Origin: Candidatus Latescibacterota bacterium
GTDB lineage: Bacteria; Latescibacterota; UBA2968; UBA8231
Length of the DNA: 64,000 nt
Direction of reading: 5' to 3'
Assembly: GCA_965248355.1 (NCBI GenBank)
Contig: OZ252098.1
Coordinates: 4,320,001-4,384,000, forward strand
This document shows, piece by piece, positions 1-64,000 of this stretch (positions are counted from its first letter, which is position 1; every line of letters begins with the position of its first letter). The notes below the pieces were generated by a model. That model saw only the letters and a list, made by a program, of their open reading frames with translations, did not search any database and was not told the DNA's origin. A program made the translations under genes and the position numbers.

Positions 1-433
1 TCTGGTAGTCCTGGTTCCCCCGGGCCGTGTGGTAGACCTCGGTCCCCTCCAGGCAGATGGGCATGGTGTGCCACACCTCCAGGCCCAGGCAGACGCCGAG
101 GCGGCCGTCCGAGTAGAAGGCGCGCAGGTCCTCGGGGTTCAGGCTCGGGCTCGGCGCGGCCACGAGAAAGACGCTGGGGCAGTGCCGGGTCGGGTAGAAG
201 GACTGGCCGGCGTCGTCGTGGCAGGCGAAGTGGGCGCGCAGCCGGCCCTCCGAGAGGGACAGCTTCTCCGGGGGCGGATCGGAGACCTCCGCCGTCACCG
301 TGTACTCGTGCTCGGTGAGTCCGCCCACCCGCACCTCGGGCCGTGTCTCGTCGCAGGTCCTGATGACGCTACCGAAGGGTTCGAAGGCGGCGGGCGTGAG
401 GGGCTCGACGGGGACCTTGAAGATCTTCAGCAT
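1..433 (-). CDS. Ureidoglycolate lyase (AllA)-like cupin-fold protein, 3' end outside the window
   Basis: Not in the ORF track. Manual translation from ATG 433 gives MLKIFKVPVEPLTPAAFEPFGSVI...HDDAGQSFYP...GLEVWHTMPI, open to position 2. EPLTxxAFxPFG and xWH are typical of the family. Confidence 0.65.
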   Translation of the reverse strand, partial: MLKIFKVPVEPLTPAAFEPFGSVIRTCDETRPEVRVGGLTEHEYTVTAEVSDPPPEKLSLSEGRLRAHFACHDDAGQSFYPTRHCPSVFLVAAPSPSLNPEDLRAFYSDGRLGVCLGLEVWHTMPICLEGTEVYHTARGNQDYQ

Positions 434-572
434 GGGGAATCCTCCCGGAGGGTCATGGGATCGGTGCTGCCTGGGGTCGGCGGAACCCGCTGAGCGCCGT
501 CCTGCTCAGCGGCCTGCGCTGCCTGCCGTTGGCGGCCCCTCCAAACTCCAGCGTGCGGGAAGCCGCTCTTGC

Positions 573-1292
573 TCAGCGGACCCGGTTCCGCCGCCACTCC
601 TCGAACTCGCGCAGCCGCTCCTCGTCGAGCGGGTAGGTGCCGTGGAGGGGGGCGCCGGCGCGGATCTTCCCGGTGATGAACTCCTCCTGCAGCTCCTGCC
701 TCTCGGCGGCGTCGGCCACCTCGTCCGCCAGGTGGGCGGGGATCACCACCACGCCCTCGCCGTCGCCCACGACCACGTCGCCGGGGAAGACGGCCACCCC
801 GCCGCAGGCCACGGGCACCTGGATCTCGCTCGGGTAGTGGATGGTCTTGTTCGTGTGGGCGTTCATGGCGCGGGCGTAGGCCGGGAAGCCGCTGGCGGCG
901 ATGGCGGGGCTGTCGCGGTAGGCGCCGTCGGTCACCACCCCGGCGGCCCCGAAGCGGACCATTCTCGCGGCGAGGATCGAGCCCATGGTGCCGGCCCGGG
1001 TGTCGCCGCGGGCGTCGATGACGAGCACGTCCCCGGTCTGCATCTGCTCGATGCCGACCCGCTGCTTGTCGGTGAGGTTGTCCATGGGCACGTCCACCAG
1101 GTCCTCCCGGGCCGGGATGTAGCGCAGGGTGAAGGCGCGCCCCGCCAGGCTCGTGTCCGGCCTCAGGGGCGCCACCTCGTGGAGGAAGGTGTTGCCCAGG
1201 CCGTGGCCCTTCAGCACCGATGTCAGGGTCGCCGTGCTCGGGACGCGCAACCGGTCCAGGGTCTCCTGCGTGACCTGCGTCATCTCGTCCAT
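573..1292 (-). CDS. RraA-like / HMG-CHA aldolase family protein
   Basis: MDEMTQ...STATLT...GRAFTLRYIPAREDL...GDVLVIDARG...GVVTDGAYRD...VFPGDVVVGDGEGVVVIP; ATG overlaps the upstream TGA (TGATG). Confidence 0.85.
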   Translation of the reverse strand: MDEMTQVTQETLDRLRVPSTATLTSVLKGHGLGNTFLHEVAPLRPDTSLAGRAFTLRYIPAREDLVDVPMDNLTDKQRVGIEQMQTGDVLVIDARGDTRAGTMGSILAARMVRFGAAGVVTDGAYRDSPAIAASGFPAYARAMNAHTNKTIHYPSEIQVPVACGGVAVFPGDVVVGDGEGVVVIPAHLADEVADAAERQELQEEFITGKIRAGAPLHGTYPLDEERLREFEEWRRNRVR

Positions 1293-2347
1293 CAGCGGAT
1301 GCGGCCCCGGGCCTCGACGGGCCAGACGGCCTCCACCTGGCCGCCGCGCACGGCGGCGATCTCGTCGTGCTCGTTGAAGGTCGGGCACGGGTGGACGGGG
1401 ATGATCTGCACGCGCTCGCCGATCCGCGGCTTCGGATCGCAGGCCGACACGTCCAGGTGGCCGTGCTCCTCGGAGGCGCCCGACAGCCGCGCCTCGGGGT
1501 ACTCGACGACGTGGCCCAGGAGGCCGCCGCCTTCGTCGTGGTGCACGGCCAGGCTCAGGGACTTGCTGCCGGCGTCGAGGATGGCGCGGTCGGCCGTGGG
1601 GCGGCTGACCACGGTGGTCAGCACCCGCCCCGCGCACTGCTCCACGGTGTGGGTGCCCACCTGCAGGTGCTTCATGCCTCCCACGGGATACTCGCCGGCG
1701 CGGTGCTCGGTCAGCTCCGGGACCTCGTGGGCCGTCCACATGCAGGGGGAGGCGCCGCCGCTGACGATGGGGTGGGGCAGGCCCCGGGCGCCGAAGCCGC
1801 CCAGGACCGCCTGCAGGAGGGGCCGGCAGGAGGGCGGCGAGGGCATGATCATGATGCCGCGCAGCTCCAGGCCCGGCAGGGAGTCGATGAGGGCCGCCAG
1901 CTCGGCGATGTCGGCGGGCGTCTCCACGCCCGTGCGGCCCTGCCCCAGCTCGACCACCACGCCCACGCAGGTGCCGGCGGCGTGGGTGGCCTCCGACAGG
2001 CCGCGGACGGTGTACTCGGAGTCGGCGGCCACCGTCAGCCGCGTCCGGGGCGCCAGGGCGGTGAGCCGCTCCAGCTTGATCCTCCCCACGATGTTGTAGG
2101 GGATCAGGACGTCGCGGTCGACGCCGCCGTCGACCATGACCTCGGCCTCGCCGAGCTTCTGGCAGACGATGCCCATGGCGCCGCGGTCCATCTGCATGCG
2201 GGCGATGGCCAGGCACTTGTGGGTCTTGATGTGGGGCCGCAGGCCGACGCCGTGCTCATCGCAGTAGGCCTGGGCGCGGTCGAGGTTCTCCTCCAGGGCG
2301 TCGAGGTGAACGAGCAGGAAGGGGGTGTCGAGGTCGTCGATGTGCAT
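1292..2347 (-). CDS. PLP-dependent D-threonine aldolase / DSD1-like enzyme (alanine racemase N-terminal fold)
   Basis: LDTPFLLV, RPHIKTHK (PLP lysine), CQKLGEAE, DAGSK, SEEHG and PVHPCPTFN motifs. Confidence 0.85.
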   Translation of the reverse strand: MHIDDLDTPFLLVHLDALEENLDRAQAYCDEHGVGLRPHIKTHKCLAIARMQMDRGAMGIVCQKLGEAEVMVDGGVDRDVLIPYNIVGRIKLERLTALAPRTRLTVAADSEYTVRGLSEATHAAGTCVGVVVELGQGRTGVETPADIAELAALIDSLPGLELRGIMIMPSPPSCRPLLQAVLGGFGARGLPHPIVSGGASPCMWTAHEVPELTEHRAGEYPVGGMKHLQVGTHTVEQCAGRVLTTVVSRPTADRAILDAGSKSLSLAVHHDEGGGLLGHVVEYPEARLSGASEEHGHLDVSACDPKPRIGERVQIIPVHPCPTFNEHDEIAAVRGGQVEAVWPVEARGRIR

Positions 2348-2374
2348 GGGCGCTCCGTTCCGGAAGGGGGGCTC

Positions 2375-2404
2375 ACGATAGACCGGGCCGGCTCGGAGCG
2401 TCAA
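2375..2404 (-). promoter_or_regulatory. Putative sigma70 promoter for the D-TA/RraA/AllA-like operon
   Basis: TTGACG (2404-2399), N18, TATCGT (2380-2375) on the minus strand. Confidence 0.55.
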
Positions 2405-2412
2405 GGCGCCTC

Positions 2413-2442
2413 TTGCCGGCGGCGGACCGGCCTGCCTAGCAT
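2413..2442 (+). promoter_or_regulatory. Putative sigma70 promoter for the DUF4416 gene (probably leaderless)
   Basis: TTGCCG (2413-2418), N18, TAGCAT (2437-2442); ATG 6 nt later with no SD. Confidence 0.5.
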
Positions 2443-2448
2443 GGCGCC

Positions 2449-2997
2449 ATGCCCCTGAACCTGCACTCCGGCGAGCCCGCCGCCTTCCTCTGCGCGGTCA
2501 TGGCCCGCGGCGACGACGGCGTGGACGAGGCCGTGGCCGACCTGTCCGCGCGCTTCGGAGAGGTCCGGGCCCGAAGCCCGGTGTGGGCCTTTGACATGAG
2601 CGGCTACTACGAGGACGAGATGGGACCGGGGCTGGCGAAGGGGCTCGTGTGGCTGGGCGATCCCATCGACCCGGAGAGGCTGGCCGGGCGCAAGCGGCAG
2701 ACCCTCGCCTTCGAGCGGGAGCGCGCGGTGGAGGGCGCCGGGGGGGATCTGCGGCGCAGCGTGAACGTCGACCCGGGACTGCTGTCGGAGGAGAGTCTGG
2801 TGCTGGCCACGACCAAGGCCAGCGGCCACCGCGTGGCCATCGGCACCGGCCTGTGGGCGGAGGTCACCCTGCGCTTCGAGCGGGGCGAGTACCGGCCGCT
2901 GCCGTGGACCTATCCGGACTACCGGGGGCCGGAGGTGCGGGAGTTCCTGCTGGGGGTGCGGCGCCGGCTGCGGGAGCTGCGCCGGGCGGCCAGCTAG
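2449..2997 (+). CDS. DUF4416 family protein
   Basis: YYEDEMG, RSVNVDPG, LVLATTK, HRV and PWTYPDY motifs. Confidence 0.85.
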   Translation: MPLNLHSGEPAAFLCAVMARGDDGVDEAVADLSARFGEVRARSPVWAFDMSGYYEDEMGPGLAKGLVWLGDPIDPERLAGRKRQTLAFERERAVEGAGGDLRRSVNVDPGLLSEESLVLATTKASGHRVAIGTGLWAEVTLRFERGEYRPLPWTYPDYRGPEVREFLLGVRRRLRELRRAAS

Positions 2998-3311
2998 GGG
3001 TGGGGCGCCATGAAGACGAGCACCACGAGGCGGCCGTCGCTCGAGTTCGTCACGCCGTGGTCCTCACCCGGCGGGCAGAGCACCGCCCAGCCGGCGTCGA
3101 GCTCGCGGGACTCGCCGCCCACGGTGAAGGTGCCCCGGCCCTCGAGGACGCAGTAGATCTTGTCGTTGTCGTCGTGGCTGTGGAGGGCCTGCTCCTGGCC
3201 CGGCTCGAAGCAGTAGATGTCGCAGAACATCCTCTCCGATTCGAAGAGGTTCACCTTCCGGAACTTCTCCCCGGAAAAGGCCCGTTCGTCCTGCCAGCGC
3301 CTGGCTTCCAT
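2994..3311 (-). CDS. Cupin domain protein
   Basis: MEARR...KVNLFES...YCFEPGQEQALHSH...GEDHGVTN...VFMAPHP (cupin_2 motifs). Confidence 0.85.
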   Translation of the reverse strand: MEARRWQDERAFSGEKFRKVNLFESERMFCDIYCFEPGQEQALHSHDDNDKIYCVLEGRGTFTVGGESRELDAGWAVLCPPGEDHGVTNSSDGRLVVLVFMAPHP

Positions 3312-3319
3312 TCTCGGCC

Positions 3320-4450
3320 TCAGCGGTCCGCCAGGGGCCGGAAGGCCCTGGCCTCGGGACCGGTGTAGATGTGGCTCGGGCGGATCAGGCGGTTGTTCTC
3401 CTGCTGCTCGATGACGTGGGCCGACCAGCCGGCGACTCGGCTGGCCACGAAGATCGGCGTGTACAGCGGGATGGGCAGCCCCATCGTGTAGTAGGTCCAG
3501 CCCACGGGGAAGTCGACGTTGGGGAAGATCCCCTTCTCGGAGAGCATCGTCTCCTCCACGGCCTCGGCGATGCGCAGCCAGCGGCTCTCCCCGGTGGCAG
3601 CGGCCACCCGGCGCCCCTCCGCCTTCATGGCCGGCACCCGCGAGTCCCCGCTCTTGTACTCGCGGTGGCCGAAGCCCATGATCAGGCGCTTTTCCGCCAG
3701 CGCCTCCAGCACCCACGGCCGCGCCCGCTCCGGCTCGCCGATCTCCAGCATCATCTCCATGGCCGCCTCGTTGGCCCCGCCGTGGAGGGGGCCCATGAGC
3801 GCGGCGATGCCCGCCGTGACCGCGGCGTGCAGGTCGGCCAGGGTCGAGGCCGCCACCCTCGCGGCGAAGGAGGAGGCGTTGAAGCCGTGCTCGGCGTAGA
3901 GCATGAGGGAGACGTCCGTGGCGCGCACGGCGTGCTCGGCCGGGGGGCGGCCGTCGATCATGTGGAGCAGGTTGGCGGCGTGGCCCAGCGCCGGGTCGGG
4001 GGGCACCGGCTCCAGGCCGCGGGCGCATCGGTGAGCGGAGGTGAGGATCGTGGGGATCTTGGCCAGCAGGCGCTCGGCCTTGCGCAGGGTGGCTTCGCGG
4101 CCGATGTCGCGCGCCTCGGGGTCGGTCAGGCCCAGGGCGGAGACCGCCGAGCGCAGCACCGCCATGGAGTGCGCTTCGGCCGGGGTCTTGCGCAGCAGGT
4201 CCTCGACCACCGGCGGCAGGCCGCGCTCGGCGCGCAGTCGGGCCTGGAAGTCGCCGAGCTGTCGGGCCGTGGGCAGATCGCCGTAGAGCAGCAGCCAGGC
4301 CACCTCCTCGAAGACGGCCCGGTCCGTGAGCTCCACGAGGTCGTAGCCCCGCAGGATCAGCCGGTTGCGCTCGAAGTCGATCCGTGAGATGGCCGACTCG
4401 CCGGCGATGACGCCGGCCAGGCCCGGGCTGTACTCCGGCCGCTCGGTCAT
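3320..4450 (-). CDS. prpC: Citrate/2-methylcitrate synthase
   Basis: YSPGLAGVIAG, YAEHGFNAS, GPLHGGANE, IMGFGHR and PNVDF motifs; coupled to prpB by an ATGA overlap. Confidence 0.85.
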   Translation of the reverse strand: MTERPEYSPGLAGVIAGESAISRIDFERNRLILRGYDLVELTDRAVFEEVAWLLLYGDLPTARQLGDFQARLRAERGLPPVVEDLLRKTPAEAHSMAVLRSAVSALGLTDPEARDIGREATLRKAERLLAKIPTILTSAHRCARGLEPVPPDPALGHAANLLHMIDGRPPAEHAVRATDVSLMLYAEHGFNASSFAARVAASTLADLHAAVTAGIAALMGPLHGGANEAAMEMMLEIGEPERARPWVLEALAEKRLIMGFGHREYKSGDSRVPAMKAEGRRVAAATGESRWLRIAEAVEETMLSEKGIFPNVDFPVGWTYYTMGLPIPLYTPIFVASRVAGWSAHVIEQQENNRLIRPSHIYTGPEARAFRPLADR

Positions 4451-5343
4451 TCCCGCCCCCTGCCGGCCAGCCGCCGGTCCATGGCCTCGTATTCGGAGTA
4501 GCGCAGCAGCTCGTAGAGCTCCTCCCGCGTCTGCATGCGGTCGAGCCAGGCCGCCGGCGAGCCCTGGTCGCGGATCTCGGTGAGCACCCCTTCCACGGCC
4601 TTCATCATGACCCGGAAGGTCGTCATGGGGAAGATGACCATGGCGTAGCCGAGGTCGGAGAACTGCCGCGCCGTGAGGGTTGGCGTCCTGCCGAACTCGG
4701 TCATGTTGGCCAGCAGCGGTCCCGGCACCCGCTCGGCGTAGCGGCCGAACTCCTCCTCTGTCCGCAGGGCCTCGATGAAGACCGCGTCGGCGCCGGCCTC
4801 CCGGTAGCGGCGTCCGCGCTCGACGCTGGCCTCGAAGCCTTCCACGGCGCGGGCGTCGGTGCGCGCCACCAGCAGGAAGTCGGGGTTCTGCCGCGCTTCC
4901 CCCGCGGCGGCGAGCTTGCGCTCCATGTCGGCCGTGGAGACCAGCCGCTTGCCGTCGAGGTGGCCGCAGCGCTTGGGCATCACCTGGTCCTCGAGGTGGA
5001 TGCCGGCCACGCCCGCGGCTTCGAAGCGGCGCACCGTGCGCATGACCTGCAGGGCCTCGCCGAACCCGGTGTCGGCGTCGCACAGGGCGGGCACATTCAC
5101 GGCGTCGGCGATGGGGCCCGCGGCGCCCGCCACCTGCTCCATGCCGAGGAGGGCGATGTCGGGGTAGCCGGCGCCGTTGATCAGCCCCGCGCCGGAGATG
5201 TACACGGCCTCGAAGCCCAGCTTCTCGGCGAGCATGGCCACCGGCGCGTTGAAGCACCCCGGCATCACCACCGTGCCGGCCGCGAGGGCCCGGCGCAGGG
5301 CGGCGGCCTTGTCCGGAGGCGGGGTGCGCTGGGAGAGGAGCAT
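4447..5343 (-). CDS. prpB: Methylisocitrate lyase
   Basis: DADTGFG, EDQVMPKRCGHL, ARTDA, ANMTEFG and MQTREELYE motifs. Confidence 0.9.
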   Translation of the reverse strand: MLLSQRTPPPDKAAALRRALAAGTVVMPGCFNAPVAMLAEKLGFEAVYISGAGLINGAGYPDIALLGMEQVAGAAGPIADAVNVPALCDADTGFGEALQVMRTVRRFEAAGVAGIHLEDQVMPKRCGHLDGKRLVSTADMERKLAAAGEARQNPDFLLVARTDARAVEGFEASVERGRRYREAGADAVFIEALRTEEEFGRYAERVPGPLLANMTEFGRTPTLTARQFSDLGYAMVIFPMTTFRVMMKAVEGVLTEIRDQGSPAAWLDRMQTREELYELLRYSEYEAMDRRLAGRGRE

Positions 5344-5350
5344 GAGGGCC

Positions 5351-6628
5351 TCAGAGGCGGATGGTGGCGCCGCGGTCGGGGCCCACGGAGATCAGGCTCA
5401 CCGGCGTGCGGCTCAGTTGCTCGATGCGGCGCACGTAGGCGCGGGCCCCGGGGGGCAGGTCGTGGAAGGTGCGGGCGCCGGTGGTGGGCGCCAACCAGCC
5501 GTCGACCTCTTCGTATATGGGCTCGCACTTGTCGAGGATGCGCGGGTCCGCCGGGAACTCCTCCAGCAACTGGTCGCCGTGCCGGTAGGCCGTGCACAGC
5601 TTGAGGCGCTCCACCGGGTCGAGGATGTCGAGGCGGGTGAGGGCGAGGCCCGTCAGGCCGTTGACCCGCCCGGCCATGCGGGCGATGGTGGCGTCGAACC
5701 AGCCGCAGCGCCGGGCGCGGCCCGTGGTGGCGCCGTATTCCTGGCCGAGCTCGCGGATGCGCTCCCCCTCGTCGTCGAGCAGCTCCGTCGGGAAGGGTCC
5801 GTTGCCGACGCGGGTCATGTAGGCCTTGGTGACGCCGATGGTCTCGTCGATCCGGGTCGGTCCCACGCCGGTCCCGGTGCAGGCGCCGCCGGCGGTGGTG
5901 TTGGAGGAGGTCACGTAGGGGTAGGTGCCGTGGTCGATGTCGAGGAGGGTGCCCTGAGCGCCTTCGAACAGCACCCGGCGGCCCTCGTCGAGGGCGCGGT
6001 TGAGGTAGACGGAGGTGTCGTCCACGTAGGGCCGGAGCCGGTCGGAGAACCCCAGGGTGTGGCGGACCACCTCCTCCACGTCGAGAGGCGGCGCCCCGTA
6101 GATGCCGGTGAGCATGTCGTTGGCGGCCCGGACCGCGGCGCGCAGCCGGTCGCGCAGGCCGGCGTCGAGCAGGTCCATCACCCGCAGGGCGTGGCCCCGG
6201 TCGACCTTGTCGCGGTAGGCGGGGCCGATGCCGCGGGCCGTGGTGCCGATGGCGCCGGCGCCGAGGCTCTCCTCGGAGGCGCGGTCGAGGGCCTTGTGGT
6301 AGGGCAGGACGAGGTGGGCGCAGCCGCTGACGCGCAGGCGTCCGGGCGGCACCGCCCGCCCCCGCCCGGCGAGCTCGTCCAGCTCGGAGAACAGGGACTC
6401 CGGATCGAGGACGACGCCGTTGCCGATGACGCAGACGGCGGGCTCGTTCAGGACGCCCACGGGCAGGGTGTGGAAGATCCAGGTCTCTCCCTCCACCTCG
6501 ACCGTGTGACCGGCGTTGGCGCCTCCCTGGAAACGCACGACCACGTCGGCCCCGGCGGCGAGATAGTCGACGATCTTGGCCTTGCCTTCATCGCCCCACT
6601 GGGCTCCCAGGACGACGGTTGCGGGCAT
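5351..6628 (-). CDS. purA: Adenylosuccinate synthetase
   Basis: GAQWGDEGKAK, GGANAGHT, DHGTYPYVTSS and TTGRARRCGW motifs. Confidence 0.98.
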   Translation of the reverse strand: MPATVVLGAQWGDEGKAKIVDYLAAGADVVVRFQGGANAGHTVEVEGETWIFHTLPVGVLNEPAVCVIGNGVVLDPESLFSELDELAGRGRAVPPGRLRVSGCAHLVLPYHKALDRASEESLGAGAIGTTARGIGPAYRDKVDRGHALRVMDLLDAGLRDRLRAAVRAANDMLTGIYGAPPLDVEEVVRHTLGFSDRLRPYVDDTSVYLNRALDEGRRVLFEGAQGTLLDIDHGTYPYVTSSNTTAGGACTGTGVGPTRIDETIGVTKAYMTRVGNGPFPTELLDDEGERIRELGQEYGATTGRARRCGWFDATIARMAGRVNGLTGLALTRLDILDPVERLKLCTAYRHGDQLLEEFPADPRILDKCEPIYEEVDGWLAPTTGARTFHDLPPGARAYVRRIEQLSRTPVSLISVGPDRGATIRL

Positions 6629-6658
6629 CTTCGGTTCTCCTAGAGTGCTAAAGGCGGT

Positions 6659-8251
6659 TCACAGGCTCACGAGGCGAGCCCAGGTGATGTGGGGATCGGT
6701 GAGGATCTCTTCGATCACGGGTTCGGGCACCGGGCTGTCGACGTTGAGCACCGTCAGCGCGCGGCCCCCGACGTGGTGGCGGCCGCAGGCCATGCGGGCG
6801 ATGTTGATCCGCCGCCGGCCCATGGTGCTGCCGATGCGGCCGATGATCCCCGGCACGTCGTCGTTGACGTAGAACAGCATATGTCCCTCGGGGACGGCGT
6901 CCAGGTCGTACTCGTCGACGCGCACGATGCGCGGGTTCTGGCGGCCGAAGAGGGTGCCTGCCAGCACCCGGCGGCCGCCTCCCTCGAACTCGAGGATCAC
7001 CGTCAGCAGGCTGGCGTAGTCCTCGGCGTCGCTGCTCTGCAGCTCGGCGATGCGGATGCCGCGCTCCTGGGCGACCATGCGGGCGTTGACGAGGTTCACC
7101 GTGCCCTCTTCGGCGAAGCTCTCCATCAGCCCCTGCAGCACCGCCGAGGTCAGGGGCGGCGTGGGGTAGGCCGTGATCTCGCCGCGGTACTCCACGGTGA
7201 TGCGCCGCAGGCGGTCCTCCTTCGCCAGTTGGGCGTGGATGCGGCCGAGGCGCTCGCCCAGCTCCAGATGGGGGCGCAGCTTCTCGTAGGCCTCGGGATC
7301 GAGGGAGGGGACGTTCACGGCGTTGTGAATCGCCCCGCCCACCAGCACCTCCCGCACCTGCTCCGCCACCTGGAGAGCGACGCTGCTCTGCGCCTCCCGC
7401 GTCGCCGCCGCCAGGTGGGGCGTGCAGATGACGCGCTCGTGGGCCACCAGCCGCGAACCGGGCGGCGGCGGCTCGCTCTCGTACACGTCCAGGGCCGCCC
7501 CGGCCACCCGGCCCGAGTCGAGAGCCTCGAGGAGGGCCTCCTCGTCGACGATGCCGCCGCGGGCGCAGTTGATGACGCGCACGCCGTCGCGGCACAGGGC
7601 CAGCTCGCGCGCCGACAGCCGGTGCCGGGTCTGCGGCGTCAGGGGCACGTGGAAGGTCAGGAAGTCCGCCTCCCGCCAGATCTGCTCCTCCGGGGCCAGC
7701 TGGGCGCCGTAGGACCGGGCCACCTCCTCGGTGACGGGGGGATCGAAGGCCAGCACCCGCAGGCCCAGGGCGGCGGCCCGCTGGGCCACCTCGCGGCCTA
7801 CCTGGCCGAGGCCGAAGACGCCGATCGTCTTGCCCGCCAGCTCGACCCCGGTGAGGGCGCTGGGCTCCCAGCGGCCGGCCTTCATCGAGGCCGTCCCCTG
7901 GGGGAGGTTGCGCGCCAGGGCCAGGATCATGGCCACCGTGTGCTCCGCCGTGCTCACCGAGTTCCCCCCGGGGGTGTTCATCACCACGATCCCGCGGCGG
8001 GTGGCTGCGTCCACGTCGATGTTGTCGACCCCCGCCCCGGCCCGGCCGATGGCGCGCATGCGCCGCGCCCGGCGGATGACCTCCCCCGTCACCCGCGTGG
8101 CGCTGCGCACGATGAGCCCGTCGTAGGCTTCGATGCGCTCCAGCAGCTCCCCGGGCGACAGTCCGGTGCTCACCTCGGCCTCGATGCGTCCGCCGGCCTG
8201 CAGCACGTCGACGCAGCCGGGATCGACGCGGTCGCTGATCAGGACTCTCAT
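6659..8251 (-). CDS. serA: D-3-phosphoglycerate dehydrogenase (type with ASB and ACT domains)
   Basis: GRAGAGVDNID, INCARGG, ALDVYESEP and TPHL motifs; C-terminal ACT domain (NDDVPGIIGRIG). Confidence 0.95.
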   Translation of the reverse strand: MRVLISDRVDPGCVDVLQAGGRIEAEVSTGLSPGELLERIEAYDGLIVRSATRVTGEVIRRARRMRAIGRAGAGVDNIDVDAATRRGIVVMNTPGGNSVSTAEHTVAMILALARNLPQGTASMKAGRWEPSALTGVELAGKTIGVFGLGQVGREVAQRAAALGLRVLAFDPPVTEEVARSYGAQLAPEEQIWREADFLTFHVPLTPQTRHRLSARELALCRDGVRVINCARGGIVDEEALLEALDSGRVAGAALDVYESEPPPPGSRLVAHERVICTPHLAAATREAQSSVALQVAEQVREVLVGGAIHNAVNVPSLDPEAYEKLRPHLELGERLGRIHAQLAKEDRLRRITVEYRGEITAYPTPPLTSAVLQGLMESFAEEGTVNLVNARMVAQERGIRIAELQSSDAEDYASLLTVILEFEGGGRRVLAGTLFGRQNPRIVRVDEYDLDAVPEGHMLFYVNDDVPGIIGRIGSTMGRRRINIARMACGRHHVGGRALTVLNVDSPVPEPVIEEILTDPHITWARLVSL

Positions 8252-8850
8252 CGGCCCGGCCCGGCCTCCGCCGCCGTCGCTTCCTCGATCCACTGCAGCA
8301 GGTCCCCTCGGCCCAGGCCGGTCTCGGAGGAGAAGGGCAGGTAGGGCAGGTCGGCGAGCTCTCCCTCCTCCTCGATGCGGGAGAGCTGCCGGTCCAACCG
8401 GCCCCGGGAGAGCTTGTCGGCCTTGGTGAGCACGAGCAGGAAGGGGCGCCCCCCGCTCTTCAGGGTGGCCACCATCTGCAGGTCGAGGGCCGTCGGACCG
8501 TGGCGGGCGTCGATGAGCAGGACCACGGCCTGCAGGGCCGCGCGGTTGGCCAGGTAAGTCTCCATGAGCCGGCCCAGGGTGCCCCGCAGCTCCGCCCCGC
8601 CGCGCACGTACCCGTACCCCGGCAGGTCGACGAGGTAGAGCCGGTCGTTGACGCGGTAGTAGTTGAGTTGCTGGGTGCGTCCGGGGGTGGAGCTGGTGAA
8701 GGCCAGCCGGCGGCGCTGCACCAGGCGGTTGATCAGGCAGGACTTGCCCACGTTGGAACGGCCGGCGAAGGCGACCTCGGGCAGGCCGTCGGTGGGCGAT
8801 CCCTCCTTGCCCACGGCTCCCACGACGAACTCCGCAGAGTGGATTCGCAT
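8248..8850 (-). CDS. engB: Ribosome biogenesis GTPase EngB/YihA/YsxC
   Basis: GRSNVGKS, TPGRT, DLPGYG and TKADK motifs. Confidence 0.95.
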   Translation of the reverse strand: MRIHSAEFVVGAVGKEGSPTDGLPEVAFAGRSNVGKSCLINRLVQRRRLAFTSSTPGRTQQLNYYRVNDRLYLVDLPGYGYVRGGAELRGTLGRLMETYLANRAALQAVVLLIDARHGPTALDLQMVATLKSGGRPFLLVLTKADKLSRGRLDRQLSRIEEEGELADLPYLPFSSETGLGRGDLLQWIEEATAAEAGPGR

Positions 8851-8869
8851 GACGCCCTCGGGAGGTCCT

Positions 8870-10117
8870 TCAGGCGGACTTGCGAAGGAGCTCGTCGCCG
8901 TCGTCGCCGGACGCGACCCCGCGGTCGATCATCTCGCCGGTGACAACCACCTCGGTCACTTCCTCGTGGGACGGAGTGTCGTAGAACACGTCCATCAGGG
9001 CCTGCTCCAGGACGGAGCGCAGCCCGCGGGCCCCGGTGCCCTTGCTGATGGTGAGCTCGACCACGCGCCGCAGGGCCTCGTCGGTGAACCGGAGGCTGAC
9101 GCCGTCCATCTCGAAGAGACGGCTCACCTGCCGGACGATGGCGTTCTTCGGCTCCGTGAGGATGCGGAACAGGTCGTCCTCGGAGAGCTCGTCGAGGGTT
9201 GTCACCACCGGCACGCGGCCGACGAACTCGGGGATCAATCCGTACTGGAGCATGTCCTCGGGCTGGACCTCGGAGAGGACCTGCCCGGGGTTCTCCGAGT
9301 CCTCGGACTCGGACTCCGTGCCGAACCCCATGGTGCGCCGGCCCACGCGGGACGAGATGACCTTGATCAGGCCCTCGAAGGCGCCGCCGCAGATGAACAG
9401 CACGTTCTGCGTGTTGACCTGGATCATCGGCTGTTCCGGATGCTTGCGCCCGCCCTTGGGCGGGATGTTGGCCACCGTGCCCTCGAGGATCTTCAGGAGG
9501 GCCTGCTGCACGCCCTCGCCCGAGACGTCCCGGCTCACCGCCGGCGCCGCGGACTTGCGGGCGATCTTGTCGATCTCGTCGAGGTAGACGATCCCCTTCT
9601 CGGCGCGGGCCACGTCGTAGTCGGCCGTCTGCAGCAGGCCCACGAGGATGTTCTCCACGTCCTCGCCCACGTAGCCGGCCTCGGTGAGGATGGTGGCGTC
9701 GGCCATGCAGAAGGGGACCTGCAGGACCTTGGCCAGGGTCTGGGCCAGCAGGGTCTTGCCCGTGCCCGTGGGCCCCACCAGGAGGATGTTGCTCTTCTCC
9801 AGCTCGACGCCGTCGAGGGCGACGTTGGAGCGGATGCGCTTGTAATGGTTGTACACGGCCACGGAGAGGATCTTCTTGGCCTCTTCCTGGCCGATGACGT
9901 ACTCGTCGAGGTGGGCCTTGATGTCCAGCGGCTTGGGGAGGGTGCCCGTCTCCCAGGGCAGGGTCTGGCTCTTGTCCTCGGCGAGCACGTCGTTGCAGAG
10001 CTTGACGCACTCGTTGCAGATGTGCACCGACGGTCCGGTGATGATCCGGTCGACCTGGCTGGCGCCGCGGGAGCAGAAGGAGCAGCGCGGCTCGGTCTTG
10101 GAGGGTCGGCGGCGCAT
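8870..10117 (-). CDS. clpX: ATP-dependent Clp protease ATP-binding subunit
   Basis: CSFC..ICNEC zinc finger, [27 protein letters not shown] and GGRKHP. Confidence 0.98.
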
Positions 10118-10127
10118 GGGAGGGAGC

Positions 10128-10745
10128 TCAGCCCGCCGCCTCCGCCGGCTCGGACAGGGCCAGCCTCGAGGGCGTGATGATCTCGTCGATGAGGCCGTAC
10201 TCGCGGGCGTCCTCGGCGCTCAGGAAGAAGTCGCGCTCCGTGTCGGTCCGGATGCGCTCGAGATCCTGTCCCGAGCGCTCGGCCAGGATCTGGTTGATCT
10301 GCTCGCGGATCTGGATGATCTCGCGGGCGTGGATCTCCATGTCCGCCGCCTGCCCGCCGATGCCTCCCATGGGCTGATGCAGCAGCACCCGGGCGTTGGG
10401 CAGGCACTGGCGCTTGCCCCGGGCGCCGCCGGCGAGCAGCACGGCGCCCATGCTCGAGGCCTGGCCGATGCAGATGGTGGCCACGTCGGGCTGGATGTAC
10501 TGCATGGTGTCGTAGATCGCCATGCCCGCCGTCACCGAGCCTCCCGGGGTGTTGATGTAGAGGGAGATGTCCTTCTTCGGATCCTCCGAAGCCAGGAACA
10601 GCATCTGGGCGATCACGAGATTGGCGATGCCGTCGCCCACCGGCGTGCCGATGAACACGATCCGTTCCTTGAGCAGCCGCGAGTAGATGTCGTAGGAGCG
10701 CTCGCCCCGTCCGGTCTGCTCGATGACCATCGGTATCAGCGACAT
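10128..10745 (-). CDS. clpP: ATP-dependent Clp protease proteolytic subunit
   Basis: [26 protein letters not shown] and ERDFF motifs. Confidence 0.98.
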
Positions 10746-10747
10746 GT

Positions 10748-12040
10748 TCAGACGGCCCTTTCCTCGACGACGGCTCGCTCCTCGAGATACTCGAAGATCT
10801 TGTCCTCCTCCAGGTCGCGGCGCAGGTCGGCGGCCCGGGGCGACCGTTTCAGCTTCTCGATCTGGATGCCGAGCTGCCGGGCCCGCTCGGTCAGGTAGCT
10901 CTCGAACTCCTCGTCCGTGACCTCGACGGAGATCTTGCTGCGCAGGCCCTCCACGATCAGGTAGGTCTTCAGGCGCTTGACGGCCGCGTCGCGCTCCTCG
11001 GCCGTCGGCTGTTCGTGCTCATGCTCATGCTCGTGTTCGTGGTCATGGTCGTGGCCGCGCTCCTGTCGCTCCTGCTCGCGGCGCATCGACTCTTGGTAGT
11101 TGTCCACCAAGGACTCGGAGAGCTCCACCTGGTTGCTCCGGTGGAGACCCTCGATCACGTCGCTGCGCAGCTTTTGCTGGGCCAGGTAGCGCCAGCGCTC
11201 CTCGAGCTGGCCCCGGAGGTGGTCCCTGAGCTGGTGGAGGCTCTCGAAGCGGTCGCCTACCTCCCTGGCGAAATCGTCGTCGAGCTCGGGGAGGGTGCGC
11301 TCGCGGACCTCCCGGGCGGTGACGGCGAAGTGCGCCCGGGTGCCGGCGAGCTCCTCGTTGGGCAGATCCTCCCGGTACTGGAAGCGGACCCTGCGCTCGG
11401 CCCCCGGCTCGATGCCGATCAGGGCTTCCTCGAACTCGGGGCTCGGCGCGTTCTCGTCGCCGATGAGGAAGTAACGCTCCTCGTAGCGGTCGCCGATGAT
11501 CGGCACGCCGCCCTCGTCGAGGCGCTGCAGGTCGGCGATGAGCACGTCGCCCCGGGCCAGGCCGCGCTCGACGGAGCGCTCCGACGCGTGCTGCCGGCGC
11601 AGCTCCTGGAGTTGCTCTTCCACTTCTTCGTCGGAGACCTCGTGGGTGAGGCGCGTCACCCTCAGGCCCTCGTGGCCCTGGACGTCGACCTCGGGCCAGA
11701 TGTCGATGCTGGCCGTGAAGCTCAGCCCGCCGGCCTCGCTCTCGTCCAGCCGCGTGATGCGCGGCGTGCCCGCCGGCCTCAGGCCCGTCTGCTGCGCCGC
11801 CTCCCGCATGAGTTCCGGGAGCAGGTCCTCGATGACGCCGCTGCGGATCGACGGGCCGTAGCGCTGCTGGATGAGCCTGAGGGGCACCTTCCCCTTGCGG
11901 AAACCGGGGATCTCCAGGCGCTTCTGGTAGCCGCGGAGAGCCGTCTGCATCTCCCGGTCGATGCGCTCCGGCGGCACCTCGACCTGGAGGTCGCGCTCCC
12001 AACGGCCGGTCTCGACAACGTTCGTTTCCACGTTCGTCAT
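10748..12040 (-). CDS. tig: Trigger factor
   Basis: [10 protein letters not shown] ribosome-binding signature, FKBP-like middle domain, tig-clpP-clpX synteny. The longer ORF-track start runs through the tRNA, so ATG 12040 is used. Confidence 0.93.
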
Positions 12041-12045
12041 GTCCG

Positions 12046-12129
12046 TGCGAAAGGGGGGACTCGAACCCCCAAGCCCCGAAGGGCACCAGATCCTAAATCT
12101 GGCGCGTATGCCAATTCCGCCACTTTCGC
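12046..12129 (-). tRNA. tRNA-Leu(TAG), CCA not encoded
   Basis: GCGAAAG-TGGCGGAATTGGCATACGC-G-CCAGA-TT-TAG-GA-TCTGG, long variable arm, GGGGGTTCGAGTCCCCC, CTTTCGC-A. Confidence 0.97.
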
Positions 12130-12192
12130 AGAATTCACGCGCTGCCAACAAAGGAAGCACCGGGTCGCGCGGGCTCCCGGTGCTTCACTCTA

Positions 12193-12221
12193 CAGCCGGG
12201 CGAATATACCCGCTGCCCCGG
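12193..12221 (-). promoter_or_regulatory. Putative sigma70 promoter for tRNA-Leu-tig-clpPX
   Basis: TTGATC (12221-12216), N17, TATATT (12198-12193). Confidence 0.6.
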
Positions 12222-12227
12222 TCGGGA

Positions 12228-13595
12228 TCAAGATTCCGGGTGCTTCCACAGGTCCATGCGGCGGCCGATCTCAGCGAGCAGGTCGACGCTGCGGACGCGG
12301 TCCTGGTTCATGGAGTCGCGCTCCCGGAGAGTGACCGTGTCGTCCCGGAGGGTGTCGGAGTCGACGGTGACGCAGAACGGCGTGCCCACCTCGTCCATGC
12401 GCCGGTAGCGGCGGCCGATGGCGCCCCCCTCGTCGTAGCACACGCGCAGGTGGGGGCGCAGCTCCGCCTCGATGCGGCGGGCGATGTCGGGCATGCCGTC
12501 GCGCTTGACCAACGGCAGGATGGCCGCCTTCAGGGGCGCGATGCGGGGATGGAACCGCATCACCGTGCGCCGGTCGCCCTTCACCTCCTCCTCGGCGTAG
12601 GCGTTGGCCAGCACCATCATCGTCTGCCGGCTGGCCCCGGCCGAGGTCTCGATGACGGCGGGCAGGACCTTCTCGCGCGACTGGTCGTCGAAGTACTTCA
12701 GTTGCTTGCCCGAGTACTGCTCGTGGCGGCCCAGGTCGTACTGCCCCCGGTGGTGGATGCCCTCCATCTCGTCCCAGCCGAAGGGGAACTCGAACTGGAT
12801 GTCGAAGGCGGCGCGGGCGTAGTGGGCCAGCTCTCCCTGCCCGTGCTCGCGCCAGCGGAGCCGGCTCTCGGGAATGCCCAGGCTCCCGGTGATCCACGTC
12901 CAGCGCTGCTCCTTCCAGTAGTCGAGCCAGGACCCCTCCTCGCCCGGGGACAGGAAGTACTGCATCTCCATCTGCTCGAACTCGCGCGTGCGGAACAGGA
13001 AGTTCCGGGTGTTGATCTCGTTGCGGAAGGCCTTGCCGATCTGGGCGATGCCGAAGGGCAGCTTCTGGCGCATCGCCTGCTGCACGTTGAGGAAGTTGAC
13101 GAAGATCCCCTGGGCCGTTTCCGGCCGCAGGTAGACGACGCTCGCCGAGTCCTCCACCGGACCGACGTGGGTCTTGAACATCAGGTTGAAGTGGCGGGCC
13201 TCGCCCAGCTCGTTGCCCTTGGGGCTCCTCAGGCCTACCTCGGCCATCTTCGCCGTCATCTCCTCCAGGCCCAGGCCGGCGCAGTCCACGCCGGCCTCTT
13301 CCAGAAGATGGTCGAGGCGGAATCTCTCGTTCGTCTTGCGATCCTCCACCATGGGGTCGGTGAACCCCTCCACGTGGCCCGAGGCCTCCCAGGTGCGCGG
13401 GTGCATCAGGATCGACGCGTCGAGGCCCTCCACGTCGTCGCGGTAGGTCATGGCCCGCCACCAGGCCTCCTTGACGTTGCGCAGCAGCTCGACGCCGAGG
13501 GGTCCGTAGTCCCAGCAGCCGTTGAGGCCGCCGTAGATCTCGGAACTCTGGAAGATGAAACCCTTGCGCTTGCACAGGGAGACGAGCTTCTCCAT
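12228..13595 (-). CDS. glyQS: Glycine-tRNA ligase (alpha2 homodimeric type)
   Basis: SSEIYGG, YLRPETAQGIF, FRTREFEQME, LAHYA and IGRRYRRMDEVGTP motifs. ATG 13595 overlaps the recO TGA; alternative start 13613. Confidence 0.97.
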   Translation of the reverse strand: MEKLVSLCKRKGFIFQSSEIYGGLNGCWDYGPLGVELLRNVKEAWWRAMTYRDDVEGLDASILMHPRTWEASGHVEGFTDPMVEDRKTNERFRLDHLLEEAGVDCAGLGLEEMTAKMAEVGLRSPKGNELGEARHFNLMFKTHVGPVEDSASVVYLRPETAQGIFVNFLNVQQAMRQKLPFGIAQIGKAFRNEINTRNFLFRTREFEQMEMQYFLSPGEEGSWLDYWKEQRWTWITGSLGIPESRLRWREHGQGELAHYARAAFDIQFEFPFGWDEMEGIHHRGQYDLGRHEQYSGKQLKYFDDQSREKVLPAVIETSAGASRQTMMVLANAYAEEEVKGDRRTVMRFHPRIAPLKAAILPLVKRDGMPDIARRIEAELRPHLRVCYDEGGAIGRRYRRMDEVGTPFCVTVDSDTLRDDTVTLRERDSMNQDRVRSVDLLAEIGRRMDLWKHPES

Positions 13596-14401
13596 CACAT
13601 CGCCTTCAGACATCGACCTTGTCCTTCCAGTGTGTCCAGGAATTCCAGGGACCGCAGCCGGCCCGTCGTTCCCGCGTGGTACTCCAGGAAGCTGCGCAGC
13701 AGGCCGCGGATCTCGGCCCTGAGGGCCGGGGGCGCCGGCGGGATCGCCTCGCGCGAGTACGCCCGCAGCCCCTGCAGGGCCGCCAGCAGCCGCAGGCTGT
13801 CGGCGGCGACGCGGCGGGCGCCTCCCATGTCGTCGTCGGACCGGCCGCAATCCCGGCACAGGCCGCCGCCGAGACCGGGACTGAAGCAAGCCGCCGCGCC
13901 TTTCGGCACCGAGCCGCAGAGGACGCAGGTCTCCAGCTCCGGACGGTACCCCAGGGCGTCGGCGACGCGCAGCTGGTAGTACCAGAACAACGTCTCCAGC
14001 TGCGCCGGGTCCACCTCCTCGAGACCGCCGAGGACGCCCGTGAGACAGCGGAACAGGCGCCGGCTCGCCTCGTGCTCGATCGTCAGCCGGTCGACGATCT
14101 CGCAGGCGGCAGCCGCGTAGGAGAGCCGCCGCAGGTCGGCCACCAGGGCCGGACGGGGCCGGACCAGCTCGGCCTCGGCGAGGGTGTGCAGGTCCCGGTC
14201 GTCGCGCAGTGAGCAGGCGATGTGCACCGACCATCCGATCTCGAGGCAGCCGGCGAACCGGCTCCTGGGCCGGCGGGCGCCGTTGGCCATCACCCTCAGC
14301 TTGCCGTGGTCCTCGGTGAACAGGGTGACGAGCTTGCCCGTCTCCCCTTGCCGCCGGGTACGCAGGACCACCGCGTCGGTCCTGGCCTGGATGCGTGCCA
14401 C
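13595..14401 (-). CDS. recO: DNA repair protein RecO
   Basis: N-terminal OB fold (AVVLR..GE..LVTLFT..HGKL), GYRPELETCVLCG...GGGLCRDC zinc motif, LRS C-terminus. Confidence 0.92.
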   Translation of the reverse strand: MARIQARTDAVVLRTRRQGETGKLVTLFTEDHGKLRVMANGARRPRSRFAGCLEIGWSVHIACSLRDDRDLHTLAEAELVRPRPALVADLRRLSYAAAACEIVDRLTIEHEASRRLFRCLTGVLGGLEEVDPAQLETLFWYYQLRVADALGYRPELETCVLCGSVPKGAAACFSPGLGGGLCRDCGRSDDDMGGARRVAADSLRLLAALQGLRAYSREAIPPAPPALRAEIRGLLRSFLEYHAGTTGRLRSLEFLDTLEGQGRCLKAM

Positions 14402-14410
14402 GGGCGCCGC

Positions 14411-14773
14411 TTACTCGCCGCCGGACCCGTCCGCCGTCGTGCGGATGCGGTAGACCCGTTCTCCGGGCCGGGCCATGCCGTACTGCTCCCGGGCGAGCTT
14501 CTCGAGGTAGGCGGGATCGTTCTGCAGTCGGTGCAGCACCTGCCGCATGCTGTCGTTCCGCGCCTCGAGACGGGCCACCTCCGCCTCCAGCTCGGCCAGG
14601 CGCGCGCCGCTCTCCTGCAGGTCGAGCCAGCCGCCGTCGGCGGCGTACAACAGGTAGCCCCAGGCAGCGGCTGCGACGAGGGCGGCCACCAACTTCCAGG
14701 GCCGCAGCCCCGGGGACGCGGCGGCCAGGGGTTCGGCCGGAGGCGGCTCAAGGGTTGGTCTCTTGGCCATCAT
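14411..14773 (-). CDS. Septum formation initiator FtsB/DivIC family
   Basis: TM helix, coiled coil and YLEKLAREQYGMARPGERVY motif. Confidence 0.85.
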   Translation of the reverse strand: MMAKRPTLEPPPAEPLAAASPGLRPWKLVAALVAAAAWGYLLYAADGGWLDLQESGARLAELEAEVARLEARNDSMRQVLHRLQNDPAYLEKLAREQYGMARPGERVYRIRTTADGSGGE

Positions 14774-15912
14774 GCCAGCACCAGGTCGTCGCGGTGAATC
14801 ACCTCGAGAGCCGGCTGGCCCAGGATGCTGGCCACTTCCGGGGAGCTGCGTCCGAGGATGCGGTCCACCTCGCCGGCGGCGTAGCGGGTCATGCCCCGGG
14901 CCACCTCGCGGCCCTGGTCGTCCTCCACGCGCACCACGTCGCCGGCGCGAAAGACCCCGGCGCAGGCGGTCACTCCGGCCGGCAGCAGGCTGCCGCCGCG
15001 CAGCTTCAGGGCGGCTACGGCGCCGGCGTCGACGGTGACGCTGCCGCGCGGCGGCGACGCGAAGCCGATCCAGCGCTTGCGGCTGCCCATGCGCCGCCCG
15101 GCGGGCACGAAGAGGGTGCCGATCTCGCCGCCGTCGAGGATCTCCACCAGGCGGTGCTTGCGGGCATGGGCGATGACCGTCATCTCCCCGCACGCCATCA
15201 GCAGCTGCGCCGCCCTCACCTTGGTCGCCATGCCGCCCCGCCCCAGTCGGTTGACGGCGCGGTTCACCGAGCGGCTGATGTCGTCGCCTCGTGCGACCTC
15301 CGGAAGCAGCTCCTCCCCCCGGCCGTTGACATAGCGGCGGTACAGCCCCTCCACGTCGGAGAGGATGACGAGCAGCTCGGCGTGGATCAGGTTGGCCACG
15401 TACGCGGCGAGCATGTCGTTGTCGCCCAGGGAGCGCTTCAACTCGGCCACGCCCACCGAGTCGTTCTCGTTGATCAGCGGCACCGCGCCCAGCGCGAACA
15501 ACTGCCGGAAGGTATTGCGCAGGTTCAGGTAGCGTTGCCGGTCTTCGAGGATGTCCCCCGCCGTGAGCAGCACCTGGCCCACGGGTACGTTGCGGCGGGC
15601 GAAGAGGCTCTCGTAGGTGGTGACCAGCAGGTTCTGGCCGACGGCGGCCACCGCCTGCAGGTCGGCGATCGCCCGGGGGCGTTCTCTCAGCCCCAGGCGG
15701 CCCATGCCGGCGGCCACCGCGCCCGAGGAGACGACGGCCACCTCCACGCCGCGCTCTCTCAGAGCGCAGACCTCGCCAACCAGCCGGCGCACGGTGGGCC
15801 GGTGCAGCTGGTTGGCCTCTCCGGCGACGCTCGTGGAGCCGATCTTGACGACCACTCGGCGCACGCGGGACATGCGCTGGGCCCGCGGCCCGGCTTCGCG
15901 GGTATGGCTCAC
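14770..15912 (-). CDS. proB: Glutamate 5-kinase with PUA domain
   Basis: [32 protein letters not shown] and C-terminal IHRDDL. Start is GTG 15912 or ATG 15873. Confidence 0.97.
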
Positions 15913-16691
15913 GTGGCGTAGTGCCGCACGGTGACCCCGCGCTCGGCGAGGTACTCCTTCACCTGCGGAATGGTGTAGACCTCGAAGTGGAAGATCGACG
16001 CCGCGAGGGCGGCGCTCGCCTTCCCCCTGGTGAGGACTTCGTGGATGTGCTCCAGCGTGCCGGCGCCGCCGGAGGCGACGATGGGGACGCCCACGCGCTC
16101 AGCCACCGCCTGGTTGAGGGCCAGGTCGTACCCGTCTCGAGTGCCGTCGGCGTCGATGCTGTTGAGGACCAGCTCCCCGGCGCCTCGATCGACAAGCTCC
16201 GTCACCCACTCCAGCGCGTCGATCCCCGTCGCCGTACGGCCGCCGTCGACGTAGATCTCCCACTTCGGCTCGTCCCCGTCGGCCGCGGGGCGCCGCAGGG
16301 CGTCGATGGCGCCGACGATGCACTGGCTGCCGAAGCTCTCGGCCGATCGGTTGACGATCTCCGGATCCCTCACGGCGGCGGAGTTGATGGAGACCTTGTC
16401 GGCGCTGCCCTTGAGGATGGCGCGCACGTCTTCGAAGGTGCGGATGCCGCCGCCCACGGTGAGGGGGATGAAGACCTGCTCCGACACCTGACGAACCAGG
16501 TCCATGACGATCGCCCTGCCGTCGGCCGAGGCGGTGATGTCGTAGAAGACGAGCTCGTCGGCGCCCTCGCGGTCGTACCGGGAGGCCAGCTCCACCGGGT
16601 CACCGGCGTCCCGGTCGGCGGAGAACCGGACGCCGCGCACGTTGCGTCCGCCCTTTACGTCGAGGCAGGGGATGATGCGCTTGGCCAGCAC
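15909..16691 (-). CDS. hisF: Imidazole glycerol phosphate synthase cyclase subunit
   Basis: [35 protein letters not shown] and LAASIFH motifs. Confidence 0.98.
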
Positions 16692-16709
16692 GACGGCGAC
16701 CCAGGCGAT

Positions 16710-17309
16710 CTAATGGAATGAAGCGAAGTTGGCCAGCAGGCGCAGTCCGACCCTCTGGCTCTTCTCCGGGTGGAACTGCACGCCGAAGAGGTTCTCGCGG
16801 GCGGCGATCGAGGTGTAGTCCAGGCCGTAATGCGTGGTCGCCACCGATTCGCTCTCCTCGGCCTCCACGTAGTAGGAGTGCACGAAGTAGAAGAAGCTGC
16901 CCTCCTCGACGCCGTCGAGAAGCGGGCATTCCCGCTGGATGGAGATCTGGTTCCAACCGATCTGGGGCACGCGCTCCGAGGCGGGAAACCGGCGGCAGCG
17001 GCCGGCGAAGAGCTTCAGTCCCGCGTGGTGACCCATCTCCTCGCTGGCGGCGAACATCAACTGCAGGCCGACGCAGATACCGAGGAAGGGCTTGCCCGCC
17101 CGCAGATGATCGGCCACCGCCTCGTCCCACCCCGCGGCCCTCAGGTTGCGCATGGCGTCGCCGAAGGCGGCGTCACCCGGAAGCACGAGATGTGTGGCAT
17201 CCCGGGCGAGTACGGGATCCTCGACAATCGCCGCTTCGTGACCGAGGAACTGGAACGCCTTCTCCACGCTGCGCAGGTTGCCCATGCCGTAGTCGGCGAT
17301 GGCGATCAT
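16710..17309 (-). CDS. hisH: Imidazole glycerol phosphate synthase glutaminase subunit
   Basis: DYGMGNLRSV, GICVGLQ, YFVHSY and QFHPEKS motifs. Confidence 0.97.
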   Translation of the reverse strand: MIAIADYGMGNLRSVEKAFQFLGHEAAIVEDPVLARDATHLVLPGDAAFGDAMRNLRAAGWDEAVADHLRAGKPFLGICVGLQLMFAASEEMGHHAGLKLFAGRCRRFPASERVPQIGWNQISIQRECPLLDGVEEGSFFYFVHSYYVEAEESESVATTHYGLDYTSIAARENLFGVQFHPEKSQRVGLRLLANFASFH

Positions 17310-17312
17310 GGC

Positions 17313-18125
17313 TCAGGCGCCGAGTTCCCCGGACCGTCGAGTGGCCGCGGCGACGGCGGCTTCCAGGGCCTGGCGCAACCCGCCTTCCTCCAGCGCCGCC
17401 AGTCCCGCGAGAGTGGTGCCGCCCGGCGAGGTCACTTGGTCCCGAAGCGCCGCAGGGGATTCTCCCCCTTCGAGGACCATGCGCGCCGCCCCGGCCACGG
17501 TCTGCGCCGCCAGGGCCATGGCCACCTCCTCGGAAAGACCGGCCTTCACGCCTCCGTCGGCGAGGGCTTCGATCACGGTGTAGACATAGGCAGGGCCGCT
17601 GCCCGACAGTCCGGTGACGGCGTCCATCTGTGACTCCAGGACCTCGACCGTGGTCCCCAGACGCTCGAAGAGGGCGCGCGCCCCGGCGATCGCCGATGGG
17701 TCCGCGTGACTTCCCGCGCAAAGGGCGGTGGCGCCGGCGCAGAGCCGGACCAGGGTCTGAGGCATGACGCGCACCACGGCCTGGGAAGGGGGAAGGAGAT
17801 CCTCGATGGCGGATGTGGTCACGCCGGCCATGACCGAGATCACGAGCTGCTTCGGGGAGAGGTGGACGGCGAGGGACCGCAGGACGTCCTGGGCGACTTG
17901 TGGCTTTACGGCGACGACGACGATGTCGCTTGTGGAGACCGCGGCGATGCCGGTAGAGGTGGATAGACCGCGATGAGCGAGCGGTGCGAGCAGATCGTCG
18001 CGGAGGTCGACCGCCGTCAGTCGATCTGCGGCCACACCTGAGTCCAGCAGACCGGAAATGAGGCAGCCGCCGACATTGCCGGCGCCGATCACTGCAATGG
18101 AGGGTTCTGACGAGCTCGGCGTCAC
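17313..18125 (-). CDS. proC: Pyrroline-5-carboxylate reductase
   Basis: IGAGNVG, AVKPQ, RVMP, LSGSGPAY and VTSPGGTT motifs. Confidence 0.96.
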   Translation of the reverse strand: MTPSSSEPSIAVIGAGNVGGCLISGLLDSGVAADRLTAVDLRDDLLAPLAHRGLSTSTGIAAVSTSDIVVVAVKPQVAQDVLRSLAVHLSPKQLVISVMAGVTTSAIEDLLPPSQAVVRVMPQTLVRLCAGATALCAGSHADPSAIAGARALFERLGTTVEVLESQMDAVTGLSGSGPAYVYTVIEALADGGVKAGLSEEVAMALAAQTVAGAARMVLEGGESPAALRDQVTSPGGTTLAGLAALEEGGLRQALEAAVAAATRRSGELGA

Positions 18126-18148
18126 GGGGATTCCCTCTCCGAGTGAAG

Positions 18149-18177
18149 ATGATAGCGGACCTGGGAAAAAGTGTCAA
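18149..18177 (-). promoter_or_regulatory. Sigma70 promoter for the proC-his operon
   Basis: TTGACA (18177-18172), N17, TATCAT (18154-18149); near consensus. Confidence 0.7.
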
Positions 18178-18252
18178 TCTGGCCTGCCGTTGCGCAACAA
18201 CCACCGCGTACGCGATACCCTTGTTTCCCTCTGTAGGGAGAGTGTATTCTTC

Positions 18253-18282
18253 TTGACGGAATCGAAACACCTTGTCTATCTT
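18253..18282 (+). promoter_or_regulatory. Putative sigma70 promoter for the H1-like/SWIB gene
   Basis: TTGACG (18253-18258), N18, TATCTT (18277-18282) in an AT-rich intergenic region. Confidence 0.55.
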
Positions 18283-18444
18283 TGCACGAATTGTATTCGT
18301 GTGGGTCCTTTGGGAACAAGGGGAACGAGGTAGCGCGGCCCATGGAGTGATCCGCCGCGACCCCTCAGGGTTGGCGACACTCTTTCAGAAACAACGACGA
18401 GCGAGGCGGCCGTCCCGCTCATCGCGCCCATAAGGAGAAAGCAG

Positions 18445-18954
18445 ATGGCGAAGCGCAAGGCCACAAAGAAGAAGGCGACCAAACGCAAGGCCGCACCGAA
18501 GAAGGCGGCCAAGAAGAAGGCGGCCAAGAAGAAGGCGGCCAGGAAGGTCGCCAAGAAGAAGGTCGCGAAGAAGAAGGTCGCCAAGAAGGCGGTGGCGAAG
18601 AGGGCGGTGACGAAGAAGGCCGCGAAGAAGAAGGCCTCCAAGAAGAAGGCTGCAAAAAAGAAAGCTGCAAAAAAGAAAGCTGCAAAAAAAAAAGGCGCTA
18701 AGAGGAAACCGAATCCCGCGTTCATGAGACCGCTGACTCCCGATGCAGCTCTGGGTGCCGTGGTGGGCACCAAGGCGCTGCCCCGGACGGAGGTCGTGAA
18801 GAAGCTCTGGTCCTACATCAAGAGGAACAACCTCCAGGACACCGAGAACAAGCGGATGATCAATGCCGACGACAAGCTTCGCGATCTCTTCGGCGGCAAG
18901 GATCAGGTCAGCATGTTCGAGATGACCAAGCTCGTCAGCCAGCATCTCGGCTGA
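18445..18954 (+). CDS. Lys/Ala-rich histone H1-like tail fused to a SWIB/MDM2 domain
   Basis: About 85 aa of KKKAA/KKKVA pentapeptides, then PNPAFM...LPRTEVVKKLWSYIKRNNLQD..NKRMINADDKL...VSMFEMTKLVSQHL. SD AAGGAG upstream. Confidence 0.92.
   Translation: MAKRKATKKKATKRKAAPKKAAKKKAAKKKAARKVAKKKVAKKKVAKKAVAKRAVTKKAAKKKASKKKAAKKKAAKKKAAKKKGAKRKPNPAFMRPLTPDAALGAVVGTKALPRTEVVKKLWSYIKRNNLQDTENKRMINADDKLRDLFGGKDQVSMFEMTKLVSQHLG
18649..18693 (+). repeat. Three tandem 15-bp A-rich repeats ending in an A10 tract
   Basis: GCTGCAAAAAAGAAA twice, then GCTGCAAAAAAAAAA. Confidence 0.9.
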
Positions 18955-18989
18955 CCGTCGGTCACCGAAACCAGACAACCCTCCGATGG

Positions 18990-19030
18990 AGAAGAGGAGC
19001 TCCCGACCCCGGGGGCTCCTCTTCTTGTTT
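18990..19030 (+). terminator. Intrinsic terminator after the SWIB gene
   Basis: 16-bp stem AGAAGAGGAGCTCCCG / CGGGGGCTCCTCTTCT (one G-U pair), 4-nt loop, followed by TGTTT. Confidence 0.8.
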
Positions 19031-19093
19031 CCATCGCGATCGATCGGCAGTCCCATGGGGGCATCCGCTTCCCTTCCCCCGTATATTCATCCC

Positions 19094-20203
19094 ATGGCCT
19101 CGATGAACACACCCGCCCTCGTCGCCCTCGCCGACGGGACGACCTTTGCCGGCACCGGGGTCGGCGCCGGGGGCGAGGTCTTCGGCGAGATGGTCTTCAA
19201 CACGAGCATGACCGGGTACCAGGAGATCCTCACAGATCCCTCGTACGCCGGCCAGATGGTGTGCATGACCTATCCTCACATCGGCAACTACGGAGTCAAC
19301 CCCGAGGATGACGAGTCGGCGCGCCCCCACGTGCGCGCCTTCCTGATGAAGGCCTGCTGCCGGCAGCCCTCCAACTACCGCGCTACCGCCAGCCTCGTCG
19401 AGTACCTGCAGGAGCATGGCGTCGTCGGCGTGGAGGGCATCGATACGCGGGAGTTGACCCGCCGCGTGCGGATCCACGGCGCCATGAACGCGGCGGTGAG
19501 CACTCGCGACCTCGACCCGGCAAGCCTTACGGCCAAGGCGCGGGACTGGGAGGGTCTCCTCGGTGTCGACCTGGTGCGGGGCGTGACCTGCGCCGCGCCG
19601 CACGACTGCGAGCCGGACGGTCCGGCGCGGTTCCACGTGGTGGCCTTCGACTACGGCATCAAGCGGAGCATCATCGCCCGGCTTCTGGCCGAGGGTTGCC
19701 GGGTCACCGTGGTGCCCGCCACGACCACCGCCGACGAGGCCCTGGCCTTGGAGCCGGACGGCATCTTCCTGTCAAACGGTCCCGGAGATCCCCGCCCCCT
19801 GCACTACGCTATCGACACCGTCCGCGACCTCGTGGCGCGCGGCGACCGCCCCGTCTTCGGCATCTGCCTGGGACACGAGATCCTCGGGCTCGCCCTGGGC
19901 GCCGAGATCTACAAGCTCAAGTTCGGCCACCGCGGGGCCAACCAGCCCATCCAGGAGGTCGACAGCGGCCGCATCCTCATCACCTCCGAGAACCACGGAT
20001 GGGGCATCCGCGGCGACAGCCTCCCCGACGGCCTGGAGGTCACGCGCCGCAACCTCAACGACGGCTGCGTCGAAGGCATGCACCACCGCGAACTGCCCGT
20101 GTTCTCCATCCAGTGCCACCCGGAAGCCTCTCCGGGCCCGCACGACAGCTACCACCTCTTCGCCTACTTCACCGAGCTGATGTCCCAACGCCGCGCGGCC
20201 TGA
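19094..20203 (+). CDS. carA: Carbamoyl-phosphate synthase small subunit
   Basis: FNTSMTGYQEILTDPSY, SNGPGDP, FGICLGH, FGHRGAN and HPEASPGPHD motifs. Start 19094 or 19103. Confidence 0.97.
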   Translation: MASMNTPALVALADGTTFAGTGVGAGGEVFGEMVFNTSMTGYQEILTDPSYAGQMVCMTYPHIGNYGVNPEDDESARPHVRAFLMKACCRQPSNYRATASLVEYLQEHGVVGVEGIDTRELTRRVRIHGAMNAAVSTRDLDPASLTAKARDWEGLLGVDLVRGVTCAAPHDCEPDGPARFHVVAFDYGIKRSIIARLLAEGCRVTVVPATTTADEALALEPDGIFLSNGPGDPRPLHYAIDTVRDLVARGDRPVFGICLGHEILGLALGAEIYKLKFGHRGANQPIQEVDSGRILITSENHGWGIRGDSLPDGLEVTRRNLNDGCVEGMHHRELPVFSIQCHPEASPGPHDSYHLFAYFTELMSQRRAA

Positions 20204-20273
20204 TCGGGTCCGGGGCGGTTCGGGAAAGCCGCCGCCCGAAGGCCGCCGCGCTGCCCACCGAAGGAGTCCGTCC

Positions 20274-21320
20274 ATGCCCATCGTCCGGGAAGAAGCCCTG
20301 CGCCCCCTCGCCTTCGAGATCTTCGCCGCCACCGGGATTCCGGAGGAGGACGCCCGCATCGTCGCCGATCATCTCGTCAACAGTCATCTCGCGGGACACG
20401 ACTCGCACGGCACCTGGTTCGTGCCTGCGTACGCCCGCCAGATGCGGAGCCGCTACGCGCCCTGGGATGAACGCGAGGTGATACGCGACACCCCCTGCCT
20501 GACGATCATCGACGGCCGGGGGGCCAACGGCATCGTCGCCGTCACGCGCGCCGTCGACCTGGCGGTGGAGAAGGCCCGCACCGCCACCTTCGGGTTCATC
20601 GGCCTCAACTCGGTCACCCACATCGGCCGGCTCGGCGACTATCCGCCGCGCATCGCGGAGCAGGGCATGATCGGCATGGTGTGGCTCAACGGCGGCGGGC
20701 TGTTCCTGGCTCCCCACGGCAGCGCCGACCGCCGCCTGCGGCCCGAGCCCGTGGCCTTCTCGGCGCCGCGCCGCGACGGGGCGCCCTTCATGCTGGACAT
20801 GACCATGACCGTCGTGGCCGGCGGCAAGATCGAGCAGAAGGTCGTGCGCGGCGAGCCCCTGCCCGACGGGTGGGTGATCGACCAGGACGGCGAGTACGTC
20901 TCCGACGGCGGGCTCTACAAGAGCGACCCTGCCGGCAACGCCGTCCTGCCCCTCGGGGGCCTGCAGTTCGGCCACAAGGGGCACGGCCTGGCGATGATGG
21001 TGGAGATGCTGGTGGGACCCCTGTCCCACGCGGGGTGCACCAAGCAGGACGGCCAGGGCGGCAACGGCGTGATGGTCCTGGCCATCGACATCTCGGCCTT
21101 CACCACCCTCGACGACTACGTGGAGGAGGTCGAGGCCCTCGCCGCCTGGGTGCGCTCGGCACGCCCCCTGCCCGGCTTCTCGCAGGTCTACACCCCCGGC
21201 GAGATCGAGGAGGAGACCCGCATCCGCCGCCGCGCCGAAGGCTTCGAGATCCCCGATGCGACCTGGGTGGAGATCGCCGAGGTCGCCGGGGAGCTGGGTG
21301 TGGAGATGCCGGTCCTCTGA
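20274..21320 (+). CDS. Ldh_2 family (malate/L-lactate/ureidoglycolate-type) oxidoreductase
   Basis: GHDSHG, THIGRLG, LLPLGG-like VLPLGG..GHKGHGL and TPGE motifs. Confidence 0.9.
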   Translation: MPIVREEALRPLAFEIFAATGIPEEDARIVADHLVNSHLAGHDSHGTWFVPAYARQMRSRYAPWDEREVIRDTPCLTIIDGRGANGIVAVTRAVDLAVEKARTATFGFIGLNSVTHIGRLGDYPPRIAEQGMIGMVWLNGGGLFLAPHGSADRRLRPEPVAFSAPRRDGAPFMLDMTMTVVAGGKIEQKVVRGEPLPDGWVIDQDGEYVSDGGLYKSDPAGNAVLPLGGLQFGHKGHGLAMMVEMLVGPLSHAGCTKQDGQGGNGVMVLAIDISAFTTLDDYVEEVEALAAWVRSARPLPGFSQVYTPGEIEEETRIRRRAEGFEIPDATWVEIAEVAGELGVEMPVL

Positions 21321-21326
21321 GGGGTC

Positions 21327-24017
21327 CTACATCGACACGCCGAGCAGGCCCCGGGTGATCTGGAAGTCGGTGACACCGCGCTCCCAGAGCCGGGGGCGGC
21401 GCCGCCTCGCCGCCACCTGCAGCACGAGCTCCAGCAACGCCTCGGCCCACGGGGCTTCCCCTCCCTCCAGGGCGCCGTCGAGATCCTCGCGGAACCGGGT
21501 GATCACGGCCTCGGCGGCGCTCACCTGCAGCATGGGAACCATCGGGTGGCCCTGCACGGGGTGCTCCCCCGCGTGGGCGAGGAGGATCTCCACGCCCGTG
21601 GCGCCCAGCCCCGAGAGAGACTCCGTCCAATGCTCGGTGGGCGCCTCCATGACGTGCAGCCCGGAGCGCACGGGCCTCTGGCCGTGGGCGAGGGTGGGCG
21701 CCGGCGGTCCGGTCAGACCGAGGGCGGCGGTGTAGGCGGGACAGCCGGCGAGGCCGTCCGCCTCCGGCACGACCACGGTGCCGCCGGCGTCGGTGATCCA
21801 GCCGGTGAGCTGGGCGAAGGCCTGGGCGGCGCCGTCGGGGATCGGGCCCGCGGCCAGCAGGCCCAGCCGCAGGTTCGCGAGACCGGCCTCCCTCGGCCGG
21901 GGCGCCGCCATCCCTTCCAGCCGCTGGGCGAACCACTCCTCGACGCGCTCCAGCACCCGCTCGATGCCGCCGTCCAGCTGGACGCTGGCGAACCCGTAAC
22001 GGGCACCGTCCATTCCCGCCTCGTCGAGGGCGGCGCGCATGTAGTCGTTGTGGGTCTTCTCGCAGCCGTGCTCCAGCAACAGGGCGAGGGCCACGGACGG
22101 GTGGGTGAGGTACCCGAGCAAGGTGCGGCGGTAGATCTCCTCGTTGGGTCCGTCCGAGGCGCCGCAGCCCTCGGTGTGCACCAGCGCGGCGAAGCGGGAG
22201 AGGCCCGCCGTCTGTCCCAGCCCGGACGCATTCAGGCGTTCGGCGGCCATGCGCGCCACCTGGCCCGAGCACAGACTCGTGGGCAGGACGAGACCCAGGC
22301 GGTCGACGGCAAGGCCGTCCCCGGTGGCCAGCGCTTCGAAGGAGGCCGGCGGCGCCGCGGTGCCGCGGACAGCCAGCGGTCCCCCGGCGGGCACCGGGGC
22401 CGACTGCAGTTCCGCCAGCCGGCCGGCGTCGGCCTGGGGCCAGTCGCGCCAGATCGACACCTGGGAGTGGCCGGCCTGCTCTCCCTTGGAGCGGCGTCCG
22501 CAGGCGACCTCGAGGGTGAGATCGAAGAGGGCCCGCCCCAGCGCATCCATGGAAGTGCCGTCCTGGTAGGCGCCGGCGTTGACATCCATGTCCTCTTCGA
22601 GCAGCTCGAAACGCGGCGTGGTGGTGACGATCTTCACCGTCGGCACGAAGGGGAAGTTGGTGATCGAGCCGTTGCCGGTGACGAAGTAGATCAGGTTGCA
22701 TCCGGAGGCCACCTGCCCGGCGATCGACTCCAGGTCGTTGCCCGGCGAGTCCATGAAGTAGAAGCCGCCGCCGGGGATCGGCTCCGAGTACTCGAGGCAG
22801 CCCTCGAGAGGCACCTCGGGATGGCGCTTCATGGCCGCGCCGATCGACTTCAGCACGATGTTGTAGAGTCCGCGGTACTTGTTGCCGCCCGATGGATTGC
22901 CTTCGGCCGACTGGCCGTGCCAGGCGACGCGCTCCTTGAAGCGGCGCACCATCTCCAGGAAGCGCTGGGCCGTGGCCGTATCGCGTACCTGGTCCAGCAC
23001 GTAGGGCTCCGCCCCGATGAGCTCGTCCGTCTCGGCCAGGTTCGCGGCCCCCCCGGCGCGGATCAGCTCGCGCGCCGCCCAGGCCGCCAGGGGATTGCCG
23101 GAGACGCCGGAGAAGGCGTCGGAGCCGCCGCACTGCAGGGCCAGCCGCAGCCGGGAGGCCGGCAGCTCGACCCGCCGGTCCTGAGACAGGGCCTCGGCCC
23201 AGCCCCGCGCCAGCCGCTCCCCTTCGTCGAGGAAGCGGTCGAAGCCGCCTTCGAGGGAGAGGAACCGGTGCGGCATCTCGTGGATGGGGCGGTCCTCGCT
23301 GCGCAGGTATCCGGCCAGCAACTGGTTGGGCACCGCCTCGGTGCCGTAGTCCACGGCGAGCAGGGCTCCCACGTTGGGGTGGACGGCGAAGCCGGCCAGG
23401 GTGCGCAACAGCAGCTCGCGGTTGTTTGGCGCCTGCGCGCTGCCGCCCTCGGTATGCGCCACGGCGACCACGCCGTCGAATCCTCCGGAGGCGGGCGTTC
23501 CCGCGAGGCGCTGCGCGAGCAGGCGCGCATAGGCTGCGGTGCGCGAGGTCGTGCCCAGGACGACGACGTAGTTGCGCGTCCCCGCGCCGCGGGTCCCCCG
23601 GTCGAAGCCCCGGAAGGTCGGCGGATCGGGGTTCGGGGGCAGAGCCCCGGCGGGCTCGAAGGTGGCCTCGTCGAGGATGTAGGGGGTGATCCGGTCCTCG
23701 AAGTTGGGCTTCGTGGGCAGCTCGAAGTCGATGCGGCGGCCCTCCAGGGCCTCGAGCATCCCGGCGTTGCACACGTAGTCGCCGGGAGCGATGGCGCGCG
23801 AGGCGGCGCCGAAGGGCAGGCCCCAGGACAGCAGCTCCCGCCCCTCCGGGATCGGCGCCACGGCGAAGCGGTGGCCCTCCATGACCGTGTGGGAGAGGGT
23901 GATTTCCCCCTCCGGGGTGCGCACCCTGGTGCCGGCTTCGAGGCGCCGCGTGGCGATGCCCACGTTGTCGCCCGGGGCGGGAAGGCGGGCGACCTGGGCG
24001 AACTCGAAGGTACTCAC
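21327..24017 (-). CDS. UxaA/GarD family sugar-acid dehydratase with SAF domain and duplicated C-terminal region (896 aa)
   Basis: DNVGIA/GHRFA (SAF), GTRNYVV, HTEGG, LQCGGSDAFSG, NPSGGN, EGCGA, EHGCEK. GTG start overlaps the aroC TGA. Confidence 0.88.
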   Translation of the reverse strand: MSTFEFAQVARLPAPGDNVGIATRRLEAGTRVRTPEGEITLSHTVMEGHRFAVAPIPEGRELLSWGLPFGAASRAIAPGDYVCNAGMLEALEGRRIDFELPTKPNFEDRITPYILDEATFEPAGALPPNPDPPTFRGFDRGTRGAGTRNYVVVLGTTSRTAAYARLLAQRLAGTPASGGFDGVVAVAHTEGGSAQAPNNRELLLRTLAGFAVHPNVGALLAVDYGTEAVPNQLLAGYLRSEDRPIHEMPHRFLSLEGGFDRFLDEGERLARGWAEALSQDRRVELPASRLRLALQCGGSDAFSGVSGNPLAAWAARELIRAGGAANLAETDELIGAEPYVLDQVRDTATAQRFLEMVRRFKERVAWHGQSAEGNPSGGNKYRGLYNIVLKSIGAAMKRHPEVPLEGCLEYSEPIPGGGFYFMDSPGNDLESIAGQVASGCNLIYFVTGNGSITNFPFVPTVKIVTTTPRFELLEEDMDVNAGAYQDGTSMDALGRALFDLTLEVACGRRSKGEQAGHSQVSIWRDWPQADAGRLAELQSAPVPAGGPLAVRGTAAPPASFEALATGDGLAVDRLGLVLPTSLCSGQVARMAAERLNASGLGQTAGLSRFAALVHTEGCGASDGPNEEIYRRTLLGYLTHPSVALALLLEHGCEKTHNDYMRAALDEAGMDGARYGFASVQLDGGIERVLERVEEWFAQRLEGMAAPRPREAGLANLRLGLLAAGPIPDGAAQAFAQLTGWITDAGGTVVVPEADGLAGCPAYTAALGLTGPPAPTLAHGQRPVRSGLHVMEAPTEHWTESLSGLGATGVEILLAHAGEHPVQGHPMVPMLQVSAAEAVITRFREDLDGALEGGEAPWAEALLELVLQVAARRRRPRLWERGVTDFQITRGLLGVSM

Positions 24018-25258
24018 GGGCGCCGGCCGTCGAAGAGGCGGAAGTTGTCCTCGTCGATCCGCGACGCCTGGTGGGCGAGCACGGCATCGGCCACCTCGAT
24101 GGCCATCCTCGACTCGAGGGTGACCCCGGCGCGCACCCCCACGCACGGATCGTGGCGCCCCTTGCGAAGCACGAAGTCGATCTCCCGCAGGTCCTTGCGC
24201 ACCGAAGCCTGGGGCCGCGCGATGGTCGCCGTGGGCTTGAAGCCGACCCGGAAGACCAGGGGGCTGCCGGTGGTGATCCCGCCGATGAGGCCGCCGTGAT
24301 GGTTCGTCTGGTAGCCGTCCGACCGGATGGGATCGTTGTTGCCGCTGCCCCGGCGTTCCACCACCTCACGTCCCGAGCCCATCTCGCACGACTGGACGGC
24401 GTGCAGTCCGCCCAGAGAGCCCATGAGGCGCAGCTTCAGACTGTCGTAGAGGGGCTCTCCGATGAGGGGGGGCACGTTGACGGCCACGACTTCCAGGGCG
24501 GCGCCCACCGAGTCGCCCTCCTTGCGGGCGGCCTCGATCAGGCGCGCGGCCTCGGCGGCGAAGCCGGCGTCGAAGGCGCGCAGCTCCGGCTCCTCGAGAC
24601 GCGCCTCCAGGGCCGTCACCTCGTCCGCGGTGAGGCGGCCGTCTCCGACCGCGTCGGACAACCGCTCGCCGCTCTCGATCCCGCCTACCTGGCAGATGGA
24701 GCTGAAGAAGGCGCTTCCGAAGCGCTCGGCGAGGAGCCGCCCCGCCACCGCGCCGCCGATGACGTCGGAGATCGTCGACCGGTAGCTGGACCGGCCGCCG
24801 CCGCGGGGATCGGCGTGGCCCCGGGACTTGTGGTGCTTCACGAGGTCGGTGTGGCCCGGCCGCACGTCTCCCGCCGGGCCGAGGAACTGGGCGTAGTCGG
24901 CGGAGCGCTTGGCCGCCGACAGGACGATGGCGGCGATCGGCTCGCCCGTGGTGACGCCGCGCTCGTATCCCGGGGTGCGGATCTCCTCGTCGCCGACGCG
25001 GGTGGCCACCTCGGCGCCGCCGAGCAGGGCCTCGTGATCCTCGTCGTAGAGGCCGGACAGCAGCACGACCTTGTCCCCCTCGCGCCGGGGCGTGCCGAGC
25101 TTGTTGCTGCCCGGCCGCCGGCGATCGAGCAGGCGCTGGATTCCGGCGCGGCACAGGGGGATGCCCGCCGGACACCCGAAGACGATGGTGGTGATGCCGG
25201 GTCCGTGAGACTCGCCGGCGCCGGCGACGGCGAACTGTGCTCCCCCGAGGATTTCCAC
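24014..25258 (-). CDS. aroC: Chorismate synthase (divergent)
   Basis: GESHG, RRRPG, RPGHTD, RGGGRSS, GGLIGGITTG, FKPT and RHDPCV motifs. Confidence 0.92.
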   Translation of the reverse strand: MEILGGAQFAVAGAGESHGPGITTIVFGCPAGIPLCRAGIQRLLDRRRPGSNKLGTPRREGDKVVLLSGLYDEDHEALLGGAEVATRVGDEEIRTPGYERGVTTGEPIAAIVLSAAKRSADYAQFLGPAGDVRPGHTDLVKHHKSRGHADPRGGGRSSYRSTISDVIGGAVAGRLLAERFGSAFFSSICQVGGIESGERLSDAVGDGRLTADEVTALEARLEEPELRAFDAGFAAEAARLIEAARKEGDSVGAALEVVAVNVPPLIGEPLYDSLKLRLMGSLGGLHAVQSCEMGSGREVVERRGSGNNDPIRSDGYQTNHHGGLIGGITTGSPLVFRVGFKPTATIARPQASVRKDLREIDFVLRKGRHDPCVGVRAGVTLESRMAIEVADAVLAHQASRIDEDNFRLFDGRRP

Positions 25259-25414
25259 TTGTCTGCTCTCAACGACGGTGGTGGTCGGCGCGCAACGGCT
25301 GCGCGCCCCCGTCAATCTATCCCCAAGAGCCCTCCCTGGCAATGAGGAGGATTTGCGTAAGTTCCGTTTCTATCAATGGGTTACAAGGCCTCGGGCGGGA
25401 CTGGCGCCGCCGGT

Positions 25415-26791
25415 TCAGGGCACGGACTCTCCCGTGAGCCTCTCCAGGTCGGCCTTGGCCAGGGCCAGGTCGTAGCGCGTGTTGACGCGGTTGTTGCGCG
25501 CCGAGGTGAGACCGACCTGGGCGTCCAGCACCTCCAGGAGCCGGCCCTTGCCCACCCGGTAGCGCTCTTCGGCGAGGCGCAGGTCCTCGGTGGCCAGCTC
25601 GGTCGTGCGCCGGGCGATCCGCAGGATGCGCCCGAGGCGCACGAGCTCCAGGTAGGTCGTCTCCACGGAGAGGGCCAGGTCGCGCTCCTGCTGCTCCAGG
25701 CTCAGGCGCGCCGACTCCAGGCTGGAGCGGGCCCGGTCCACGTCGGCGCTGCGCAGGCCGCCGTCGAAGAGCTGGTAGGTCAGGCTGAGGCTCCCGTTGA
25801 GACGGTAGTTCTGATCCAGGTCCCCGTAGACCCGTTCGAGGATCTCGTTGTTGCGGCTGTAGCTGAGGTTGCCCGACAGCCGCGGATGCCAGGCCGCCCG
25901 CCGGGCCTTGAGGTTCATCTCCGCCGCCGACCGGGTCCGCCGAACCCGCTCGATCCCCGGGTTGGACTTCCTGGCCCGGGCTTCGAGCTCACCCATGGCC
26001 GCGGGCTCCGCCGTCTCCGGAGGCAGGGCCGATTCCCCGGCCAGGGCCACGGTCTCCAGCGGCGCCCCGAGCCCCCGCCCCAGAACGTGGTTCAGCGAGG
26101 CCCGCGCCAGCTGCACCTGCTGCTCGGCGTTGATCAGGTCGGCCCGGGCGTTGTCGGCCGCCACCTGCAGGCGCAGCACGTCGACCCGGGTGCCGGCCCC
26201 CACCTCGAGGCGGATCTCGGCCTCCTCCTGCCGTTTCAGGCTCAGCTCGAGGGCCTCCCCCTGCACCTCCACGAGCTCCTGCGCCTTGAGCAGGGCATAG
26301 TAGCGCTGCTTCACCTGGAAGACGACGCCGGCCCGGCCGGAGCGCAGGCCGAGCTCGGAGGCGGTCAGCGACTCCCGGGCCCCGCGGTGCGACCAGCGCC
26401 GGGCGCCGCCGTCATAGAGGGTGTGGCCGACCCCCGCGCTGACGGAGTAGGAGTTGCGGTCGATGCCCGGGATCCGCGTCCGCTCCTCGGCGAAGAGGCG
26501 CTCCCCCGTCTCCGGGTCGATCTCCCCCGTGGGGTTCTCCTGGATGCGCAGGGACGGCCCGGTGCGCGAGCGCCCGAGATTCATCAGGGTCGTGCTCAGC
26601 GACGGCAGGCGCTGGGCCCTCGCGGAGGCGACGTCGGCCTGCGAGCGCAGGACCTGCTGCTCGGCCTGCAGGACCTGGGTGTTGTTGTCCAGGGCGCGGT
26701 CGATGCACTGCTGGAGGGAGAGCCTCTCGGCGGGCAGCGCCGTGGCCGCGGCGAGGAGCAGGGCGGCGGCTGCGGGCGGGATTCGGTTCAT
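25415..26791 (-). CDS. TolC family outer membrane efflux protein
   Basis: Signal peptide, LSLQQCIDRALDNN, LYDGG/LFDGG repeats, RYRVG...LEVLDAQ and LERLTG. Confidence 0.92.
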   Translation of the reverse strand: MNRIPPAAAALLLAAATALPAERLSLQQCIDRALDNNTQVLQAEQQVLRSQADVASARAQRLPSLSTTLMNLGRSRTGPSLRIQENPTGEIDPETGERLFAEERTRIPGIDRNSYSVSAGVGHTLYDGGARRWSHRGARESLTASELGLRSGRAGVVFQVKQRYYALLKAQELVEVQGEALELSLKRQEEAEIRLEVGAGTRVDVLRLQVAADNARADLINAEQQVQLARASLNHVLGRGLGAPLETVALAGESALPPETAEPAAMGELEARARKSNPGIERVRRTRSAAEMNLKARRAAWHPRLSGNLSYSRNNEILERVYGDLDQNYRLNGSLSLTYQLFDGGLRSADVDRARSSLESARLSLEQQERDLALSVETTYLELVRLGRILRIARRTTELATEDLRLAEERYRVGKGRLLEVLDAQVGLTSARNNRVNTRYDLALAKADLERLTGESVP

Positions 26792-29700
26792 GGATTGCGT
26801 GGCTCCGGGGTGAGGTTGGAGGAGCGCGCGACGCGGCGCGCCCAGAGGCTCAGGTCGTCGAGCAGCGAGTAGAGGGTGGGCGCCAGCAGCAGGGTCAGCA
26901 GGGTCGAGGTGGCCAACCCGCTGACCACCACCAGGCCGATGGGCCCCCAGCGCCTGGAGAAGCCCTCCGCCGTGCCGTAGACCATGGGCAGCACGAGGGG
27001 CATGAGGTTGAGGATCGTCGTGCCCGCCGTCATCAGGATCGGCCGCATCCGGTTCTGCCCGCCCCGCAGGATCGCCGCCCGCCGGGGCATCCCCTCGCGG
27101 CGGTACTGGTTGACGTGGTCGATGAGGACGATGCCGTTGTTGACGACGATGCCGAAGAGGATCAGCAGGCCGAGCATGGCGTTGGGGTCGAAGGCGACGT
27201 CGAGGCCCCACAGGGCGGCGGAGACGCCGATCATCGAGAAGGGGATGGCGAACATGATGGTGAAGGGGTGGACCAGGGACTCGAAGAGGGAGGCCATGAT
27301 CAGGTAGATCAGGAGGACGGCGAAGAGCAGGGTGAAGAGGTTGCTCTCCGTGTCCTGCGCCTCCCAGCGGGCGGCGCGGCCGAGCTGCCAGGAGTACCCC
27401 GGCGGCAGGGCCATCTCAGCCATCATCGCCTGCACCTGCGGGTTGAGCTCGGACGCCAACTGGCGGCTGGCGGTGTTGGCGAAGACGTTCAGCGTCTGCT
27501 GGCGGTCCTCCCGCTGCAGGCTCCGCGGGGCTTCGGCGTGGGTGAAGTCGGCCAGGGCGGCCAGCTGCACCGGCGTCCCGTCGCGGCCCTCGAAGGCCGT
27601 GTTCTTCAACTGCTCGAGGTTGGCGCGGTCCGCCTCTTCCAACTGCAGGACCACGCCGATCTCGCGCTCCGGCGCCTTGAAGCTGGTCGTGCGCCGCGTC
27701 CCCAGGGCCGTGGAGATGGTGGAGGCCACCTCCCGCGGCGACAGGCCGTAGCCGAGGGCCTGCTCGCGGTCGACGGAGACCTGGATCTCCTCCTCCCCCT
27801 CCTGCAGGTCGGTGTCAACGCTGGTGACGCCGGGCAGTTGGGCGAGCCTCGCCTGCACGTCCTCGGCCAGTACCGCCAGCACCGCCGGGTCGATCCCCTT
27901 CAGCTGCACCTCGACGCCGAGGAGGTTGCCTGCCCAGCTGCGCGTCCTCCCCATCTTGTAGGTGACGCCCACCACCTCCGGCAGCCGCCCGCGGATCGCC
28001 TGCTGCGCCTCCATCGTCGTCAGCCGCCCCTCGTCGGCGTCGACGAGCCGCGCCCGGAGGCGGCTGTTGCGCTGCCGGATCCGCGTCGACAGGGTCTCCA
28101 GGTCCAGCTCTCCGGCGTGGGCCAGCAGGTCCTGCTCGATGCGGCCCATGAGGGCGTCCACCTCCTCGAGGCTGAAGCTGCGCTCGGTCTCCACGGTGAT
28201 GTCGACGCGGCGCTCGGAGGGCCAGCGCATGCCCTGCTGCTCCATGCTGAGGAACATCCACACGCCGCCCCCCATCATGGCCAGGGCCACGGCCAGGGTC
28301 ACCGCCCGGTGATCGAGGGTCCAGTCCAGCAGCCGTACGTAGGAGGCGCGCATGCCGTGGCGCCGGAAGTGCCGCAAGAGGGCGGCCAGCGCCAGCAGGA
28401 CGGCGCCGAGGACCGCCGCCGTGGTCCACTCCATGTCGAGGGTGGTCTGCAGGACCCGGGCGCCCGTGGTCCGCCCCCAGCCCGCCAGGCCCTCCCAGCC
28501 GATGGTCCCGGCCTTCCACCCGAGGCCTGCCAGCAGGATGGCGGCGACGGCGATCTTGAGCCGCCGGTCGTGGCGGGCGGCCCCCGGCCGGAACAGCCGC
28601 GACGCGGCCAGGGGGATGACGGCCAGCGACACGATGGTGGAGACGCCCACGGCCAGACAGATGGTCAGGCCCGCGTCGCCCATGAAGCGCACGATGCGGG
28701 AGGAACCGGAGCCGAGGAAGAAGAAGGGGATGAAGACGCACATCGTGGTCAGCGCCGAGGCCAGGACGGCCATGCCCACCTCGCCGGTGCCGGATACGGC
28801 CGCCTCCACGGGCCCGGCGCCTTCCTCCTCGCGCCGCCGGAAGATCGACTCGAGGGTGACCACCGCCGGGTCGACGAGCATGCCCACGGCCAGCATGAGC
28901 CCCACCATGGAGACCATGTTCAGGGTGATGGCCGAGTCGAAGAGCTCGCGGGCCACGTAGATCCCGGTGAAGACGCAGCAGACCGAGGCGGGGATGGCGA
29001 TGGCGATGGCGATGGTGCTGCGGATGCTGCGCAGGAAGAGGAAGATGATGACCACCGCCAGCAGGCTGCCCAGCAGGGCCGTGTCCTTGAGCTTGGTCAG
29101 CTCCGCCAGGATCTGGTCCGCCCGGTCGCGGGTGATGTTGATGTCGAGCAGGTCCCCGTACCCGTCGACGATGCTCTCGAGGGCGGCGCGCACCTCCAGG
29201 GCGACGTCCACGGTGTTGTCCGTGGCGACCTTGTAGATCTCCACCTCCACGGCCTCCCGGCCGTTGAGGCGTTCGAAGGACCTGCGCTCCGGGTACTCGT
29301 AGCGCACCTCGCCGAGGTCGCTCAGGCGCAGGTTCCGTCCGGCCAGGGGCAGGTCGCCGATCTCGGCGGCCTCCCGGAACTCGCCCCGGACCCGGGCCAG
29401 GTAGCGGCGCCCGGCCTGATCGACGCGCCCCAGGGAGACGTCGAGGTTGCCGGCCCGCAGCTGGCCGGCGAGGAAGGGAAGGGAGACGTCGTGGGCCTGC
29501 AGGCGCTGCTGGTCCAGCTCGATGATCAGCTGCTTCTCCTGGAGGCCGTCGACTTCGACGTTGGCGACGCCGTCGATGCGCAGCACCCGCGGCTCGACGA
29601 CATCCCGCACGATGTCGAAGAGGCGGTCGTCGTCGCCCTTCCAGGCCAGGTCGGCCTCGATGACCGGATAGGCCTCGTTGTTCCAGCGGAAGAGGGAGAC

Positions 29701-30075
29701 GCGGTCCACGTCGGAGGGGAGAAGTCCCCGCACCTGGTCGACGCGGTCGCGCACCTCCATCACCGCCAGGTCCATGTCGGTGCCGGCCTTGAACTCCACC
29801 CTGACGCTCGACGAGTTGCCCCCGGAGTTGGAGCTGATGCGCTCGACGTTGCCGAGCATGGCCAGGGACTGCTCGAGAGGGATGGTGATCTCCCGCTCGA
29901 TCTCCTCCGGCGAGGCCGACGAGTACGCGACCCGGACGTTCACGGAGGAGGAGGTCATGGTCGGGTAGGCCTCCATCGGGATCCGGGTGAAGCAGATCAC
30001 GCCGAGGACGACCGTGGAGAGGGTGATCATGGCCAGGGTCACGGGCCGTTCGACGGCGAAGCGGGCGAGTTTCAT
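26788..30075 (-). CDS. AcrB/AcrD/AcrF family RND transporter, subunit 2
   Basis: FAVERPV, SPEEIEREIT, GMLVDPAVV, FESLVHPF, GIVVNNGIVL and RMRPILMT motifs. Confidence 0.95.
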   Translation of the reverse strand: MKLARFAVERPVTLAMITLSTVVLGVICFTRIPMEAYPTMTSSSVNVRVAYSSASPEEIEREITIPLEQSLAMLGNVERISSNSGGNSSSVRVEFKAGTDMDLAVMEVRDRVDQVRGLLPSDVDRVSLFRWNNEAYPVIEADLAWKGDDDRLFDIVRDVVEPRVLRIDGVANVEVDGLQEKQLIIELDQQRLQAHDVSLPFLAGQLRAGNLDVSLGRVDQAGRRYLARVRGEFREAAEIGDLPLAGRNLRLSDLGEVRYEYPERRSFERLNGREAVEVEIYKVATDNTVDVALEVRAALESIVDGYGDLLDINITRDRADQILAELTKLKDTALLGSLLAVVIIFLFLRSIRSTIAIAIAIPASVCCVFTGIYVARELFDSAITLNMVSMVGLMLAVGMLVDPAVVTLESIFRRREEEGAGPVEAAVSGTGEVGMAVLASALTTMCVFIPFFFLGSGSSRIVRFMGDAGLTICLAVGVSTIVSLAVIPLAASRLFRPGAARHDRRLKIAVAAILLAGLGWKAGTIGWEGLAGWGRTTGARVLQTTLDMEWTTAAVLGAVLLALAALLRHFRRHGMRASYVRLLDWTLDHRAVTLAVALAMMGGGVWMFLSMEQQGMRWPSERRVDITVETERSFSLEEVDALMGRIEQDLLAHAGELDLETLSTRIRQRNSRLRARLVDADEGRLTTMEAQQAIRGRLPEVVGVTYKMGRTRSWAGNLLGVEVQLKGIDPAVLAVLAEDVQARLAQLPGVTSVDTDLQEGEEEIQVSVDREQALGYGLSPREVASTISTALGTRRTTSFKAPEREIGVVLQLEEADRANLEQLKNTAFEGRDGTPVQLAALADFTHAEAPRSLQREDRQQTLNVFANTASRQLASELNPQVQAMMAEMALPPGYSWQLGRAARWEAQDTESNLFTLLFAVLLIYLIMASLFESLVHPFTIMFAIPFSMIGVSAALWGLDVAFDPNAMLGLLILFGIVVNNGIVLIDHVNQYRREGMPRRAAILRGGQNRMRPILMTAGTTILNLMPLVLPMVYGTAEGFSRRWGPIGLVVVSGLATSTLLTLLLAPTLYSLLDDLSLWARRVARSSNLTPEPRNP

Positions 30076-33000
30076 GACGGCGATCTGTCCAGAAGGGTGT
30101 AGACCACGGGGACGACGACCAGTGTCAGCACCGTCGACAGCAGCAGCCCGCCGATGACGGTGATCGCCATGGGGGCCCGGATCTCGGCTCCTTCGCCGAT
30201 GCCCAGGGCCATGGGCAGCAGGGCCAGCACCGTGGTCGAGGTGGTCATCAGGATCGGCCGGAAGCGCAGCCGCCCGGCCTCCAGAACGGCCTCGAGCCGG
30301 GGCAACCCGTCCCGCCGCCGCAGGGTGTTCACGTAGTCCACCAGGACGATGGCGTTGTTCACCACGATCCCCGCCAGCATGATCAGCCCGATGAGAACGA
30401 CGACGCTCACCCTCTGGTCCACGGCCAGCAGGGCCAGAGCGCTGCCCACCAGGCCGAGGGGGATGGTGAACATGATCACCAGGGGGTGCACGAGGGACTC
30501 GAACTGCGACGCCATGACCAGGTAGACGAGGAAGACCGCCAGGAGGAGGGCGAACCGCATGCTGTCGAAGGACCTCACCATCTCCTCGTTCTGGCCGCCC
30601 ATGGCGATGGCGAAGCCCTCGGGCAGCGACATCCCGGCGGCCAGCGCCTCGATCTCCTCCACGGCGCTGCCCAGGTCAACGCCCGCCAGGTTCGCCGTGA
30701 TCACCACCACCCGCTCCTGGTCCAGGCGGCGGATCTCGGCCGGTCCCTCGACCACGGACACGTCGGCCACCGACTCCAGGGAGACGGGCACCGGGTAGCT
30801 CGGGGGGCTGATCACGAGCCGCTGCAGGTCCTCCACGGAGCGCCGCTCCTCCTCTACCGCCCGCACGCGCACGTCGATGTGGCGGTCGCGGCGGATGACC
30901 TCGGTGGAGACCTGCCCCTGCAGCTGGTTGCGCAGCAGGTCGCCGGCGGCCTGGATGGTGGTGCCCAACTCGGCGATGCGCTCCCGGTGAAAGACGACCT
31001 GGATCTCCGGCTGGCCGCCCTCGGCGCTCGACTTGACGTCCACCAGGCCGGGAATGGCGCGCATGCCGGCGGCCAGCTCGGCGGCGACGGAGGTCAGGGT
31101 CTCCAGGTTGCGGCCCGTCACCTCCACCTCGACCGGGGCGCGGAAGGAGAAGTACGAAGGCCGCGAGAACTTGTGGTCGAGGTCGGGGACGACGGCCAGC
31201 AGCCGGTGGACCTGGTCCATGGCCCGCTCCTCGGACCCCGCCGCCCCGGGCGCCAGGCGCACGAAGAGCTGCGCCAGGTTCTCCTTCTTCTCGTCGGCGA
31301 AGCCCCCGGTCTGGCCGCTGGCGCCGATCTGGCTGAAGACGGTGGCGACGCCGGGCAGCTCCCGCACCTGCCTGTCGAGGCCGGCCACCAACTCCGCCGT
31401 CCGCTCCAGGGGCGTGCCGGCGGGCCATTCGAGGTCGACGAGGAACTCCCCCTGGCTCATTTCCGGGATCAGCTCGACCCCGAGGGTGCGCGCCTGGAAG
31501 AGCACCCCGGCCGACAGGGCCGCGAAGGCCGCCAGCGTCAGGAGGCGGCGGCGCAGACACCAGCCCAGGGCCCGGGGGTAGAAGCCCGCGGCGGCGGTGT
31601 AGCCGCCGTCGAACAGCCAGTACAGGGGGGTGAGCAGGGTCGCCAGCCCCCGCCCGAGGCCCCGCAGCAGCACCCCCAGGCTCCGCAGCAGGGCGGCAGG
31701 CCCCCGGACGGCGGCCCCGTCGCTGCGGCCCTCCTCCTCGGCCGTCAGCGGACGCAGGCTCAGGGAGGCGAGCATGGGGATCAGCATCAGCGCCACCAGG
31801 AGCGAGGCCACCAGGGAGTAGGTCACGGTCAGAGCCTGGTCGCGGAACAGCTGTCCGGCCACGCCTTCGACGAAGACGATGGGCACGAAGACGCAGACCG
31901 TCGTCAGGGTGGCGGCGATCACCGCGGAGCCGACCTCGCCGGCGCCGAGGCGCGCCGCCTCGAGGGCCGAACGTCCCTGCTCGCGGTAGCGCTGCACGTT
32001 CTCGAGGACCACGATGGAGCTGTCCACGAGCATGCCCACGCCCAGGGCCAGCCCGCCGAGGGACATGATGTTGAGGCTCACGTCGGTGGCGTACATCAGG
32101 AAGAAGGTGGCCGCCACCGAGATGGGGATCGACAGGCTGATGATCGCCGTGCTCTTGAGATGGCGCAGGAACAGGAAGAGGATGACGATGGCCAGCAGGC
32201 CGCCGATGACGGCCGTCTTCAGGACCTCGTCCACCGACTGGGAGATGAACCGGGCCTGGTCGACGACGATCTCGACCTCGGCGTCACCGAGCAGGTCCCC
32301 GAAGCGGGACTGGAACTCCTCCAGGCGTTCGCGCACCGCCGCCGAGACGCTCACCGTGTTCGCGTCGCCCTCCTTGAAGACGGCGATCTCCACGCCCTCC
32401 CGGCCGTCGATGCGGGTCACCACGTCGCGCTCCTCGTGGCCGCGCACGACGCGCCCCACGTCGGACAGCTTCACCGGCGCCCCCTCGACCTGGGCGATGA
32501 CGATCTGCTCGATGTCGGCGGGTCCCGTGAGCTCGTTCAGGGTGCGCACCAGGAACTCCGCCTCGCCGTCCTTCAGCAGGCCCCCCGTGAGGTTCACGTT
32601 CTCCGCGGCCAGGCGCTGGGTCACCGCGCTGATGGGGATACCGAGGCTCGCCAGGCGCCGGGTCTCGATCTCGACCTGGAGCTCCTCCTCCAGGCCGCCC
32701 TCGACGCGCACCGCCGCCACGCCCTCGAGGCTCTCCAGGTCCAGCCGCACGCGGTCCTCGGCGACCCGGCGCAGCTCCATGAGGCTGCCGCCGCCGTAGA
32801 GGGCGATGCGCATGATCGGGTCGAGGGAGGGATCGAAGCGCAGCAGAATCGGGCTGCCGGCCTCCAGGGGCAGGTTGACGAGGTCGAGCTTCTCGCGCAG
32901 GTCGAGGGAGGCGAAGTCCATGTCGGTGCCCCACTCGAATTCGACGATGACGTCGGACAGCCCCGGCCGGGAGACCGAACTGACGCGCACGACGCGGCTG

Positions 33001-33221
33001 ACCACGCCCACCAGCCCTTCGATCGGCTCCGAGATCAGCCGTTCGATTTCGGCCGGGGCCGTGCCCGGGTACTCGGTGCGGATGGTGATCGTCGGATAGG
33101 TGATGTCGGGCAGAAGGTTCACCGACAGCCGCGAGAACCCCACCAGGCCGAAGGCGGCCACGGCGACCATGATCATGGCCACCGTCACGCGCCGGGAGGT
33201 CGAGAATTCGACGAGCCTCAC
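30072..33221 (-). CDS. AcrB/AcrD/AcrF family RND transporter, subunit 1
   Basis: LPDITYP, GMLVDSSIVVLEN, QFESLVHP, GIVVNNAIVLVD and RFRPILMT motifs. Confidence 0.95.
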   Translation of the reverse strand: MRLVEFSTSRRVTVAMIMVAVAAFGLVGFSRLSVNLLPDITYPTITIRTEYPGTAPAEIERLISEPIEGLVGVVSRVVRVSSVSRPGLSDVIVEFEWGTDMDFASLDLREKLDLVNLPLEAGSPILLRFDPSLDPIMRIALYGGGSLMELRRVAEDRVRLDLESLEGVAAVRVEGGLEEELQVEIETRRLASLGIPISAVTQRLAAENVNLTGGLLKDGEAEFLVRTLNELTGPADIEQIVIAQVEGAPVKLSDVGRVVRGHEERDVVTRIDGREGVEIAVFKEGDANTVSVSAAVRERLEEFQSRFGDLLGDAEVEIVVDQARFISQSVDEVLKTAVIGGLLAIVILFLFLRHLKSTAIISLSIPISVAATFFLMYATDVSLNIMSLGGLALGVGMLVDSSIVVLENVQRYREQGRSALEAARLGAGEVGSAVIAATLTTVCVFVPIVFVEGVAGQLFRDQALTVTYSLVASLLVALMLIPMLASLSLRPLTAEEEGRSDGAAVRGPAALLRSLGVLLRGLGRGLATLLTPLYWLFDGGYTAAAGFYPRALGWCLRRRLLTLAAFAALSAGVLFQARTLGVELIPEMSQGEFLVDLEWPAGTPLERTAELVAGLDRQVRELPGVATVFSQIGASGQTGGFADEKKENLAQLFVRLAPGAAGSEERAMDQVHRLLAVVPDLDHKFSRPSYFSFRAPVEVEVTGRNLETLTSVAAELAAGMRAIPGLVDVKSSAEGGQPEIQVVFHRERIAELGTTIQAAGDLLRNQLQGQVSTEVIRRDRHIDVRVRAVEEERRSVEDLQRLVISPPSYPVPVSLESVADVSVVEGPAEIRRLDQERVVVITANLAGVDLGSAVEEIEALAAGMSLPEGFAIAMGGQNEEMVRSFDSMRFALLLAVFLVYLVMASQFESLVHPLVIMFTIPLGLVGSALALLAVDQRVSVVVLIGLIMLAGIVVNNAIVLVDYVNTLRRRDGLPRLEAVLEAGRLRFRPILMTTSTTVLALLPMALGIGEGAEIRAPMAITVIGGLLLSTVLTLVVVPVVYTLLDRSPS

Positions 33222-34525
33222 CGGCTGCCCCCGCGGGCCCCGCTGCCCTCTCCACGGTCGGCCTGGCGGCTCTCGTCTCCGACGCCCCGGCCCTCGGCGA
33301 GACTCGACTTCACCTGCGTGTAGCGCTGCACCGCCGCCGCCTCGGTCATCCCTCGGCTCATGGCGCGGGTCACGAAGGTGGCCGAATCGGGCGGCGCTCT
33401 GCCGGCCTGGGGCCCCGCCGCCGCCTCCGGGACCGGAGGACCGCCCGTCTCGGCCGCCTCGCTCACTTCACCGACCTCGCCCACGACGCGCACGAGGGCG
33501 CCGTCCTTGAGGCCCTCGTGGCCCACGGTGATCACCTGGTCGGCGCCGGTCAGGCCCGACAGGACCTCGATGCGGTCGCCGTCGGCGTATCCGAGCTCCA
33601 CGCGCAGCCGATTGGCCCGGCCGTCGCGCACGACGAACACGTCATCCTGATCCGTCTCCAGGACCAGCGCCTTCTTGGGAATGATCAGGGCCTGGTCGTG
33701 CACCTCGGTGATGATGCGCACGGTGGTGAACATCCCGGGGCGCAGGGCGCTGGCGGGGGGTATGTCGAGGGTCACCTTGATCGTGCCGCTCGCCGGGTCG
33801 ACACCGGGGCTGATGCGGCGCACGATGGCGGGGAAGACCCGCCCCGGAAGGGCGTCGATCATCACCCGCGCGTGCTGGCCCGTGTGGATCTGGCCCATGC
33901 GCTTCTCGGGCACGCGGATCCGGGCCTGCAGGGGATCGACGTCGGCCATGGAGAACAGGACCTCGCTGGCGCGCACCAGGTCCCCCTGCTCCACCTGCCT
34001 CAGCATCACGATGCCGTCGATGGGGGCGCGGACATCGGTGTATTCCAGCGTCAGCTGCGCCTCCCGCAGGGCCACCTCCGCGCTCTCGAGCTGGTTGCCG
34101 GCGCTCTCGAACTCCTCCTGGCTCACCAGCTGCTGTCCGTGAAGGGCCCCGGTGCGCTCCAGGGCCGACCGGGCCTGGGCCAGGGCCACCTCCGCCTGCC
34201 TCACCCGGAGGCTGGCCTCCTCCTTCTCCAGGTGCAGGAGGATCTGCCCCTCCTTGACGCGGTCGCCTTCCTCGGCGCGCAGGTCCTCGGCGAGCCCCTG
34301 GGCCCGCGACACCACCTCCACCCAGCGCTCGGCCTCCAGGCGGGCATGGGTCTCCACGTAGCTGGTGATCTCGCCTCGCTCGACGGCCTCGGTGCGCACG
34401 GGCAGGGCCGCCTCCCCGCCCGGGGGGCCCCCTCCCCGGCCCGGCCAGGCCCCGGCCTCTTCCTCGCTGTCGCCGCAGCCGCCGAGCAAAGCCGCGGCGG
34501 CGATTCCGGTGATCCATCTTCTCAC
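33218..34525 (-). CDS. RND periplasmic adaptor (membrane fusion lipoprotein)
   Basis: Lipobox LLGGC, EEGDRVKEGQ, VRAPIDG, LRPGMF and GDRIEVLSGL. GTG start overlaps the tetR stop. Confidence 0.92.
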   Translation of the reverse strand: MRRWITGIAAAALLGGCGDSEEEAGAWPGRGGGPPGGEAALPVRTEAVERGEITSYVETHARLEAERWVEVVSRAQGLAEDLRAEEGDRVKEGQILLHLEKEEASLRVRQAEVALAQARSALERTGALHGQQLVSQEEFESAGNQLESAEVALREAQLTLEYTDVRAPIDGIVMLRQVEQGDLVRASEVLFSMADVDPLQARIRVPEKRMGQIHTGQHARVMIDALPGRVFPAIVRRISPGVDPASGTIKVTLDIPPASALRPGMFTTVRIITEVHDQALIIPKKALVLETDQDDVFVVRDGRANRLRVELGYADGDRIEVLSGLTGADQVITVGHEGLKDGALVRVVGEVGEVSEAAETGGPPVPEAAAGPQAGRAPPDSATFVTRAMSRGMTEAAAVQRYTQVKSSLAEGRGVGDESRQADRGEGSGARGGSR

Positions 34526-35175
34526 GGGCCATCTCCTCGAGACGGGTCTGTGTGCACATCGGGCCGGCGCACGCCGTGGAGGAACACGCGCACGACCTCG
34601 GAAACGAACTGGTCGGGCCCCAGGCCCCGCTCGTTGGACCGAATGCAGGACCGGATCATTCCAAGCAGGATCTGGGCGTCGGTATGCAGGTGGGGCACGG
34701 CGAAGGCGTCCCGCTCCTCGCCGTAGCGCAGGATCTGGGCGACGGCGTCGACCAGATCCGACCGCTGACCCTTCCAATGTTGCCGGTGCACGCGCCGGCG
34801 GGCGCTCTCGCCCTCGTCCCGCCCCATGAGCCGGAAGAGGTAGCGGTTGCGGCTCATGTACAGCACCACGGCGCGCACTGCGTGCTCCAGGCGGTCCACC
34901 GGATCGGGGCTCGTCACCTCGCAGCGGAGCTGGCGCTGCAACTCCTCGAAGCCCTCGGTGAGGACGGTGAGATAGAGGGATTCCTTGTCCGCGAAGTAGC
35001 GGTAGATCGTCCCCTTGGCCACGCCCGCCCTGTCGGCCACGTCGTCCATCAGGACCTCGTCGAAGCGGCCCTCCGCGAAGAGCCGCTCGGCGGCCTCCAG
35101 GATCGCTTTGCGCCGTCTCTGCTGGACCGGGCTCAGGCTGGAGGTGGGATCCGGATTCCGCAAAGGGCTGTCCAA
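34522..35175 (-). CDS. TetR/AcrR family transcriptional regulator
   Basis: ILEAAERLF...MDDVADRAGVAKGTIYRYFADKESL; start uncertain. Confidence 0.93.
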   Translation of the reverse strand: MDSPLRNPDPTSSLSPVQQRRRKAILEAAERLFAEGRFDEVLMDDVADRAGVAKGTIYRYFADKESLYLTVLTEGFEELQRQLRCEVTSPDPVDRLEHAVRAVVLYMSRNRYLFRLMGRDEGESARRRVHRQHWKGQRSDLVDAVAQILRYGEERDAFAVPHLHTDAQILLGMIRSCIRSNERGLGPDQFVSEVVRVFLHGVRRPDVHTDPSRGDGP

Positions 35176-35188
35176 TACGGGATAGATG

Positions 35189-35202
35189 ACTGACCGGTCA
35201 GT
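35189..35202. promoter_or_regulatory. Putative TetR operator (perfect 14-bp palindrome)
   Basis: ACTGACCGGTCAGT, 13 nt upstream of tetR and downstream of a minus-strand TTGACA (35245-35240). Confidence 0.75.
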
Positions 35203-35275
35203 TCAATTCCCGGAAGAATGTGCGGGGGAGATCCTCTGTTGTCAACGGCGGAAGCGCCGCGACCGCGGGTCGGTC

Positions 35276-36046
35276 TCAGGCGACGCGGAAGCTGGAGGGC
35301 GTGTAGCTCAGGGTCTGGCCCACCTCGAGGGCGGCCACCCTGGTACCCGCGGCGAGAAACTCGACTCCCTTGCGCAGCTCCTCGATATCGGCGGGCTGCC
35401 CCATCATCTCGCCGTAGTGACAGGGGATCACGACATCGGGACGGATCAGGCTGGCGGCGCGGGCGGCCTCGCGGACCCCCATGGTGAACTTCCCGCCCAC
35501 GGGCAGGATCGCCACCTGGGGTCCGTACATCTGTCCGATGAGCTGCATGTCGGAGAACAGGCAGGTGTCGGCCGAGTCGTAGATGGTGACGCCGTCGTCG
35601 AAGGAGAGGACGAAGCCGGCCACGGCCCCGTCGGGCCGGAAGTACTCGTCCCCGGAGGGCGCCCCCTTGGCCAGGTTCGGAGACATGGACAGGGAGTGAT
35701 GGGCCTGGGTCATGGTGAGGGTCACGTCCCCGATCTTCGTCGAGCCCCCCGGGTTCAGGGGGACGGCCGTGTCGCCGAGCTCCAGGCCGTGGGCCTCGGC
35801 TACCAGGCACATCTCGTAGCAGCCGACGAACCTGGCCTGGGTGCGGCGGCAGATCTCGAAGGAGTCGCCCACGTGATCCTGGTGTCCGTGGGAGGCGATG
35901 ACGATGTCCGCCTTGCGGACCTGGGAGAGCCGCAGGCGGGCGGTGGGGTTCTCGTCGAGCCAGGCGTCGAAATAGATCACCGTCCCCTCTCCGGACTCGA
36001 AACGGAAGGAGGCGTGACCGAGGAAGGTGATGGCCGTCTTGGCCAT
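35276..36046 (-). CDS. Metal-dependent hydrolase, metallo-beta-lactamase fold (UPF0173-like)
   Basis: FLGHASF, SHGHQDH, AHHS, ADT, LPVGGKFTMG and IPCHY motifs. Confidence 0.9.
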   Translation of the reverse strand: MAKTAITFLGHASFRFESGEGTVIYFDAWLDENPTARLRLSQVRKADIVIASHGHQDHVGDSFEICRRTQARFVGCYEMCLVAEAHGLELGDTAVPLNPGGSTKIGDVTLTMTQAHHSLSMSPNLAKGAPSGDEYFRPDGAVAGFVLSFDDGVTIYDSADTCLFSDMQLIGQMYGPQVAILPVGGKFTMGVREAARAASLIRPDVVIPCHYGEMMGQPADIEELRKGVEFLAAGTRVAALEVGQTLSYTPSSFRVA

Positions 36047-36061
36047 GGCGAGTTCTCCGGG

Positions 36062-38455
36062 TTAGCTGGTGAGTTCGGTGTCCTCGCGGCTGCGCACGGG
36101 CGAGGCGCTGAGCCGGTCCGTGCGGATCACCTCGCCCGTCCCGCGGTCGACCTGCCCGAATTCCAGGACCCCGGTGGGGCAGGACTCGACGCAGGCCGAA
36201 CAGCGGACGCACTCGGGATCGGCCATGGGCAGTCCCTTGTTGGCGAAGTTCATCACGTCGATCCCCTGGTGGCAGACGGAGGTGCACACGTTGCAGGAGA
36301 TGCACTTCTTCTTGTCGGCGAGGATCCGGAAGCGGCTGAAGCGCGCGTAGATGTGCATCAGCGCCGCCAGCGGGCAGGCGAAGCGGCACCAGACGCGGCC
36401 GCTGAACCAGAAGTAGGCGCCGTAGCCGACGATGCCCGCCAGCAGCAGGTCGACCGCCCACTTGTAGTTCAACTGTATGCCGAGGGGCTTCCAGCCGTAG
36501 AGCAGGCCGGCGTAGAAGGCGGCGAGGCCGCTGCCCAGACTGGTGTCGGGCCAGATCCAGCTGACGACGCGCGTTGCCAGCAGGAGGAAGCAGATCAGCA
36601 GGATCACCTGGCCCAGCATGTTCGTCCTGTTCCAGGCGGCCCCGTGGGGCATCTTGTGGCGGTGGGTGTCCCCCAGGGTCTCGGCCATGGCGCCGCAGGA
36701 GCAGATCCAGCCGCAGTACGCCCCCTTGCCCCAGAAGTAGATGATCAGCGGGATGATGACGAAGGTCTGCACGAGGCTGATGCCCAGCCACCACCAGAGG
36801 GGCTGCGAGGTGAAGACGTTCCAGATGAACAGGGGCCAGGCGAGAACGAGACCGAAGGCGCGCCAGTACTCGCGGCCGTGGCCGTAGTCGACGGCCGGGA
36901 ACAGGGCGTCGGCGAAGCTCTTCCCGGAGCCGCTGTCGAACCAGCCGTTGTACCCGAGCCAGGGCAGCAGGAGGTAGGGCAGCAGGAACAGGGGCACCAC
37001 CTGCACCGCGGCCAGGGTCCAGGTCTGCACCTTGACGTACGGGGTGCGCCGGCGGCGGATGCGTTTTACTCCGAACAGGACGACGAGGGCGGAGTAGAGC
37101 AGGCTGTAGTAGAAGCCGGGTTCGCCGAGATTGAGGTTGAGGGTTCCGAGGAGGGTCGCCGGGTCCGAGGCCATGGCGCCGAGGGCTCCGCCGGTCTGGC
37201 TCAGAAGGGAGGGAACGTTGAAAGGAAACCAGGTGCTTCCCTGGAACCAGCGGGTCAGGGAGCCGCCGGCCTTCCAGTTGTAGACGAAGGCGCACAGGGC
37301 CATGAAGAGGCCGAGGCCGGTCCACTCCCGCCGCCCCATCTCGCCCCGGATGCGCACCCCCGAGCGCCGGAAGAACTCCAGCGGCGCCTCCCGGCCGATC
37401 ATGGTGAAGACCGCGTTGTTGGGCAGCCGCACCTCTTCGCCCCCGGCATCGGAGAGCATCACCCCGCGCGGCTCGATGCCGAGCACCTTGGAGGACATCA
37501 TGCGGCTGATCGATCCGGGCCGGCGCTCGTCCTCGAGGAAGGGCCCGCTCGAGGTGGTCACGCGCTCCGAGGACGGGGTGTCGACGGAGACGTCCGCCAT
37601 GGGGTCGGCGGCCAGGGCCTCGAGGCGCTCCACGTTCTCCGGCTTCGGCCGCGAGAACTCGGGCCGGCGGTAGGACAGGGTCACCCGTCCGCCGGCGGTG
37701 GCCACGGCGATGGCCGTCTCCATGGCGCTGTCGCCGCCGCCGACGACGAGCACGTCCTGGCCGGCGTAGTCCTTGGGGTCGTGCAGGCGGTTGGAGACCT
37801 TGTCGAGGTCCTCGCCGGCCACGCCGAGCTGGCGGAAGTTCCCGGAGCGGCCGATGCCGACGACGACGCGGAGCGCCCGCAGGTCCTCGCCCTCCGGGAT
37901 GACCACGGTGAAGTGGCCGCCGGACCGCTCCACGCGCTCCACCCGCGTCATGCGGGGCTGGATGCCGCGCTCGAGGGTCTGCTCCCGGAGCTCGGCCACC
38001 AGCGGCTCCTTGACCTCGGCCGTGAGCTGCAGGTCTCCGGCTGGCGTCATCTCCCGGGGGTAGGTGTAGATCGGCTTGCCCTTGGGAAAGTTGACGACCG
38101 TGGAGAAGGGCTCCGTGGCCTCGAGGACCTCGAACTCCAGGCCGGCCTCGCGCGCGGCCAGGGCCGCCGCCATGCCGGAGACGCCGGCGCCGACGATGAC
38201 CACGTCCAGCACCCCCTCGGGACCTCCGGCCGAACGCTGCCGCTGGAAGTCCTCGTCAGCGAGGATGTCGGCGATGGCCAGGGCGCCGCTGTTGGAGGAG
38301 AACTTCAGCAGCGGGATGCCGGTCAGGTCCCCCACGATGTAGAGGCCGGGGACATTGCTGCGGTAGCGGCCGTCCACCTCCGGCAGCTTCTCCACCGTGC
38401 CGGCGGGCCACCGCCCGTGCAGCCAGCGCCCGTACCGATGAATCATGGATGCCAT
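36062..38455 (-). CDS. FAD/NAD(P)-binding oxidoreductase fused to a polytopic membrane 4Fe-4S domain
   Basis: IVGAGVSG, VGGGDSA, several TM helices, YCGWICSCG, WCRFACP, CISCNVCTSVC and CVRCSACVESCP. Confidence 0.88.
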   Translation of the reverse strand: MASMIHRYGRWLHGRWPAGTVEKLPEVDGRYRSNVPGLYIVGDLTGIPLLKFSSNSGALAIADILADEDFQRQRSAGGPEGVLDVVIVGAGVSGMAAALAAREAGLEFEVLEATEPFSTVVNFPKGKPIYTYPREMTPAGDLQLTAEVKEPLVAELREQTLERGIQPRMTRVERVERSGGHFTVVIPEGEDLRALRVVVGIGRSGNFRQLGVAGEDLDKVSNRLHDPKDYAGQDVLVVGGGDSAMETAIAVATAGGRVTLSYRRPEFSRPKPENVERLEALAADPMADVSVDTPSSERVTTSSGPFLEDERRPGSISRMMSSKVLGIEPRGVMLSDAGGEEVRLPNNAVFTMIGREAPLEFFRRSGVRIRGEMGRREWTGLGLFMALCAFVYNWKAGGSLTRWFQGSTWFPFNVPSLLSQTGGALGAMASDPATLLGTLNLNLGEPGFYYSLLYSALVVLFGVKRIRRRRTPYVKVQTWTLAAVQVVPLFLLPYLLLPWLGYNGWFDSGSGKSFADALFPAVDYGHGREYWRAFGLVLAWPLFIWNVFTSQPLWWWLGISLVQTFVIIPLIIYFWGKGAYCGWICSCGAMAETLGDTHRHKMPHGAAWNRTNMLGQVILLICFLLLATRVVSWIWPDTSLGSGLAAFYAGLLYGWKPLGIQLNYKWAVDLLLAGIVGYGAYFWFSGRVWCRFACPLAALMHIYARFSRFRILADKKKCISCNVCTSVCHQGIDVMNFANKGLPMADPECVRCSACVESCPTGVLEFGQVDRGTGEVIRTDRLSASPVRSREDTELTS

Positions 38456-38468
38456 GCGGGGTTCCCCC

Positions 38469-39917
38469 TCAGCGGGCCAAGGTCATCGTTCGCTGCTCGG
38501 ACAGGCCCCGGGCGGGCATCTCCAGGCGGTAGTGGTAGATGCCGCTGGCCACGGCGCGGCCGGACTCGTCGGCGCCGTCCCAGTCGACCACGTAGCGGCC
38601 GGGGCGGTGACGGCCATCGGCCAGGGTGCGTACCCGCTGGCCAACGGCGTTGTAGACCGTGAGGGAGGCCTCGCCGTGGGCCGGCAGCGCGAACTGGATG
38701 CGCGTCCTCGGGTTGAAGGGGTTCGGGTAGTTCGGGTCCAACTCGAAGCTTTGCGGGACGGACTCGCCTTCGGGATCGAGCACGGCGGTGTCCGGCGGCT
38801 CGTCGATGATCCCGTCCCCGGCCCGCCACACCGTGCTCTGCGGCCAGTAGGTGCTCCAGGCGAACCACATGGAGTTGTAGGCCGGCAGCTGCGCGAGCTG
38901 CTCCCCCTCGAGCGTCCCCTCCACGGCCCGGCCGAGCAGGTCCCAGGTGGTGCCGGTCTCCACGTCGCGGAACTCGGGGAGCTGGCCGGAGGGATCGACC
39001 TGGTAGAAGGTGAGGGTCCGTCCGTCGACGCGGCGGCTGTAGGGCAGGGCGGTCTGCGAGTCTTCGTGGAAGACGACCAGGAGGGGCTCGCCGCCGAGCT
39101 CGTCGTTGATCACCGCCTCGGGGGACATGTCACGGAATGCGTACGCCCGCAGCTCATCTCCCAGGCAGATGCCCAGGACCAGCTCCTTGGCCAGGTAGAC
39201 GGAGAGGTCCGGGGTGCCCGTAGTCCACAGGAAGATGAAGAAGTCGTGGTCGGTGCGGTAGTTGCCGTACGGATAGTCGCGGAAGTAGATCGGCTTGGAG
39301 TAGCGGCTCTGCTGCCCTTGGGGATAGCGGTCGAGCCCGGTCCCGGAGAGGGCCACCTCGCTGTCGGGGTACATCCGCTTCCACATCTCGAAGGTCGTCA
39401 CGATCGCCGGCAGCAGCTCCAGCTGCTCGCCCATGTAGGCGCCGTTGATGCCGGTGTAGATCATCTGCGGGTACAGGGTCGTGTCGTCCCGGCGGTCGTA
39501 CATCACCAGGTTGGAGTTGATCAGCAGCCCCGAGACGCCGAACTCGATCTGGCGGCCGTCCTCGGCGGTGGCGTCGAAGACCTGGGGCGTCCCCGTGAGC
39601 GGGCACAGGGTCACGGAGATGAACCCGTCGCCGATCCGGTCGTTGATGATCTCGTGCCACCAGCCCAGGTTCTCGGGATAGGCCTTCACCTCGCCGCCGC
39701 GCGCGACGCCGATGACAAGGTCCGTCTCGGCGACGTAGTCGATCTCCGACGCCGGCCCGAAGTCCGGGTTGGTGACGGCCGGGATGCCGTCGACGGGCGG
39801 GCCCCCCGACCGCAGGTGCCCGGTCAGTGCGTCCAGATCCTCAAAGGGGAAGGGGCCGCCGGGCCAGGCGGGCGCGGCGAGCCAGCAGAGGATTGCGCAA
39901 CGGGAGAGGGTCTTCAT
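38469..39917 (-). CDS. Secreted DUF3179 protein with C-terminal FlgD_ig/sorting domain
   Basis: Signal peptide; DGIPA, WHEIIND, TLCPLTGT, FGVSGLL.NSNLVMYDR, MWFAW; then NYPNPFNPRT...VYNAVGQRVRTL...WDG...ASGIY. Confidence 0.88.
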   Translation of the reverse strand: MKTLSRCAILCWLAAPAWPGGPFPFEDLDALTGHLRSGGPPVDGIPAVTNPDFGPASEIDYVAETDLVIGVARGGEVKAYPENLGWWHEIINDRIGDGFISVTLCPLTGTPQVFDATAEDGRQIEFGVSGLLINSNLVMYDRRDDTTLYPQMIYTGINGAYMGEQLELLPAIVTTFEMWKRMYPDSEVALSGTGLDRYPQGQQSRYSKPIYFRDYPYGNYRTDHDFFIFLWTTGTPDLSVYLAKELVLGICLGDELRAYAFRDMSPEAVINDELGGEPLLVVFHEDSQTALPYSRRVDGRTLTFYQVDPSGQLPEFRDVETGTTWDLLGRAVEGTLEGEQLAQLPAYNSMWFAWSTYWPQSTVWRAGDGIIDEPPDTAVLDPEGESVPQSFELDPNYPNPFNPRTRIQFALPAHGEASLTVYNAVGQRVRTLADGRHRPGRYVVDWDGADESGRAVASGIYHYRLEMPARGLSEQRTMTLAR

Positions 39918-39975
39918 GCGGCCATCCGTTCAACGGGTTCGGTAAGGTAGGCAGAAGTCCGGCCGGCCGCAGCCC

Positions 39976-39999
39976 GCGATACCGGGATCCCGGTATCGC
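39976..39999. repeat. Perfect 24-bp palindrome immediately after the yyaL-like stop codon
   Basis: GCGATACCGGGATCCCGGTATCGC equals its own reverse complement. Confidence 0.9.
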
Positions 40000-42351
40000 C
40001 TAGTCGCCTATGGATACCGGGATCGTGCCGACCACTTCCACCGGCAGCAGGCAGAGCTCGTCGTCGCAGGCCTGGTAGCGGACGGCGGCGCGCAGGACAC
40101 CCTGCGCCGGCGGCGCGTCCTCCTCGGCCGCAAGCCTCGACACCACATCCACCTTCCCACCCCAGACCGCCAGGGTCTCGGCCAGCGAGGGAAAGGGCAA
40201 CGGACGGGAGGCCGGGTACTCGACCTCGATCTGACGCAGGGTCACCCCGGCGGGGTTCACCGTGACCGTGGTCGGCACGAGACCGGCCGCGGCCGGATTG
40301 GCGTTTACGTGCCAGCCCTCGGCGATCTCCAGACTCACCGTGAGACGGGCCGGTTCCCCGGGGGCCAGCCTCGGCGGATCCAGGGCGAAGGCGACCTTCA
40401 CGACGGAATCGCCCGACGCCGGCATCTCCTGGAGCCGCCGCGGCGGCGGCACGGCGGCCACCCCCGCGGCGGGCGCGCTGCCGGCCGTTGAGCGCAGCCA
40501 GGCCCGCATGGCCGCGATCATGTGCGCGTAGGCGCCCGGCGCCGAGGCGATGCTGCCGCCGAAGGCCCGCATGCACTCCACGGCCGCCTCCGTGTAGCGG
40601 GCCTCCCCGGCCGCTTCGCCCAGCTCCAGCAGCACCTGCGCGGCCACCGCGTTGGCCGACGGCAGGGCGCCGTCGTAGGCCACCTTGCTGCGCGCGATCA
40701 GGTCCTGGCCCCCCGAGGTGAAGAAGAAACCCCCGCCGCCGTCGACGTCGCGGAAACGGTCGATCATGGCGTCGGCCACGGACCGCGCCTCTTCGAGCCA
40801 GCGCGGCCTCCCGCTGGCCCGGTGCAAGGCCAGCAGACCGTCGGCGAGGTGGGCGTAGTCCTCCAGGTATCCTTCGTAGCGGGAGGCACCGGCGCGATGG
40901 ACGCGGTACAGCCCGCCGCCGGCGCGCAGGTGCTCCAGCACGAACCGCGCCGCCGCCTCGGCCTCGGCGATGGCGGCGGTGTCGCCGAGGGCCGCTCCCG
41001 CCTCGGCGGCGGCGGCGATCATCATGCCGTTCCAGGCGGTGATCACCTTGTCGTCCAGCAGCGGATAGGTGCGCGACCGACGGGCTTGATGGAGGCGCCG
41101 GAACGAGGCCTCAAGCGAGCCCCGCAGGGCGCCTTGGCCGACGCCGAGCCGGTCCGCCGCCGAATCGATGCCGGTGCGCTGGAACAGGGCGCCGCCCTCT
41201 CCTTCGGGCACCGGGGCCAGCCCGTAGGCGGCCAAGAGGGTATCCGCCGCTCCCCCGCCCAGGATCTCGCGTATCCGCGCCTCCGTCCAGGTGTAGTACT
41301 TGCCTTCCACGTGCTCGGACTCCGCGTCGAGGGCCGAGTAGTAGGCGCCCTCGGCGGAGGTCATCTCCCGGCGGACGTAGCGCAGGATCCCCTCGGCGAC
41401 CCGGCGCCAGCGATCGTCCCCCGTGGATGCGTAGGCGCGCGCGTACAGCCGCAGCATCTGGGCCTGGTTGTAGAGCATCTTCTCGAAGTGGGGCACGCGC
41501 CAGCGGGCGTCGGTGGCGTAGCGGTGGAACCCGCCGCCCACGTGGTCCTGGAGACCGCCGCGGGCCATCGCCTCCAGCGAGCGCCGGAGGATTCGCCCCG
41601 CCTCCGCGTCCCCCTCCTCGGCGTCGATCTGCCGGAGCAGCTCGAGGCGCATGGTGGGCGGGAACTTCGGGGCTCCGCCGAAGCCCCCGTTCTCGCTGTC
41701 GTAAAGGGCCTTGATCCGCTCCACCGCCGCCGCGACCACGTCGATCGCAGGCTCGCGCGGCTCATCCGTCAGCGCCTGGGCCCGCCGCACTCGCTCGGCC
41801 ATTCCCGAGGCCACCCGATCCACCTCTGGCCGGCGTTCGGTCCAGGCCGCGCGCATCGCCTCCAGCACGCGTGGGAACCCGGGCCGCCCCGGAAGGTCGC
41901 CGGGCGGGAAGTAGGTGCCGGCGTAGAACGGCTCCAGCGAGGGCGTGAGGAACACGGAGTTGGGCCAGCCGCCGTGGCCGGAGAGGATCTGCGTCGCCGT
42001 CATGTAGATGGCGTCCACGTCGGGCCGCTCCTCGCGGTCGACCTTGATGTTGACGAACCCGGCGTTCATCAGGGCCGCGATCTCCGGGTCGGAGAACACC
42101 TCGCGCTCCATGACGTGGCACCAGTAGCAGGTGGAGTAGCCCACGGAGAGGAAGATCGGGCGGTCCTCGCTGCGGGCGAGGGCCAGCGCCTCCGGCCCCC
42201 AGGGGTACCAGTCGACCGGGTTGCCGGCGTGGAGCAGCAGGTAGGGGCTGGTTTCGGCGGCCAGCCGGTTGGCGGGGGCGGCGGCGGGCTCGGAAGGGCC
42301 GGCGCAGGCGGCGGCGAGTGCGGCCGCGAGGAGCCCCGCCAGGGCGGTCAC
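40000..42351 (-). CDS. YyaL/DUF255 thioredoxin-domain lipoprotein with C-terminal DsbD-N-like domain
   Basis: Lipobox [60 protein letters not shown]-terminal GWHVNAN...YQACDDELC. Confidence 0.9.
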
Positions 42352-43403
42352 CGGACGGCGACAGCCTCGCTGTGCAGCATCTCGCGGGTCGTGTCGAGCA
42401 CGTAGTCCACGTCGTCGGGGGTGACGTGGCGGTTGGTCACCAGCCGCACCCGGGTGGGGGGGCGCGGATTGCACTTGATGCCGCGCGCCTTCCACTGGTC
42501 GATGAGGCCGGCCGTCGACCAGCCCAGCCCGCCCACGTCGACCATGAGGATGTTCGTCGGCCGCGGGGCCCGCACCGCGGCGACCCCTTCGATGGCGGCC
42601 AGGCCCTCGGCCAGGCACCGCGCCGTCTCGTGGTCCTCGGCGAGGCGGTCGACCATGGTCTCGAGGGCGACGATGCCGGCGGCGGCCATGATGCCGGCCT
42701 GGCGCATGGCGCCCCCGAGGCGCTTGCGGGCCCGGTAGGCATCGTCGATGAAGGCGCGGGAGCCGCACAGGACCGAGCCGACGGGCGCGCTCAGGCCCTT
42801 GGAGACGCAGAACGTCACCGAGTCGACGTGGGCGGTGAGCTCCTTCGCATCGACTCGGAGGGCGACGGCGGCGTTGAACAGGCGCGCGCCATCGAGATGG
42901 ATCCTCAGGCCCCGGTCGCGGGCGGCCAGGGCCACGGCGGCCGTCTCCTCCGGGCTCCATACGGCGCCGGCGGCGTTGTTGTGCGTGTTCTCCAGACACA
43001 GCAGGCCGGTCTTGGGAAAGTGCGGATTCGGCGGCCGCAGGACGGCCTCGAACTGTTCGGCGGTGAAGATGCCCTGGTCGCCGCGCACCGGGCGCGTCGC
43101 CAGGCCCGCGATGTTGGAGTAGGCGCCCGCCTCCCAGCAGTAGAGGTGGGCCAGCTCTTCCACCACCATCTCCTCGCCGTACCGGGTGTGGGCCAGCAGG
43201 GCGGCGGTGTTGGCCATGGTGCCCGAGGGCAGGAACAGCCCCGCCTCCTTCCCCATGCGCTCGGCGGCCAGTTCCTGCAGGCGCTGCACCGTGGGATCCT
43301 CGCCGTACACGTCGTCCCCGACGTCGGCGTGGTGCATGGCTTCCCACATCGCTTCGGTGGGGCGGGTGATCGTGTCGCTGCGCAGGTCGACGGTGCGGTC
43401 CAT
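42348..43403 (-). CDS. ltaE: Low-specificity L-threonine aldolase
   Basis: [40 protein letters not shown] and SKGL motifs. Confidence 0.95.
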
Positions 43404-43478
43404 GTCCGATGCTGGCTCCCTCGGTCGGTCTTTTCTTATCCTGTCCCGAAACCTAACCGAGCCGGAGAAGATTGTCGA

Positions 43479-45113
43479 ATGGCCTTTCCCTCCCGAGGAC
43501 TCACCCACCGATCCACCGTAACCGGGCGCCGCGGTCTCGTGGCCGCGGCCCATCCCCTGGCCTCCCTGGCGGGAGTCCGCATCCTGCTGGAAGGGGGCAA
43601 CGCCATCGACGCGGCCGTGGCCACCGCCGCCGCTCTCAACGTCGTCGAGCCGTACATGTCCGGCATCGGCGGCGTCGGCTACATGCACATCTATTCGGCC
43701 CGCGACGGCGAGCACAAGGTCTGCGACTACGTGGGCCTGACGCCGGCCGCCGCCGACCTGTCCCTGTACACCGAGCCGGCCCAACAGGCGCGGGGGCCCC
43801 TCTCTCCCCTCGTTCCCGGCGCCTGCGCCGGCTGGCTCGAAGCCCTGCGGCGCTACGGCTCCATGGACGCCGCCGCCGTCTTCGCCCCGGCCATCGAGCT
43901 GGCCGAGGGCGGCTTTCCCCTCACCGTCAAGAACGCCTGGTTCTTCAATGCGGCCGCCGAGGCCCTGCGGGAGTTCCCTTCGTCGGCCGGCACCTACCTC
44001 GTCGACGGCCGCAGCCCGGAGGCGGGCGAGGTGCTCGTTCAGCAGGACCTGGCCGAGACCTTCCGCACCCTGGCCGCCGATGGGCCCGACGCCTTCTACG
44101 GCGGCGCCATGGGAGACGCCATCGCCGCCTTCATGGCCGACAGCGGCGGCCTGCTCACCAAACAGGACCTGGTGGCCAACCGGCCGGTCTGGCTGGATCC
44201 CGTGGGCATGGGCTACCGGGACTGGACCGTCTTCGCGCCCGCGCCGCCCTGCCAGGCCGTGCAGTACCTGGAGACCCTGAAGATCCTCGAGGGCTTCGAC
44301 ATCGGCGCCATGGGCCACAACACCGCGGAGACGCTGCACACCTTCATCGAGGCGGTGAAGCTGGCCTGCATCGACCGCATCCACTATACCGCCATCGAGG
44401 ATCCGCCCACCGCCGGCCTGCTGTCGGAGGGCTACGCCGCCGAGCGGCGGCGCCTGATCGGACCGCAGGCCGCCGTCCACATGGGCAACACCTTCCGCCG
44501 CCAGCGGCAGGAGGGCGAGGTCGGCCCCGGCGATCCGAGAGCCTGGATCAAGACGGAGTGCACCACCCACTTCGACACCATCGACGCCGACGGCAACGCC
44601 GTGGCCTGCACCCAGAGCCTGGGCTCGGGCTTCGGGTCGGCCATGGTCGTGCCGGGCACCGGGGTGGCGCTGAACAACTTCATGAACTGGTTCGATGACG
44701 TCGAAGGCAGCCCCAACGCCATCGGACCGTCGAAGAAGAACGAGATGTGCGTCTCCCCGGCGCAGGTGTGGGATGAGGATGGATTGCGCCTGCTCATCGG
44801 CACGCCGGGTTCGCACGGCATCCTGCAGACCACCCCGCAGATGATCATGAACGTCCTCGACCACGGCATGAACGTGCAGGCCGCCATCGAGGCGCCTCGC
44901 CTCACGGTGGCAGGGACGCGGCGGGTCGATGTGGAGTCGCGGGTGTCCTCGGAGGTGCTCGCCGAGCTCGAGGGGCGCGGACACGTGTTCCACCACCTCG
45001 GGGACTGGTCCCCCGGCGTCGGCGGCGGCCAGGGCATCCACGTCGATCCGGCCTCCGGCGCTTTCATGGGCGGCGCCGATCCGCGCCGGGACGGCTACGC
45101 TCTCGGTTGCTGA
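43479..45113 (+). CDS. ggt: Gamma-glutamyltransferase family protein
   Basis: GGNAIDAAVA, EPYMSGIGG, TTH (nucleophile Thr), GFGS, GTPG and GGADPRRDG; no signal peptide. Confidence 0.93.
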   Translation: MAFPSRGLTHRSTVTGRRGLVAAAHPLASLAGVRILLEGGNAIDAAVATAAALNVVEPYMSGIGGVGYMHIYSARDGEHKVCDYVGLTPAAADLSLYTEPAQQARGPLSPLVPGACAGWLEALRRYGSMDAAAVFAPAIELAEGGFPLTVKNAWFFNAAAEALREFPSSAGTYLVDGRSPEAGEVLVQQDLAETFRTLAADGPDAFYGGAMGDAIAAFMADSGGLLTKQDLVANRPVWLDPVGMGYRDWTVFAPAPPCQAVQYLETLKILEGFDIGAMGHNTAETLHTFIEAVKLACIDRIHYTAIEDPPTAGLLSEGYAAERRRLIGPQAAVHMGNTFRRQRQEGEVGPGDPRAWIKTECTTHFDTIDADGNAVACTQSLGSGFGSAMVVPGTGVALNNFMNWFDDVEGSPNAIGPSKKNEMCVSPAQVWDEDGLRLLIGTPGSHGILQTTPQMIMNVLDHGMNVQAAIEAPRLTVAGTRRVDVESRVSSEVLAELEGRGHVFHHLGDWSPGVGGGQGIHVDPASGAFMGGADPRRDGYALGC

Positions 45114-45991
45114 TGGGGGGGTTCCACATCGAGGCCGGCGGCCGCGCCGTCGACGTCTGGTGTGAGGACTGCGTGGTGAACATGGGCCAACGCCTCGGCG
45201 CCGGCAGCGTCGACGTGGTCGTCACCTCCCCGCCGTACAACCTGGGCACGCGCTACGGGGCCTACGACGACTCCGGCTCCCGCCGGGAGTACGTGCGCTG
45301 GATGGGGGAGTGGGGCGCGGCGGTGCGCGAGGTCCTGTGCGATTCGGGCTCCCTCTTCCTCAACATCGGCGGCAAGCCCTCCGACCCCTGGGGCCCCTTC
45401 GAGGTCCTCCTCGAGCTGCGCCGGCACTTCGAGCTGCAGAACGTCTTCCACTGGGTCAAGTCGATCGCCATCGAGAAGGAGGACGTGGGCCGCTACCCCG
45501 GAGTCGAAGGCAACGTCTCCGTGGGCCACTACAAGCCGATCCAGAGCCGCCGCTACGTCAACGACTGCCACGAGTACATCTTCCACCTCACCAAGAAGGG
45601 GGACGTACCTCTCGACAGGCTGGCCGTCGGCGTCGAGTACCAGGACAAGTCGAACGTGGCGCGCTGGAACGGCGTCGACGAGGACAGGCGCTGCCGCGGC
45701 AACACCTGGTTCGTTCCCTACCGCACGATCCGCAGCCGCCGTGAGCAGCGGCCGCACCCGGCCACCTTCCCGGTGAAGATCCCGCGCATGTGCGTGCGCC
45801 TCCACGGGCTGGAGCGGACCCGCCGGGTCATGGACCCCTTCCTCGGCATCGGCGCCTCGGCCGTGGCCTGCGTCGAGCTGGGCGTCGACTTCGCCGGCTT
45901 CGAGACCGATGCCGAGTACTGCCGCGAGGCGCGCCGGTCCGTGGAGGAAACCGCCGCCGCCGTTACGAGCCGTCGGCCCGTACCGGGATGA
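45113..45991 (+). CDS. Beta-class amino (m4C/m6A) DNA methyltransferase, no cognate endonuclease adjacent
   Basis: Catalytic VTSPPY precedes HPATFP and the SAM-binding MDPFLGIG. Confidence 0.93.
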   Translation: MGGFHIEAGGRAVDVWCEDCVVNMGQRLGAGSVDVVVTSPPYNLGTRYGAYDDSGSRREYVRWMGEWGAAVREVLCDSGSLFLNIGGKPSDPWGPFEVLLELRRHFELQNVFHWVKSIAIEKEDVGRYPGVEGNVSVGHYKPIQSRRYVNDCHEYIFHLTKKGDVPLDRLAVGVEYQDKSNVARWNGVDEDRRCRGNTWFVPYRTIRSRREQRPHPATFPVKIPRMCVRLHGLERTRRVMDPFLGIGASAVACVELGVDFAGFETDAEYCREARRSVEETAAAVTSRRPVPG

Positions 45992-47115
45992 GCGCCTCGG
46001 GCCGGGTGCTGCTCGTGGGGGGCTTCGCCCCCGGGCAGTCCCTGTGGAGCATCCACCAGGGATTCGAGGCCGCCGGCCTGCAGGTGGTGTACGCCCCCAG
46101 CCGGGGCTGCATCGAGGCCCACCGGGAGAGGGACGTCCTGCTGGCCTCGGAAGAGGCGGATCGCATCCCGGCGCCGGAGCGGTGGGACCTGCGCTACGCC
46201 GACGCCGACGCCTTCGAGGAGGGGCTGGCCGGTCTCGTGCAGGAGCACCGGCCGGAGCTGCTGCTGTGGTGGTTCAGCAAGGACGACTGTCCGCCGGGGC
46301 TCATCGCCTCGCTGCGGCGGCGGTTCCCCTGGCTGAAGACGGTCACCCACACCCAGGACGATCCCTGGGACGCGCTCCGCCATCCCGGGTATTCCCGGGA
46401 GTTCGAATACGTCGTCACCTGCTGCAAGGAGAGCGTCGAGGTCTACCGCGAGAGGGGGATCCGGGCCATCGTCCTCTACCCGCCGCCGGCCCGCCAGCTG
46501 CACGGGGCCGCCGAGGCCAACCCCCACGAGGAGTGCGACTTCTCGGTCACGATTCTATCCATCTACGCTCGCGGCGACAGCGACGGGCAGGCCTATCTGA
46601 CCTCCCCCGATCCGATCGAGCGCATCACCCATCCCATCGGTTTTCCCGACCAGCGGGTGCTGCGCCAGCAGGTCGTGGAGACCGTGGCCGCCCTGGGCCG
46701 CACCCACGTCTACGGCGGACTCGGCTTCGGCACCTTTGCCGGCATCCCCCGTTCCTGCTACCGCGGGTTCCGCACCTACCGGGAGCTGCCCGGGGTCTAC
46801 CGGGCGGCGAAGATCAACGTCAACCAGCACAACTCGCCCCGCTCCCACGGCTACCTGAACCAGCGCGACACGGCGATCACCGGCTCCGGCGGATTCATGC
46901 TGACCGATTACGTGGAGGGCATGGAGGAGGAGTTCGACATCGGCGCCGAGATCGACACGTGGGAGACGGCGGAGGAGCTGGGGGACAAGGCCGCCTGGTG
47001 GCTGCGGCACGACGACGAGCGCGAGGCGGCGGGCCGGGCCGCCCAGCGCCGGGTCCTCGGCAGCTACGGCAACGACGCCTACGTGGGCCGGCTGCTGGAG
47101 TTCGTCCGGAGTTGA
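45988..47115 (+). CDS. CgeB-like (Glyco_trans_1_2) GT-B glycosyltransferase
   Basis: QDDP, ELPGVYRAAKINVN, LNQR...GSGGFMLTD, FDIGAEI, REAAGRAAQRRV. Confidence 0.8.
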   Translation: MSASGRVLLVGGFAPGQSLWSIHQGFEAAGLQVVYAPSRGCIEAHRERDVLLASEEADRIPAPERWDLRYADADAFEEGLAGLVQEHRPELLLWWFSKDDCPPGLIASLRRRFPWLKTVTHTQDDPWDALRHPGYSREFEYVVTCCKESVEVYRERGIRAIVLYPPPARQLHGAAEANPHEECDFSVTILSIYARGDSDGQAYLTSPDPIERITHPIGFPDQRVLRQQVVETVAALGRTHVYGGLGFGTFAGIPRSCYRGFRTYRELPGVYRAAKINVNQHNSPRSHGYLNQRDTAITGSGGFMLTDYVEGMEEEFDIGAEIDTWETAEELGDKAAWWLRHDDEREAAGRAAQRRVLGSYGNDAYVGRLLEFVRS

Positions 47116-47158
47116 GCGGCCCATGCCGGACGGCGCAGGTATCAGCCGAGGCCGGGGA

Positions 47159-48208
47159 TCACCAGGTGTCGATGACGGTGAAGCCGACCGTGCCGAAGCC
47201 GGTCATCTCCGCCAGCACGCCGCCGGCGGCATCGACGCTCACCGTGGCGCTCACGAGCCGCCGCGGTTGGAGCCGGCCGGAGGCGACCAGGGCCAGCAGG
47301 CCGGGGTAGCTGGTGGTCGGACACCCGAGGCTGGTGATGAAGCTGATCTCGTTGCGGATCATGTCGTCCACGGGCAGGGCCATGTGGCCCTCCTCCGCCT
47401 CCTCCTCCGGCGTCGACATGCCGATCTGCAGGTGGCGGGCGCCCTTGCCCAGGCTGGCCAGTGCGGGGAGGGCGGTCCGCGTCGAGCCCAGGGCGTCGAG
47501 GCTGAGATCGGCGCCTCCGCCGCAGAGATCACGTATCGCTTCGGCGGCGTCGCAGGTGCGGGCGTCGACGCCGACGACGGCTCCTTCCTCCCGGGCCCGG
47601 GTGAGCTTGGCGTCGTCGATGTCCACGGCGATCACACGGGCCCCCAGGGCCGAGGCGATCTGCACCGCGGAGAGCCCGATGCCGCCGGCTCCGAAGACCG
47701 CCAGCCACTCGCCGGGAGCCAGGCGGGCCCGGTCGACCAGGCCGTGCCAGGCGGTCATGTAGCGGCAGCCGAGGGCCGCGGCGCCCAGGAAGTCCACCTC
47801 CTCGGGCAGGCGCACGAGGTTGACGTCGGCCGCCGGCACGCGCACGTAGCGGCCGTAACCGCCGTCGAAGGTGATGCCCATGACCCCGTTGGCCTTGCAG
47901 ATGTTGGAACGGCCGCGGTAGCAGTGATCGCAGTGGCCGCAGGCCATGTGGAAGGGCGCGGTGACGCGGTCGCCGGCCTGGAAGGAGCGGACCCCGGCGC
48001 CGACCTCCTCCACGACCCCGCCGAGCTCGTGGCCCAGCACCCTGGGCGGCTGCACCAGGGGCCAGTCGCCGCGCCAGGCGTGCCAGTCGCTGCGGCAGAT
48101 CCCGCAGCCTTCCACGCGCACCACGGCGTCCCCGGACGTAGCCTCGGGCTCCGGCAGCACCCGCACCTGAAGGGGGGCGCCGAATTCGGTCAGTACGGCA
48201 GCTCTCAT
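47159..48208 (-). CDS. Zinc-dependent alcohol dehydrogenase
   Basis: CGICRSD, GHE, CGHCDHC..C and GAGGIGLS motifs. Confidence 0.93.
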   Translation of the reverse strand: MRAAVLTEFGAPLQVRVLPEPEATSGDAVVRVEGCGICRSDWHAWRGDWPLVQPPRVLGHELGGVVEEVGAGVRSFQAGDRVTAPFHMACGHCDHCYRGRSNICKANGVMGITFDGGYGRYVRVPAADVNLVRLPEEVDFLGAAALGCRYMTAWHGLVDRARLAPGEWLAVFGAGGIGLSAVQIASALGARVIAVDIDDAKLTRAREEGAVVGVDARTCDAAEAIRDLCGGGADLSLDALGSTRTALPALASLGKGARHLQIGMSTPEEEAEEGHMALPVDDMIRNEISFITSLGCPTTSYPGLLALVASGRLQPRRLVSATVSVDAAGGVLAEMTGFGTVGFTVIDTW

Positions 48209-48288
48209 GACGGGCTAAGGCCTTGCCACGAATTAACTGAATCACTGGGTGGCGGTATCCAGTCTATGATGCCCCACTTGATAGCTCA

Positions 48289-48304
48289 TTTGTTTCGGAA
48301 CAAA
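48289..48304. promoter_or_regulatory. Putative operator between divergent adh and symporter genes
   Basis: Near-perfect palindrome TTTGTTTCGGAACAAA in an AT-rich intergenic region. Confidence 0.5.
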
Positions 48305-48431
48305 GCCTAAGGGTACCCGCCCTCGACGGCGGGGACAACATCCCCGGCCCGAGAGGGGAGGGGCCGTGGAGGCGGGGCGGGACCATCGCCGTCGGGCGAC
48401 CGAGGGCGTTCGAGCCCGGGAAGGAAGCCCC

Positions 48432-50138
48432 ATGACCTCTCTCGACTGGGCTGTCGTCGGCGTCCTCAACGGCGGCATCGTTCTCTACAGCCTGATCGCC
48501 TTCCGCCACAAGGGCGAGAGCTTCGACTGGTACCTGGCCGCCAAGTCGATGCCCTGGTGGGTGATCGGCCTGTCCGCCTTCGGCACCGCCGTCGACAGCG
48601 GCGACTACGTCGGCATCGTCGGCGGGTCCTACACCCTCGGGATGTCGCAGCTGTCGCAGTGGTGGCTGGGCATCGCCGTGGGCTGGATGGTGCTGGGCTT
48701 CTTCGTCATCGTGCCCATGTACCGCTCCGGCGTGTTCACCAACGCCGAGTGGCTGGAGTACCGCTTCGGACCGGCGGCGCGGGTCATGGCGGTGCTGATC
48801 AACGTGCAGTCCCGCACCAACGTCCTGGGGAACATCTACTACTCCATGTTCCTCGTGCTCAACGTCGTCGCCGGCCTCGCCCCGGAGAGCTGCTGGATCG
48901 TGGTCGCCGGCGTGGCCGCCACCTCCGCCCTCTACCTGGTCCGCGGCGGCCTGCGCGCCGGCGTCCTCACCGACGCCCTGCAGAGCCTGACCATGATCGT
49001 CGCCTCCTTCGTCCTGTGGGGGTTCGTCTACTCCGCCATGGGGGGCTGGGACGGGGTCGCCCTGCGGCTGGAGACGGTGGAGAGCGGCCTCTCCGATCAG
49101 CTGCTGCACGTGGGCGGCTACGGTCCCGAAGGCGTGCCGTCGATCCTGGTGGTCTTCGGCTTCCTGGTCGTGCTCACCACGTACGTCCTCATCAACCAGT
49201 ACGAGGCCATCCGCTTCCTCGGAGCCCGCTCGGAGTGGGACTTCAAGATGGCCGTCGTCGTCGCCAGCCTGGCCACCGCCGTCTGCCTGTTCTTCAACGT
49301 CACCCTGGGGCCGATGGCCCGGGCGGAGTTTCCGGACCTGGCCGTCGTCGACGAGGCCTATCCGCGCATGATCGTCGAGTACCTGCCCGCCGGTCTCGTG
49401 GGCCTCGTCGTGGCCGGACTGGTGGCCGCCGCCTACTCGACCTTCGACTCCATCGGCATCGGCATCTCCTCCCTCTTCGTGCGCGACATCTACGCCCGCT
49501 TCCTGGTGCGCCGGGGCAGCGACGCCCACTACACGAAGGTGGGGCGCATCTCGGTGCCCTTCATCCTCGTCCTCGGCTTCGCCTACGTGCCCTTTCTCGA
49601 GGGGGGCATGCTCCTGTTCTACCTGCGTCTGGCCGGCGCCATCGCCGTGCCGCTGATGACGGTGATCCTCATGGGCGTGTTCACGAGGGTCCACCGGGAG
49701 ACGGGGATCGTCGGCCTGGGGGTCGGTCTGCTGTACGGCGCCTCGGCGATCCTCGGCGAGGCCCGCGGCTGGCCGCTGCCGGTCTGGTACACCGACCTGT
49801 GGTGGGCCTACCTGTGGAACCTGGTCCTGCCCGCGGCCGCCATGTGGGTCGTGTCGAAGGGGATCGATGCCCGCCGGGGCCGACTGTCGAGGGAGGAGCT
49901 GCGCGGGCTGATCTGGTCGCGGGACGACGATCCGGCCGAGCTGAGACGGTCGATGGCCGGGCGCCTCTCCCGGCTGGAGGGGACCTGGCTGCACCGGACC
50001 CTCACCCAGGCGCCGGTGCGGCCCCGGTACCCCTTCCCCGCCGGGCCCGGCGGCCCGGTGTGGTACCGGCGGCCCGGCCTTTGGGCGGGAGCCTATCTCG
50101 CCGTCGCCGCCTACCTGCTGTTCTTCGTCCTCTGGTAG
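48432..50138 (+). CDS. Sodium:solute symporter (SSS) family protein
   Basis: YLAAKSMPWW, EWLEYRFG, GGLRAGVLTD, LPAGLVGL, STFDS and many TM helices. Confidence 0.92.
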   Translation: MTSLDWAVVGVLNGGIVLYSLIAFRHKGESFDWYLAAKSMPWWVIGLSAFGTAVDSGDYVGIVGGSYTLGMSQLSQWWLGIAVGWMVLGFFVIVPMYRSGVFTNAEWLEYRFGPAARVMAVLINVQSRTNVLGNIYYSMFLVLNVVAGLAPESCWIVVAGVAATSALYLVRGGLRAGVLTDALQSLTMIVASFVLWGFVYSAMGGWDGVALRLETVESGLSDQLLHVGGYGPEGVPSILVVFGFLVVLTTYVLINQYEAIRFLGARSEWDFKMAVVVASLATAVCLFFNVTLGPMARAEFPDLAVVDEAYPRMIVEYLPAGLVGLVVAGLVAAAYSTFDSIGIGISSLFVRDIYARFLVRRGSDAHYTKVGRISVPFILVLGFAYVPFLEGGMLLFYLRLAGAIAVPLMTVILMGVFTRVHRETGIVGLGVGLLYGASAILGEARGWPLPVWYTDLWWAYLWNLVLPAAAMWVVSKGIDARRGRLSREELRGLIWSRDDDPAELRRSMAGRLSRLEGTWLHRTLTQAPVRPRYPFPAGPGGPVWYRRPGLWAGAYLAVAAYLLFFVLW

Positions 50139-50158
50139 GAAAGGGCTGCGGGGGGCCG

Positions 50159-53100
50159 TCACCCGAAGGAATGGGCGGCCATGCGGCCGTCGTCGAGCAC
50201 GCAGACCAGGTGCCGGCCGGCGGCCGCCAGCCGCCGGACTTCTCCGCCCGTCCACGACTCGCCCACCACCTCGCCGGCCGCGGTTACCCTCAGCAGGCGG
50301 CCTCCCTCGGCGGCGAGCACGAGGTCGTCCTCCAGGCGGGTCGACGCGCGGACCCACTCGCACGGATGCCAGTGGCGGCGCAGGGTCCCGTCCCGGTCCA
50401 GGCAGTAGAGATCGCCGAAGCCGTTGGCCGCCACCACGCCGCCCGGCAGGACTTCCAGGGCCGCCACCTCTCCGACGACGTTCAACTGCCACAGCTCCTC
50501 TCCGGCCCGCGGCTCGACGGCGAAGAGCCAGCCGTCCTCGGTGCCGTACACGATCTCGCGGACCCCGTCGCCGTTCAGGTCCGAGAGTCGCATCCGCGTC
50601 AGGTGGATCCCCCGACGGGGCGTGGTGGCGTTGCCCTCGGAACCGACTTGCTCGAGGGTGGACCAGCGGAAGGCGCCGTCGAAGTCGTGCACGGTCAGCG
50701 GCGTCGAGTAGGTGGTGCCCACGATCACCTCGGCGCGGCCGTCGCCGTCGGCATCGGCGGCCTCGAGGGCGGTGATGACGTGATAGCGCATCCAGCGGGC
50801 CCATTTGGGCGCGCCGTCGGGAGTGAAGACGTTGACGAACCAGCCCGCCGTGCCCCCGAGGAGGCTCACCTCGCCCCTGCCTTCCAGATCCGCAACGGCC
50901 AGGGCCGTCACCGGCGACACGGCGCCGTAGAGGTTCTTCATCGGCCGCCGCCAGCGCTCGCGGCCACTGCCGCCGTCGAGGACGATCAGCTCCGACGCGG
51001 CCGAGCCGACCAGAGCCTCCGGGACCCCGTCGTCGTCGATGTCCGCCCACAGCAGGGCCGAGGCCAGGGAATCCAGCTGCACGCGCCAAACCTCGGCGCC
51101 GCTTCCGGCATCCAGCTTCACCACGTCGCCGCTCTCCCCGCCGGCGAGCAGGTGGACGCTGTCACCCGTCCCGGCAGCGGCCACGGGACCGGCGGGGCCG
51201 ACCTCGAAGCGGCGCTCCCACAGCGGCGGATAGGTGGCGAACCGCCGGGCGGAAGCCGGCGCCGCGGGGGGAGAGGACGGAGTCAGGCCGGCCGGCCCCC
51301 GGGTCGAAGGTGCGGGGCCGGCGATCCTCCTCGTCTCCACCTCTGGCCGGCCGTCCTCGAAAGCCACCGTGGCCTGCTCGGCGCCGTCGCGGACGCGCAG
51401 CCCTCCGGCGTCCAGAGGCTCCACCTCGACCGGCCCGCAAGGCGTGAACACGTGGGCGAAGAGGATCGATTCCCCGGCCCCGAGCCGGCGGGCGATCTTC
51501 CGGTGCACCACGTGGAGAGGCCCGCGGTGATGGGCATAGCCACCCCAGGGGCCGCCGGGGTCCTCCACGATCTCCGCGGCGGAGTCGTCGGCGCAGAGGA
51601 GGAACAGCTCCGCGTCCCCCTGGCGAAGGCGCAGGCGGTCCTGGCCGCCGGACACGTCGCCAACCACGCGCCAGAGGCAGCGGCAGCGGTAGTCTCCCGG
51701 CTCCCGGCAGATCAGCTCGTCCACCACGGCGAGGTAGCGCCCCTTGCGCCAGACCAGGTTGCGCCGCCAGTCGAGGCCGTTGTACCCGGCCGCCTCGCTC
51801 TGCACGATCCCCCAGTCCTGCTCGTCGCGCTCCACGGTGAGGCGCGCCAGGGGCGGGATGACGACGCCGTCGCCGGGCGGATCCAGGACGCCGGCGCCGT
51901 CCCGCAACACGGTGACGCTGTTGTGGAACCGCGGCGCCGCCCGGATGTAGTCGCCGTCGGCGAGCCAGGCCCGGTTCCGCCAGGTCAGGCGCAGGATGGC
52001 GTTCGTGTCCTCGTGGCCGTGGCAGAAGGTGCCCACGCCTTCCAGCAGCACGTACTCGTCGTCGGGAGCGAAGCCCGGGCGGAGGCAGAGCTTGTCGAAC
52101 CAGCGTCCGCCGGGTGCCGGACCGTATCCATCGGGCACAGCGGCCTCCACCCAGCGCCGGGCGGCCTCGGGCAGGTCCAGCGCCGTGACGCCCAGCAGCT
52201 CCTCCGGCAGCTCGGGCTCGACCCCTTCGAGGGTGAAACCATCCTCGGCGGGCTCGACGCCGGCGTGCCAGCTCTCCAGCCCATGGTTCAGTCCGGGGCG
52301 TTTGCCCTCCCCGAGCCAGTTGAGCAGCCACAGATGGCGGGGATCCCGGGTGCGCCAGAGGGAGGCCAGCAGCGGCCACAGATGCTCGCGCCAGCCGCCG
52401 CTCTCGAAGGCGGAGAAACCGCTGCTGTCGCCGTACCCGACCTCGCTGCGCAGGTTGTCGGTGGTGACCGCCGCGAGCCGGCAGAGATCGTCCACGGGAC
52501 CCCCGTCCACGAATCGGTAGTCGCCGCGGGCCAGCAGATAGTCGTTGGTGTGGCGCGGCGTCAGCCAGACGTAGCCGACGCCGGCGTCGTCGTTGGGCTT
52601 GTACCCGGAGGCCTGGCCCTCGAAGATGCGCTCCACCCGCCGGGCCGCGGCGGCGAACTCGGTGATGCCGTACCGGCGGGAGAGGTAGTCGTGTCCGGCC
52701 GCCAGGTTGAGGCCGATGAAGGTCACGTGGTTCTGCCGCGGCAGGCCGTCCGGATTGACATCCTCCCTCAGGTAGAACAGGCCGGCCAGGTGCCGCAGCA
52801 ACTCGACGAGCATCTCCACCACCGCCTGCCGCTGGGCCGGCCCGTAGACCGGGTCGTCCTCCACCAACTCCCACAAGTGGATGAACTGGTCGAGGTGGAA
52901 GAAGTCGTGATACTCCTCGGGATGACGGAGGCGCTGCTCGCGCCAGGGCTGCAGGGAACCGGCGAAGATGGCCGCTACCAGTTGGCCCCAGGCCTCGTGG
53001 CCGCCCAGGTAGAGATTCCACAGGTAGGCTTTCAGCCGACCGCCACGGAAGGGGGAGGCCACCCAACCGCCCTGCCACAGGCTCAGATCGCGGCGTATCA

Positions 53101-53584
53101 GCTCGTCCAGCTGCGAAGGAGCCGGTGGCTCGGGGAGCGCCGGCAGGCGGTGCGCGTGCACGCGGCCGAGCACGCCGTGGCCGGCTTCGACGATGCGGAT
53201 CAGTTCCGCCACGGCGTCGTGCAGCCCGGCCTCGCTGCTGGCGCCTGCGACCACGGCGTTGCGGCCGTGGCCGAGGGGATCGCGGATCGAGCCCACGAGA
53301 TAGTGGTCGCCGCCCGGAAACAGAGTGTCGGCAAAGCAGCGCCGGGCGTTGTAGAGCCGGGTCACCGCGGCGTTGTTCGCCAGGTGCCCGCAGGCGATGA
53401 CGTGGTGGCCGAAAAAGAGGGCGGTGTCGAACCCGCTGCTGAGGAGGATCGGCGCGCCACAGGCGCCGGCCAGCCGCTGCGCCGCCGGCTCGTCCGCCCA
53501 GGCGTCGGGCACGACGACGACGGTGGGGTCGCTCAGGTCGGTGTCGGGGAAGGAGCGGTCGCGGGGCAGGGAGAGCTCGGGCAT
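50159..53584 (-). CDS. Large protein with alpha-helical and heparinase II/III-like domains and a C-terminal FG-GAP/PQQ-type beta-propeller
   Basis: QNH, YGDS, HGHEDTNAI and HNSV (heparinase II/III-like motifs); repeated DIDDDG/DADGDGRAEV/DLNGDGVREIV and WxxW repeats. Start ATG 53584 or TTG 53599. Confidence 0.7.
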   Translation of the reverse strand: MPELSLPRDRSFPDTDLSDPTVVVVPDAWADEPAAQRLAGACGAPILLSSGFDTALFFGHHVIACGHLANNAAVTRLYNARRCFADTLFPGGDHYLVGSIRDPLGHGRNAVVAGASSEAGLHDAVAELIRIVEAGHGVLGRVHAHRLPALPEPPAPSQLDELIRRDLSLWQGGWVASPFRGGRLKAYLWNLYLGGHEAWGQLVAAIFAGSLQPWREQRLRHPEEYHDFFHLDQFIHLWELVEDDPVYGPAQRQAVVEMLVELLRHLAGLFYLREDVNPDGLPRQNHVTFIGLNLAAGHDYLSRRYGITEFAAAARRVERIFEGQASGYKPNDDAGVGYVWLTPRHTNDYLLARGDYRFVDGGPVDDLCRLAAVTTDNLRSEVGYGDSSGFSAFESGGWREHLWPLLASLWRTRDPRHLWLLNWLGEGKRPGLNHGLESWHAGVEPAEDGFTLEGVEPELPEELLGVTALDLPEAARRWVEAAVPDGYGPAPGGRWFDKLCLRPGFAPDDEYVLLEGVGTFCHGHEDTNAILRLTWRNRAWLADGDYIRAAPRFHNSVTVLRDGAGVLDPPGDGVVIPPLARLTVERDEQDWGIVQSEAAGYNGLDWRRNLVWRKGRYLAVVDELICREPGDYRCRCLWRVVGDVSGGQDRLRLRQGDAELFLLCADDSAAEIVEDPGGPWGGYAHHRGPLHVVHRKIARRLGAGESILFAHVFTPCGPVEVEPLDAGGLRVRDGAEQATVAFEDGRPEVETRRIAGPAPSTRGPAGLTPSSPPAAPASARRFATYPPLWERRFEVGPAGPVAAAGTGDSVHLLAGGESGDVVKLDAGSGAEVWRVQLDSLASALLWADIDDDGVPEALVGSAASELIVLDGGSGRERWRRPMKNLYGAVSPVTALAVADLEGRGEVSLLGGTAGWFVNVFTPDGAPKWARWMRYHVITALEAADADGDGRAEVIVGTTYSTPLTVHDFDGAFRWSTLEQVGSEGNATTPRRGIHLTRMRLSDLNGDGVREIVYGTEDGWLFAVEPRAGEELWQLNVVGEVAALEVLPGGVVAANGFGDLYCLDRDGTLRRHWHPCEWVRASTRLEDDLVLAAEGGRLLRVTAAGEVVGESWTGGEVRRLAAAGRHLVCVLDDGRMAAHSFG

Positions 53585-53705
53585 GAGCGATTCCGTCAAC
53601 TCAGCGAGGCGGAACGACTTGGCGCCGCGCTCCGTGAGGCGGGTGGGGCGGCAGTCTACGGTGCGGGTCGCTCACTGGCAACCAAGCCTGACGCGGCAGA
53701 AAGCC

Positions 53706-53735
53706 TTGACTGTCGCGACCAGTCTACCCTATCAT
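53706..53735 (+). promoter_or_regulatory. Putative sigma70 promoter for the island operon
   Basis: TTGACT (53706-53711), N18, TATCAT (53730-53735). Confidence 0.55.
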
Positions 53736-53820
53736 GCGCACCTCTCGCACGTCGCTGCGGCGAATCCGGTCTGCAGCCCCATGGGGAGGCGTCACTTCAA
53801 TCCCCGACGGAGATCGAGAC

Positions 53821-54474
53821 ATGGCAGGAAGACAGTGTTTCATCTCGCTGCTTTGGATCCTGTGGTTGACGGTGCCCTCGAGAGCAGAGGACGAGCCCAC
53901 AGTCACGGTAGTGCCGGGGCACAACCTCGTTCCGGTCATTGCGACCGACCTGCGATTCCACAGAGACTCCCTGTCGGTGTCGATCGACGATGCCTTCCAG
54001 CCTGTTGGCGCCGTGTCAGTCGAGATCGTTCGCCTTCGAGGACCGGGGGCTTCCGTAGAGACCAAGCTCGTCGTCGACATTCCGAGTGACCCCTTCATCA
54101 CTTCCTTCGAGCTACCCTTGAGAGTCGTCAGTAGCCGCGGAAGCAGCTGGCCGGTCACCTTGCACGTAGAGATCGTGGACGGCGCGCCCAGATCGAGCGA
54201 ATTGCTCGGCGTCTATCCCAATCCCTTCAATCCGGAGACCGAGATCCGGTATTTCATCGGCGGGCAGGACCCAATTGAGGCCAGGCTGTCCATCTACAAC
54301 ATGGTCGGGCAGAGAGTGCGGACCCTGTTGGAGCAGAGCGGCACACCGGGGGTGCACTCCGTCGTCTGGGACGGGACGGACGACCACGGCGGGCGCCTGG
54401 GCGCAGGTGTCTATGAGTGCCAATTGGTGGCTGGGCCGCATGTGACCACGCGCCCGATGTTGCTGCTGAAGTAG
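53821..54474 (+). CDS. Small secreted protein with FlgD_ig/sorting domain
   Basis: Signal peptide (..VPSRA|EDE), beta-rich segment, YPNPFNPET...IYNMVGQRVRTL...WDG..GAGVY...MLLLK. Confidence 0.8.
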   Translation: MAGRQCFISLLWILWLTVPSRAEDEPTVTVVPGHNLVPVIATDLRFHRDSLSVSIDDAFQPVGAVSVEIVRLRGPGASVETKLVVDIPSDPFITSFELPLRVVSSRGSSWPVTLHVEIVDGAPRSSELLGVYPNPFNPETEIRYFIGGQDPIEARLSIYNMVGQRVRTLLEQSGTPGVHSVVWDGTDDHGGRLGAGVYECQLVAGPHVTTRPMLLLK

Positions 54475-54484
54475 AGATGCCAAG

Positions 54485-55111
54485 ATGGGTGGAGCCCTGC
54501 ACAGACTTGCTGGATGCAGCGTACCCTCGATTCTGCTGACGGTCAGCGTTGTCTGTGGACAAGACGTGACCGTGCAGACGTCAAGCGACGGCGTGGTGCT
54601 CATCGAGATACGTGACCCGGAGCCGTTGTCGGACGAGGACCGGCTTGCCCTTGTGGACGAGCTGTGGGATCAAGGGGAAGCAGAGCGGGCAAGGGGCCTG
54701 CTGTCTGAGCTTCGCGCAGAGGAGGGCGCCCAGATCAGGGGGCAGGTCCTGTACAGGACCGGGCTCTTCGAGCTACAGGCAGGGCGGCCGCATGGCGCCG
54801 AGAGCGCATGGCGAGAGGGTGCCGCCGCCGAGCAAGACGCGGAGGGGGCTGGCTGGTCAGCCTACGGCCTGGCCTGGTTTGAGGCGGGCCGGGGAAAGGC
54901 CCGGGAGGCCTTGGAGCTGTTGGACAGGATTGTGACGAGCGGTGTCAGCGATGTCGAGCTGTTGGCTTGGTCCTATTTTCAACTCGGCCGTGTGCATGAG
55001 CAGATGTTGCGAGATCCGACGAGTGCACAAGTCTACTTCGACAAGGTCATGCAGCTGTATCCGGAGTCGGTTCCCGGTCAGCGCGGCTGCTGGCAGAGAG
55101 TCGCCCCTTGA
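54485..55111 (+). CDS. Secreted tetratricopeptide-repeat protein
   Basis: Hydrophobic N-terminus; TPR-like helices VLYRTG, SAYGLAW, SYFQLG and YFDKVMQLYP. Confidence 0.7.
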   Translation: MGGALHRLAGCSVPSILLTVSVVCGQDVTVQTSSDGVVLIEIRDPEPLSDEDRLALVDELWDQGEAERARGLLSELRAEEGAQIRGQVLYRTGLFELQAGRPHGAESAWREGAAAEQDAEGAGWSAYGLAWFEAGRGKAREALELLDRIVTSGVSDVELLAWSYFQLGRVHEQMLRDPTSAQVYFDKVMQLYPESVPGQRGCWQRVAP

Positions 55112-56223
55112 CTGTTCTCTGCAGTACACTTGGGAGGCCGTCGATCAATCGTAGAGCAGTCCTGCTACTGGGTGTTGTCGCAACCGTGCTCTCCTGGCAG
55201 GCCGCCGTTGCCAATCCGCCCTACACGGTGTCAGTGGTGGAGATCAAGTTCAACCACAACACGGGCAGTGAGACGGCGGACGGCGTGACGATCAAGACGA
55301 GCGGGGGCAGCACGATCACCTCGCCGGAGTGGACATCCGGTGGCTCCAACAAGCCGGTGGTGTATACGAAGGGCAGTAGCAAGACGATCAAGGTCAAGTT
55401 CAGTTGTACCGAAGATGACGCGCAGGACGTGGCGATCTGGGCAACGAAGACGGGCGGTGACCGTCTTGGCAGTCTCGCAGAGCAGTCGGTTGACTTCACG
55501 GATGGTTACTCTGGACCCGTATCGTATACGATACCGTCGAGCAGCGTGCCCACGGCGGTGAAGAAGAAGGGCACGGTGGAGTGGACGTGGAAGTTCCGGT
55601 ATCCGATCAACCTGACGGCAGAGATCGGCACCACCGGTCCGCATACGATCTACACGACATACGGCGCACCGGTGTCTCCTGAACCGGATCCCCGAGTAAA
55701 CATCGTAGAGTATGCCACTGATTGGGCGGACGGGAAGAGCACGACAAGTACGATTGCGGTAGCGATGATCCAGGGTGTATCGCAGAACTACAAGTACGAC
55801 GGTATCAACTGCATGAGATTGGCTAGTGACTATGTGCGCCTAGTTGGGAGTACGGGAGTCAACAACTGGCTACATTGCTGGGCAGGTATTCCTGACTTGG
55901 ACAGGGAGGTCGGGGATATGTTCTGGCAGGAGACGAGAGTGGTAGATCCAATCGGGCCGGGGAGTGCCAAGAAGTTTGATTTCAGGTACCATGTCTGGGC
56001 CGAGGCCGGCAACAAACAGCGTGATCCGAGTTTCGGGCTATCTCGTGTCGGTTCATGGGGGGGGCACGAGGACTGGCTATTCACGCGGTACCAAAGGTGG
56101 GATGACTTGACATGGCTCGACAATCAGTCTGGACAGAGTTCGGGAGTGGAGGACTACCAGGCTGAGAAGTGCATATACAAGATGATCGCTAACCCCGCAG
56201 TCTGGTTCGGTCCAAATCTTTGA
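55108..56223 (+). CDS. Secreted protein with Ig-like N-terminus and transglutaminase-like C-terminal domain
   Basis: Signal peptide ending AVA; INCMRLA (Cys), FRYHVWAE (His) and RDPSFG (Asp). Confidence 0.65.
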   Translation: MTVLCSTLGRPSINRRAVLLLGVVATVLSWQAAVANPPYTVSVVEIKFNHNTGSETADGVTIKTSGGSTITSPEWTSGGSNKPVVYTKGSSKTIKVKFSCTEDDAQDVAIWATKTGGDRLGSLAEQSVDFTDGYSGPVSYTIPSSSVPTAVKKKGTVEWTWKFRYPINLTAEIGTTGPHTIYTTYGAPVSPEPDPRVNIVEYATDWADGKSTTSTIAVAMIQGVSQNYKYDGINCMRLASDYVRLVGSTGVNNWLHCWAGIPDLDREVGDMFWQETRVVDPIGPGSAKKFDFRYHVWAEAGNKQRDPSFGLSRVGSWGGHEDWLFTRYQRWDDLTWLDNQSGQSSGVEDYQAEKCIYKMIANPAVWFGPNL

Positions 56224-56242
56224 GAACTGAGGAGATGAGTTA

Positions 56243-57355
56243 TTGACAGATCTTGGTGTTAGATCGATCTTGCTGTTTGTTCCGTCCGTGTTGCTAGCTG
56301 ATGGTGCTGGCACAAGGTGGGACGTGGCCATGATCGAGCAGGCCGACACCTGGGGGCAACTAATACGGAACTATGGTAGTCGGACGCATCCGGATTACTG
56401 GCAAGAGCAGAGACCGATTCTGGAGCAGCTCGCAATGGAACCAGGATCCGAGTGGGCGGATGAGGCAATGATCTGCCTAGCATGCGGACTGGCAGACTTT
56501 GAAGGGGATCTGGATAGCGGCATTGAACTGCTGCGCAGCGGCATAGAGCGCTTCAACAACGAACAGACGGTGATAGAGTCCTGGAATTTCGGGAGGGGAT
56601 GTGAGTTCGATTATGTGTGGATGCTGCACGCAAGCCTGTTGGTTGCCTTTGATGGCGCGAAAATCGACACAAGCAAACCGCTGGACTGGAACGGCTTGGA
56701 GGATCAAGACCGTGAGATCCTGGCCTACCACGAGCATCTCGGGGCGTTTCCAATACTCGCGAGATTGAAGGCGCGACGGATCCTGGCACAGATGTATGCC
56801 CGAGCCGGTCAGACGGATGCGGCTGTTGCCGAGCTGGAGTCCATGATCGCGGAGAACGGACCAGCCGACATAGCCGCACTGGTGGCGAAAGACAAGGAAG
56901 CGGCTGCTGGGCCTCATGGCTACCTCATAAGGCACCTGCCAATCTTCGAATACTCGCCAATCTGGCGCGCCGAGTATGATCCTTACCTCGAACTGGCAAG
57001 GATGCACCAGAAGGCGGGGAGTACAGCGGCAGCGGCCGATGTGTTCAGCAGGCTGGTCTCCGCTATCAGTCCCGACGGTTGGTATTGGCATCAAAACAGG
57101 CGACTCGGAGATATGTACGCCGAATTGGAGAGGTGGCCACAGGCGTTGGCGCAGTACGAGATCGCTGTTGATGGGATTCTCTGGTCCATCCGGGACTGGT
57201 CGAGTCGACGCGAGGAGCTGGCTGTCCTGGGGGAAGTGTCACTGCCCGACGGGGCGGAGTCCTGGGAAGAGGTGGCGAGAGGGTCAGATGTCTATGGCAT
57301 AAGTCTCGAGAGGATGCAAGCCAGAGCCGCGGAGGCGCGATCCAAGGGCCCTTAG
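56243..57355 (+). CDS. TPR-like helical protein, probably exported
   Basis: GAGGAG SD 8 nt before TTG; hydrophobic N-terminus; LAQMY..GQ..AA, LARMH, LGDMYAE..W..AL..YE. Confidence 0.65.
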   Translation: MTDLGVRSILLFVPSVLLADGAGTRWDVAMIEQADTWGQLIRNYGSRTHPDYWQEQRPILEQLAMEPGSEWADEAMICLACGLADFEGDLDSGIELLRSGIERFNNEQTVIESWNFGRGCEFDYVWMLHASLLVAFDGAKIDTSKPLDWNGLEDQDREILAYHEHLGAFPILARLKARRILAQMYARAGQTDAAVAELESMIAENGPADIAALVAKDKEAAAGPHGYLIRHLPIFEYSPIWRAEYDPYLELARMHQKAGSTAAAADVFSRLVSAISPDGWYWHQNRRLGDMYAELERWPQALAQYEIAVDGILWSIRDWSSRREELAVLGEVSLPDGAESWEEVARGSDVYGISLERMQARAAEARSKGP

Positions 57356-57398
57356 CTACCTCCGTAGCCTTCGTGGAGGGGAAGGCTACGGAGGCGGC
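57355..57398. repeat. REP-like inverted repeat
   Basis: CCTCCGTAGCCTTC-N8-GAAGGCTACGGAGG, a 14-bp perfect stem extendable to 18 bp with one G-U pair and one mismatch. Confidence 0.8.
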
Positions 57399-57681
57399 AC
57401 CGCTGACCTTCCAGTTGAAGCAGAACCAACCCAATCCCTTCAACGGCACGACTTGGATCGACTACTACGTCCCTGCCGGGGGTGCGGTGCAGGTGGAGGT
57501 CTTCAACACGTTGGGCCAGCTGCAGGCACGGCTGGTGAATCAGCACCGCCAGGCGGGGTGGCACAGCGTCGCGTGGGCGGGGGAGAGCCATGGTGGACAC
57601 CCACTCGCCTCGGGCACCTATGTCTACGTCCTGACGGCTCCCGGTGTGCGCCTGGCCCGGCCGATGACGCTGGTGAAGTAG
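57373..57681 (+). pseudogene. Orphan FlgD_ig/sorting domain (gene fragment or mini-gene)
   Basis: FQLKQNQPNPFN...VFNTLGQ...VAWAG..LASGTYVY...MTLVK; no signal peptide; the ORF-track start lies in the hairpin loop. Confidence 0.65.
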
Positions 57682-57692
57682 CCCGAAGGAGT

Positions 57693-59056
57693 GCTCAGCA
57701 GCTCCCGGGGCGGTTCGGGCTCGACGCCGGCGAGCACGAAGCCGTCCTCCGTGGTCTCGACGCTGGCGTGCCAGCTCTCCTGACCCTGGTCGAGGGAGGG
57801 GCGCTTGCCCTCGGCGAGCCAGTTGAGCAGCCACAGGTGGCCGGGGGGTCGCGGCTGCGCCAGACCGAGGCCAGCAGCGGCCACAGGTGCTCGCGCCAGC
57901 CGCCGGACTCGAAGGCGGCAAAGCCGCTGCTGTCGCCGTACCCGACCTCGCTGCGCAGGTTGTCGGTGGTGATCGCCGCGAGCCGGCAGAGATCGGCCAC
58001 GGGACCTCCGTCCAGGAATCGGTAGTCGCCGCGGGCCAGCAGGTAGTCGTTGGTGTGGCGCGGCGTGAGCCAGACGTAGCCGACGCCGGCGTCATCGTTG
58101 GGCTTGTACCCGGAGGCCTGGCCTTCGAAGATGCGCTCCACGCGCCGGGCCGCGGCCTCGAACTCGGTGATGCCGTGGCGGCGGGAGAGGTAGTCGTGCC
58201 CCGCCGCCAGGTTGAGGCCGACGAAGGTCACGTGGTTCTGGCGCGGCAGGCCGTCGGGATTGACCTCTTCCCTCAGGTAGAACAAGCCGGCCAGCTGCCG
58301 CAGCAGCTCGACGAGCATCTCCACCACCGCCTCCCGGTGGGCGGGCTCGTAGACCGGGTCGTCCTCGACCAGCTCCCACAGGTGGATGAACTGGTCGAGG
58401 TGGAAGAAGTCGTGATACTCCTCGGGATCACGGAGGCGCTGCTCGCGCCAGGGCTGGATGGAGCCGGCGAAGATGGCCGCCACCAGCCGGCCCCAGGACT
58501 CGTGGCCGCTCAGGTAGTGATTCCAGAGATAGGACTTCAGCCGGCCGCCCCGGAAGGGGGAGGCCACCCAGCCGCCGTCCCAGAGGGCCAGGTCGCGGCG
58601 CACGAGCTCGTCGAGCTCGGAGTCGGCCGGCGGCTCGGGAAGGCCCGGCAGGCGGCGGGCGGAGACGCGGCGAGGAAGGCCGCCGGCGGCCTCGACGATG
58701 CGGATCAGCTCCGCCACCGCGGCGTCCAGTCCGGCCTCGCTGCTGGCCCCGGCCACGACGGCGCCGGGACCGTGTCCGAGAGGATCGCGGATCGAGGTCA
58801 GGAGATAGTGGTCGCCGCCCGGAAACAGGGTGTCGACGAAACAGCGCCGGGCGTTGTAGAGCCAGGCCACGGCGGCGTTGTTCGCCATGTTGCCGCAGGC
58901 GATGACGCGGTGGCCGCGGAAGAGGGCCTGGTCGAAGGCGTTGTGCGGAAGGAGCGGAGCGCCGCAGGCGTCGGCCAGCCGGCGCGCCAGCGGTGCCTCC
59001 TCCCAGCCGTCCGGCACGACGACGACGGTGGGGTCCGATGGAGCGGTGACGTTCAT
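57693..59056 (-). pseudogene. Truncated, frameshifted paralog of the 50159-53584 gene (N-terminal ~450 codons)
   Basis: Aligns to about 52190-53530; +2 frameshift in a C run near 57843-57848; homology stops at EPPRELL next to the island end. Confidence 0.88.
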
Positions 59057-59210
59057 TGAGCCGCTGAAGGTACAGACGCAAGGCGGGAGCGTCTTCGCCT
59101 ACACGATGGAGCCGGGCATTCTGCAATGGCGTGGGTACCAGACTGAACCCTCACTTCTAGTACCTTTCTCAGGGACCAGGTGCACCAGACGCCCGAAGGG
59201 AGGCCGCCCG

Positions 59211-59399
59211 ATGTCCGAGTACTGCCCCCACTGCCGCGCCGTCCGCAACGTCACCGTCGAAGTCGCGCGCCGGCGCGTGACCCTCCCGGACGGAAGCGTC
59301 CGCCCGGTACAGATCCGCAGTTCCCATTGCGGCTCCTGCCGTCAGTTCATCCGCAGCGAGGAGATCGAAGAGACCACAGGCCGGAAGGCGGCCCCGTGA
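59211..59399 (+). CDS. Small zinc-ribbon protein (62 aa)
   Basis: GGGAGG SD; MSEYCPHC...HCGSC; stop overlaps the next GTG. Confidence 0.7.
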   Translation: MSEYCPHCRAVRNVTVEVARRRVTLPDGSVRPVQIRSSHCGSCRQFIRSEEIEETTGRKAAP

Positions 59400-60056
59400 G
59401 CGGCGCGGGCTCAGGCGATCAGCCCCTGCGCGGCAAGGCCGCCGTCGTCACCGGGGCCGGCCGCGGCATCGGCCGCGCCATCGCCCTCGCGTACGCCGAC
59501 GCCGGCGCCGCCGTCTGCTGCACGGCACGAACCCGCGAGCAGATCGAGGATACGGCCGGGTGTATCCGCGGCGCAGGCGGGACCGGGATCGCCGTGGCCG
59601 CCGACGTCACGGATCCCGAGGCCGTGGAGAGCATGCTCGCCGCGGCGGCGGAGGCCCTGGGCGGCGTCGACATCCTGGTGGCCAATGCCGGCGGCGTCCT
59701 CGAGTCGAAGCCGGTCCTGGAGGGCGATCCCGCCGTCTGGGAGGCCACGGTGGCCGTGAACCTCTTCGGCGCTACCACTGCATCCGAGCCGCCATCCCCC
59801 ACCTGAAGCGCCGCGGCGGCGGCAAGATCCTCACCATGGGCTCGGGCATGGGCACAACGGGCTGGCCGGCCACTCGGCCTGTTGCTGCGCCAAGGCCGCC
59901 CTGTGGATGCTGACCCGCGTCAGCGCCCACGAGCTGGTGCCGGGGCCGGTGCGCACGGACGCCACCCGGGACGGCGGCGCGGTCTCCGGCATGGAGAGCG
60001 AGTGGGTGAAGTCCCCGGAAGAGGGGTGCCCGAGTCACCGGGGCCCGATGCGGTGA
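59396..60056 (+). pseudogene. SDR family oxidoreductase pseudogene
   Basis: TGAGRGIG, ANAG and NLFG; -1 frameshifts near 59772 and 59853; YxxxK reads CCCAK; shortened C-terminus. Confidence 0.85.
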
Positions 60057-60064
60057 TCGCCGCA

Positions 60065-61465
60065 TCAGAGGGGCGGGCGCTCCTGGCTCCAGGGGGCGAG
60101 CTGCTCGAAGGCGCGGGCGGCGCGCAACACGGTGAGGTCCTGGCGCCAGCCGCCGATGATCTGCAAGCCCACGGGCAGGCCGTCGACGCGGCCGCAGGGC
60201 ACGGTGGCGGCGGGCAGGCCGGTGAGGTTCACCGGGTAGGTGAAGGCCGTCCAGCTCAGGTAGGTCGTCTCACGGCCGGCGATCGAGCCCGGGTGGTCGT
60301 CGCCGGCGGCAAAGGCGGTCACCGGAAGCGTCGGCGTCAGCAGCAGGTCGCGGCCCTCGAAGAACTCCCGCCACCGGTGGTAGCAGGCGTTGCGCTCCAG
60401 GTAAGCCGCGGCCACTTCGGTGCCCCGGAATCCGAACCCCTCCTCGACGACGGCGCGCAGGCCGGGATCGAGGCGGTGGGCGACCTCTTCGAACTCGTCG
60501 CCGAAGGCGGCGGCGAAAGCCGTGGACCACAAGGTATGGAGGAGCCGCCACGGGTCGTCGGTCTCCGGGTGCGCTTCCTCGATGGTGCATCCGAGGTCCG
60601 CGAAGCGGAGAGCGGCGGCCCGGGCGGTATCGGCGACCTGGGGATCGACGGCGGCGTATCCCAGGTCGGAGGTCCAGGCCACGCGCAGTCCCTCCACCCC
60701 AGCCTCGATCTCCTCCAGCGCCACCGGCTCGGCCGGCAGGGAGGTGCGGTCCCGCGCGTCGGGGCCGGCCATGGCCTCCAGCATGAGCACGGCGTCGCCC
60801 ACGGTGCGCGTGATCGGCCCGGCGTGGGACAGGGTCTCCACGACGCTGGCCGGGTGCTGGGGCACCCTTCCCCAGGACGGCTTGAAGCCGAAGGCGCCGC
60901 AGAAGGCGGCGGGGATGCGGATCGAGCCGGCGCCGTCCGTCCCCTGGGCGAGGGCACCCAGGCCGGCGGCCACCGCCGCCGCCGCGCCGCCGCTGGAGCC
61001 GCCCGGGGTGCGCCCGCGCCGCCAGGGGTTGTGGGTCGGTCCGCAGACGCGGTTGCCGGAGTCCCCCTTCCACCCCAGCTCCGGCGTGTTCGTCTTGCCG
61101 AGCAGGATCATGCCGGCGTCCCGCAGGCGCTCGGCGAGGGGGGCGTCGAAGTCGGGGATCCAGTCGGCGGTCAGCAGCGAGCCCCGGGTGGTGCGGATCC
61201 CGCGCGTCGCCGTGAGGTCCTTCAGCGAGCCGGGGATGCCGGCCAGAGGCGGCGGGTCCCCGGCCCCGGAATAGGCGGCCTCGGCGGCTCTGGCCTCCGC
61301 CATGGCCCGCTCGGGGGTGACCGTGACGAAGGCGTTGAGCCCGGCGTCGACGGCCTCGATCCGGCGCAGCACCGCTTCGGTGACCTCCACCGGGGACAGC
61401 TCGCGGCGTTCGTACCGCCGCCGCAGCTCGAGGCCGGAGAGCCAGCACAGATCGGTGTCGTTCAT
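60065..61465 (-). CDS. Amidase signature family protein
   Basis: KDL, GKTNTPE, GGSSGG, GTDGAGSIRIPA and GLPVGLQ motifs. Confidence 0.95.
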   Translation of the reverse strand: MNDTDLCWLSGLELRRRYERRELSPVEVTEAVLRRIEAVDAGLNAFVTVTPERAMAEARAAEAAYSGAGDPPPLAGIPGSLKDLTATRGIRTTRGSLLTADWIPDFDAPLAERLRDAGMILLGKTNTPELGWKGDSGNRVCGPTHNPWRRGRTPGGSSGGAAAAVAAGLGALAQGTDGAGSIRIPAAFCGAFGFKPSWGRVPQHPASVVETLSHAGPITRTVGDAVLMLEAMAGPDARDRTSLPAEPVALEEIEAGVEGLRVAWTSDLGYAAVDPQVADTARAAALRFADLGCTIEEAHPETDDPWRLLHTLWSTAFAAAFGDEFEEVAHRLDPGLRAVVEEGFGFRGTEVAAAYLERNACYHRWREFFEGRDLLLTPTLPVTAFAAGDDHPGSIAGRETTYLSWTAFTYPVNLTGLPAATVPCGRVDGLPVGLQIIGGWRQDLTVLRAARAFEQLAPWSQERPPL

Positions 61466-62454
61466 GCCAGGACCACCTCCCGGCCGCTGCGGGAGGACTC
61501 CAGGCACGCCGTCATCACCTCCACGAGGTGGCGGGCGTACTCCGCGGTGACCGGCGGCTCGGTCCCCGCGTCGATGGCGTCGACGAAGGCCTGCAGCTGC
61601 CGCGTCGTCGCGTCGTGGTCCTCGGTGACCGTGACTTGCTCCCAGTTCCCCTCCTTGCCCACGAAGACGTCGTCCCGTCCGGACTCGATGCCCCTGCGCA
61701 ACTGGATCATCCCGTCCGTGCACACGAACTCGGTGCTGAAACGGGTGCCGCCCGTCCTCCACCACACGTGGATGAGGGTGGCGTGGACGCCGTTCTCGAA
61801 GTGCAGCAGGGCCATGGCCACGTCGTCGGCGGAGAACTCGAAGAAGCGGCTGTCGATCAGCGCCTTGACGGCGGCGACGCGGCTGCCCGTCCACCAGCAG
61901 GAGCGGTCGATCAGGTGGATGCCGTTCTGGTACCACAGCCCGCCGTGAGTGGCCTTGTCGAGATACCAGGCCGGCCTGGCGGGATTGAAGGGCCGGTAGG
62001 CCTCGTCGCAGAGACAGACCAGGTCGCCCAGGGCCCGCTCGTCCAACAGCTTCTTCACCGCCCGGTTCTGCGGCGAGAAGTGGTGCATGTGGCCCACGGT
62101 GAGCTGCCGGCCCGACCGGCGGGCGGCCTCGATCATGGTGTCGCACTGCTCGACGTCGACGGCCATCGGCTTTTCCACCAGCACATGCTTGCCCGCCTCC
62201 AGGGCGGCCACCGCCGCTTCGCAGTGCATGGCGTGGGGGAGGCAGACGATGGCCACGTCGACCTGGTCGTCGGCGAGCAGGTCGTGGTACGTGGAATAGC
62301 CCCGGCAGCCATGCTCCGCGCAGGCGCGGGCCAGTCGTTCCTCGTGGGTATCGGCGATCGCCCGCAACTCCGTAGATTGAAGGGCCGCCGCCGCCCGCAG
62401 ATGCGCCCCGGCGATGCTGCCGGCTCCGATGATCCCGATGCCGTGCGTCCGCAT
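61462..62454 (-). CDS. Gfo/Idh/MocA family oxidoreductase
   Basis: IIGAGSIA, GKHVLVEKPMA and GG...NGIHLID motifs. Confidence 0.93.
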   Translation of the reverse strand: MRTHGIGIIGAGSIAGAHLRAAAALQSTELRAIADTHEERLARACAEHGCRGYSTYHDLLADDQVDVAIVCLPHAMHCEAAVAALEAGKHVLVEKPMAVDVEQCDTMIEAARRSGRQLTVGHMHHFSPQNRAVKKLLDERALGDLVCLCDEAYRPFNPARPAWYLDKATHGGLWYQNGIHLIDRSCWWTGSRVAAVKALIDSRFFEFSADDVAMALLHFENGVHATLIHVWWRTGGTRFSTEFVCTDGMIQLRRGIESGRDDVFVGKEGNWEQVTVTEDHDATTRQLQAFVDAIDAGTEPPVTAEYARHLVEVMTACLESSRSGREVVLA

Positions 62455-62461
62455 GCCTCGT

Positions 62462-62491
62462 ATGCTAACCATGTTCCCGCCCGCGCCTCAA
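62462..62491 (-). promoter_or_regulatory. Putative promoter for a leaderless Gfo/Idh/MocA-amidase transcript
   Basis: TTGAGG (62491-62486), N18, TAGCAT (62467-62462), 7 nt before ATG 62454. Confidence 0.45.
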
Positions 62492-62548
62492 GCTCACCAC
62501 CCGGCGGCCGGCTCGATCCGGACCGTGCTGGCCTGGAGGACCTGACCC

Positions 62549-62755
62549 ATGCCCCGCCTTGACGCCGCGGCCCTGCAGCGGCTGATGATGCGCAGGAACT
62601 TCCTTTTCAAGTTTCAGGTGGCCAACCAGGTCGGCATCAGCTATGCCCGTCTGACCGCCATCCTCGTGGGCGGCGAGACCGAGGTGGAGGAGGAGCTCGT
62701 GGCCCGCCTCTGTGCCGGACTGGACTGCGAGGCTTCGGAGATCCTGGCGAAATGA
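62549..62755 (+). CDS. Small Cro/C1-type (XRE) helix-turn-helix protein
   Basis: GGAGGA SD; QVANQVGISYARLTAIL..G...VARLCAGLDC...EIL. Confidence 0.75.
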   Translation: MPRLDAAALQRLMMRRNFLFKFQVANQVGISYARLTAILVGGETEVEEELVARLCAGLDCEASEILAK

Positions 62756-62834
62756 GACGATTCCCGCCGGTGCGCCGCCGCGGGACGGCGCGGGCGAAGT
62801 CGACCGGCCTTGCAGCCCGTCGCCCGGAGACCCG

Positions 62835-64000
62835 ATGACCCCCGGGACGCCCGAAGCCGGCAGCGGCCGGCTGCGCGCCGCCTTCGGGGATCCCGTCGAC
62901 GAGGGCGCGGTCCGCCAGATCCACGCCTGCATGGCCGACGGCACCGGCGCCGTCGGCGGCGTCCTCATGGCCGATCATCACCTCGGGTACTCCATGCCGG
63001 TGGGGGGAGTGGTCACCTACGAAGGCCGGATCTCGCCCTCGGGGGTGGGCTACGACATCGCCTGCGGCAACAAGGCGGTGCGTGTCGATCTGACCGCCGG
63101 AGAGCTGCGGCCCCGGATGCCGGAGCTGATGGACGAGATCTGGGAGACCATCTCCTTCGGCATCGGCCGGAGGAACAAGGAGCCCGTGGAGGATCCCCTC
63201 TTCGACGACGATCCCGCCTGGAGCATCGAGGTGGCCGCCGGGCTCCGCGGCTTGGCGCGCGGACAGCTCGGCACCGTCGGCGCCGGCAACCACTACGTGG
63301 ACGTCTTCGCCGACGAGGTCGATCGCGTCTGGATCGGCGTGCACTTCGGCTCCCGCGGCCTCGGCCACCGGCTGGCCACTCACTTCATGCGCCTGGGCGG
63401 CGGCTCCGACGACTTCCACGCACCTCCCGTGCTGTTCGACGCCGACTCCCAGGTGGGACGGGAATACCGGGCCTGCATGGAGCTCGCCGGACGTTACGCC
63501 TACGCCGGCCGGGACTGGGTCTGCCGCCGCGTCTGCGAGATCCTCGGATCCCCGGTCCGGGAGCAGGTTCACAATCACCACAACTTCGCCTGGCTCGAGG
63601 AGCACGACGGCCGCCAGGTATGGGTCGTGCGCAAGGGGGCGACCCCCGCCTACCCCGGACAGCGGGGCTTCATCGGCGGCTCCATGGGGGACGTCTCCGT
63701 GATCGTCGAGGGGATCGACTCCGAGGAGGCGGCCCTGGGCTACCGCTCCACCGTGCACGGCGCCGGCCGCGTCATGTCGCGCACGGCCGCGGCCGGCCGC
63801 GTGCGCTGGCGGAGGGGCAAGGGCCGCCGGAGGAAGCCGGTGGTCGTGAAGGAGGGCCGGATCAGCCGCAGGATGATGGAGGACTGGATCCGCGACTGGG
63901 GCGTGGAGCTGCGCGGCGCCGGCACCGACGAGTCCCCCCACTGCTACAAGCGGCTGCCGGAGGTGCTGGAGCACCACGCCGGGTCGATCCGGGTGTTGCA
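62835..64000 (+). CDS. rtcB: RtcB family RNA ligase, 3' end outside the window
   Basis: Not in the ORF track. Manual translation gives MADHHLGYSMPVGG, VGYDIACG, LGTVGAGNHY, HFGSRG, HNHHN, RKGATPA, GGSMG, HGAGR and DESPHCYK. Confidence 0.95.
   Translation, partial: MTPGTPEAGSGRLRAAFGDPVDEGAVRQIHACMADGTGAVGGVLMADHHLGYSMPVGGVVTYEGRISPSGVGYDIACGNKAVRVDLTAGELRPRMPELMDEIWETISFGIGRRNKEPVEDPLFDDDPAWSIEVAAGLRGLARGQLGTVGAGNHYVDVFADEVDRVWIGVHFGSRGLGHRLATHFMRLGGGSDDFHAPPVLFDADSQVGREYRACMELAGRYAYAGRDWVCRRVCEILGSPVREQVHNHHNFAWLEEHDGRQVWVVRKGATPAYPGQRGFIGGSMGDVSVIVEGIDSEEAALGYRSTVHGAGRVMSRTAAAGRVRWRRGKGRRRKPVVVKEGRISRRMMEDWIRDWGVELRGAGTDESPHCYKRLPEVLEHHAGSIRVL

Follow-up and report, generated by a model that had tools for sequence, protein, structure and literature searches.

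The window, by which we mean the whole 64,000-nucleotide stretch of DNA that was analysed, belongs to a Latescibacterota genome made of one 5.5-Mb contig with a GC content of 68.9%. Between a proC-like gene on the opposite strand and a carA-like gene, it carries a small gene, hereafter tail-SWIB, in which a Lys/Ala-rich tail is fused to a SWIB domain (Table 1). The tail is a very basic, low-complexity repeat like those of bacterial histone-H1-like proteins, a likeness that a test of its composition bears out. The Pfam match of the SWIB domain reaches 103.6 bits for a gathering score of 25, the solved chain closest to it is yeast Uaf30 (E 9.5e-14), and the gene is the sole SWIB match in its genome. 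Elsewhere in the window, the GC content drops to ~61% with a strong positive GC skew at positions 54001-58000, possibly a foreign island, and the genome also holds three very long G/C runs (16, 28 and 37 bases) that are perhaps assembly artefacts.

Table 1. Features of the tail-SWIB gene and its transcription unit, in window positions.
Feature	Position	Strand	Remarks
tail-SWIB gene	18445..18954	+	169 aa, 18.6 kDa, pI ~11.3
sigma-70-type promoter, TTGACG - 18 nt - TATCTT	18253..18282	+	same -35/-10 layout 5' of nearly all orthologs
5' leader, inferred start	18289..18444	+	RBS AAGGAG at 18432-18437
Lys/Ala-rich histone-H1-like tail, 83 codons	18445..18693	+	55% K+R, 31% A, zero acidic residues, 15-nt repeats
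3.5-copy recent duplication of 15-nt unit, 94% match	18643..18694	+	source of both A_AAA_AAG heptamers; heptamers not conserved
A_AAA_AAG heptamers, in frame	18654-18660 and 18669-18675	+	
A10 run, predicted slippage site	18684..18693	+	last base of an Ala codon, then AAA AAA AAA
-1-frame TAA	18699..18701	+	end of predicted +1A product, 85 aa, 9.3 kDa
+1-frame TGA	18725..18727	+	end of predicted -1A/+2A products, 93/94 aa, also basic
SWIB/MDM2 domain, PF02201, aa 96-168	18730..18948	+	E 4.6e-30
terminator-like hairpin	18985..19035	+	z -6.9; 0/200 shuffles as good

The gene is transcribed. In each of two metatranscriptome runs, one contig of a 98%-identical strain spans ~18305-18988, its depth climbing in the bin from 18288 and its 3' end falling at 18978-18988. 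Contig depth is a coarse measure, but because it reaches 129-146 on tail-SWIB versus ~4-12 on pieces of the neighbouring genes, the mRNA is likely monocistronic and strongly expressed. The leader gave no significant match in an Rfam search and folds no better than shuffled sequences (z -0.83). Seven orthologous leaders (L004, L009, L021, L023, L028, L029 and L039) carry GGAGGTGATC, which resembles a complete Shine-Dalgarno complement that is followed by no start codon; in several of them a later GATCACC could pair with GGAGGTGATC, possibly as a conserved leader hairpin or a ribosome decoy. The window's own leader keeps only a remnant of this element, in the 18345 region.

At the end of the tail, codon usage changes abruptly. 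The original prediction had pointed out that lysine is written AAG in 32 of 33 cases over the first 68 codons and AAA in 7 of 9 over codons 69-83; this count and its coordinates check out, as do the positions given for both heptamers (from 18654 and 18669), the A10 run and the two shifted-frame stops. This stretch of A stands out against the genome, which has just two A/T runs of at least 9, the A10 being the longest. Among 3340 likely coding ORFs, chosen by length and a GC3 filter, AAA makes up 7.1% of the Lys codons, a single KKK triplet out of 34 is encoded by AAA-AAA-AAA, namely the one in tail-SWIB, and two of the three in-frame A_AAA_AAG heptamers sit in the same gene. The TAA that closes the -1 frame is the product of a rare Ala codon, GCT (3.6% of Ala codons), preceding AAG. 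Transcripts with an unchanged run or with three more A's would thus encode the fusion, one more A would give an 85-aa protein of 9.3 kDa free of acidic residues, and two more or one fewer would give proteins of 94 and 93 aa.

The run is not an assembly error, since orthologs in independent assemblies share it and the two RNA contigs cross it. These contigs read A10 with no indel listed and, as contigs collapse minor variants, this makes A10 the majority form in that strain's RNA. In RNA run X16, a joint with one extra A lies within a repeat at 85% likeness and is not assignable to a locus. Runs of eight A's occur mostly in mobile elements of this genome: in IS3-type (11 copies of the site) and IS630-type (4 copies) elements, of which the ORF overlaps at G000 C1 86020 (L233) and 1009233 (L234) are examples, overlapping ORFs are joined at A8 runs.

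To place the run in evolution, we compared orthologs across the family. A SWIB match is present in 68 of 76 family genomes; with this query none appeared in 92 searched genomes of other families in the phylum. The main ortholog was parsed in 66 genomes (two of them cut by contig ends), leaving out a degenerate copy (G018), an unparsable one (G063) and second copies. An A9-11 run just before the linker, with a stop one or two codons on, is found in 18 of these 66, spread over seven genera: all nine informative genomes of g1, three of g17, two of g6 and one each of g2, g8, g12 and g15. In the remaining parsed orthologs, the longest A run is at most 8. Fifteen of the 18 genomes have a run of exactly 10; the others have 9 or 11, always in frame. 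In an RpoB tree built by a quick search on 30 genomes, the 13 run-bearing genomes included form one clade (SH-aLRT 95). The run-bearing clade is thus of single origin and, because of this, the 18 genomes and the gene loss that correlates with the run count as one evolutionary event. Several genomes of g17 (G025, G035 and G061) hold 5-7 SWIB-like matches each versus one in most relatives, and in one second SWIB copy (L060, in G007) the domain is followed by what we take to be a DnaJ-type domain with an HPD motif.

Since this single origin, synonymous sites have drifted widely. Among eight clade representatives, fourfold sites of the SWIB domain differ by 29-86% and none of 10 fourfold columns is invariant; throughout the clade, AAA occupies 9 of 114 positions in SWIB Lys columns and encodes 0 of 141 upstream KKK triplets in threefold form, and the Lys codon after the run is AAG in 53 of 72 cases. 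When synonymous codons were shuffled in 17 of the genes, a run of nine A's arose at the same site with a probability of 0.001-0.058 per gene. The original prediction would have been refuted by orthologs that use AAG here, in which case the run would be a recent repeat expansion or a homopolymer error; in fact the A-rich run and its close stop are kept in 18 of 18 clade members, across independent assemblies.

Everywhere else, such runs seem to be avoided. In the run-less tails of the family, A9 is found in 0 of 44 where synonymous shuffling predicts 5.7. A second lineage of tail-SWIB genes, from kin of records titled Zixibacteria (with which Ignavibacteriales-titled records group in relative searches), has A9 in 1 of 74 tails versus 26 expected and threefold AAA in 0 of 408 KKK triplets. 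As the observed counts fall far below expectation in the run-less tails of both lineages, runs of at least nine A's are, by these sequence counts, purged from the gene family save at one site in one clade. A pattern scan of GTDB returned 25 loci, including four from the Zixibacteria-kin lineage and a few others with A9-10, which raised the idea that the run had spread to other phyla. The data do not establish such a spread, the A9-10 runs there being sporadic and the unbiased sample of 74 tails holding a single A9. Five tail-SWIB genes outside the family (L076, L078, L085, L087 and L088) combine such a sporadic A9-10 with a close stop, through independent origins or by chance. Searches for the tail itself have limited reach: the low-complexity tail used as a protein query missed even known tails, and a start-anchored pattern matched only 2 of 18 known genes.

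The stop is as constant as the run. It lies one or two codons downstream in 18 of 18 genes, where GCT, GGT or AGT before AAG or AGG yields TAA or TAG; the stop of L021 belongs to the templated frame. For 17 of the 18 genes, the nearest stop falls in the -1 frame, and the other shifted frame of the in-frame orthologs closes within 4-15 codons. Farther upstream in these genes, a comparable stop follows a Lys run in only 17 of 194 cases. In run-less genes, however, a -1-frame stop follows 18 of 83 junction-proximal Lys runs and 198 of 495 of those lying more upstream; because it is so frequent there, the stop alone is weak evidence in lower-GC genomes and is informative mainly in high-GC members. 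The genes thus combine the features of a Thermus dnaX-type site: a coding run of at least nine A's, kept despite synonymous drift, with near stops in both shifted frames (18 of 18).

What kind of signal could this be? A_AAA_AAG is the site of the -1 frameshift of E. coli dnaX, and the original prediction had proposed it, side by side with slippage on the A10, as the element that splits the protein. The heptamer part of this dual hypothesis does not hold: the heptamers arose when a 15-nt unit was recently triplicated, the first of them is missing from a near-identical strain, and among the 17 other run-bearing genes just 2 contain this heptamer at all, at sites far upstream, so that it lies near the junction only in the window gene (A_AAA_AAA does lie within the run). 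The overlap between the +1-frame TGA and the in-frame ATG at 18724 also fails as a signal, being forced by the following Lys/Arg codon, and most orthologs never reach this TGA. What fits is the half that invoked transcriptional slippage at A10 as in Thermus.

Structure around the run offers little more. The absence of a stimulatory hairpin downstream, already remarked in the original prediction, is borne out by folding in the window (z +0.49), and no common fold was found across the 18 orthologs. Upstream, a hairpin of -8 kcal/mol or below ends at the run in 7 of 18 genes versus 13% of 248 KKK sites in run-less genes. In these seven orthologs (L007, L008, L011, L012, L013, L022 and L027), the hairpin has 6-7 bp, with paired changes in L012 and L013, and might stimulate slippage. 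Still, no universal stimulator was found and the window's subclade has no hairpin upstream of the run; because of this, and because Ala codons readily form such stems, the upstream hairpin is only a candidate stimulator.

If the short product matters, what provides it in relatives that lack the run? Each of the 10 run-less genera carries a dedicated free H1-like gene, which was found in none of the 18 run-bearing genomes. In g3, g5, g7, g9, g11, g14, g16 and g18, it sits at the nadE locus (some copies cut by contig ends, one frameshifted); in g13, it lies directly 5' of tail-SWIB (4 of 4 genomes with upstream DNA), and in g10, a free H1-like gene of 33 aa is found elsewhere in the genome. Counted within 1.5 kb of nadE, the free gene occurs in 8 of 13 run-less versus 0 of 17 run-bearing genomes. 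Two g14 genomes (G096 and G084) have neither run nor free gene. A whole-genome scan of the window's genome revealed no other Lys/Ala-repeat ORF, and in the 18 run-bearing genomes, 17 of which gave matches, a genome-wide repeat pattern retrieved nothing but tails belonging to other proteins, plus two fragments at contig ends that carry the leader of the SWIB gene. Several of the genomes are incomplete, and the pattern is to be read as one evolutionary event and not as a statistical series. The predicted slip product matches the stand-alone proteins (39-57% K+R, 31-46% A) in size and make-up. Because all 10 run-less genera carry the free gene and the 18 run-bearing genomes do without it, slippage likely replaced a lost stand-alone gene.

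Several observations surround this exchange. The nadE interval of the window's genome holds an IS3 copy and a HipA-like toxin-antitoxin module (L323 900-4400; G000 C1 2250400-2253900) instead of the free H1-like gene that relatives carry there. The stand-alone gene of G017 (L235 1420-1842) shifts frame inside its repeat, probably through an assembly error, since its congeners are intact. In the second lineage, 5 of 74 loci (L102, L103, L104, L107 and L108) place one or two tiny free Lys-rich genes, of 23-29 aa, directly before tail-SWIB. Many other proteins of the family also bear Lys/Ala tails (L295, L296, L298, L299, L301, L302 and L270); some of these resemble Ku, topoisomerase I C-termini and a phasin-like protein.

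Metagenomes add variants of the gene in which the default frame itself has changed. A scan that required the run and the SWIB start, and left the stop free, recovered 28 loci, partly redundant with the genomes. An A10-11 run is present in 22 of them, 18 in frame and 4 split. Among the in-frame loci, 17 of 18 stop at most two codons after a +1A change and the eighteenth stops at once after -1A. In L208, L221 and the genome locus L021, three assemblies ~97% alike, the A10 is kept and the tail ORF stops two codons later (TAA, TAA and TGA), so that the fusion needs -1A or +2A; in L202 and L214, from one organism in one assembly, the A10 is kept and the fusion needs +1A. What splits these loci is the gain or loss of a G next to the run, not a change in its length, and the linker is still coding in the SWIB frame. 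Because A10 is kept even where tail and SWIB no longer share a frame, in one direction or the other, slippage by RNA polymerase is favoured over a -1 ribosomal frameshift, which cannot yield SWIB in the L021/L208/L221 group. Indeed, the survival of A10 in three frame settings would suit a polymerase whose transcripts vary stepwise in run length. The split groups are shallow (97% identity; one organism), and for this reason they could also reflect recent SWIB loss or gene damage; L021 and L221 differ by four synonymous and five non-synonymous codons. One further locus (L203, run at 331) has an A18 run, an out-of-frame tail and A-rich changes nearby, from an assembly error or a runaway run.

To explain these results, we propose that RNA polymerase slips at the A10 run, so that one gene gives rise to both a tail-SWIB fusion and a free H1-like protein; we consider this probable. 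Transcripts with A10 (or A13) would be translated into the 169-aa fusion, those one A longer would meet the stop two codons later and release the 85-aa Lys/Ala protein, and those with +2A or -1A would yield 93-94-aa basic proteins. The model starts from the conserved run and stop, the avoidance of runs elsewhere, the frame-split relatives, the complementary distribution of run and free gene, and transcription of the locus; slippage, the choice of polymerase over ribosome, the product ratio and the DNA-packing role are what it would add. Two genes were likely present in the ancestor of the family: a tail-SWIB without the run and, next to nadE, a free-standing H1-like gene; the clade would then have gained the slip site once and, likely, lost the stand-alone gene. 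By analogy with known proteins, the free H1-like protein likely packs DNA. Such slippage has precedents, bacterial RNA polymerase being described, in the sections considered, as slipping efficiently on 9 A or T (PMC5009743, PMC1088944). Against the model, the E. coli enzyme slips less on A than on T runs (PMC6260861, in the part considered), and the collapsed RNA contigs read A10. Whichever machine shifts, the site is conserved and likely a functional recoding site with two products, to judge from its conservation, and on the same grounds the original idea that one gene makes a free tail (85 aa, 9.3 kDa) next to the fusion (169 aa, 18.6 kDa) is likely correct.

A different machine could do the same work. 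The ribosome might shift by -1 on A_AAA_AAA or slide on the poly(A) of a uniform mRNA, and both the conservation of the site and the evidence for gene replacement fit this equally well. Seventeen of the 18 genes do have their tightest stop in the -1 frame, the RNA contigs show A10 alone, and the IS3- and IS630-type elements of the host join their ORFs at A8 runs. Against it, three split loci would need a +1 or -2 shift, the conserved feature is run length and not the A_AAA_AAG heptamer, and no downstream structure was found. Biochemistry cuts both ways: on A11, the run length of two genomes, robust sliding is described for E. coli ribosomes, with much truncated product, but on A9-A10 these ribosomes make little, sliding in vitro being scant (PMC4363877, in the sections considered). 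We therefore regard the ribosomal route as unlikely. The run could also be a damper of dosage or a pause site before SWIB, with stops that merely limit the damage of slips and short proteins that are waste. If the TAA were missing, reading in the -1 frame would append 134 junk residues, so the stop is useful with or without a programmed slip; iterated AAA lowers output (PMC4363877, in the same sections), and certain g14 genomes get by with no free H1-like gene. Such a damper leaves unexplained why the whole run-bearing clade lacks the stand-alone gene when all 10 other genera have it, as well as the loci whose default product is the free tail, and we find it quite improbable.

Slippage might instead occur in the DNA, toggling cells between fusion and free tail by phase variation, as the original prediction had also considered. 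Out-of-frame assemblies exist, including the A18 locus L203, but run lengths cluster at 10 (15 of 18 genomes, the 9 and 11 of the rest all in frame), split loci differ by a G beside the run and not by its length, and ~6 raw DNA reads over the run, a very shallow coverage, list no indel. This makes phase variation very improbable. Lastly, homopolymers can erase interruptions by slippage, so that a chance A run inherited from one ancestor could have lingered as a neutral leftover, in keeping with the single origin. Given how strongly synonymous sites have diverged, and that A runs are purged elsewhere in the gene family, this is scarcely to be expected. Damping, phase variation and chance are improbable even when taken together.

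Returning to slippage by RNA polymerase, we lean on balance towards an even broader reading, in which a chromatin protein pair is set by transcriptional recoding: two nucleoid genes would have merged, the slip would fix the ratio of their products, the stand-alone gene would have been lost, and descendants would have flipped the default frame, the ratio being tuned by single bases beside the run. If true, this would be the first such case among bacterial chromatin proteins. To our knowledge, only a handful of non-mobile bacterial genes make two proteins by recoding. The A10 site lies within an ORF that looks intact and would always pass unnoticed in annotation, and recoding sites of the truncation type are described as hard to find by comparative genomics (PMC1088944, in the part considered). 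A literature search, with most subscription journals outside its scope, found no paper joining SWIB with transcriptional slippage or Latescibacterota with SWIB, and no SWIB or H1-like protein together with recoding among the matches listed; the part considered of a 2016 recoding review and the 2013 GeneTack paper, one supplementary file aside, make no mention of SWIB. The family also displays an evolutionary series, from two separate genes to tandem genes, one slippery gene and frame-flipped versions, which allows tests of how recoding arises and replaces a gene, and it offers an entry point to the SWIB and H1-like nucleoid proteins of bacteria, which are poorly understood.

How does tail-SWIB compare with known systems? 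Like E. coli dnaX, the window gene has in-frame A_AAA_AAG, here in two copies, from which a -1 shift would run into the TAA that also closes the predicted +1A product; unlike in E. coli dnaX, the heptamers are not conserved, no hairpin lies downstream, and the split relatives need shifts in both directions. In E. coli copA, a ribosomal -1 shift reportedly produces a chaperone, CopA(Z), and a transporter from one gene, the N-terminal part being freed, as in tail-SWIB, by a frame change and an immediate stop; here, however, the signal is a bare A10 run and the function is different. The nearest relative in mechanism would be dnaX of Thermus thermophilus, where slippage with near stops in both shifted frames makes about half of the product short (PMC5009743, PMC1088944) and for which A10 split-ORF versions are described (PMC5009743, PMC1088944, PMC3711429), each in the sections considered. 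Both genes have A9-10 inside one ORF, a long product in the templated frame, a short slipped product, and relatives split at A10. Tail-SWIB differs in that it is likely a nucleoid protein and not a clamp loader, in that its slippage is a prediction, and in that sister lineages encode a counterpart of its short product as a separate gene. As to function, plant plastid SWIB-4, in which an H1 motif adjoins SWIB, binds DNA and compacts nucleoids (PMC4154389), Waddlia Wcw_0377 binds along the genome (PMC6426960), and Hc2 is an example of a free protein with Lys/Ala repeats (PMC2848022), again according to the parts considered. From SWIB-4 and Wcw_0377, we infer that the tail and the fusion likely pack DNA. 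Like tail-SWIB, these proteins and chlamydial CT460 and Hc1/Hc2 have SWIB, H1-like Lys/Ala content or both, and the portions of the literature examined do not report recoding for any of them. In Chlamydia, SWIB and H1-like proteins are encoded by separate genes, whereas here both forms likely come from one.
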